Made by a program: the position numbers and the translations under genes. A stretch of DNA of 63,738 bases, filler included, from Collodictyon triciliatum (Eukaryota), in the NCBI GenBank assembly GCA_043381765.1. It is 4 parts of 4 records of this genome, joined end to end, with 100 filler letters (N's around TTAATTAATTAA, not from the genome) between each part and the next. Parts side by side here need not be neighbours in the genome. Positions count along the whole stretch, not along the records: positions 19,782 to 39,450 come from JBHJMP010001283.1; 3 more parts are not named here. The stretch is one strand, 5' to 3'. The notes beneath the pieces are model-generated. The model saw only the letters and a program-made list of their open reading frames with translations, ran no database searches and was not told the DNA's origin. Positions 1 to 63,738 of the stretch are shown here, one piece after another; position 1 is the stretch's first letter, and every line of letters starts with the position of its first letter.

Positions 1-267
1 CCTCCTCCTTCTCCCCCGCCTCTGTTTCTGTTGCTCTTGCTCTTGCTCTTGCTCTTGTTCTTGTTCTTGTTCTTGTTCTTGTTCTTGTTCTTGTTCTTGT
101 TCTTGTTCTTGTTCTTGTTCTTGCTCTTGTTCTCTCTCCGCCGCTGTCTCGCTCTCCAGCGCACAGAGAAGGATGCGCAGGTCGGCCAGTCGGCGCTTCG
201 ACTCGCTGATCGGCTCGATTGTGGCTGCGTCCGGTGTCTCCTGCGTGGAGATGCCCTCTCCTGCCAT
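1..267 (-). CDS. 5' part of a hypothetical protein with an (EQ)n repeat; runs off the left edge
   Basis: ATG at 267 on the minus strand opens MAGEGISTQETPDAATIEPISESKRRLADLRILLCALESETAAERE(QE)n... with no stop to position 1. GC-rich codons as in other first exons. Divergent from the gene at 941. Confidence 0.6.
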   Translation of the reverse strand, partial: MAGEGISTQETPDAATIEPISESKRRLADLRILLCALESETAAEREQEQEQEQEQEQEQEQEQEQEQEQEQEQEQEQEQQKQRRGRRRR

Positions 268-940
268 CGGGTTCCTCTTTCTTGTGTTTTAAAAAAAAAA
301 ATGAAAGTATTTATTCTAGTGAGTGTTTGTGGGTGTTAAAGGAAAAGAAACAGTTGTCACATGTTGTTCTTTGATGTGTGTGTGTGGTTGGGTTGTTTGT
401 GACTGATTGTGGTTTATCTTTGCACGGGCAAGAAAAGGAAACGGAAATATCTGTCCAGAAAAGGAATTACACCGGCAGTTATGAAACCGTTGTCTTGGAA
501 AGATTCATAGAAATGGGCCCTATATGGTTTACATATATGGAAAATATAATTTAAGTATATAAAACATTCTAAATATTGTTTATGGCCACTAAATATGTAC
601 ATTAATAATACAATAACTATATTATAGTGCAAATATGGTGCACTTCTTCCATAATATGGGATTTTTCACGCGCTAATGTTTACCTCTATGTCCCGATGGC
701 GCACCCGCTTTTGTCAAAGCAAGATCGGCTTCGTCAAATCAGGATATAGATCACTCTCGCGCCCACGCTCGTGATCTTCTGCTCCGCGCCAGCCGCCCAA
801 GATTCATGATAAAAAAAGTAAAAAAAAAGCAAAAAAAGTAAAAAAAAGTATAAGAAGCAAAAGAAAAAAGGTATCTTCCATCTCACTACTCATGCAGTTT
901 CTTCTTGCCTAGTTGTTGTTTTCCCACCACAGTTTGAGCC

Positions 941-3900
941 ATGGGTTGTAAAGTCGCACTTGCCACGCTTTTTCTCGTCTGCCTCAGCCAGGTGAATTAA
1001 GCAACCCGGTGCGCCATAAGTGATGCACAATTTGTGATGGCCATATTTTTCTTCCTCCTGCTTTTTTCTTCTTTCACAAAAGTAATCGTGTGGTCGTGTT
1101 GCAGTGCCGCGCGGAGGAGCTTTCAGGTAGAAACGACCGCGGGAATTTGGATACTCTCTTTGAGGATGCGCTTGATGCTTACGAGTTTCGCGTGAAATTA
1201 GGGGGTGGGTTAATATTTCAGCAATATAGTTCATGGCGCATGAACACCTAGTCCCTTTCTTTATTTTTAATGCAGTTCATGGTTGATTCCTTTTATCAAA
1301 AAATTCAAGAATGAAGATTTCTTGCTTATTATTAGTATTATTAGTATTAGAATTAGTATTAGTATTATTATATTGTATCATTATGTATTATATCATTAAA
1401 TATTGTATTATTTCGTATATTTTGTCTGAGTCAATCATGTTTGTAACACGAGATATTTTACAAACATTTTTTTCATAAAATATCTTTATTTTTTAAAAAA
1501 AGAACAATCATATATGGATACAGAAAATATATTATACTTTGATATCACCTCTTCATGCATACATAATTTTTAACATTTTTTTTTAAAACAGGGGCTCGCA
1601 TTCCGCAGAATATGCCGAAAGAAGAATGGGTGCTTGGAGGTAACTATTGAAAACTGGTGGATGAGAAGGATTTATTGGAAAATCAGCACAAAATTTCCCC
1701 CATATTATTCAACCAGATAACGTGTGCCTCAACTTATGTAGAAAATATAAAGAATGTGGCCAAGATTCATAATCAGGATAAAGTATATCTACCGATTTTG
1801 ATTAATCTGGTTTTCATTGGATTCTCGGGGAAGGGAAAACACGGTTTACTTTTAGTCTTATTCTCTTCTTTTCAAGTATTTTTTGAATTACTACAGCAAA
1901 ATATGTCCCTTTTTTTTTTTTTTTTAAAAAAAAAGGACCTAGTGCTCGCCATACTACAATTTCTTCACTTACGAATGAATTTTATGCTTTATTTCCATGA
2001 TTAAGATTAGTGTTTTTTTTTTTAGTCATTGACAAATTTTTATCATTCTCATAAATGTAAAAAGAGATAGAGTGATGAAACTCAAACAAAAATAAATTAC
2101 CTCTTTTTTATTTTTATTTTTATGATTATGATTATGATTATGATTATGATTAAAGAAAGCACAATCCCTGCACGCAGGACTCAACATAAGCCAGCCACAA
2201 TTATCTGCATGGATGGAGCATATGACTCACGACACGTCGTTTACCCTGGTTGATCCTCTGAAACCAGAACAGAAAATAATTGACGACCCGATTGGTCATT
2301 ACCGGTCTATAATTTTCCTCCATTATGCATACAAACATAAATACGTTTTTATAATGCATAAAACAATGCATGTGGGTCTTTTACGTTCATTTAAGTTTGA
2401 ATGCTTATAGTAAAGTAAAGATAGTACTAGTTTTTTTTTTCTTGTAAATGCTCCTTATGGGGTGCTTTATGAATTCTTTCAATAATTTTTAACACACACA
2501 TATATGTAGATTCTTTTATGACATATTTGAACTGGACGAAAAGATGGACTCTGTTATTGTAGATTTACTGAAAGGGTTCATGAGAAAGGAAGAGCGAACG
2601 TTAGCAAATTAAATATATTTTTATATTTTAGCAGCATAATATGGAAAATAATCTTTAAAAATTAGCTAATCCTTGCAACTCATAGATTCTACCAGCATAA
2701 AATGGGAATACACATCGGAAAAGATTTCCATTATGTTGATGGGAAAAGGGTCAACAGAATGCTTCAAGACATATCTATCGGCCTAAATCTCAACGATTCA
2801 TACACAATCTTTCTTTTCAACTTGGATCTAGGCCTTCCACAGCATGATGTCTATGGATACCGGTATAATATTATCACCACATATACTATTCTATACTAAA
2901 TCATTTACTTTGAATTTCTCTTCATGCGAAAGAAAAAGTCAGACAGTAACCACAATCTCATCTAAAAGCAATATGCAAACTTTTATACATTAATAGTGCT
3001 GGGTTTTCGCAAAGCGAAATAGCAGATTTACGAGTGGTAATTGATAACAGCCTTTTTCTTTTTTAAAAAATAATAAAAATGGTTGAAATCATTTAAAACA
3101 TTCTACAAATCTGGTCTATTAATGTATTATCATTACATCGTATACAATTTTTTATTTTGTACGATACAACGCATGATTTACTTCAACCTAAAAATCAAAA
3201 ACATATAAACACAAGATGAATATTAAGCGTGACCACGACGAGCCACTGGACCATTTCATCAGAAGTGAAAACATAAAACCAGAAAGTATATATACAAAAG
3301 CAATCATGTTCAAAATTTATTACCCAGATAATATTACTTTGCTAAGCCGGGCGACTTTTAAAGAAGATTCTATATGCCATAATCACTTTCTTCCTTTCTT
3401 TTTTGTAAAAGAAATCCTTTCACACTTTAGGGAAGAAAGAAGGTATCGACGAGAAGATAAAAGTGCGCTCCTCAAAGATTGTGTCATTTTCTGATGTTGG
3501 TTTTTTTTTTATTATAAAAAATATAGATCAACGACAATCCAATCTAAACAATCTAGCATTTCTCTCAAAAATATTAATTCCATAAAATTTACTACAATCT
3601 TTCATTTATATATATGTTTAGGAATGGATCGAACAGTTTCGATCCAAGCAGCACAATGCAATCAATAACTTGAATCTTGTTGCGTACTTTTCCGAGGTCA
3701 GTTGATTGTATTTTTTTAAAAGAAACATTTCCTCTCACGATGTGAAGATTTTCCAGCATAAGCTTAACACACACACATATATATTTTAATTTTTGTTCTT
3801 GTTAAGCGTTAACAACATTGTTTAGGATGCACACATTTTTCCCCCTTCATTCGATTCAAAGTGGTTTTTATGGTGCGTGTAAAACAGGTCGGAAAAAATG

Positions 3901-6900
3901 GCGGTGATGAGGAGCGCCATCTTCTAGACAGCATAGTTTCTGAGTCTTCTACACTGCACGAGGATTGTCTTGTTGACCTTTGGACAGGAAGTGGAAGGTA
4001 TTTACAATAATACACAGCTCATAAACATGCCTATCTAACCAAATCATTTTTCGTATGCTTTAACTCCCTTCCCTCTGACCGATATTAATATATAAATAAT
4101 CTTGTCAACAATAATGAACAAAACCAAAAAAAAAAATGTAGGCAAATGCTCATTGACTTGTCTGCTGGACCATTTGAATGGGGAGCCACTATCAAAGGAA
4201 AAGGGGTTAAGGCAAAATCAACCGTGCCAGATGTTTACTTCACCATGAAACGCTATCAATTCGAAAAGCCAAAAAGTATCCAATTCTTCTCCCAACTTCT
4301 GTCGTAGTGAAGCAATATTGTTTCGAGCTCAAAAGTCTTGCACTGAAGTCATATATCTACACAATTTTTTTTTATTAACCGCGATGAAATAACAGCTTAA
4401 TATACCTATTTATATTCTATGATATTTCTTTATGATCTAGATGTTTCTGCGCAACAACATTCCCCTTTGACATCGCAATTGAGGAATGCACTGAACGCAG
4501 AACGGGATATTGCTATGGAATTCTACAACAAATATTGCTCAAATATATCCAAGAAACCGCCATTTTGTCGCTGTGAGAATTATTTCCTTATTTTTACACA
4601 CACAAAAAATGATGATACAGATGCCTATATATTTGGTTTTGCATTGTTATTCATGAGAGCTTGGCATTTCATTAGCAATGGAGCAGCGCATCGATGAGAT
4701 GAACAAAGTCAAAAGCAGTACCGACACAAAGGCTTTATCTGCTGCTGTGCGAGACTTTGGTATAATTGCTGCAGATCAGGTATTTGCCTATGTTGTATAC
4801 TGTATAGTCTCTCAAAAAAAGGTTTACGTGACTATCCAAAAACAGTGAGTTTGTAAGGTATGAATGTTTTATAGAAATGGGGGCATACACGACTTATTTC
4901 TGTGCTCTTATTTTCTATAGAGAACTGATAATGACAACCACCCTTCAATCGATTCATTTCTATCTCATCTTGGAAGCGTCATTTCGAAAGGAATCACCCA
5001 GACAATCACACCCACATCAACGTTGCCTAGAGTTTTTGCCAGGGAAAAAGTCACCTTTGAATTGTACATTATAAGTAATCACAAGGTTCACTCTTTTTTT
5101 TTTTCCATCAAATATTTTGATAGATAAATATTAAACAATAATTGACCCTTTATGACGATATCATCGCAGCAGCTATGAGAGCAAATACTTCAAATTATGA
5201 AACACAGTCCGAAACGAATAAATGATTTTTTTTTCATTTGTACTCACGTTCAGTACACATATGCAAAACAAGAGGTGTTCTAAAATGAATTTTCCATGTG
5301 CAACATAGTCTTACAAATCCACCTCAGTTCACAACTTCGATTTGGGAACCTTTCGGACACAATTAAATCAATTGAAACTACCGAAACAAGATTACTCATT
5401 CGTCATCCACAGGTTTGATAGCACACATAGGCAAAGTCTGTGTCCTTACTTTATTGCTTGATATATTACCTTGCTTATTTTTCAATAAAGTCTTATTTAT
5501 TTGACGCATTATATATGCTCTATTGTTCTGCGTAGTTAAACAATAAACAAAGATTGACCATCATTACCTACCAGAATTTCGATGGACGAAGATCCAATCA
5601 TCTCTGTTGCATTTTCTACGGCACTCAAGTCTGATATGGTCGGGCTCATTGATCCACAAGGGCGCTTCCGGTCCGAAGAACGAGTTTATATCGACTCTGT
5701 CCAATTCCGTCGACAACTGACGCTGACCAGTGATATGCTTGAAAAAGGTCCTTCTTACTATATACATTTACACTACTAGCGATGAACAAAAATTAAATTC
5801 ATATGTATGATGATTGCTTCTCTATTCTTTACATGACGCTAAAAGCTTTTCATCGTCGCCCAATTTTTTTTTTTTTAAAGATGAGCATGATGCGTCAAAG
5901 AGTCTCCGGATTCCTATATTTTTGTTTTCTCTTGATTATTCATATCCCGTTCTTGTGGATAAGTATTACCAGGTATCAGCGCTATCCCGTAGCGATGTCA
6001 ATACCCAATCGTAATTAGCATCCATGCGCTATTAAACTTTCTGATTTTTGTAATACAAGGCCCAGTCTTTGGGGTCCATGGTTGTTGCTGTGCAATCGCG
6101 GCATATAAAATGGGAAACAAGCCTTGTTTGCAACGAGATTCCTATTTTCTGGAATTTGAGGTCTTTCTCTTTCTCTTTCTCTTTTTCTTTTTCTTTTTCT
6201 TTTTCTTTCGTTTATTTTTCTAGTATACACTTGTCACCAATCTAATTCAGTCGAAATGCTGATGCATTTATATAATTATCATTATTTCTGACGTGTATGA
6301 AAGGAAGAATAAAAAAATATATATTTCTGACATGCACCTGTCCAGAAATCCCACAAAAGCGACGCTGTCGGCCGTAGCTCAGATTCTAGGGGGCGTGAAC
6401 ACTTTTTGGTTGTCTTCAGGAGAACCAGAGGAAACAAAATACCAGGTACCACTCAGCAACAAGTGCGAGAGTAACATCATAAATGTCATGGAGCAGATAG
6501 CCTTCCAGCGATCTATCTCTACAAGTATACCCTTTGGCGATATCGATTGCTCATTTGATGAAACCACACGAATGATTGATTTGATGCAGGACTGGGTTTG
6601 GTCGGTTGGTTCGCATCCTCTTGCGTTTACGTCGCATAGATCTACGTTTAGTGCCATCACGATAGATGCTGTACACCGTAATTACGTTATGAATGGGCTG
6701 ATTAATTCCATCAAAGTCGTTACGAACGCAAACGATCTCCTCCACAAGCAAAGAACAAGTAACAAAAACCACCAAATTCAATTATTTATAGGGTTCTTTC
6801 CGATAATAGCATCCTGTAAGAATAAATCTATCTTCTATAGCCCCCGAAAACTTTGGTGCTTTTGAGTTGATTCATTTGGAGCATTTGAATCAATTGCACA

Positions 6901-7389
6901 CAAAAATCGTTCGAATGCGCGCTGCGGTAATAATATTCTTTCATGAATATACAAGAATATATTTTTGTAAGTTTCTAGCTGTGAATATTTCGTAAAGTGT
7001 GTGTTATCTAATTAGGTTAGATGAGTTATTAGCTAATTATCGTGTAGATTGTCTCGCTTGTCTCTAGTGGAAAATTGGATAAGGCTGTGTCCTTAGTATC
7101 ACACTTGTTGGAAAATTCATATGAGTAATGATTATTCCTGCGCTCAAGATGTATTTTTCTCTCCTGATTATGTACCCATAACAAGCTCGAATAATATGCC
7201 GATTAACTATGTTATTACCCTAGATACTCCTCAGTATCTGAGAACGTAGTAACAACTCTTGTGACATACGAATGCGTCAAAGCTGATTCGGTCGATTTCC
7301 TATCACCCATTATGATTTCTCTCGATGTAGTCATCATCTTGCTTTTAGTGTTGCTAAGAGCACGCAAATCGAAGGTCAAGCTTAACTAA
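941..7389 (+). CDS. KNS3: KNS3/SPOT1/IEF (Arabidopsis At5g58100-like) family type-I membrane protein, multi-exon
   Basis: Signal peptide MGCKVALATLFLVCLSQ. Exons encode recognisable family blocks in order: YLPILINLVFIGFSGKG, LIDLSAGPFEWGATIKGKGVK, LNAERDIAMEFYNKYC, MDEDPIISVAFSTA...YIDSVQFRRQL, PVLVDKYYQ, QDWVWSVGSHPLAFTS...AVHRNYV. C-terminal TM then RARKSKVKLN-stop (TAA 7387-7389). Some internal exon boundaries are unresolved. Confidence 0.8.
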
Positions 7390-9462
7390 GCTGCACACAA
7401 CTTTTGAACAAAAGGCTGCAGGAAACAGAGATAACAAATCAAACAAATCAAACAAATCAAACAAATCGAATCAAAACAAAACAAAACAAAACAAAAACGC
7501 CACCTTTACCACAAGATTTTCCATTTAATTGTGAAGAACGAAAGAAAAAGAAAGAAAGAAAAGGTGAACTATAAAAAAAAAAAAAAACGGATACATAAAT
7601 AAGATTGTGCAATTCTGAGAGGGACGAAAGTAAGCAGTAAGTACAAACTCACAAAAACTATAATCATGAAATGATACGATTAGACCTTCACACACCCAAC
7701 AAACAGTCTTGATACATCAATCAACTCCCGAGAGTGGGGCGTTGGCAACAGGGGTTTCGAAAGAGTGGTCTTGCCTGCCAGAGAACGCTGAACTTAAAAC
7801 AAAAAGTTTAGAAAAGTATCTGTCGTTGCAGGAAAAAAACAAACAGCTGAGCCGTTGTGGCATGAATCGGCAGCGAGTTGCAAGCTGTTATCCCAGAAGG
7901 CCAATGGGAATCCTACTCTGCCGCACATAGCAAGCCACTAAGGCAACGCATATGAAACTGAATGAGTGTTGTCTTCTGGCTTGGCATCGCTCCTCTCTCT
8001 TTTTTTTCCCTTCCTTTTGCGCATCAGTCAAAGCAAACAACAACAAAAAGAGAAAAAGAGATTATTGCTTGGTTGGCAAACAATCCAGTTAAAGCGAGAG
8101 AATCTCGAATCAAAAAACAATCAAAGAAAAAAGAAGAGAGAACAGCCCTCAAACCGTCAGGTTGCGCATGATCGGCCCAAAGCAACCAACAAAAGCAACC
8201 AACAAAAGCAACCAACAAAGGCAACCAAAGAGAAAAAAAAAAGGTGCACGATAGAATAGAAGATGGGATACATATCAAACATGACAGCCCGAATTCCGTT
8301 TAACTGTGGGCCAGCAGTGACTGCCACCTCGAACATGCCGACCAGAAGGAATGGCTTCTGGCGACCCACACTTTCACTTTGAGATAGCCTGAGAGGCGAG
8401 TCCATGACCGATGATGCATCTTAAATATGAAATCATCTATATATCCAGCGGTCGACCAGCGGCTATTTCTCCGGCTCATTGTGAAAAAGAGGATACAAAC
8501 ATTCACCAGGAACTCTCGCTCGCAAACAAGGCAGTTGGTAATGACCTCCAGGCTTTCTATTGCTATTCCTAACTTACTTACTTAGTTACTCATTTACATA
8601 GTAGACACCAAAACATCGTTGCTGTTTCAATTATCACAAACAAGCATTACACGTTTCTGGCAATTTTTTTAATTGATTCCTTTCGTTGTAACATTCGTAC
8701 AAAATAAAAACCTTACGAAAGGAGTCAATACTTTTCCCCCCGCGTCCTTTCTAGATCTGGTGACACAGATATTCTTCCTCTAAAACTCAAGTGTTTCAAG
8801 GGCCAAAAGGTTGAGCCAGGGAGGGATTGTAAGTTTAGTTTCAGATGTACAATTTTAATTATTTTTTTATATTATCGTTCTCTTTGCCTTGTTTTGATGA
8901 CTCATCAGATAGTTGGTTGATCAATATGAAGAGAAGATAATGGTTTAAGAATTACGATTGTAGACTGTAAACTTCATTAATTCAAAGCATACAACAAATA
9001 AATAAGCATTTTAAAAATTAATATCTGCACCACTGTTTTCGACTACAACCGAGGTTGCCAGCATATTTCTCAAAAAACAACTACAACAACCACTATAAAC
9101 TCGATAATAGTCGGTATGAATTTTAAACTCATTAAACATCTTATTTCTAGGTCACATAAAAAAAAAGCCGTTTTCTCGCCAAATATTGAAGTGCGACTCC
9201 ATTTATCCTACTACGAATTTTTAGAGGAGAAAACAATGACTGGGTAAAAAACTAGTTTGTTCGTAGAATATTGGGATATTCATGTCATTTTCGAAATTAA
9301 ATTTTAACCGACAAAATCTAAAGCAGAAAAACCGCTGGTGTGTTAAAATTATGTATACGTCTTTTTTTGCTTTGCTTGGCGTGCACATCTCTCTGTGGAG
9401 AACTTGAAAATGATGAAGGGTGAGTGGCACATCAAATATTTTTGGGATTGGTTCTTTCATGA

Positions 9463-9568
9463 AAACAAACAAACAAACAAACAAACAAACAAACAAACAA
9501 ACAAACAAACAAACAAACAAACAAACAAACAAACAAACAAACAAACAAACAAACAAACAAACAAACAA
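9463..9568. repeat. (AAAC)n microsatellite
   Basis: Directly visible. Confidence 0.95.
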
Positions 9569-9642
9569 TTTCTTACTTTCAATAAATCGATAGCGTTATT
9601 GAAAGGAATGCTTGTCAGTATACACGAACTGAACTATTATCC

Positions 9643-15692
<6,050 letters not shown>

Positions 15693-16315
15693 AAATCCCA
15701 TAAAAGAACGCTTGTGCGGCAAACATCACTGCTTTGTCAACGCGCATTGCACAAGCCGAAAACGAAAATGAGCGGCGCTGGGCTCTTCATGCCTTATATG
15801 TATTCCACATGTGTATTTCTTCATTGAATGTTTATCTTCCTTTCATTCTCGCTTTGTTGTCGCCGAAGTATCAGCTCTTTGCTTTGCTCCAGAACAACCT
15901 GCTCTTAAACAAAAGGCCAAATGCTCGCAGGGCGCCCACACCAGACAGCAGCCTTTTGCTGGGTGAACGTTAAAAGTATAAAATCCAAAATAAATAAATA
16001 AATAAATAAATAAATAGATAAATAAAAATGAAATCAAAAAAAGAAGTCAGAAAGTAGAAGATATTACAATAGTATAAAAAAGAAATATATGTTTGGGGGC
16101 TCTTGGCTACACTTTTCTTTTCTTTTCTTCTTTTCTTCTCTTGGCTACACTTTTCTTTTCTTTTCTTTTCTCCTTTTCTTTTCTTTTCTTTCTTATTAAG
16201 CACTTTCTACCTTGGGGTTTCCGCTGCTGAGATGTTATTTATTTACTTCATCATATCATAGTTTTGCCCATATCTTTGAAAGGAATAACCGGAAGACGAA
16301 TCAATCTTGGGCAAC

Positions 16316-19300
16316 ATGGTGAATCCGGCTACTTTTCGAATCGTGTCGGTGTCCTCTGAGGGAGACGCGAACAAAGGTTTGGACATCGCTTCTTTCCTAA
16401 ACGTGTGTGTGTGTTTACAGGCTTATTTTTTTGAGGAGGTTGCTGTACAAATTATATTATGCTGTACTTTAATTATTTCTTTATTGTATTCTCCTCTTCC
16501 ATGGTAGCAATCAACCTGACTCGTAGGGATTCGACTGTCCCTTGGATTACTCTGAATCCAGAAAAGCGGGCACAGGTTGAAGTAGAACTCAGTAGGCCTG
16601 GGATCTTGGCTGGACTTGATATAGGTTATCCTGAATTATTTATTTTACTCCGATTACTTTCTTCAAATTGGTTCATATGCTTCCCCATGCAATTATAGAC
16701 TTCTTTTAGTTCTCAAACTAAAGGTGCAAATATAATCTCCATGCCTCGTATCTATGATGCACATTAGGGAACTACGGGGCAGCTTTCCTTGATGTGAAAG
16801 TATCATCTGTGGAGAAGGGTGTGGACAGCTTCATGAACTTGATGGGGACTTTGGTATGGAGCTCTATAAGAGTATTGCGCACGCTAATTTTTAATGTGAT
16901 GATTTGATATTGGCACATTTATTTTTTGTAAACAAAGAAAAAAGAAGCAAATCATGAGTTATCTTTTCGCACAAACTGAGTTCCTATGTATCGATATAGA
17001 ATGTCCGGACCATGAAGGAGATCAAAGAAGGGTCAAATATCAGTGCAGAAACGGTGCTGAAACAAGAGCGATTCACGCGCAATGTTATGAACACAGAGAT
17101 ATCGAGAGTTCAGATCACACTTATTCAGCCCTATCCGCCAACTGACAGGATAGGTGAGCGCTTTGCTTTCAAATCTACAGATTCAACCATTTATCATGAA
17201 ATAAAAATTATCTTTTGTTTAATCTATAATTCATTCCCTCAAAAAATTTAAGGACTCAGCTATTTGCGTATTTACACCAGCGATGGAACTTCAATTGTAA
17301 ATGGTTATCTAATTCGAAGACCATATGTAATCGATTTAGTGATGTACTTACTTTTCTTCTTCTTCTTTCCCTTTTTTGTTGGATATTGTAGTCTCCTTCG
17401 AACCCGTCTCAGAAAATGAATCCACTATCACCTTCGAAGCCTTTACTTGCTACAAATCAGGCAACACCACCACTCTCAATATCGCCTCAGAAAAACGCAT
17501 CGAAGGGTCAAGATGACGGCCTTCCAGAATCATCTTCGATTAAGGCCTCGCGAGCACTGCCATCTTCGTTCGTCGCCAAAGTTCAAAAGAGACCAGAGTT
17601 TGACGACCAGAGTTCTTCATCATCCTCTATAGTTGAAATACAGAAAGAATCACGCCTGTCGTACGGTGAAATTGGCGACGTTAAGAAGGAAAATGTCTCT
17701 GCATCCCAAAAGATTTCATCCAAACCACCAGAAAATGTTTCCACATCTCAGAAGGTTTCATCCAAACCACCAGAAAATGCCACTGCATCCCAAAAGATTT
17801 CATCCAAACCACCAGAAAATGTTCCCGCATCTCAGAAGATTTCATCCAAACCACCAGAAAATGTTTCCACTGCATCCCAAAAGATTTCATCCAAACCACC
17901 AGAAAATGTTTCCACATCTCAGAAGGTTTCATCCAAACCACCAGAAAATACTACTGCATCCCAAAAGATTTCATCCAAACCACCAGAAAATGTTCCCGCA
18001 TCTCAGAAGATTTCATCCAAATCACAAACAACCAACAGCAGAAATAGTGTTTCTGAGACGACACAAAGTGAAAAAATTTCGACTCAAACAGCGTTTAAAC
18101 ATATTCTAGTGAGTATAGTTGGAATGCTCATAACATCTTTTTCCGCTCTGTTACTTATCATTGGGTTTTTTCTTTTCTTACATCTGTATTCAAAATAGAT
18201 GAGGTATTTCGCAAAATTCTGACATGTCAGATAGCTTCACTCGCATACTTTACAATACTTTCCCTGCATATGTCCATCCCTAAATCATTTATTCAATGCA
18301 TATTTTTTTCTATGCGGACAGAAAGGTGTCGTTATTGTAATCAGTGGTATCGGAAATCCGGAGCGAGCAGAGCTTCGCAAAATGGCACTAGATATGGGTG
18401 CCGCCTACAAAAATGACTGGACTCATGATTCGACGCATCTGGTATGCGCGTTCACAGGGACAACAAAACAAAAAGATGCAATAAGTAATTCTCTTAATTT
18501 TGTGTTCATTCATCGCTTTACAAATCCTCTAGTGCCATGGCAGCTTCACGATATTTTGCAGTTTCTTCTATTTTATTTTATATCAACGGTGCTCCACGAA
18601 CTAATTATTTTCATTTTGTATCTGTATGCGTAAAAAGGTGCAGGGGGCATGGTTGTCAAAAAAGAGTGGGTCATTCAATGTCACAAACAAGGTCGAAGAT
18701 TGGATGAAAGGCTGTTTTCGTTCATGACTTCTGCAGCAGCACCCACAAAGCCACCGACACGAGCACAACGATCACCATCGTACGCATTTATATGTATATA
18801 TATATATATATTTGGCTTTTAATAATCGTGAATCATAATTGTAACCGCTCATCTATGAAATATGAATCGAAAATTATGATGGAATAGGCCAGTGAGAACT
18901 TCTGATGGTTTGCTGTTTACTTTTACTTTTACTTTTACTTTTACTTTTACTTTTACTTTTACTTTTACTTTTACTTTTACTTTTACTTTTACTTTCTATC
19001 ATATTATAATATTTTGTTTCGCTTATTTTGTTTTGGTTTTCAGCCACACTGTCATATTTTATGAGTAATACAGTGGAGAGAATGGAAAAACGAGAACTTC
19101 ATGCACCTTTTTATGTTTTATAATATATTCTCATGTATATGGAAAATAGCAGGGTCAAAAATTGTGGACACTAGTGACTTTGCCATCGTAAGTATACTTA
19201 CAATTCCTTCGACTTGTTCAATTACAAAGTAGAATCGTTTTGGAAAAAATTGAAGAAAATATTAGAGCTGAGACAATTATTCCAATAGGATTATGATGAA

Positions 19301-19466
19301 GACGAAGATGCCGATTTTTTGGCTGCCTTAGAAGCTTCAAAATTCACGAGTGGTATCACCGAGCGAGACACACGGAAGAGAAATGTCTCAGAAGTAATGA
19401 TGACGTATTCGTCTGATGACGATGCCAAAGCGAAGAAAAAGCCGCACAGAGATGTAATAACTCGAA
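16316..19466 (+). CDS. XRCC1: DNA repair scaffold XRCC1 (N-terminal domain + BRCT1); 3' end lost in the gap
   Basis: NTD-like blocks IVSVSSE, LAGLDIG|NYGAAFLDV, RVQITLIQPY...IG|LSYLRIY. BRCT1 KGVVIVISGIGNPERAELRKMALDMGAAYKNDWTHDSTHLVCAFTGT...GGMVVKKEWVIQC closely matches XRCC1 BRCT1. Confidence 0.88.
17689..18021 (+). repeat. Coding minisatellite, eight units of about 42 bp (ENVSASQKISSKPP), inside XRCC1
   Basis: Directly visible repeats of TCATCCAAACCACCAGAAAAT; one unit is 45 bp. Confidence 0.95.
18916..18994. repeat. (TTTTAC)n intronic microsatellite
   Basis: Directly visible. Confidence 0.9.
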
Positions 19467-19681
19467 GTTTGCCATTCACATTTTTCTTTCTGAAGTAGCG
19501 GCGCAATTTCATAGCGACATGATAATGAATTACTATTATTACTATCATTACTATGATGATTATGATTATTACTATTACTATCATTACTATCATTACTATC
19601 ATTACTATCATTACTATGATGATTATGATTATTAAAACTTTATTTCAGTATTAATTTGAACCGGGCTCATCTCTCGAATTT

Positions 19682-19781
19682 NNNNNNNNNNNNNNNNNNN
19701 NNNNNNNNNNNNNNNNNNNNNNNNNTTAATTAATTAANNNNNNNNNNNNNNNNNNNNNNNNNNNNNNNNNNNNNNNNNNNN
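19682..19781. other. Artificial contig-joining spacer (N44-TTAATTAATTAA-N44)
   Basis: Six-frame stop linker inside Ns; identical at all three gaps. Confidence 0.95.
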
Positions 19782-19856
<75 letters not shown>

Positions 19857-19945
19857 AACCAAAAACCAACCAAAAACCAACCAAAAAAAAAACTAAAAAA
19901 ACCGATTGCGTAAAGGCTACGATGCATTCTTATATTTTGTTGAAC

Positions 19946-21466
19946 CTTATTATCTGACAAATCCAAGATACTGATATGCTCCATTAGTAGCAGGCATTGA
20001 GGAATACGCGATAGCTACAAAATCATGTCTGTCATCAGCGGCAAAATTTTAAATCATAATTCTTATGTGGTTGAGGAGAGAAAGATATATGCATCAACCT
20101 GGTTTTTCCTTAGACATATTTTCTCCAGGTTTCTCAAAATTGCGAAGGAATCCGGTAGGGATGAAATCTTAAATGGGTGATATTTGAGAATAGGGTATTG
20201 TTCAATCCATCGTGTGTTATTTTCTCGTCTGTATTGTTATAGAATAAATGCAAGCAAATCCTCTCTTCCAAAATGAGATTTATGAGAATCTACCTGATTG
20301 GAGGAGAGGTCGATAGAGTCCAACTGCTGCCAAAAGCTAATCTGGTTGGAAATATCCACTAAACCGTGGTTGTGATAGATTCGAGAATATAGTTGCAGAG
20401 AGTGAATACTATCATAGTTGTGAGTTTCAGGGCCCCAACAAGGCAACGTGGAAATCCCTGTATGTGCTCTTTCAACACAATAATCTCCCGTCGAGGAAAA
20501 TGTCAAATACTTCAACTTCGTCAGGTGAGATATGGCTTCTGGAAGAACTTCAATCTAAAAAAACGAAAAGAAAGAAATAGAAAGCGATCTTTTGTCAGAG
20601 TTTTGATGCCTAATTCAGATGAAAATCAGAAAAAGAATGACAGGGGTCAGTCCACCTGCTTCAATAAATGATAGGATGGTTGGTTGCTTTCTGAGATGGA
20701 GTCAGCAGACCTGATTCCCCTCGATGGATAATAACTCGACGTCGACAAGACTTGATAGTTCATTTGGGAGCTGCGATATTTTATTATTTCCCAAAAGCAG
20801 AGCACGAACACCCGTCAGAATCGAAGCCCATGTCGGCAGTGATGTGACTCTGTTGTTATAGAGATATGGAAAAGCCAGTTTGGTTAAAGAGCTGATTCCA
20901 TCCGGTATGCTGTCCAAAAAGTTGTCGTGGATGGTCATTTGTTTTAGATCAGTAAGAACCGATATTTCGTCTGGTATTGAGGTTAGTTTATTGAAGCTGA
21001 GGAACAGTTCGTTCAGATTTGCCAGACGTGATATTCCTGGAGGGACGGATGAGAGTTTATTGTCATTGAGATGCAGTCGGTGCAGGCTGGTCAAGTTTGA
21101 TATCTCATCGACCAGGACACTGATTTTGTTCTTTCCAAGAGCCATGTGTTTCAGCATGGAGAGCAACGATATTTCATTTGGAAGCACAGAAAGCTGGTTT
21201 TGTCTCAAGTCGAGATAGCTAAGGTGAACCAGGAGAGATATCCACGGCTCCAAAGAGGTTATTTCATTGTCGTTCAGAAGCAGCTCTCTCACGCGCGTCA
21301 CAAGCGAAAGGCCGGGCGGCAGACTCGCTATTTGCCGGAAGTCCAAACGCAGTTGTGTGCAGGCTGGAAAAGGGCTTCCCCTTGGCCTGGCGTCCGGCTT
21401 CAACTCTGCCAGACGCATAAGGTTGTCCCGGGCATTTTCCGCGCCAGTTGATTGTGTGTTTCCCAT
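19946..21466 (-). CDS. N-myristoylated leucine-rich repeat protein (SHOC2/ROCO-type LRRs); 3' end probably lost in the gap
   Basis: MGNTQS fits MGxxxS. About 9 LRRs of the LxxLxLxxNxLxxLPxxI type in exon 1, then exons IEVLPEAISHLTKLKYL..., ISSLPDSFAILRNLEKICLRKNQ and LSRIPQCLLLMEHISILDLSDNK with GT-AG boundaries. Confidence 0.85.
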
Positions 21467-21631
21467 GGCCCTGTACGCCTTTTTTTCTTTTTTCTTTATA
21501 AAAAAAATATATTGGTTCGGTGGAGTCCAAAAGTCGGTGGATATGTGGAGAGCAGACGACCGAAAAGATTCTGCGGCAGGGTAGAACCGGTTTGTGGCAC
21601 AACGCGGTCATCAAAGCAGGCCCAAACACCA

Positions 21632-22110
21632 AGAAAAAGAAAAGATGAAAAGATGAAAAGAAGAAATGGAAGAAAAGATGAAAAGATGAAAAGATGAAAA
21701 GATGAAAAGAAGAAAAAGAAGAAAAAGAAGAAAAAGAAGAAAAAGAAGAAAAAGAAGAAAAAGAAGAAAAAGAAGAAAAAGAAGAAAAAGAAGAAAAAGA
21801 AGAAAAGGAAGAAAAGAATAAAAAAAGAAAAGAGAAGAAAAGAGAAGAAAAGAGAAGAAAAGAGAAGAAAAGAGAAGAAAAGAAAAGAAAAGAAAAGAAA
21901 AGAGAAGAAAAGAGAAGAAAAGAAAAGAAAAGAGATGAAAAAAGAAGAAAAGAGAAGACAGGGAAGAAAAAAGAAAATCAAGAAAAAGAGAAGAAAAGAG
22001 ATGAAAAAAGAAGAAAAGAAAAGAAAAGAGATGAAAAAAGAAGAAGAGAGAAGACAGGGAAGAAAAATAATATCAAGAAAATGAAGAAAAGAAGAAAAGA
22101 ATAGAAAATG
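21632..22110. repeat. Purine-rich (GA/AAG) low-complexity tract between divergent genes
   Basis: (GAAAAAGAA)n and (GAGAAGAAAA)n arrays. Confidence 0.9.
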
Positions 22111-22583
22111 AGTGAAAACGGGTTATCGGACGCACCCAAGATATTTAAGTACTCATCTTAAACCCTATATTACCGACTCTGTTCCATAACCTTCTTTCAC
22201 CGAACAACCTACGCTTCTTTTTGTGGATTTGTTGTGCGGGAATCTGTCCAGTCCCACAGAGAAGGGAGTCTTCGAGTCATCCGAGTTCCCACCATTCCTA
22301 TTTGATTTGTGTCAAAAATAAATCAAAATAAAAAAATAAGTCAAAAATAATCAAAAAAATAAACAAAAAACAAAAAACAAAATACAACAGAAGAGTAAGA
22401 GGCGATGGAGAACACAAACCAACAGAGATCAAACCGCCGCACAAGACTGCAGGGCAAAACAAACAGCAAGCAACTCCCTTTATTCCCTCCCCGTCGCATT
22501 TCCGCCACTGCTCGCGCTTCGTTCGCCTGGGATTCGCTGCGCAAAGTGCGGTACTAAGTGGTGTGACTTTTGTGCTACCAGAG

Positions 22584-25500
22584 ATGGATTTGGAGCCTCT
22601 CTTTTTCCGGCTGCACGAAAGGCTTCTGGGAAGTTACTCGAAGGCCCTTTCAAGCCGCACCCGAAGGCTCGTCGAATATGTAACGCTTGGCTTGGCGCTC
22701 GGGATGTTGTCGGTTCTAGTTCTCTTGCACACCCGCTTTGTTGCAGACGTAAGTTTTCTTTCTTTCGTTGTTCTCGTTTCTTTATTCTTTTTCTTTTTCT
22801 TTTTTTCATTTTTTCATTTTTTCATTTTTTCATTTTTCATTTTTTTCATTTTTTTCATTTTTTTCATTTTTTCATTTTTTCATTTTTTCATTTCTTCATT
22901 TTTCATGGTTTAGTTTTTCATTTATGATATTGACAACTGTGTAGTTCGTTTCAGTCATGTATAATTATTTGTAAATGAGGAAGTCTGGCTGTACAAAGCT
23001 ATTCTCTGAGCGTGATCTGAGTAGTTCAGACATATATCACATTCAGGTTTGCTGAAACAATCATTCACTTGTATGTCCCTATTTATTTTTTTTTGTTCGG
23101 TATTGCTTTATTATATGCATTTTTGCTTATCTGTTTTTGTATTGTATCCACACAAAATATTTACTTTGTCGATAAAAGGATATCTGAATTGTAATTCTTC
23201 TGCAGATCGAACGGTCATGGTCGGGACTTGGAGACCAATTATTAAAAGAAACCGCACTTGCAGATCATAAAACACACGTATCGCTCAAGGATTCTTGCCC
23301 TGATTGCCCTCACGAGGATTCGGAGCATGTAGGTGTCAAGTAGATTACCTGAAGGCTTTACATCATGATTTATCACTATCATCATCGCTCTTCACAGCTA
23401 TGTGTCCATCAAAACAGACTTCTTTTATTTAATCAAGAGCTCATCTTCTTATCTGCAGATGACTCTTTCCTGCATCGAGATGCTTTCTAAATCAGCCATA
23501 CATATGCATATGTCTTCATTAGGATGAACTCATTGGCGGAAATAAACGTCCCAACAAAGACATGGGCATTAACCGCAGCGCTGAATCTGCATATCACAGC
23601 GGAAACAGTGGGTCTTTAGACGTTGAAAGGATTATATTTGTGCTGACTTTTTCCTTCATCTAATCCTGTGTCGCGAACCCGAGGCGTGTATTTCGTGGAT
23701 TTCATTCCTAGTAAAAAAAAAATGGAAGAAAACCCGCTCAACATATTTCCTTTCTGCAGCGTTTTCTGAGTCTTTTCCAAGTTCTGTATACATCTATTCA
23801 AAAGAAAGGGGACTTTTGGAACTCCCGAGTCACATCCGTGCAAAGTACGGCATCAAATCAGCCGAACTGTCGCTTGGTTCGCGTGATGAGTGTCTCGGAA
23901 ACCCGTATGTGCTCTTACACACGCAACATAGAGAAATATGATTCCTTTTCGCCCTTTTGTCTTTGAGGATTCTCATTTTACAGATAGCATATATATATAT
24001 TAAAGCATGCCCCTCTCAATTTATAAAAATCCTTCCCTATTTATACGACAACGTTTCATGAATTCCAAGTTCAGCTTTTCCCCTTGCTCCTTAAATGCAA
24101 GCGCTTCGAATATGCGCAATACCAAATCCATCTCATGCACTTTTGGTGAATATTGATGGAATCTCTTGTAGGTTTTTGCAGAGTGTCGTTGAGAATTTTG
24201 TAGGATATGGTATGCTTCATGTCACCTTATTTCAACAGAGCAATTTTATAGATTTTTTTTCATCCAATTTTTGACCACTCCTTTTCTGAGAAGATACTAT
24301 CGTGCTCAATGCGCTTGTGCAACACACGAACGGTGTTGGCTATGTGCTGAGTGTGCAAACATCCGAGTATTCTGACCTTTATCAAGCAACATCAACCTAT
24401 CGCCCGCAAAGCTCTGGTGGTAAGGACACTGTGCAGAATCATACAATCTGCTTGCATTAAGAAAGATAAAAGCATGTGAAATGAAACATAATGAGAATAC
24501 ATGGAAAATTCATTACCCAAGCGCCGTATTGCTAATATTATCCCTTTTTTTTTTTCAAAAAAATTCCTAATTGTCTTTACAAATCCAAGAATATCATATT
24601 TACCCCCTCTTTTTTTTAAATTACATTTAAACGATATGTTCTAGCCTTCATGGTACAGAAAATCGGTATTCTTGTCACATCCTTGTTTCTGTTCTTCACA
24701 GCATCAACTTTGGTGGCGTTGTGCCTTCGTGAGACCCAGTTTCGCGTCTTTCAATTCACATGTATGTTGTGATGAGATACACAAAGTCTTATAGTATCCA
24801 TATTTCACCTTTCAAGAGGCGCGATATCTTCAATTTTTCCCCCATATTATCCAGCTATTCTAATGCGAAGCTCTTTCGTATAATGCCAGTTCAACTTCAG
24901 TATTTTACGCGGCATCGACTTCCATGCGGTAGATTGATTATGTCACACATCATCAAATCCTTGGTTTTTGTCTTGGTGAGCAGCTAGCGATAAAAAAAAT
25001 CTACACATTTATTTATCCATTTATTTTATTCGTTTTCTGCTCTGGTTGATTATCAGGGTATATGCTCTGCAGCACAACTCAATGCTGCCATGGTTTTATG
25101 TCGAAATAATCCTATATGTGCCTCACTGTACTTTAACTTTGCATTTCAGCCTTGATGTCGCCTCAACTTTCTTTTTCTCATCCTCTGCAGGTGCTCATCG
25201 GTATACTATTCTTTTTTGCTGAGTTTCTTGAAAACCAGGGACTTGCATTCTTGCTTCTGACAGACTGCTGGGTCTGTGAGCTGTTTGCAATCATAAGGTA
25301 GCTTTTTTTTTCCTTTCTCTTTCCCAATCCTCATAACGATGAATGACCAGAAAGTGCTCACCATCGTCGTTTCTTCCTTTTTCCTTCCCAGTGTGCGGAG
25401 CGAGGCATCGGTGCGATTTTTCCCGCGGTTCTTTTTCCTGTACTTTATGCTTTTCCACATTTACTACTTCTCATTCCCATTCGGATTCACATATCTGGCC

Positions 25501-25779
25501 TTCTTTACCATGACGATGTTTGTGCAGCACTTGATTCTTTACTTTGTCAACTGCCACGAAATCCCGTCCTTGCAATCGCGTTCGGTCACGGAACACAACC
25601 CACGCTTTCCGTTCCACCTTCCACACGGCACAAACTCTGTCGATGAGCACACCAGTCGAATCGCCCAACTCGCCATCATGCCAAACCCGCAACACAACCT
25701 CGCGGCAGCGGCTTCAACAGAGGCACCGCACAGCTTTCACGCAAATGCACTGCGTCCGGTTTTTGCTGGCGGCTCCTGA
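22584..25779 (+). CDS. TMEM259: Membralin (TMEM259-like ER membrane protein), multi-exon
   Basis: LFFRLHERLLGSYSKALSSRTRRLVEYVTL...LH; YSKERGLLELPSHIR; GYDTIVLNAL; LFLFFTASTLVALCLRETQFRVFQFT; IGILFFFAEF; SVRFFPRFFFLYFMLFHIYYFSFPFGF...HEIP. These are characteristic membralin blocks. Confidence 0.9.
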
Positions 25780-26286
25780 TGGCATTATATTCCCTGGTCT
25801 TTCTGTGTTTTTATGATTGGGCTTTGTTGGCTTTTTTTTTTTCTTGTTTGCATTCGCTGCTCACAAAGAGAAGGCATCAAAGAAACATATCGCACAATCC
25901 AAAACATCCTCTACAACCTTCAGCTGTTTCCTTGATTCACACAAGATTGTACCCAACTCCATATCCATCCGCTTTCAATTTCTAAGACATCACTAAAGTA
26001 TCAGACTATCCATTTCTTTAAAAATAATAAATAAATAAATAAATAAAAAAACGGAATAATTGGAGGTCAAAACCAAATCCTTACACAGTAGAGATAAGGT
26101 ATGACGAATTCCTTTTCTCTCCAATTATTTCGGCATCACAGCGATTGGGCGAGGATATTTGTTTATTCTTTGTGATGGAAATAAGAACAGAGCGGACCGA
26201 TGAATCAAGGCAACTCATTTTTTTTTCTTCCTTTTTGTTTAGCGTTCAGCTGCTGCTTTCTTTTCTTCTCAAGCCTCTTCTTTTCC

Positions 26287-26779
26287 TCATGGCGAGCTCA
26301 CGGTGTTTGCGTCTTTGCTTCCCTTTTTGAAAGCGGCGACGGGCGAACCGGTCTGTGTGAACCCGAGAGTCATGTCTGGGTTTGGTCTGCGGTTGTTGTA
26401 TCGAACCCTGTGTTGGTGTGGATGTGATTAGAGCCGGAAACCATTCGCAACCGATAGATATGTGACTTTGTCGTATTGTTGTTTTTTCTTCCTGTCTTTG
26501 CTTACTCTGTCAAAAAGTGGATAGGAACGCGGCTTCCCGTCAGCTTTTCACGGACTTCGCAAAATAGCGTGATGAATTCAGAGAGCTTCTCCTATGATAT
26601 TTTATTTATAAAAAAAATATATTCCATAGCGATTTTTATGCGAAACCGCCCAACCTGAAGGGTTTCAACCAAAAAGAAAAGAAAATAAAATAAAATAGAA
26701 AAAAGAAAAAAAGAAAAGAAAAAAGAAAAAAAGAAAAGAAAAAATGAGAAAAAAAGAAAAGAAAAAATGAGAAAAAAAG

Positions 26780-26810
<31 letters not shown>

Positions 26811-29800
26811 GAACAAAAAGAAAAAATGAGAAAAAAAGAAAGAATATGCTTGTGGAAAACTGTCACAGACTTCAGACTCGGGGGCGCCAGCCACATCAAA
26901 CTCAATCAGCAGGTCGCGCATGGGTGGCTGGAAGTGAAGCACAAGGAAGCGATCTTTGTATGGGCTCATGCTAGAATATATACAGCATCGTCACCGATTT
27001 CAGCTTGTAAAATAAGCAGTTAAATGGGTGAGGTGTCAGACGTTCTATAGCAATCAAAACCTGAAGGACATAATGGCAGCAATTGGATACGGGTCTTTCT
27101 TGTGCTTGTACGTTTTTTGGTTCAACTGAGAAAGGGAATGAGTGAATTTCAGTGCTATGCGCAGGAATGACTGATTAAAAAAAAATCGAAAAGAAAAGAA
27201 AAGAAAAGAAAACTAGGGAAAAAAAGGGGAAAAAAAGGGGAAAAAAGGGAAAAAAAGGGAAAAAAAAGGGAAAAAAAAGGGAAAAAAAAGGGAAAAAAAA
27301 CGAAAAAAAGGAAAAAAGAATCTTTTGAGATGTATCCTCACCAGATAAAGACGCATGTTGGTGAGAAGGATAGAGCGAGGGTCGAGTGAGGAAGACGAAC
27401 TGTATTTATTCAAGTTGCAAGAGAAAAGAACGTCGGTATCGCCTGCAAAGTAAACGCAAGGAGTGATGAATAAGACGAAAGAGGTAAAATAACAAATGCT
27501 GGGATGTGTTAATCAAGTCCAATATTTTGAGGTACTCATAGTATATTATTGGTTGATATCGAGCTATTCTTTTCGTCTTACCAGTTGGCTTAATCTTTTC
27601 GACGAATGAATCAAAGACGTCCTTGTGAGGGTTTGATGGGAGCGACAAATAATTACCTTGAAAACCTCGTGACACCCTATGTATTACAAAAAAAAACAAA
27701 ACAAAACAAAACAAAACAGCAATTTACTTGTTGGCGTACTAATACATATTTGCTTGCTTTTTCCAGCAATAATCCGAACAAAATGCAGTCAACCGCTAAC
27801 ATGTGTTTCGGTATCTTTTTTTTAAAAAAAAAGATCAATTAAAAGATGGTCATTACATCCAAAACTTTTTTCCTTTGAATAAATCCATCGTCATGACTTT
27901 TCGTCTCATAAACACTCTGTTCTCTGGTGTCAGTCCGTTTACCATCCGACGAACCTGAGTGGCAAAAGGAATGACTTTGGTTATAAGACGACTACTGTCT
28001 GAACTAAGAGAGGCAAATCAATTTAAGGATTTATATGTTCCCACCCAATATTTGATATAGATTTTCTTGCACAATGCATTTGCATGTGAGAATGAAGGCA
28101 AAAATTTGGGCCACGAGAAGTTCTTTCCGTAGTAATTTGAAAGGCTGAGGCTTTGTGCATACGCTGCTTTCAATTGGAGAACATACCGACGATTCTGATA
28201 GATGGTGGATGAGGATCTGCATTCTCAGCAAAGATATCAAAACATAGTGGATTTTACAGATATCGGTGGCATAATATATATACACACTCGCGCAAGACGG
28301 TAGAATGATTGGATCTGCTTGATTTTTCGGTATATGCGGAGGAATTTTCTTCGGGCCTAGAAATGATGGAACAATGGTCATGCTTTGAAGATATTTTAGA
28401 CATATTATATGAACATAAATGCAAATTACAATCCATCCACGGATGATTTTCTGAATAGGGACAGCTGCTTTGTTGCGCCTTGTGCGGATGCGCCTCTTTT
28501 AAATAATTTTTAATTTATTGAATATGACTACACTTTTTTCACATAAAAAATTACACTCTCGAGGCTTCTGTCCCTTTTCAGGGGGAAACAAACAAACAAA
28601 CAAACAAACAAACAAACAAACAAACAAACAAAACAAAACAAACAAAACAAAACAAAACAAAACAAAACAAAACAAAACAAAACAAAACAAAACAAAACAA
28701 AACAAAACAAAACAAAACAAAACAAAACAAAACAAACAAAACAAACAAACGAACAACAAAAATTTGATCAGTATAAAGATAGGTATATAAAAGGAGTACG
28801 ATAATCCGACGCATGACTCGCTGGATTCGGACTGCAGCACGCATTTTGATAAAGCTTTTGATGGCCTACAGAGTTAAGCCAGATTGCACGAATTATATTA
28901 GCTTGAAAAAAAAAAGCGTTATAAATTCTTGAAAAGGGCTTATTTGGCCTTATCATTTCAAAATAAAGTAAATTAAATAAAGCAGTGAATAATACAAGTC
29001 TTCTGCGCGCATATTTTTGGATAACGACGGCAGCGAGACTGTTCTTTTTCCATCGACGAGCCTAAAATGTTTATTCATGATTGCGCTATCCATCAGCAGA
29101 GTTCGGCTCCTTACAACAGTCTAAAATTCAAGATTTCTCTTTTGTTTATGGTTCTGTCAGAAATAAAAAAATTACTTTGAGTCCACGATAGTACTTTTGG
29201 AAGACGACAACAGCCTTAATTATTTTCCATGCTTTTCGAGCCTACCATAATGTATTACAGTTACTGATGTATATTTGCGTTTTTTTTTTAAAAAAAAAAA
29301 GGGAAAAAAAAGGGGAAAAAAGCGAAAAAAGGGGAAAAAAAGGGAAAAAAAGGGGAAAAAAGGGGAAAAAAGGGGAAAAAGGGGGAAAAAAGGGGGAAAG
29401 GGGGAAAGGGGGAAAGGGGGAAAAGGGAAAAAGGAAAAAGTGGCATACATTCAACTCAAAACGGAAACAACAGATGAAATATTATCATGTCACAAAAATT
29501 ACAAACCAGGCGGCCTTTGTAGTGTTTCTGAATCATGATACTCGCAATAGTTCTCTTCTTCCAGACGCGGGCCTATGGCCAGGTAATAAAGAGAGAGGAA
29601 TAAGCAAAGGAGCAACGAACATGTGGAACGGAGAGCGCTTTAGTTACCATCCACCCTCGAACAATCCTTTGAACTAAAATAGCAGCGCGCAGCCTTTTAT
29701 AAGCTTGGCGAGCCTGTTTTAAATTTATTTATTGATATATGTACTTATGGCTAGGTAAATGCAAACAAACAAACAAACAAACAAACAAACAAACAAACAA

Positions 29801-32800
29801 ACAAACAAACAAACAAACAAACAAACAAACAAACAAATAAATAAATAAATAAACAAATAAATAAATAAATAAACAAACAAATATGAATGTATCAATAATT
29901 CATGGAATGTATGAAACTTCTGTCTTGCTTTCAAGAGGGACTTCTATTTCTGTCTTCGCATGTTTTAAAATAGAACAGAGCCAAAGAGTGATAGCAAATG
30001 AGAATAAGGTTGGATACCCGCCATCCACGAGTATATTTTTGAATCACAATTGCAGCAAGAAGTCTCCTGTAGGCCTTGCGGGCCTGAGTTGAAGTAGTTG
30101 AGCTTCATAATCAAGGGACGCCACTTTATGGGAACGATTCAACAAAATGTGGAATCATACCTTCCAACCGCGATAATGGGCAAGTATGACTCTGGTTGCG
30201 CTCAATTTCTCATACCAAACCCGAGCCTATATGAGGAAAGAAGAAGAAGAAAAAAAGCAAAAGGTTAACATGGCTATTTTCGGCGTTTCTGTCCGATTGG
30301 AAACCACATAAAAAATGAACGATTTTGCTCATCACATACGAGCTCAGACTCAATTACATAATACACCTCATCTTTTATCTTTTTTCAAAACAATCACACA
30401 AGTTGCTCTACTCTCGGATGGAGATACAATTTTTGAAAAAGAAAAAAAGAAAATGGTATGGAACCTTGTATCCTTTCCACCAGCGAGATATGATAATCGG
30501 GACGAACGGGAGCTTTTGCTCGCGAATTTCCTCAAAGAAGAAAAGCTAAATATGAATTGTTGCGTAAATCAACAGTGGGACAAGTGCAGCCAATGCAAAC
30601 AAATTGTAATAGGAGAATAGAGAGAGAGATATTATTTGTAGAAGACGAAGAGTAACCTGCGACGGGTGACGGATAAAAATCTTTGTTTTCCCAAGTCGAT
30701 ATTGATCTTCTTTGGTTTCATGATGATCCAGAATAGCCTTGACAGAGACCTTGAGGTCGGGATTATGTGTGGGCCACGTCTGTGGACAAAGGAATTTGTA
30801 CCTAGAGTGATATCGGGTAAGCCATAATTATTGATCAAAAGAATAAGGCTCTGCGATGCATTGAGTTTCGTGCGTTATGCAATGAATAAGAGAGCTCATG
30901 AGGCATTCTACCTTTGAATAAACCGTTGAAAAGTTTGACGATTGGCAAAGCCCGCCCGACGAACACGGATATTCTCAAGAAGACTATTTTGATTGAGCAC
31001 GATTAATATTGCATTTATGCTCAACTGGGTTTTATAATGATAGGGTCAGTGAGATTCCTCTAATGGACTGAATGGAGACCCGAGATATCGGACTTGATGG
31101 ACAACGAGGGGTTCCTCAAATAAATTGGGGGCTTTTATGCCGTTTGGTTTGATGCATCGGATGTAGTGAGGTTGGCAAGACTTGAGCGTCGATATTAAAT
31201 CATTCACAGCAGTCTTTCATGAGAAAATTTACACAAAAATTAGGACAATATGTGTTCTGCATGACAGCAAAGTTTTTTTTAACGCGTGTGCTACGGGCAT
31301 GATTTGTAGATATTAATAAATTTCCGAAACACTGACTTTAAATTGCGCACTGAGAGTTATCGGTCGCTTCCTTTCATCCAGCTCGATGACGGGAAAAGTG
31401 TCTGTCACCACAGAAAGCTGACTTGTGGTCATCGCTTTCTTGATATCGTAAAATAGTGTGTCTTTGTTCTGTCGATAATAACAACCAGATTAAAATCGCA
31501 GCAGGAAGAATGCGTCAAGAATTGAGAAGAAAGTATGATAAGGATATCGTGTTATTATAATTTTTTTTTGTACCTTCTCCAAAAATCCATCGATACAATA
31601 CATCACCTGGAAGAAAAAGGGATTTGGAATTGTCGTTATGAATTTAAAAAAAAAGAAAGAAAGAGAGGTGTAACTTTTTCAACCTATAATTGTACTATAG
31701 ACTTAAATATCCAAATTTACATCGCCTGCATAGTGCTTCAGCCTAAAGTTGTTCAAGCCGAGGGATTTTTCCTTTTTGGTAGGGAAACTCTCAAAGTGAG
31801 GGTGCTTGGTGAAAATTCTGGAATAAACAGAGGAAGTACGAAAAAAATTATTAGATAGCTTCGTTAATTTGCCAGCACATTGAAAGTGGTAAGGAGAGAA
31901 ACACACAGAAAATCATGCAATCATAAAAAAAAAAAAAAAGTGAGGGAGAGAAACAGACATAACGGATTACGTATTTAAGCGCGTTAGAAAAGTTGAATCG
32001 GTCGCATCGGTGAGGGTGCAAACATCATCCAAACAGGCCAGAATTCCTTGCTTTTTCTGTAAAAATTAAAAAAAAAAAGGGGTCAGATGCACTTTATTCC
32101 GCCAAAATAAAACATATGGATGGTTTTTTTTTGTGGGATTACGTTTTCGATGAGATCCACGATAACCTACAAGAATGAACGCAGATGTTTCAATGGAAAG
32201 TAGTGTAAATACCATATGCTCAAACCGAAAGGGCAATAAAAACAGTACGGCAAGAATCATAGTGTTTTGCAAGATGAAATAAAAAAAAGGATTCAAGGTG
32301 GGGAAAGCTCACTTGGTTATTGAAATAGTCGATGGACTCCCATTCGATTCCTTCACGTGCGTACTCTTCCTGCTCCGCCTTCAAGGTCAAGTCAATAAAG
32401 AGCTGCTGCAAACTCTCGTTGCAATAATTGATACTGTGTATTGATATTTTCATAAGAGTTGAAACAGGAGTGTCAAGTACGAGGAAAATAGTAACAATCA
32501 TGTTGACGACAGGAGAAACGATGTATGTATTCTTGTGTGGCAAATATATACCAAAATTGTTCAAGGCTGTTTTCCTACAAAATGTAAATGATGTTACAAG
32601 AAAAATTACATGTGAAAATTACGGTATGATTTCTTAAATAAATAGGAATCACTCAAAAAATACCTCGAATACTTCAAAGCCGTAGATGTCAAGAATACCG
32701 ATCCTGAGAGTATCTGGGTTTCCATACGAGATGCGGGTGTTAATCCTCTCAACAATCCATGTAAACAGGCGGGAATAGAGCGCCTTCGCAAGGGCATCAC

Positions 32801-35704
32801 GGGCGAAGTAGCACTAGCAACAATGGTATTGTTTTAGAATTCATGTCAGTTTCATTGCGAGGTTGCAAGGCTACTGCCTGATACGGAAAAAAAAAGAGAG
32901 AGAGAATAGAAAAGAATAGAAAAGAAAAACAACAAACAAAAAAGGAAAGGAGAAAGAGAGAGAATGACGACAAAGTATTTTTTCTTTTTACCATGGAAAG
33001 TTCGAGCGGACTTGAAATGCGCATAACACTCTCGCCAACTTTGGGTGCAAAGCTTCTCGTTGTCAAAGCAGTGTTCAACTCTTCCACCGTAATTTTTAGC
33101 AAGTTTGCAACGTATTCTGGGGCTAAAAGAAAAAAGAAAAAGAAAAAGAAAAAGAAAAAGAAAAAGAAAAAGAAAAAGAAAAAGAAAAAAGAAAAAAAAG
33201 AAAAAGAAAAAGAAAAAAGAAAAAAGAAAAAAGAAAAAAAGAAAAAAAAAGTCATTTATGAGCCTAATCCACAATCACTCAAAAGTTTTAACAGGGACTG
33301 AGTACTTTCTCCAAATAGAGCGATTTCAACACTTACTAGCCGCACTTTCGAACGCAGCGAGGTTTTGGCCTCCCATTTTTGTCTGGCTTTCCACAAAATC
33401 GATGTTACCAAGGTGAAGAACGGCCGCCAGAATGCGAAACATTTGTTGTTGAACATCGGCAGTGATTCCAAGAGTCTCCAACGCACTCTGTTTTAGATGC
33501 GGACATGATTTGAGTTGTCTGTATTTATAAATGGGACATATAACCGAGAACTTAAGCATATGATAGAGATGAGTCAACCAGTTTGTATTTACACTTTGAA
33601 CTGAATCGGATTTTTGCATAATTTTTTGTTAAAAATAAAGTGGAATAGGACAATACGAAATGTTAAAAGGAGATGTATTATCGTGGTTCGGCTATATGGA
33701 AGCATTTTATGTGCACATCACTTACTTTAACTCTGTCAAAATCTACAGCGTCGTCAACGCCTTCAATGGAGTCGCAGTCGCTCGATTTCAAATACTTGAA
33801 GTTGCTGGTGTCGCGAGATAGATGGAGCGAAGCTAATCGAGCATCAGGTCATCAGAATAAAATAAAAAAACTGGGAGAGAAAAAAAAGAGTATGTAGATG
33901 TTTGTAAATTAGTGAATGAGTTACAATATATGATAAAAACACATGTGAATCATTACAAAGTTCGGATTCGGTCGCTCCTTTGATAAGTTGGTAGAAAATA
34001 TGGAAAGAACGCTCTCCTTTGGCTCTTTTCACCACACGGGACTACAAATTCAACAAATCAGAAGTGCCATAAAAAAATCCAACTTCGTCACAGATGTTAC
34101 AAAAGTAAAAAAAAAAAGTGTAAAAAGTTTTAAAAAAAAATCTGTAAGATAAAAACGTAAATAAACAATCATTAGTATGAAAATTAAAATTCTGCAGGAC
34201 ACCTTCTCCAGAAGATCTGAGAGTTTATTAAGAAAAATATATCAAAATCGATTGAAATAACTCATAAAACAATCAAGTGTTTTGATGCAAAGCTAATGTT
34301 GCGTTATTTGCGGATACAGTTTGTGATTTTTCCTCCCACAGGTGCACCAGAGTAATCAAACTGAATCTCCATATATTTTCCAAAGCGAGATGAATTGTCG
34401 TTTCTCAGTGTCTTTGCGTTTCCAAATGCTGTAAATATGATAAATAAATGGAGATGCCTTCTTTCATTATTACTCGAAAGACAGTAAAAGTTACAGTGTG
34501 TAATCAGAGCATTGAGGCAAAATGTCATCACAGAGTGCAAGATTACTTCTGATTACAAATTGAAAGTAACCGATATCATGAAGAGTGGATTTGTTTTTAT
34601 AGAGCAAAGACTTCAAATGGGCAATGGAAAGAAAAAAAGATACATACACTCGAGAATGGGGTTTGAATCAAGCAGCTGGTTTTTCACACGCTCTCCGTCT
34701 GCCCCTGGTGTGTTTTTGCTGACTGCAGCCAAATACTGCATGATTAACTTGGAAGACTCGGTTTTCCCAGCGCCACTTTCGCCACTTTGATTTATATGGT
34801 GTTTTTTTTTTTCGAAATAATAACAAAATTCATCAAGGAAATATATTGATTAGATTCCCAACAAGAAAATAATTCACCCAATATGATTGATCACAAGTAC
34901 TTTTTTTTAAAAAAAAAACATTCACATATACGTTCGCTTAGTAATATCTTTATATATGAAATTGAAGAGAGAAAAAAACTCACGTGATAACGATACACTG
35001 GCTCACATGGGTGTGCATCAGAGCGCGGTATGAATCATCCGCAAGTGCATATCTCAAAAAAAAAAAAGATATATCAACAAAACAGAAAAAAAAATAAAGA
35101 GTTCGAGTGGGTCAAAGTTGTTCAAGTCGCATATGAGTGCGTATGATTTCAAAAGAATCAGTATTCTTGAACAAATTGAACAAGATAGGACATTCGGGTC
35201 ATTACGCAAAGCCGGGCACGAATCAAAGAAACAGCAACAACAAAGGGGTGATAAGTTGGAAAAAGCAAGAAAAGAAAGTCGGGAAAAAATGAAGAAAAAG
35301 AAGATAAGGAGGAAAGAAAAAAACAATATAAACTCACATGTGCGGTGGTACCTCGTAGATATACTTGGACTGGTATTTCTGGATATACTCCTCATCATAA
35401 ATCCCCATCTTCTGGTACGGATTCATAGCAACAAGCACTTCGCCCACATAAGTCTGATCAAATTGCAAACAAAAGTCATTTTATTCTCTGGAACTTTTTG
35501 AATAAAAAAACAAACAAAAAAAACAATAAAAAGTTATGGTCATTTTATAGAATCTCATTATATGTATAGTTTATGAAAGATCGCAAAGTCACAGACGTAT
35601 ATTTCCTTGGCATCGAAGCGGACGCGCAGGTTGTCGACCACTTTGCCTTCCTCCACACTGTCGATCAGAACGAAATCGTGGACGCCGACCGTCTTTCGCT
35701 CCAT
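26287..35704 (-). CDS. MYO1: Class I myosin heavy chain: motor, about 10 IQ motifs and TH1 tail; no SH3 seen
   Basis: [37 protein letters not shown]-loop [73 protein letters not shown] exon array; tail ending [18 protein letters not shown]...NTVSSP-stop. Confidence 0.93.
28586..28750. repeat. (AAAC)n/(AAAAC)n intronic microsatellite
   Basis: Directly visible, in the intron between two IQ exons. Confidence 0.95.
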
Positions 35705-36340
35705 CGCAGACTCTCCGGGAAATCTTCTGGAGGGTTCAAATCGGCTCCTTTTGAGGCAGACACTCAGACACAACCCCCAGGCCGCACCGGAAGCATACGG
35801 ACTCCCAAAAAAAAAAAGAAAAGAAAAGAAAAAAGAAAAGAAAAAAGGAGAAAAAGAAAAAAGGAGAAAAAAGAGAAAAAGAGAAAAAAGAGAAAAAGAG
35901 AAAAAAGAGAAAAAGAGAAAAAAGAGAAAAAGAGAAAAGGTGAAAGGTGTTGCTTCCTTCGCTGGCTTCTGCTGCTTGTCGCATGACTTGTCTTTCTCTT
36001 TCGATTGAGTTTTATATTTGTGTTTCTTTCGGTCTATGTTGATCGGCTTCAACTGACGTTTGAGTCAGAAAATGATACAATGTGGTGTTGTGATTATTGA
36101 TGAAGCAAAAACAAACAAACCAACCAAAAAAAAAGGGAAGGTTTGGATTCGGATTTCATATTATTTCAATGAATTTATATCCAGATATGGATTATTTCCC
36201 TGCATTGTTCGCGCTGACACATTGTATTCATATCCTAATCAGGATGTTTTCGCCGAAGATGAAATACGCATTTGGAGAATTTGTGGTTTGATTTGGTATG
36301 AATGAAGTGATGCAAAAAGATACGGTACATCAGCCATTGC

Positions 36341-39288
36341 TCAGCTTCCGCTTTCGTCGCTGTAAAGGCTCAGCACTTCCTGCAAAAGCGTGTCATCAGA
36401 TGCGGCGCTGTGCTTGGATTCTTTGCGGGCGTGACCATAAGTGATTCCGTCCTTTTTTTTTTTTTTAATGATGGTGATTAATGTTTGGGATGGAAAGAAG
36501 AGTGGACCGTGTGGTCTTCTATGTGATATCTCCGGTTCAAAAAGGAAAGCGAAAGGTTCACGGGGTGCAGAAGAAGACGGCATTTCTTTGATCCAGTTAA
36601 CATGAAAGTTGGTGATGATGAAAAGAGGATTTGATGACTTTGTGAAAAAATAAAAATAAAATAAAAAACACAGAAGAAAAAAGGAGGTGCATAATTGATT
36701 GAAAATTATTACTATTTCTCTGAGCTTCAGCCTTAGAACTTCTGATTCAATCTGCTGAATGCTCCCGGCCGCTTTTATGGCAGCATATATGTCTGGATGA
36801 TGGTCGAGACTTGATGCAAAAGGAATCGTTATTTTAGTATTCATAATTGTAAATATTAGATGAATTTCGGATGCTGAAGTGAGAAAAAGACCAATCTTTT
36901 AGGTGGGTGGCTATGGTAAATCTTGTGTCCATCTTACATGAAAATGGCTCGTATTTGAAAAAAAATGATTACCCGAAATTTTATATTTTCATAGCCGGAA
37001 ATAATAATAATAAAAACGACATCACTAACCTTTTTCTAAGAATATTTTTTATGTGGTCTCTCTGGTGAACGACTGAGGCCTCATAAGAAGAGGCATATTT
37101 GAGGTATTCTGTCGCAAAAAATTATGTATCAATGTCAAGACAGAAATTGTAATGTTTCCCGTGATTATTTCCCACCAGCAAAAGGAAGAGAAGGAGGAAG
37201 AAAAAGGCCTAACCATCAATAACGCCGTATTTGTCTGATGTTGTTCCAGTAAACAGAAAAGGATTTTCCAATAGTGCCTCTGAGATAAAGAAAGACAGGA
37301 AATAAGGCCTTATCGACATGAATTCCACATAGCTGACGCTATAAAATAAGAAAGAGTCCATGGAAGATGAAAGATAAAGGAATATTGACCAGCAGACATG
37401 ACACCGTCGCATTGGGTATACTGAACGCATGCCGTAATGTCAGCGTATGTTCGTATGTTTCCGTTTGCTTTGACATCAATATATTTGTAAAAAAAAAAAA
37501 AATTCGGTGATTAAGAAAAGGCGCCAATTTTCGTTGGACATAAGAACCAGTATGATTTCTTTCATTTGAAAGACATTCTCTCAAAGTATATTCTAAAATT
37601 GCATGACTCTTATTAAATAATAATTCAAACTTACAAATAACAGGTATCTTGACAGCGTTTCTTTGATGTGTGAAAAGCTAGTTTTAAAAAACCCATCGCT
37701 CGATATAAATCACGCAATTTGATAGAAATAAAATACGAATGAAAAAGGAAGTTTACTTCACAGCTTTGATGGCATCCCAATCTGCGGGCCCAACTCGCTT
37801 TCTGTGCTGGTTCAATCGAGTCCTTCCGTGAACAGCAATCAGCTGGAAGATTTTATGATCATTATTCTCGCAATCAAGTATTTTAACGGGCTTGGATTTC
37901 AAAAGGGCAGTTGAAATAACATTCATAAAGTCACCAACAATAATGATAATTCGATAAAAAAAAAAATAAAAAATCTAAAATCCTTAAAAATGACCTACAT
38001 TACAGCCGGAGTCTTCAAGCATCTTGGCAAATTGAACTGTTTCCTTTAACATTCAAAAGATAAAGCAAAACAGAAAAGGAGAGCTAGATAAGTTTTGAAG
38101 TTGAATCGTAATTTTTCAGCGGATGGTAAACAATAACCAAGATTTTCTGATTAATGGCAAGAAATGATGGGCCGGATATAAAAAAAAACTACCGATGTTG
38201 TTGACAAAAGTCTGATTTTGCAAAAAACAGGTATTCTCAAATTTGAGGACAAAGTTGTGACTAAAGGTGATGCGGTCAATGTTGCTGCGTTCATGAGTAT
38301 ATAAAGTGTAGATGTGGACACCCTTTCGGAAGTAAAAAAATAAAAAGGAAGTTGCATTCTATCAAATAATCGTAATTAGGATACTTGGAAAGGGGAGAAA
38401 CACATACCTACCGATCGCACCAAATTCCAGTGGGCTTTATCCAGCAAGTACGACCCGTACAGGTTTTCTTTGGCGTGTTTCAATGGACATCCCAGGTTGA
38501 TATCGATCGCATCGCATTTCGATTCCAAAAGGCGGGCTGCTTCCAACATGACGTCTGGATTATGGCCGCTGATCTGTGGTGGTTATAATTCATCACACGA
38601 TATTGATTAAATTCAGCGGCCTATGAAGAAAGTTCAAGATAGCTCCATCGCCATCATATGAGCTATAATCGGACATAGTTTTATCTAAATATCTCTTGAT
38701 GAAATGTTTTTCATTATCATTAAAGGATGTATCAATTTTCTGTGTAATCTCCCGTGATTATTTTACTGCATGAAAATATGCCTGTGCAACTAAAGGTCTA
38801 TCAGCTTCGCAGGTGCTGAACTCTGTTTGACGGTAGTCAAGGTCCGACACAAACCGGTCGCTGCATCATGTTTCGATGTTTTGGATACCACAGAATAACG
38901 TGAGGGGAAAAGAGAGAAAGAAAAAACAGGGAGGAAGAGGGTAGAGAGAGACAAGAAAGAGAGCTTGATGGGAAAACCTGAGAAGCATCGGTGTATAGCA
39001 AATGAGATTGGGTGTGCGACTGCGACAAAACATGCGGAAAGCCAATTCTGACTGGTCGATCTGTAAGTATAAATGATTTATCATAAACCAGTATTGAATG
39101 GAGTTAAAGAATGATTTCGTTTTTTTGGAGTTTTCGAGGGTTTGTGTTTTCTCATTGTGTAATATCGCCCAGCGATGCACACTTACCATCGGGGCCATTA
39201 CGTACGGGCACCTCTTCAACAGCGCTCGTGCATCTTCGGTCTTGGCTGCCGTCTTTGCCTCCGTCGTCGGGTGAAATCGTGCACTCAT
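36341..39288 (-). CDS. DUS1: tRNA-dihydrouridine synthase (DUS1-like), multi-exon
   Basis: YVMAPM|IDQSELAFRMFCR; YTPM; DRPLVAQ; DAIDINLGCP; PVFCKIR; LIAVHGRTR; GPADWDAIKAVK; ANGNIRTYADITACVQYTQCDGVMSA|EALLENPFLF. Confidence 0.9.
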
Positions 39289-39450
39289 GACTCCTCTTGA
39301 TCTTGCTTTATGTGTGGTACACTCGACTTTGAATATATAAGGTTTAATCGGTTTTTTTTGTTTTTTGTTTTTTGTTTTTTGTTTTTTGTTTTTTGTTTTT
39401 TGTTTTTTGTTTTTTGTTTTTTGTTTTTTGTTTTTTGTTTTTTGTTTTTT

Positions 39451-39550
39451 NNNNNNNNNNNNNNNNNNNNNNNNNNNNNNNNNNNNNNNNNNNNTTAATT
39501 AATTAANNNNNNNNNNNNNNNNNNNNNNNNNNNNNNNNNNNNNNNNNNNN
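39451..39550. other. Artificial contig-joining spacer
   Basis: N44-TTAATTAATTAA-N44. Confidence 0.95.
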
Positions 39551-39728
39551 CTTCTCTTCTCTTCTCTTCTCTTCTCTTCTCTTCTCTTCTCTTCTCTTCT
39601 CTTCTCTTCTCTTCTCTTCTCTTCTCTTCTCTTCTCTCATTCTCTTCTCTCATTCTGTCATTCTGTCATTCTCTCCTTTTATCGCTATCTGACCATGACC
39701 CACTTCTCCCTCACTCGCTGCCTGAAAG

Positions 39729-39869
39729 GCCCGTCGCGACGATACCCAGCGAGAGGACTTCAGCGATCTTGTGGAGGAGCAGGAGCGCAAAAAGAAGCGC
39801 AAAGCGCAGGCGAAACAAGCAGGCGACAAGTCCAAGAAGGACGAAAAATACAAGGACTTCAAGTTTTAA
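39729..39869 (+). CDS. SF3B2: Terminal exon of splicing factor SF3B2 (SAP145); the rest of the gene is not in the window
   Basis: After a pyrimidine tract and AG: ARRDDTQREDFSDLVEEQERKKKRKAQAKQAGDKSKKDEKYKDFKF-stop, matching the conserved SF3B2 C-terminus (EDFSDMVAE...KKRK...KYKEFKF). Not in the ORF track. Confidence 0.85.
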   Translation, partial: ARRDDTQREDFSDLVEEQERKKKRKAQAKQAGDKSKKDEKYKDFKF

Positions 39870-40281
39870 CACACCGCAAGGCACCGGCGACGCAGATACA
39901 CTGCAGCATAGTCATCAAAGAATTAAAAAAAAAAAACATGAACTAAAACTTTATTTATTTATTTATTTATTTTTGTACCCGTCTCTTTTGACGGACTGTT
40001 CGCGGCTTCAAGTCTTCATCCTCCAAAAACTTTTTTCTAAGAAGGAGCATATTTCTTAAGGGCATCCAAACTTTGTGCGGGTATAACAAGGGGGAAAAGA
40101 TATCATTTTGAATCTAATCAAGAGGAAGAAAGGGTTTTTTTATTATTATTTTTAAAAAAAAGGATGAGAAAAAAAGCATATATTTTAGAAATAGCGAGTT
40201 ACATTCCCAGAAAATAGTCAACCTCGAAACATATTCTGGCCCACCTCTACTTTATATTTTTCTTGCTTGGGAAATGGCTAC

Positions 40282-40345
<64 letters not shown>
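40282..40345. repeat. (GAT)n microsatellite just upstream of the SET gene
   Basis: About 21 copies, directly visible. Confidence 0.95.
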
Positions 40346-40368
40346 GTGATATCTAATGACAGCCGCGC

Positions 40369-43375
<3,007 letters not shown>

Positions 43376-43599
43376 AAGCAAATGGGATATAAAGCGGCAG
43401 CAGTAGCAAAGAAAGAAAACGAACAGAGTATCTTAAGAAGGTTGGGTAAACGTGCCCTTGGTTCTATTTACATTATACATAGCTAGTGATAAACACAAAC
43501 AAATACCCTCTTCTACAAAAGCAAGAGGAAATGGTTTTATTTATTTTTACCGTTGTCCTGCTCCGAATGCACAGCAATTAGCTTAAGCGATATGATTAG

Positions 43600-43695
<96 letters not shown>

Positions 43696-43955
43696 TTCCT
43701 TTATTCGATTCAAAGAAGTGATATGATTCGATAAGAGTGTATCCATACACGAGGTTCGGGTCTAGTATTTAGAGGCGTTGATGATAGGCCTTAGAGGTCA
43801 CACGAAAATCGGTGTATCTTTTATTCGGTGTTGAAAGAGAAAGAATCAAAGATAAACATAAAAACTTGCGCCTTGGTCTCCTTTCACTTCGATAGGTAAG
43901 GTTTTTTTTTGTGCTCGTATTTTTTTATTTAATATTCTTTCCGCATACATAGTCG

Positions 43956-45737
43956 TTAAGGTAACAGTCTCTTGAGCTCTGGAATGGATAACCAATGGTT
44001 GAATTTAACAAGTATTCAAGCGTGGAAAAGTAAACAATCAAAAAGAGAAGCCAATAAGGATTATTGAGGATAAACCCATACGTTCTTTCTGTGACTCTGT
44101 GAAGTGGTCGGGGAAAATGGTCTCAAAATCAACATATAAATCACCGAAGCTTTCATATTCGCGATAGATGGGCATTCCCTCGCCCTTGATGGTCATCACA
44201 TCACCTGGAATAGATTGAGTTGAGATGATTGAGTTGAGTTGTCACACATGCTCCAGCACCATTGTTAAATGTTGAATGGTGAATACAAAAAAGAGGGCCA
44301 CCGCAAATGCATGTGAATTTTAACGAGGATATCTCTAAGTAAAAACAAGTTGTGGGAGAATGCAAGATTTTCTGCTTCATTTTTTTTTACCACCAGTTAT
44401 TTGAATTTTTGAGAGAATGATTGATTCATTTGTGTTTTCACTCACCTGGCTTAATAATCTTTTTCGACTCGATTTTGACGTCTCTTCCATCCAGATGCTT
44501 TACTGTCTTTGAGAACCCAACCAAAGCCTATGTGCGGAACAACAAATAGATATTATCATAATGTAACGAAGTGGTGTGACATTAATTAAACTACTATGAG
44601 ACGTGAATTTGAAACATAAAAATAAAAGGAAAATACACACAACAAAAGAAAACATCACTTCATTTTACCTCCAAAAGTGTGATTTTGAGGCGGTATCGAA
44701 GGTCGTTTCCATGCCGGATAAAGTGTGAGTGAGGCGTTGATTCTACAACAAAGACAACATTGCCAGCAACGTGGTCGGGGTGCTCGTCACCATAGTTTTC
44801 CATGATAATCTGATGTCCTTCTGGTATGCCTCTTTCGATGTCGATGAGGATTTCCTCTTTACCTCCTGAAACCTGACAGTAAAATCGAGTGAGGCATTTG
44901 CAAATACCAGGTCATGGCCCTAAGTTGGTTTGAGATGATACGTGCGGTAGACTTTTGTTTTTAGCTCAGCATCTTTGTCATCGTTGATAATACCTTCTTT
45001 CCTTTGCAGGCGGAGCATTTGCTCTTTGCAATTTTCCCGGTGCCGCTGCAGACGTCACATCTTATAGCGTGGGATACGTTGTTGGTGGGTGTGTGATAAT
45101 GAATTACCGATGGATTATTGAATTTCCGGTCATAGTGCAAATGAATGTGGATATCATTAAATGTTTGATGTGTAAGATTGCTTTGAGGTATAAAAGACCG
45201 ATATACTGGAAGAATGCCCACAAGAAAGAGAAGAAAACATTAAAACTGGGAATAACTGCATACGTCGATTGCATCTGCTGAACAAATCCGGGTGCAAGTT
45301 GCTTTTGAATGATTCTGACTCCTCGTCCTAGGTTTTATTTCGTAATTTTAGAATATTTCCAAATGCTATAATATTGTACGAAGAGAACAGCGTGGAATAT
45401 GGATTCCAAAGGTTGCGTTCGTCCGATAAGTATTGGTTATTGGTGGATGAGAGTGATTTAAGATAGACTAATTGCCCGTTGCCGTGCTTAAAAAAAGAAA
45501 AAAGAAGCATGATGTTTATGAATGGGGAAGATGTAATTTAATCACTATTAACCTTGGCAATGGCTGCATTTCTGCACGTCTCTACTGTCTTTTGCACCAG
45601 AGCCGCGGCAAGTGGGGCACTTGATTTGACGAACAACTAATGCCTAGGTGTGGAAAGACCTTTAAAATTACAAACCATGATGAACTGGGTATTCTTATCG
45701 TATGAATAAGGAAGAGAGTGATACGCCATACTCAGAC

Positions 45738-45831
<94 letters not shown>

Positions 45832-47123
45832 CATTTATTCATTTTAAAAAATGGCTTTGGTAGATAGGCCTTGACATTGGAAATAGTGGGTTGCCCGCAA
45901 GTTTAAGTATTGAGGACTTGGTTAATTGTGCGCATACCTCTTGAACTGCCCCGTTATAGATATCCTCTAGCCTCACTTTGAGTGGTATGGTGATGTCTGG
46001 GCCCCTTTTCTCCTCGGGGTCTTGTGCTGTATAGGCAAGGAGTTAAATAAAGAAGACGTCGGCATATCAGCATGAGGCAAAAAGACGGAAGTGAAAAGAC
46101 CAAGTGATGTATCTCATGCTATATTTGGATGACGTACATTCTCTCTTGAAGTGGTTTCCGAATCCAAAACTTAGGTATTTCATTATTTCGGTGGTTGAAA
46201 TTAACACAATCAGTGTTCAATGCAATTTATGGTTCTAAATCTTTCTCTCTTTTTTTTTTTTTTGATTGAACAAAATAGACCGACCATACATGCTGGTAGT
46301 ATTTTACATTTGTCATTGAATTGCATTTAATGAGTCCATTTATCATTGTATTACTGAGAAAAAATGTCGAAAGGATCGCCAGATTGTTGTGAGCCAGCCT
46401 TGAGACCCTCTTCGCCGAACTGGTCGTACTTTTTTCTCTTTTCCTCGTCGCTGAGTACATCGTAGGCTATTTTGTTGATTTTTTTGTATGAAGATTCGAA
46501 ACCAATAGGAATCTGGCAGTTTCATTCTTCATTAAATAATCACTTGTATCACCAAAACAAACCAGCTGATATTTCCTGGAATTTGCTCTCGGCTTCTTTG
46601 TTGTCTGGTCAGAATGATAATAGAATGGAAGAAAATGTCTAAATCAGTGGCATATCAATACATAGAGTCTAATTCGACAGAGAAATACCAAGTTATGCCT
46701 TCTTATACCATAGACCAATATTATTTTGATAACGTCTCTCGTTAAAAAAAAAAAAGACCGGGTATTCACGGGGCTTCAAGGGAAACAAACAAACAAACAA
46801 ACAAACAAACAAACAAACAAACAAACAAACAAACAAACAAACAAACAAACAAACAAACAAACAAACAAACAAACAAACAAACAAACAAACAAACAAGCAA
46901 AAAAGCAAAAAAGCGAAAAAGAATTCAAACCTTTGTTTTTGTCAGGATGGTACTTGAGGGAAAGCTTCTTGAAGGCCGAGCGAATCTGAGACAGCTCTGC
47001 GTTGCGAGGCACACCCAAAATGCGGTAGAAGTCTCGCCCAGCAGAGCCAACATCTACCAAACAGACAACCACGAGGAACGCCACCGCGGCCGTGAACAAA
47101 GCAGCGCGCTTGAAGGTCGTCAT
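43956..47123 (-). CDS. DNAJB11: ER-lumenal Hsp40 co-chaperone (ERdj3/DNAJB11/Scj1-like) with CxxCxGxG zinc finger
   Basis: Signal peptide then [10 protein letters not shown]...[90 protein letters not shown]; ends EQLKRLLP-stop. Confidence 0.88.
46783..46896. repeat. (AAAC)n microsatellite in the first intron of the DnaJ gene
   Basis: Directly visible. Confidence 0.95.
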
Positions 47124-48100
47124 GTGGCAATTATAACCAGGGCTATGGAAACATAAATGGGAGAAAGTGCCGAAGAGACAAAGAAGCGTATTAGGAGGCT
47201 CGGAGACATAATATTTGTTTTTGATGTTTGTTTAAAAATAATAAAATAAAATAAAATAAAGGGTAGAAAAAAGGCCATAGGAAAAGGGTGAAGAGATGAC
47301 TTTGCAGTTCCTGCGTTAGATCACTAATTCCTATCATACACGTCTCTCTCGCTACCGCTTCCCCACTTTCAGGTATTCGGGCGGCCTTACGGCTTCTGCC
47401 CGATCGTTTTGGTCAGTTCTTCTCGCTCAGTTGCTGAGATTCAAGGGTCGGATTCATTATGTGTGTGCATACAAAAGAGAATCGAAGCAAATCAACAAGA
47501 GAAAGAAAAGTGCCAGTTGTGGAAAATATGGCGCGGTGCTAAATATAACCTTCCAGAACCTTCGTCCGGTTTCTGCGACCTTCCTTACTTGTACCTTTCG
47601 TACACGATGCATATTTTACAGCACACAAAATATCTTTTCATTCAATTAAATTTCTTTAGAGCATATTTACATATTTTGAATTACATTTACTATATATTCC
47701 ACATTTAATAATTATTTTACATGCAGAAAGCCTGTAATTGACATCATTTAGCGAATGTGGTCACCTCAAAGATCTGATCCATCCGCATCCGCCAATCCAC
47801 ACACGATCTCTTTGCGTCCGTCTCAGCACAAGCACCAAACCTCACGGACTTTCGGCCTCCACCCAACCAAAGCATGGCCAATACTCATTGAAAACTTATC
47901 GAGAACGCGCCTGTTGTTTGCGAAGACAGAGTACTTGCAACACAGTTTTCAGCTTCCTCTTCCTTTTTCCCTTTTCTTCCTCTTTTCTTCATCGACACCT
48001 TGAAAAAAGTACACGAGGCTTTTTATTTTTATTTTTTTCTTTTCTTGCCAGCTTTCCCTCCTAACCTCTCGACTCTGAAAAGCAATCAAGAGGCAAGGCA

Positions 48101-48764
48101 ATGAAGAACTTCGATCGCGACCCTTGTCCTTACCGCATTCTGGACGATCTCGGAGGCGGCTTTGCTATCGGACTCATTGGATCGTCGATTTTCCACACAG
48201 CAAAGAGCGTCTACACCAATAAGTCCGGAAACCGCATATGGGCCGCGAAGGAGGCCATCCGAAGCAAGTCGCTTGTGACCGCAGGTTTGTCCCAGCCTCT
48301 CTTCCCTCCATACTTCTCACAAAAGAAGAAGAAGAAGAAGATCAAAGAAAAGGCCGCCATTAGCCGGCCTTGCAGTTCTCTTTACTTCAAGTGTATGTAT
48401 GTGTGTTACTATGGCAAGAAAGAGAGCTTATTATTACTATTGCGCAGGAAACTTTGGGTCATGGGCCTTCATGTACTCTTCTTTCGACTGCCTCCTGATT
48501 GCCGCCAGAAAGAAGGAGGATCCGTTCAACTCGATCGTCTCTGCAGGCCTCTCAGGCGCCCTTCTTTCCGCCCGCAATGGCGCCCGCAGCGCCGTTGTTT
48601 CCGGGGCCATAGGCGCAGGAATGCTTGCCCTGATCGAAGGGCTCAACATCTCGCTCAATCACATGTTTGCCCGCTCCATGCGTGATCAGGAGGCCTCGCA
48701 GTTCGCCCAGGCACAGGACACTGAGGACTACGACTTTGCCTCGGCCCAGCGCCATGGCAAATAA
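48101..48764 (+). CDS. TIM17: Mitochondrial inner-membrane translocase subunit Tim17 (2 exons)
   Basis: MKNFDRDPCPYRILDDLGGGFAIG...; GNFGSWAFMYSSFDCLLIAARKKEDPFNSIVSAGLSGALLSARNG...LLALIEG-like motif. Confidence 0.93.
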
Positions 48765-48944
48765 CCCGCCCCGGTTCCTTGTGTTATGCTCCCCTTTCGA
48801 GTCGTCTTGACTCACTCTCCTTCCTTCTCCCTTTTTTTTTCCTCCTTTTTCTCTTTTTTTTTTTTTATCGTCTCTATATTAAAATTTCACCACACTCTTA
48901 CATCTCGATTGAACCCAACCTGGTTGTCCTTGTGATTGGCTTTA

Positions 48945-51900
48945 TTACCGCGCACCGGCCTTGCGATGGAACGCCTGTTTGTGGTTGGGTTTGTCGCGGG
49001 CAAAAGCCGACCCCGTCTGTTTCCGAGGCCTGGAGTCGTTCGACCTGCGCGAATCATCACTCCGCGATGCGCGTTTGTCCTTCTGTTCGTTCTCGTCGTA
49101 CATCTTCTGGAACGGATTCCCATCCTTTGGGTCCCGCATGGGGTGCTTGACTTTGATCTGTGTCGAGGAAATGGTACATGCGCATCAGAGCACAATTTAA
49201 GAGACACAATAATAATGATAATATGTTGAAAGAGAGCGCAAACAAACCTTTTTGAGCTTCCCTGTGTCGTACTCCTCATCATACACTCGGCGCTGCTTCT
49301 CTTTCTTTGGAAGAAACGATACACTCTGCGATATGATTTCGACCTGGTGCGCAACCTTGTCCTCGACTCCCGGTGCGTCTTCCCAATAGCCGACTGTGTT
49401 GGTTGCGTGATGCTTCAGATTACATTGTTGATTCGAAAGAAGCCAAATATTTCAAGATTGTAGAAGTTTTGATTTAATCGGAGTAGCTGTGTGCATCGTT
49501 TTCATGAAATGGTATTACTGTCTATTCCAAAGGACGAAAATTTGTTTGATTTGGGTCGTAAAATCTTGTTGATCTCTTCCTTCTGTGAAATATATATATA
49601 TAGATTTGTAATCAATCAAAATTTTGAGCATATGTACTAATAAGAAATGGGGTAATGAATTCTTAATTAGTGAAGGATAGAGCTAATCAAGGCTATTTGG
49701 CACATGTGTGTTCCAAATGATAATAAGCTCTAAATACATAAGTTCATAAATGAATAAATAACTAAAAAAATAAATAAAAAAACTGTAGTCATTCCAGGCT
49801 TCAAGGGGTCTATCGCACTCTGGCTTTGAGATTGAACGGGCCTGGAAGCGTTCCGCTCTTTGCTTTCTGTAGATTCATCATCACTACTATCTGTATCAGA
49901 GGATGAAGAGCAGAGCGAATTCATCACAGGGAGGGTAATCAGTGCAGATACTTTTTCTAGTGATGTTCCAGATGAACCCGTTGGTTGAAATTGTGATGAC
50001 GATGGGAGTCCAGGCTCAGCTGTATAGATTTAAAGTTATTTTTAAAGGGATTTTCCTGAGCAACATACGTCAAAATTATAGTGAGGATTTTAATCGGCAA
50101 ACTCATGCTAATTGATATATTATAAGCTCAGGCATATATATTCTAACATTTGAGCAGTGAGCTGGTGAGGGCGGTGTCGACTTTCTGTTGAAAATGAGGA
50201 ATCATAGTTTTTTTTTTTTTAAAAAAAAATAATGTTATCTACTCTTGTTCCTTGTTACTAATGCTATTTCAAAACTTGGGAATAGACCCACCTCATCTCT
50301 TACGTAAAAAACCATATATGGTTTTTGAGATAAGACGGATGCCTGACTAACTTGAGAAACCTAAGTTTAATACATTTTCCGCTATTAACCCTCCTGAAGA
50401 AAAATATCAACAGAATACAGTAATAGAATTATTTAAAAATGCTCAGTTATACCAAAATAAAAAAAATTATCTAGTTGTTGTCGTTAAGCAAAAACATAAA
50501 TACACAAAAACATATAAAAAAATTCACCGTAGTATCGTCGAACTTGTACCATACTTGATTTGCATGTTTGAGGTATGCTATAAAATGACCCGATTGAGCT
50601 TCTGACCCGACATGAACAATAACCCCGTACAATTTATAGCAGGGGTCTTTTTTCTGTTCAAAGGATCGTGAAAGAGTAAACCACATTCTAATCTCCAAGC
50701 AAATTATGTGAATATCATGTGATTGCTTTGATTATTTTTTAAATTTCTTTTTTTTTTTTTTAGCTACTTACTGTTTGAGACGAACTCATGTATTGGCTTA
50801 AATTCAAAGCCAAAGGAAATTCCATCGATTTATCAAGTTTGATTAAATTGGGGCGTTTATATTCTGTTCTATAAAAATACAAAGGTATCATTTCTAGTTG
50901 ATCAATATCAAAATAAAATTATTTCCTAAATCATCATATTCACGTCATGCAAGCGCGTTCATGATTTGTTTCACATACACAGACAAACCTTTTTATATGA
51001 AAACATAAAACATTTGGTGGTTGGTATACAAAGGAACTCAACACCGCGTCGGTGCTCTTTCGACAGCTAAAAAAGAATAATAAATCAGAATTCGGGGCTG
51101 GGAAAAAATGCTTACGCTATCTATTTTTTTTTATACAATCACTAATTGATATGTATTGAAAAAAAAGGAGGTGGTGTAAAAATACCTTGGGCAAAAGTAC
51201 TTATTATTTCCTATGAGATTTTCAGGTTTAAGAAATTTTGTTATTCCTTCTGATATTGAAGGTACTCCTTTCGCATCAATGCTGATATCCATGAAAAATT
51301 CATAATTGTGAGATTCAAACGAGCAGATTGAGCATTTTATCTAGAACACAAAGGATTCATCAGTGTAGGATGTGAATTTTTTTCTTTCATTGATTTAATC
51401 CAAAGTTTATATACTCTGGCCAAAATAATGTTTGATATATTTTAAGGCCATTATTTATTACGATATTGTGGAAATATCCCCCAAATATCTGGGAAATGAG
51501 CGTTGTCTCATTGATGCGGGGTTCCAGTTTTCTATGAATAAATATGTATATGTATATATTCCTTTTGGATGCAAAGATGACGCTGTAATTAGGAATCAAT
51601 ACATTCTGATAAATATGTAATATAAGGGATTGATTTGCTACTCATTCAAAGATTTTAAGCAATCCCTATGGAGCATATCTACGTAGCAGCGAAAGAATTC
51701 GTGGGCATCTTCTGGTTGCCCAAGTCGAAAATTCTTTCCTATTACTACATATTGTTTATAATTATTATTTATCTCAATATATGCAGGAATACTCATGCTT
51801 CTGAATTACACATAAATGCCCATATTAAAAAAAAAAGAGTTGACTGTATGATTCAACAAACATCGAAGTCCTGCAACTATGAGATTCGGAGATAATGAAC

Positions 51901-53070
51901 GACCATACGAAGTCATCAATTGGTTAATGATATTCTCGGTCAAACAGAAAAGGCAGAAGGCAGTGACTCTACCTGACATTCGTTTTTATTTATTAAAGCT
52001 ATTCAGATTGATCATAATTGGACTAGTTCATAGAGATATGACCCAAACATTGGATAAGGCGAGACGGAGAGCCTTACATGATCTTGAATGCTCCTTTGTG
52101 AAGACAACATTCGCTATGGGTGGGCTGTAAGCCAGGCATTGGATAACAACATTGATATAGCACGTATTTCCCATGTTTTGCAGACCGCCTCCAATCTTTG
52201 GCACATGCTTCCAAACGAGGGATTGGTGAACCTTCTCAGTGGAATACAAATAATGTCTGATTGAATTATAATCTCGTTAGAGAAAAAAATTATGCCATAA
52301 AATACCGAGTGCTTGAATGATATCATATATCAGGTGTATATTCCAATTTTTGAAATATATGTATGAATGTGAGTATAAGGCGATACTTTGGGGGTTGAAA
52401 AGCATTTGGATCAAAAGATTCCTCGTCCGCCCTCATTTTCTTGGTATCTCTTTCACCAGGGGTCTGAGTTTTGTGTTATCGAATGTAATTGCAAAGTATT
52501 ATACAAGTGGATAATTATTTTTTTTTAAAATAGAATAAAGATAACACCAGAATCCAAAAAAGAAATTATTCGCAGTCACAACAAAGTTACGAAGCACGAA
52601 AAGTCAAATATTAGATGGATATAACCAAATCTAACAAGAAAAAAAAAACATGAGTAGCACAATCCGAACCTTATTTTCAGAGAGAGATATGTACTTCTTT
52701 TTCATTGTCTCATTAGAAGTGTCTGGGATACGGCCACGCACAAAGTGAATCTGCCTCGGAAGTAAATTGACCGCCTTTGCTCGGAGAGAGTGCAGGAAGT
52801 TATTAACACTCTCTTTCCTGCTTTTCTTGCTCTGAATTGGCGCAGAGTTGCTTAAAGCTCCCTTCTCAACGGCGTGCTCCTTTGCTGGCTTCGGTTGCTC
52901 TGTTGTGCTTTCGGTTTTTTGCTTCGGCCCTGCTCCGGACATTTTCTTTCTCGAAGGCAGTATTGATGGCTCCCTTTAAAAAAAGAAAAATTAGTAATAA
53001 TGATAGGATGATTCGTGAGTACGATTTACCACACAGGGTTACTGTTTGAGCACGAAACATTTCCTTGCAT
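48945..53070 (-). CDS. USP36: Ubiquitin-specific protease, USP36/USP42-like, multi-exon
   Basis: LLPRQIHFVRG...MKKKYISL; Cys box GLQNMGNTCYINVVIQCLAYSPP; GNQEDAHEF; TLISQIFGGY; YKLYGVIVHVGSEAQSGHFIAY; WYKFDD; C-terminal DEEYDTGKLKK...NPFQ typical of USP36. Confidence 0.85.
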
Positions 53071-53776
53071 CTCTGCCTGTTAGCCTCTTTTTTTTTTTTC
53101 TTGGGCTCAGCTTAGAGTTCGCCTTGTCTGTGTTTGTGAATTCCTTTTTCTTTTGTGGCTCGCTTGATTGCAGCGTAGGTGAAGATTTTATTTTCCACAA
53201 ATAATTTCACAGTCTGGAATATATAATATATATGTATATATTATTATAATATGATATTATGTAGTTCAAATATATGTCATTGAATACAATAATATAAATT
53301 GTATGTTATTATAAAAAATGCAATTTCTTCATTCAGAATTACCCTATTTTGAATTTATCCATTTTCACCAGAACTGGCACAACGCAGCGGAAGTTATCGC
53401 CTATTTATCAAAAAAAAAAAAAAATTAAAATCCGCCGAACCAACCAGAACCACGCTCACCGCCCTTATAAATACAAACACAGAGCAAAGCCGAATGCGTC
53501 ACATCTGACTCTAGACTAAAGTCCCAGGACTAAGCCGCCACAATCTGCAGGCCTCCTTATCCAGCAACATACAAGCAAGCCAAACCTGCCAAGAGACGAT
53601 CGGTTTGATCGATCGATCGAAACCTGTCACTCGCCGACAAAGCAGCCCAAAGCCAGAAGGGTGGGCAGCATAGAGCCGTTTGGCCCTGCGAAAGCTCAAC
53701 CAGGAAAACGCAAACCTCGGTCAAGTCTATACGAACGAAACGCGCAGAGTAGACAGAGAAGCACCCTGCGCTGCTC

Positions 53777-57048
<3,272 letters not shown>

Positions 57049-57142
57049 GTTTTTACCTCGGCCTTGTAGCATCATGTGTTACTACTCAATACCTTTCTTT
57101 TTTTTTTCTTCAAAATTTATTCATTATGACATCGCCTATTTT

Positions 57143-57191
<49 letters not shown>

Positions 57192-57226
57192 ATAAAAAAA
57201 AAAAAAAAACAAAAAAAAAAAACAAA

Positions 57227-57326
57227 NNNNNNNNNNNNNNNNNNNNNNNNNNNNNNNNNNNNNNNNNNNNTTAATTAATTAANNNNNNNNNNNNNNNNNN
57301 NNNNNNNNNNNNNNNNNNNNNNNNNN
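57227..57326. other. Artificial contig-joining spacer
   Basis: N44-TTAATTAATTAA-N44. Confidence 0.95.
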
Positions 57327-59501
57327 GTCGATCCTTTTTTTTGAGCGGATGTCATGGAATATTGGGTTGTAATGGTATATGACAAAGTGTTTCCGCGTGT
57401 CGACAAAAGGCGGGGTATTTTTGGGGGGTTCGCGAGTCGGGTGGAACCGGATGTGGGAGGTGGATGTGAACAAGAGGCCGTCGACGTAAGGAGACTGCAT
57501 GACAGGACGAACGGAGTGGAAAAGAGAGTCTGCCGTGTCCATGTCGTCGGTTGTTACGGTCTTTTGGAACTTTAAGCACTTTGAGATCATGAGGGGGTTG
57601 TAGCCGGCGTCTACTTTGGCAGTGAATTTTGTGATGTCTGACTTTCGAAAGAAAGAGCACGGGGCCATTTCGCGGCGCGGGATGGAGAGGATTGGGGGCC
57701 TTGTGTAAGGGGATTTTGGGGTTGCGAGTGACGGGTCCATGAAGTGGCGGACGGACTCGTAGGGCCCGTACGGGACGATGAACTCGAGCGGGGAGAGGAA
57801 GCTGAGCCACTGTGTGCGAGGGCCGAAGCGCGCGGTGCAATCGCTGAAAGCGGTTGCCTCGGCATCCTTTGAGGCGGGCCATGGCATGCGGATGACGAGG
57901 AAAGGGTATGCCCTGTTGAGCTTCTCGAGGAACTTTGACCAGCGTGCGTGGAACTGGCGGTCGCTCTCCTCGGCAGCCTTTGATTTCTGGCCGGAGCGAG
58001 AGAGGTAGTCGGGGTCCTGGGTGACGTCCGGGATGTAGAGGATGAACCTGCGGAAGCCCATCATGTTGTGGTACTCGATCCACTCGACAAGGATGTTTTT
58101 GTGGAGCGGGTAGACGACGGTGCAGGCGGTGAGGAACGTGTACGTGAGGCGCACCTCGGGCGTGTCGTAGAGGCCGATGCGGGCGTCCAGCCAGGCGGAG
58201 CGCACTTTGTGCCCGAAGGTCACGCGCATGCGGCCGAGATGGGAGACCTCCCTGCTGCCGTCATCATCGCTGCCGCCGCCGCCGCTGCTGCCGTCTGCTG
58301 CGTGTGCGGACAGGCGATGCACCGTGTAGTTCGGGACGATGCGCTTGCTGCGCAGGTCGGCCTGCTCGGTGCTTGTGCGGATCCACTCCTGGACCAGCGT
58401 GCGGGGCGCGGGGCAGCGCACAAAGGTGGCGTCCCAGGCGTGCGCGGCAGACGTCTGGATCGGGGGCGGCGGGCGGCCGGGCGGCTGGTACTCGCAGCGG
58501 ACGGCGGCGGAGGGGAAGTAGGAGCGGACGGGCGCGTCCTCGTACGGCGGGGCCGTGCCGCTGAACGCCTGCGCGCCCACCACCTGCAGCCCGGGCTGCT
58601 GCCCGTTGACGTAGACCAGCGACGCCAGCCGCCCGTCGCTCGCCCCGCCCGCGTACCGGAACTCGCCCCACACGAAGCGCCCTCTGCGCACGCGCAGCAC
58701 ACGCACCCGGTGCCTGCTCCACGCGCCGAAGCGGCCCCGGCACACCGGCTGCGCCATGCACTCCACGCGCCCGTCTGCCCGGCACGCGCCGGGGGCAAAG
58801 TGCATGCGCCGATTGGCCCGTCCATCGGCAGCGGCATCGGCAGCGGCATCGGCATCAGCATCGGCATCGGCCGTCATCATCACCACCGACCGGTCGCTCG
58901 TCGGGGCCGTTGGCACAATCTCCAGGCGGTCGCGCCACTCCCACTCGGCCTCCGCCGCCTCGTCAAAGACGCACCACGCCTCCCCGCTGTCGCGCGTGTC
59001 CCGCTCCGCCCCGCCGAAGCTGCCGCCGTCGCACGCAAATCCGTCCGGCATGTCCAGCACGATGCGGATGCGCTTGCCGCACGGCGCCACGGCGTCTCCA
59101 CCTCCACCTCCACCTCCGTCTCCGGCCTTGGTCTTGAGCGGCATGGCTGCGTCCAGGAAGCCGCCCCAGTCCCCGTCGTCCAGCAGCAGCCCCTGCAGCG
59201 CACTCGTGTTGTGCCGCGCCGCGTACATCGCCGCGTCCAGCGCCAGCCGCTCCCCCAGCGCCGCCCGTTGTGCCCGCTGCCGCTCCCTCAGCGCCTCAGT
59301 CGTGCGCCGCGCCTCCTCCAGCGGCCCCAGGAACGCCTCGTTCACCGCCCACAGCAAGGCATTCGCAAGCACAAGCGCCACAAACGCAATCTGCGCGCTG
59401 CGCTGTGTGGTGCAGTGGCCGCTGCTGTGGCTGTGGCTGTGGCTGTGGTTCGCTGTGGCTGTGCTGCTTTTGCTCTCGGCGTTAACCCACCGTGTGCTCA
59501 T
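57327..59501 (-). CDS. Type II membrane protein with C-terminal glycosyltransferase family 92 (DUF23)-like domain; intronless, 3' end in the gap
   Basis: Over 720 codons open. N-terminal TM IAFVALVLANALLWAV, coiled stem, then FLTACTVV...ILVEWIEYHNMMGFRRFILY...AFSDCTARFGPRTQWLSFLSPLEFIVP...IYHY, following the GT92 motif order. Confidence 0.72.
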
Positions 59502-60961
59502 GGCTGTGCTGGCGTTGCGCGCGTTCGGCAGGCGGTCGGTCTATGTCGGTGTATGTTTCTGTCTCTGTGTCGGTGTCGGTGTCGGTGTCTCAAGGTGCGC
59601 TGGAGGCGCTTGTCTTGCGCTGCTTGATCGCTCGCTGCCTTGGTGACAAAGTTGTCCCTTATGAGCGCATCTTCAATACACCACTTTGTTGGTTGTTTTT
59701 TTTTTTTTGTTCGAACGTCGTATATATATTTGTTTTTTTTTTTCTTGGCTGTGAGGCTGAGACAGGAATAACAGAGGGCGTGGGTTCAGGACTTTGGGGG
59801 GCGGGTGATTGGATTCATCAGGTGATCGGTGGATTGCGTGTGCGTGTTGCTCACGTTTGCTGTAGAAGGGATTCAGGACGCACCTCTGTTTTCTGATGCC
59901 TGTCCCATTATTTTTATTTACTTGGCTATTACTTTTATTCCACCTCCCAAGTACATATTTGCACATCTGTGATTATGAAATGTTGCTGAGTTGATTTGAT
60001 TCATTGGGCTCTGTGATGAGTGCGGTAGGGGCGATACCGTGCGGCCAATACCGTATGTTTCGTACCAATGTTTCTCTTTGCGCTTTCCTCCCGGTCTCTT
60101 GCCGTTCCGGCGCGGCACTTGGTTCCAGGAAGCGGTGGGCAATTGTTTCTTGCGATGTGTTGTGTGGAGGCGCGTGTGTGTGCCGTATAATGCACCGACC
60201 GTTGAATAGAACATGCACGATGCACTTGATAAGCACAGTCAGTGTCATTGGAGGTCAATGAAGACCTCTGAACAACGCTGCTACTCTCGAAGAGACCAAT
60301 ATCCATGGCGTCATCCGCCCACACACAGGTGTAGTGTCCGCCATGGTAACTAGCTCTCTGCTTATTAAGTGGCTTCCTTATATTTTAGCATTTCGTCATT
60401 CATTTATATATCTGGTTAGAGTGTCAAGAAGCTGCGCTTTTCACTTGTGGTTGCCGAGCGTCCGAATCGGTTTGCCTTGGCCTTGTCTGTGGTCAACATG
60501 TCACGTCACCTGGCTGTCTGAGCGCCCGTTCGCACCTTGAATTAAGCAATCGGTTCTATATGTATATCTTGGCATTTGGCGCGGCCTCGTTTCATACGCA
60601 CGGCTGCGAACCAGAAACGCGTGTCTATCTTTCGGTGCGCTAATTGTGGTTTTTGTGAGTTTGCCAGTGTGATGTCCAAGCAGTATTTGGCCGTCCACGG
60701 CACTTGCCTCGCCGCAGCGGGATAGGCTGCATGGTAACACGCGGGCGCGAGGCCTTCGTGGGCTTTGTTCTCGTTGGTTAAGATCCGTGTTGTCATGCGC
60801 CCGACAAAAGCCGCGTGGCGTCCAGACGGACGACATTAACCAACAGCAAAGTATATCTTGCTCCCCATTGAAAGACAACATCACCAGCGATGTCAACGAT
60901 ATAAGTAACTTGGTGCGCTCTCCGAAGCATTTCACTTGTGGTTCATTGTCGATTTTTTGAG

Positions 60962-63738
60962 AGTCCCTCGACCGCGAGAACTCCAACACTGCGCTAGGTG
61001 GATCGAGCTTCAAGAGGAGCCAGGCCGAATCAACTGGAAAGGAATGGGCAGAGGAGACGGAAACCAGGGTGGAGCGCGACTTAGAGAGCCTACAAATGGC
61101 AAAACGGAACTCGGAGGAAGAAGCACGCCTCCTAAGAAGGTGCGGCACTGCAGCCCGAACCTCACTCAAGCCCAAACCCGAGCCACGAGCACCAGGAAGG
61201 GACGAGAACCCAACGGTCACAAGCCCCAGAGTGCTTTGAACGCGAACATCCCAACAAGATAATTCACAAGGTGCCCAGCCGGAAGCTGAGAGCTCGAACC
61301 CAGGCAGTTGGAAAGAGAGAGAATGAGAGACCACCGACACTGCACAACCTAGCGCAAGAAGCCGCAGCAAACAAATACAAATACGACGGCAAAGTAGCAG
61401 CGAAGGTAAAATAATGTTTTCGAAAAATGCTACAAAATAGAAAGCACGTAGCTATAGAGAACATGATGAAAACATTTGGAATTCCAAGGCAGAAAATAAA
61501 ATAAAATAAAAAAACGATTACCTATGGGAGATAGTTATCCAGATTGGAGAGTACCTTAACGAAGACAAAGTAAGTGGGCAACTAGACATCACCACACTGG
61601 TACATGCGATATATAGTGGCCGGCTAACTTACCAAAGACTCACTGAAATCAAACCCCAAAGAGTAGATTGGTTGAAACCCCTTTAATGATAGGAAACAAA
61701 ATCTGCAAGAAATCATCGACATCCTCAACCAAAAAACAGGTAACCTAACAATTGACAATAAGCAATGCCAAAAGATCAAAAATATTGCGAGAGCAGAAGG
61801 GAAACCCCCGACACTGAACAAAGACTTCCGAATCATAAGAAGCCGATATGAGTGGGAAAATAGCAGCCATACAGAGCTGTGTTGAAAGCTCGAACAAGAG
61901 AAGATAATTTTCGAAAGAAAACTAAATATTCGAAACAAACAGATCCAGGTTCTACAGAAATCTCCAGGAGCAAACCTCTGTGGCCCCAGAGATGGAGAAC
62001 AGAGAAAATGAAGTCCTCGGGTTTTGGGAAAAGCAGTGGAGAGGCCCCAAAAAACAAGCAGACTGAGGCGACCCACTGGTCTTCCAAAAGCAATTAAGAG
62101 AGAGATTGAATCCTGGAGCTTACCAGAGGAAACTTGGGTGGGAGTGATTTAAGCCCTACCTCACTGGAAAGTAACTGGACCCGACCTGATATACAACTTT
62201 TCATCAAAAGACTTACAGTGACAAAACCTTACCTTATAGAAGTCATGGATAGAGCAATAGAAAAACCTGATGAATTCCCATGGTGTCTTTACAGGAAATA
62301 CCTACCCCATTCCAAAGGAAAAGTTTGTGAACCACCCATCTCAATTCAGACCGAATATGTGCATGAGCAATCTCTACAAACTATTGACGCATGTCCTGAT
62401 GCGTAAACTCTGAAAACCTAGAGTTAAACAAAATAATATTGGAAAACTAAAAGAGTATAAGGGAGGAAATCCAAGGAGCCAAAAAAAAAACCCTTTTCAA
62501 CAGAGCAATCAATCACTAACACGACAATAAATTATTTGCAGCATGACTAGATGTACAGAAGGCCTATGACTCAGTCAGCCACAACTACCTACTAAAAAAA
62601 CACTTATCAAATCCGAGCTCCTACCTAGATAATACAATTAATGGAGAACGCAACAACAAAAAAATGGACACCCAACATAAACCACCAAAGAAAAAGGCTA
62701 GGAAAGGCTGAAGTAAAACAAGGCATATTACAAGGAGACAGTTTATCACTCCTACTTTTCATCCTGAGTATGGAACCTATCACGAGAAAACTAGAATCCA
62801 GTGAGGAAACCCAAATAAGTGTCAACAGCGAGCAACAAGAAAAGAAAAGAAAAGAAACCCCTGTCATTTGTGGATGACATCAAGATGTATGCAACCTCTA
62901 AATAGCAACTAGAGACACTGCTAGAAATTACGGTCAGCGAGCTAAAGAAAGTAGGGCTTATAATATAGGGAAATCAGCGGCCAACTATCAGACCGACTCA
63001 CTCCACGCCCAAGAAATTGGACAAGAAGGAACACAAAGATACCTGGGAGTCTACGAAGACCAAGGAAACCAAATAGCAAAACCGAAAAAGACAGGGACAC
63101 AAGAAGATATGTATATGTGAATCAAAATAACTATGCGCGACAAACCTAAATGCCAAACACCTCTTCCAAGCAATCTATGAGTTTGCCCTATCAGTTCTAA
63201 ACTAACATATCTGATTTATCGACTTTAGCATGGGCGAATTCAGATATGGATTTAATAGTAAGAAACTTCCTTAGGAGTGAAAAAGTCAACTTTAAAGCTG
63301 CAAGCATACAAAGACTCACTTACCCAGATATGAAAATAGAGTGGGGCTTGCCAGCATTGAACCCAAAGCAGAAATATTGCTCATAAACTTCTGCCACTAT
63401 CTAAGCGACATCTCGATGAATCACAGGAAACCAGCTTTCCTCATGATGCAGAGAAAAGAAATATCCCGACCCGCTCATATTAAGGAAATACTAGCACATG
63501 AATACCCAAGGCTTGAACTCGAAAAGTTTAGCAACACGGAGCTACAAAACGCTCAAATCCAAACCCTAAAAGGAAGCAACAGTAAGAAAACACTCCACTC
63601 CCTATTCTACAAATCTCTAGAAGAGAACATCCAAAAGAAATATTCCAACAAATGGCTGACGAAAGGAATCAGTTCTCTGAGGGAAGGTGCTACATGGTTT
63701 GCCCTACAAGATGGCTATGTATCCTTTAATAACATAAC
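60962..63738 (+). mobile_element. Degenerate non-LTR retrotransposon (RLE type, R4/Dong-like); runs off the right edge
   Basis: RT blocks interrupted by stops and frameshifts: WK-TGPDLIYNF, QFRPNMCMSNLYKLLT, LDVQKAYDSVSH, GILQGDSLSLLLFILSMEPI, FVDDIKMYA, YLGVYE. Downstream LNAKHLFQAIYEFALSVLN and KWLTKG...FALQD are typical of the R4 clade. The 5' boundary is approximate. Confidence 0.85.

Follow-up and report, generated by a model that had tools for sequence, protein, structure and literature searches.

In the passages of the literature cited here, myosin necks are described as carrying one to six IQ motifs (PMC6981383), and the class-I maximum is given as the six IQs of Myo1b (PMC9311500). 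A paneukaryotic reconstruction assigns zero to two IQ repeats to the ancestral myosin I (PMC3942036). Vertebrate Myo1b (rat myr 1a/b/c) is described as a class-I myosin with up to six IQs followed by a TH1 tail, and its neck length is set by the IQ units that are included or omitted in frame (PMC2119751, PMC6981383, PMC9311500). Very long protist necks are already known from other classes, namely from oomycete class-XXXI myosins with 17 IQ motifs and from a Galdieria orphan myosin with at least nine (as described in PMC2375034). These have ankyrin/PH and AAA/DnaJ tails, respectively, and lack TH1.

The window analyzed here is a stretch of 63,738 nucleotides from Collodictyon triciliatum (GCA_043381765.1), to which all coordinates refer. 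It contains, on the minus strand, the coding region of a class-I myosin (26287..35704) with 39 exons, a CDS of 3537 nt and 1179 encoded amino acids; the stop codon is TGA (26289..26287). The gene model was obtained by homology-guided spliced alignment to the Diphylleia rotans ortholog P0121 (TRINITY_DN572_c0_g1_i4, EukProt EP00002; isoform i3 is P0001), and exon u5 was added from RNA evidence. It is free of internal stops and identical to P0121 at 849 of 1154 residues (73.6%). In the alignment, exons 1-21 cover the P0121 motor along its full length, including micro-exons of 14, 23, 24 and 33 nt that are based on the gene model only. Exon 21 (30657..30801), placed by spliced alignment, is the last motor (converter) exon. 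Downstream of the neck, exon 32 (28045..28194; 150 nt, phase 0/0) encodes a post-IQ segment (NRRYV...YGKNFSWP...KYW), and exons 33-39 (26290..27954; tblastn and spliced alignment to P0121) encode the TH1 tail; a TH1 profile search on the spliced protein sets the start of TH1 at residue 984. Pfam domain scores for the motor, TH1 and the whole IQ neck were taken on P0121, with Myosin_head (PF00063) at residues 8-677 (E 8.4e-259) and TH1 (PF06017) at residues 965-1145 (E 3.5e-28). PF00063 was also present in all matches listed from a single-exon search. An N-terminal SH3-like domain is absent: the model starts with MERKTVGV... at 35704, as does the ortholog, whose head begins at residue 8. The data support a class-I myosin composed of a motor, a ten-unit IQ-like neck and TH1, without an N-terminal extension, in agreement with the myosin-I identity given in the initial annotation.

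The neck is encoded by an array of short exons. The first IQ lies on exon 22 (30465..30545; 81 nt, phase 0/0), together with the end of the motor helix, and is followed by eight exons of 66 nt and one of 69 nt (30226..28288), termed u1-u9. Re-extraction of these nine exons confirmed the lengths, frames and 22/23-aa peptides originally reported; all are preceded by AG, followed by GT and open in frame. The final 69-nt exon is likewise correct, as the reading frame of the ortholog transcript continues into NRRYV... and position 28288 is linked to 28194 in RNA. All IQ-coding exons (81, 8 x 66 and 69 nt) are symmetric and would keep the frame if skipped. Phase 0 is found in 10/10 array introns versus 14/28 other introns of the gene. 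The core IQxxxRGxxxR recurs at regular spacing, as in IQ motifs, with a period of 22 and a neck autocorrelation at this period of 1.28 versus a shuffle maximum of -0.32 +/- 0.09. About ten IQ motifs, one per exon, had been claimed. Ten IQ-like periods are indeed present, but an array exon corresponds to one repeat period and not to one IQ core, and the strict pattern IQxxx[RK]Gxxx[RK] is found in only five of the ten units (seven with a relaxed pattern). Each core is cut by an intron after its ninth residue, and the exon downstream begins with the two remaining residues ('AR'), giving the unit consensus AR...KR..AA.VIQK..RGW., in which the closing R of each core is encoded in the following exon. 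Seven of the nine array exons (u1-u6 and u9) start with AR. The residues conserved over 15 units are the IQ core positions (I/F/V 15/15, Q 13/15, R 14/15, G 11/15, closing R 13/15).

The individual units differ in their agreement with the IQ consensus. Strict motifs are found in u2 (30018..30083; Pfam IQ E 0.0025), u3 (29648..29713; E 0.0035), u4 (29507..29572; no Pfam match on its own), u5 (29176..29241; E 0.0057) and u8 (28430..28495; E 0.077). The remaining units are degenerate. These are the first unit on exon 22, which lacks a Pfam match on its own, u1 (30161..30226), where IL replaces IQ, u6 (28996..29061; E 0.069) and u7 (28800..28865), where RR replaces RG, and the last unit u9 (28288..28356; IQSFYRLAR). 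The IQ HMM (PF00612), proposed initially for the spliced protein, was run on the ortholog and on single-exon peptides: the whole ortholog scores 37.1 bits, above the cut-off of 20.3 bits, but as single-exon peptides five of the ten units match below this 20.3-bit cut-off (E 0.0025-0.077) and the other five give no match. These low scores arise because each single-exon peptide ends at the intron and so lacks the final two residues of the core.

Splicing of the array was assessed on assembled RNA contigs from four runs with a depth of 2.6-9.3, in which X1 belongs to study P1 and X3 and X4 to study P3. Spliced contigs from the two studies, 100% identical to the window, confirm six of the ten array introns and two flanking introns (30546-30656, 30227-30464, 29062-29175, 28866-28995, 28496-28799, 28357-28429, 28195-28287 and 27955-28044). 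The array junctions seen are IQ1-u1, u5-u6, u6-u7, u7-u8, u8-u9 and u9-exon 32, with boundaries exactly as predicted, and show that the array is expressed. Record 13 of X3 carries both the exon 21-exon 22 joint 30657/30545 and the exon 22-u1 joint 30464/30225. Record 2 of X1 spans 29175..29228 of u5 and is spliced to u6. Unit u6 has both of its junctions in X1, with u6-u7 also found in X4; for u7, both junctions are present in X1 and in X4, u8 is spliced in X1, X3 and X4, and both junctions of u9 are seen in X1 and in X3. The joint 28194/28288 occurs in X1 and X3 and the joint 27954/28045 in X1. Contig cover is absent over 29243..30130, placing the junctions u1-u2, u2-u3, u3-u4 and u4-u5 outside the data; inclusion of u2-u4 is indicated by open frames, canonical sites and an intact IQ consensus, with an ortholog for u2 only. 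Among the seven listed joints from contigs of the four runs, with cover at u5-u9 and IQ1-u1, no exon skipping or alternative joint was found. Within this cover, the data point to constitutive splicing of the array exons into a single mRNA. Minor isoforms are possible, because low-depth assembled contigs drop rare variants.

The Diphylleia ortholog shares the motor, the neck with a 22-aa period, the post-IQ segment and TH1 with the Collodictyon protein. As the ortholog is known from mRNA alone, this likeness is one at the protein level. The comparison of IQ number with a related protist, also suggested at the outset, gave nine IQ-like units in the Diphylleia neck versus ten in the Collodictyon gene. 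Seven units have 1:1 orthologs with 13-20 of 22 residues identical: u1/d1 (20/22), u2/d2 (16/22), u5/d3 (13/22), u6/d5 (17/22), u7/d6 (16/22), u8/d7 (19/22) and u9/d8 (14/22). Their sum of 115/154 (~75%) is about the same as the identity of the whole protein (73.6%), so the neck is under comparable constraint. Counterparts of u3 and u4 are missing from the Diphylleia neck, which contains an additional unit (d4) that most resembles u6/d5. Unit u3 is nearest to u2 (13/22 aa, 41/66 nt) and d2 (14/22) and has no 1:1 ortholog in Diphylleia mRNA; for u4, no clear ortholog was found there by unit comparison. Nucleotide identity between paralogous units within the gene is at most 41/66, and blastn detected no similarity between the array introns. 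Judging from the seven 1:1 orthologs, the diverged paralogs and the unrelated introns, the unit duplications are ancient. Tandem duplication of exon plus intron, the proposed origin of the array, is the simplest reading of the ten homologous phase-0 intron positions, with the qualification that these events are old. Overall, this is a real, expressed and anciently duplicated exon array.

Compared with Myo1b, which has 4-6 IQs with a period of 29, the Collodictyon neck has ten units with a period of 22, and while alternative splicing has been demonstrated in Myo1b, only consecutive joints are seen in RNA for the Collodictyon array. The initial description of the lever as unusually long holds against the one to six IQs reported in the cited parts of the literature (PMC6981383, PMC9311500), but not against all sequences surveyed, as four of 181 myosins-I have a motor-to-TH1 interval longer than the 283 residues found here. 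One of them is the 'myosin IB' of Capsaspora owczarzaki (XP_004365949.1, P0187), with an interval of 295 residues and a long N-terminal part; Chromosphaera perkinsii P0222 has an interval of 247 residues. Both are class-I myosins (Pfam head and TH1) with a best neck period of 22 that is weaker than in Collodictyon (0.22 and 0.09 versus 1.28). The neck lies beyond the IQ range reported for class-I myosins, yet similarly long necks exist in other protists. In a quick LG+G4 tree of 43 motors, Collodictyon and P0121 fall into a starred 16-row clade (97) of protist and unnamed sequences, and Capsaspora and Chromosphaera into a separate starred clade. Membership in myosin-I subclass a/b was considered and provisionally rejected, as the animal Myo1a/b-like proteins form a different starred clade in this quick tree without an outgroup. 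On the 43-row tree, five long-neck changes are counted when 'long' is set at >=240 residues and seven at >=230, which suggests, for a small survey, several gains or losses of long necks with a 22-residue period in class I. The neck and TH1 were also compared at the sequence level, where the best matches after Diphylleia are animal Myo1a/Myo1b-like proteins; this similarity points toward Myo1a/Myo1b, opposite to the motor tree.

The initial annotation further proposed a splice-tunable lever, in which the symmetric 66-nt exons are cassettes and skipping changes IQ number, lever length and force sensitivity. All array exons are of phase 0/0, and given the 'AR' exon starts any skip would restore an intact IQ core; u3 and u4 lie outside RNA cover and lack Diphylleia mRNA orthologs. 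There is a precedent in Myo1b, for which the cited texts describe 4-, 5- and 6-IQ isoforms produced by splicing (PMC6981383, PMC2119751), and Stylophora Myo1b-like isoforms of 1140, 1130, 1101 and 1082 aa are among the matches listed. However, contigs of X1, X3 and X4 cross u5-u9 and IQ1-u1 without a skip, the two Diphylleia isoforms with this neck (i3 and i4) have identical necks, and the splice sites of the array do not score lower than those of the other 28 introns (donor 5.13 versus 4.67 bits, Mann-Whitney p 0.52; acceptor 5.77 versus 5.09 bits, p 0.28). Short exons are moreover the rule in this gene (14-151 nt), and small size with symmetry is thus by itself no mark of regulation. The splice-tunable lever is feasible but not supported, and we consider it unlikely. 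The same low likelihood applies to its more specific form, a cassette system with condition- or stage-dependent skipping, most likely of u3 and u4, that would give graded levers of 8 to 10 IQs. If true, a unicellular eukaryote would have evolved, independently of vertebrate Myo1b, its own force-sensing and splice-tuned myosin-I. The missing RNA cover and 1:1 orthologs of u3 and u4 would also fit decaying or cryptic exons outside the normal mRNA, in which case the protein would have eight or nine units, similar to Diphylleia, and u4 lacks a Pfam IQ match as a single exon. Yet both exons retain an open frame, canonical AG/GT sites and a strict IQxxx[RK]Gxxx[RK], the sites flanking u3 score inside the range of the gene, and the weak acceptor of u4 (0.6 bits) is akin to that of u8 (0.5 bits), which is spliced in RNA. 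As no further IQ remnants were found in the introns, the locus has no general pattern of exon decay. This is the least probable of the readings considered.

Slightly less improbable, though still doubtful and behind splice tuning, is a reading in which the array is not mainly a lever stiffened by light chains but a very basic helical extension with only partial light-chain occupancy, which would bind acidic membranes or serve as a flexible tether. It would account for the charge of the neck (69 K+R versus 1 D+E in the 218-aa stretch scored) and for the five units that deviate from the strict consensus. IQ spacing in myosin V is 23-25 residues, and the spacing of 22 is tighter than that and than in Myo1b necks (23/29; best lag 29). 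On the other hand, conservation over the 15 units falls exactly on the IQ core positions, and four other myosins-I with long necks likewise have their best lag at 22. This shared period favors a conserved binding register over mere charge.

We regard it as quite probable that the array encodes a neck in a class-I myosin with a single head, built by old exon-plus-intron duplications, spliced constitutively and serving, by inference for this last part, as a long light-chain-binding lever or tether. Diphylleia rotans is the closest relative sampled for this freshwater protist. The neck probably grew long ago through repeated tandem duplication of a 66-nt exon with its own intron, which would explain why each repeat period lies on its own phase-0 exon and each IQ core is cut at the same place. 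The encoded, extremely basic segment of ~211 residues may form a single long helix. An AlphaFold2 model of the ortholog has neck helices at 695-758, 770-836 and 841-898 between a confident motor and TH1; the neck pLDDT is about 41-65, and the two helix breaks are therefore not interpretable. The helix could hold as many as about ten light chains of the calmodulin type at 22-residue spacing, resulting in a putative lever or tether of ~30 nm from the actin-bound motor to the membrane-bound TH1. The data show the exon structure, the expression and splicing for most of the units, the conservation with Diphylleia and the class-I membership, and it is light-chain occupancy, stiffness and mechanical role of the neck that we infer.

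The general view of how myosin works is unchanged by these data, and its known range is extended. A deep-branching protist lineage, represented by Collodictyon and Diphylleia, keeps a myosin-I with nine to ten IQs. The layout of one period per exon provides a clean record of neck growth via exon-plus-intron duplication, and the array offers a natural lever-length series for relating stroke size and force sensitivity to IQ number in a single-headed motor.

The region 28000..31000 was read on the minus strand, and the nine exons that the initial annotation had assigned to the IQ array of a myosin lever arm (30226..28288) were then re-extracted. Eight of them measure exactly 66 nt and the ninth 69 nt; AG precedes and GT follows every exon, all are open in frame, and their translation reproduces the nine annotated peptides exactly. 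They are denoted u1 to u9 here, u9 being the 69-nt exon, and follow an 81-nt exon (30545..30465, minus strand) that encodes the first IQ unit, IQ1. The introns between the nine exons measure 77, 304, 75, 265, 114, 130, 304 and 73 nt. Phase 0 is found in all ten array introns versus 14 of the 28 other introns of the gene. A reading of the 69-nt exon as 71 nt with a split codon was rejected because phase 0 agrees with the ortholog as well as with the splice joint 28288|28194 seen in RNA.

To place the array in a gene, one motor exon (32649..32813) was used as query, which gave 1054 candidates, including 1011 proteins with E ≤ 0.001. The top match (82% identity) is a 925-aa protein with Myosin_head, IQ and TH1 domains, identified by cluster look-up as the Diphylleia rotans transcript TRINITY_DN572_c0_g1_i3. 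The full-length form in the same cluster, TRINITY_DN572_c0_g1_i4 (P0121, 1154 aa), guided a purpose-written spliced alignment, the output of which has 38 exons. Exon u5 was missed because the guide is one unit shorter; since u5 is seen spliced in RNA, the model comprises 39 exons. It runs on the minus strand from 35704 to the stop codon at 26289..26287, with a stop-free CDS of 3537 nt encoding 1179 aa, and the spliced protein is identical to P0121 at 849/1154 positions (73.6%). Four micro-exons of the motor domain (14, 23, 24 and 33 nt; 34203-34216, 32552-32574, 32143-32166 and 31574-31606, minus strand) are predicted from the model alone; they are needed by the spliced alignment and restore conserved motifs, e.g. 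NYLLEKSRV and NSLEQFCINYCNE.

In P0121, Pfam assigns Myosin_head to residues 8-677 (E 8.4e-259), TH1 to residues 965-1145 (E 3.5e-28) and IQ with 37.1 bits; in the spliced protein of the window, the TH1 profile starts at residue 984. The motor begins seven residues after the protein start. With motor and TH1 domains and a short N-terminus, the predicted gene product is a class-I myosin, as the initial annotation had proposed. No second myosin gene that could account for another Diphylleia isoform, i2, was found in the window.

A search for RNA runs identified five, with 5-8% of the sampled words in each. The contigs from four runs are free of mismatches, and every one is a spliced form. In run X1, record 2 runs from exon 32 (the first exon after the array) through u9, u8, u7 and u6 into u5, and exons 32 and 33 are linked in record 1. 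Record 14 of X4 joins u8, u7 and u6. In X3, exon 32, u9 and u8 are contiguous in record 12, as are exon 21 (the last motor exon), IQ1 and u1 in record 13. Of the ten array introns, six are thereby confirmed at exactly the predicted boundaries, as are two flanking introns, with material from two studies (P1 and P3). The exon array was read correctly in the initial annotation; it is real and expressed. Contig cover in the four runs is zero on 29243..30130, so that u2-u4 and the four junctions from u1-u2 to u4-u5 are without RNA confirmation. The X1 contig terminates within u5 in 22 letters, which we take to be the reverse complement of a SMART-type template-switching oligo; this fits X1 being cDNA. 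The rows of run X2, each 31 letters long and carrying 2-3 mismatches, fall on an intron stretch rich in TTC (30233-30264) and were treated as spurious. Searching metagenome_contigs for exact matches to a 40-nt probe of u3 and another of u5 gave 0 hits in both cases.

The consensus of the repeat, derived from the eight 66-nt units and seven units of Diphylleia, is AR...KR..AA.VIQK..RGW. The closing basic residue of the IQxxxRGxxxR core is encoded by codon 2 of the following exon; one exon therefore represents one repeat period, and the position at which an intron interrupts the IQ core is the same in every unit. Because of this split, single-exon peptides score below the cut-off of the Pfam IQ model: 5 of 10 match (E 0.0025-0.077), and 0 of 10 at the 20.3-bit cut-off. 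The IQ models of Pfam and SMART are described as too restrictive in a passage of PMC2375034. Five units match the strict IQ pattern and seven the relaxed one, with IQ1, u1 and u9 being degenerate. The autocorrelation of the neck at period 22 is 1.28 (shuffle maximum -0.32 ± 0.09), and the 218-residue stretch scored for periodicity contains 69 K+R versus 1 D+E. From PIIISRWW to FYRLAR the neck comprises 211 residues, which would correspond to ~32 nm if helical, at 0.15 nm per residue. An AlphaFold2 model of the ortholog (33-row alignment, mean pLDDT 81.8) predicts three long neck helices with low confidence (695-758, 770-836, 841-898), flanked by a confident motor and TH1.

The lever arm had been described as unusually long. 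Published passages give myosin necks of one to six IQs (PMC6981383, PMC9311500), 4-, 5- and 6-IQ isoforms of Myo1b produced by splicing (PMC6981383, PMC9311500, PMC2119751) and 0-2 IQ repeats in a reconstruction of the ancestral myosin I (PMC3942036). Longer necks are mentioned in PMC2375034 for other classes, where class XXXI has 17 IQs and an orphan myosin of Galdieria nine or more; the myosin passages of PMC3351787 concern a class-II marker. Among the papers listed by keyword searches of the literature, none dealt, by title, with long necks in class I or with arrays of one exon per IQ. The interval between motor end and TH1 start was determined with profiles on 310 proteins (309 from the similarity searches and the protein of the window), a survey that superseded one based on BLAST anchors, in which only 60 proteins had both anchors. 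Both domains were found in 181 of the 310 proteins, and the median interval is 107 residues (n=181), which is no census since the proteins were picked by similarity to this one. The interval is 283 residues in the window's protein and 261 in Diphylleia. It is longer in P0198 (385), P0168 (354), P0227 (317) and P0187 (295), the latter being the Capsaspora owczarzaki 'myosin IB', and measures 247 in P0222 of Chromosphaera perkinsii; the necks of the long-interval proteins are IQ-rich. The neck is thus longer than the class-I necks in these literature passages, but a few protist proteins in the databases equal or surpass it.

As here, the best neck period is 22 in P0187, P0168, P0227 and P0222, whereas it is 29 in animal Myo1b-like necks. 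A 22-residue IQ register may therefore recur in protist myosins-I. A quick tree built from 43 motors pairs the protein of the window with P0121 at support 100, within a starred 16-row clade separate from the animal Myo1a/b clade, and necks of at least 240 residues require at least five changes on it. Apart from Diphylleia, no relative exceeds 47% identity in an exhaustive search of representatives.

Whether the lever could be tuned by splicing, as had also been proposed, was considered from several sides. All array exons are symmetric, so skipping in frame is structurally feasible, and seven of the nine (u1-u6 and u9) start with AR, so that a skipped exon would still leave the IQ core rebuilt. 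The evidence nevertheless lends regulation no support: the joints of the four-run contigs, with cover outside 29243..30130, include no exon-skipping joint, and the necks of Diphylleia i3 and i4 are identical. The array splice sites do not differ in strength from the other 28, as scored with an acceptor matrix to which the array exons themselves contributed. Among short metatranscriptome peptides searched for other neck isoforms, zero of 3181 candidates reached E ≤ 0.001. Exon size says little about regulation because exons are short throughout the gene. Regulation of the neck by exon skipping is unsupported, though u2-u4 might be skipped.

Elsewhere in the window, an intronless ORF of 740 codons (57279-59501, minus strand) lies in a block of 60-77% G+C, the rest having 32-46%. 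It has a weak Pfam match to Glyco_transf_92 (E 2.9e-06, 27.5 bits), its 3' end enters an N run, and the gene may be of foreign origin, for instance by horizontal transfer. The N runs at 19682-19781, 39451-39550 and 57227-57326 each consist of 2 x 44 N with 12 bases between, a regular layout that looks like masking or scaffolding and not like ordinary gaps. Rfam gave zero matches across the whole window.

The long array introns are filled with microsatellites, namely (AAACA)n with ~38 copies, (AAAAAAGGGG)n with ~11 and (CAAA)n with 30 (plus-strand letters). Tandem Repeats Finder reports only these intronic repeats (28586-28761, 29295-29434, 29762-29881) and leaves the array undetected. An origin by exon duplication, the remaining part of the initial annotation, is supported, the duplications being ancient according to both orthologous units and unrelated introns. 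A recent duplication was ruled out, as the ten array introns lack mutual blastn similarity, including the two of exactly 304 nt. No decayed IQ exons were found in the introns; outside the exons, matches to the pattern either carry stops or do not resemble IQ motifs. In the unit-by-unit comparison with the Diphylleia units following its first (d1-d8), identities out of 22 are 20 for u1-d1, 16 for u2-d2, 13 for u5-d3, 17 for u6-d5, 16 for u7-d6, 19 for u8-d7 and 14 for u9-d8. The seven pairs sum to 115/154, a conservation equal to that of the whole protein, and given these one-to-one orthologs most of the array is older than the split of the two species. Unit u3 is nearest to u2 and d2 (13-14/22 aa; u3-u2 41/66 nt, the highest value between any two units), u4 is without a clear Diphylleia ortholog, and d4 is nearest to u6 and d5. 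Judging from these sequence comparisons, units in the middle of the array were probably gained or lost after Collodictyon and Diphylleia diverged.

A further Diphylleia transcript, TRINITY_DN572_c0_g1_i2 (P0169, 550 aa), combines a different, paralog-like motor end with a four-IQ neck. Its neck units share the 22-aa design, and its TH1 is identical to that of P0121 from ...QFQGNYL on. P0169 could have arisen by chimeric assembly, or it could represent a paralog with a short neck; if real, it would hint at a four-IQ starting state.
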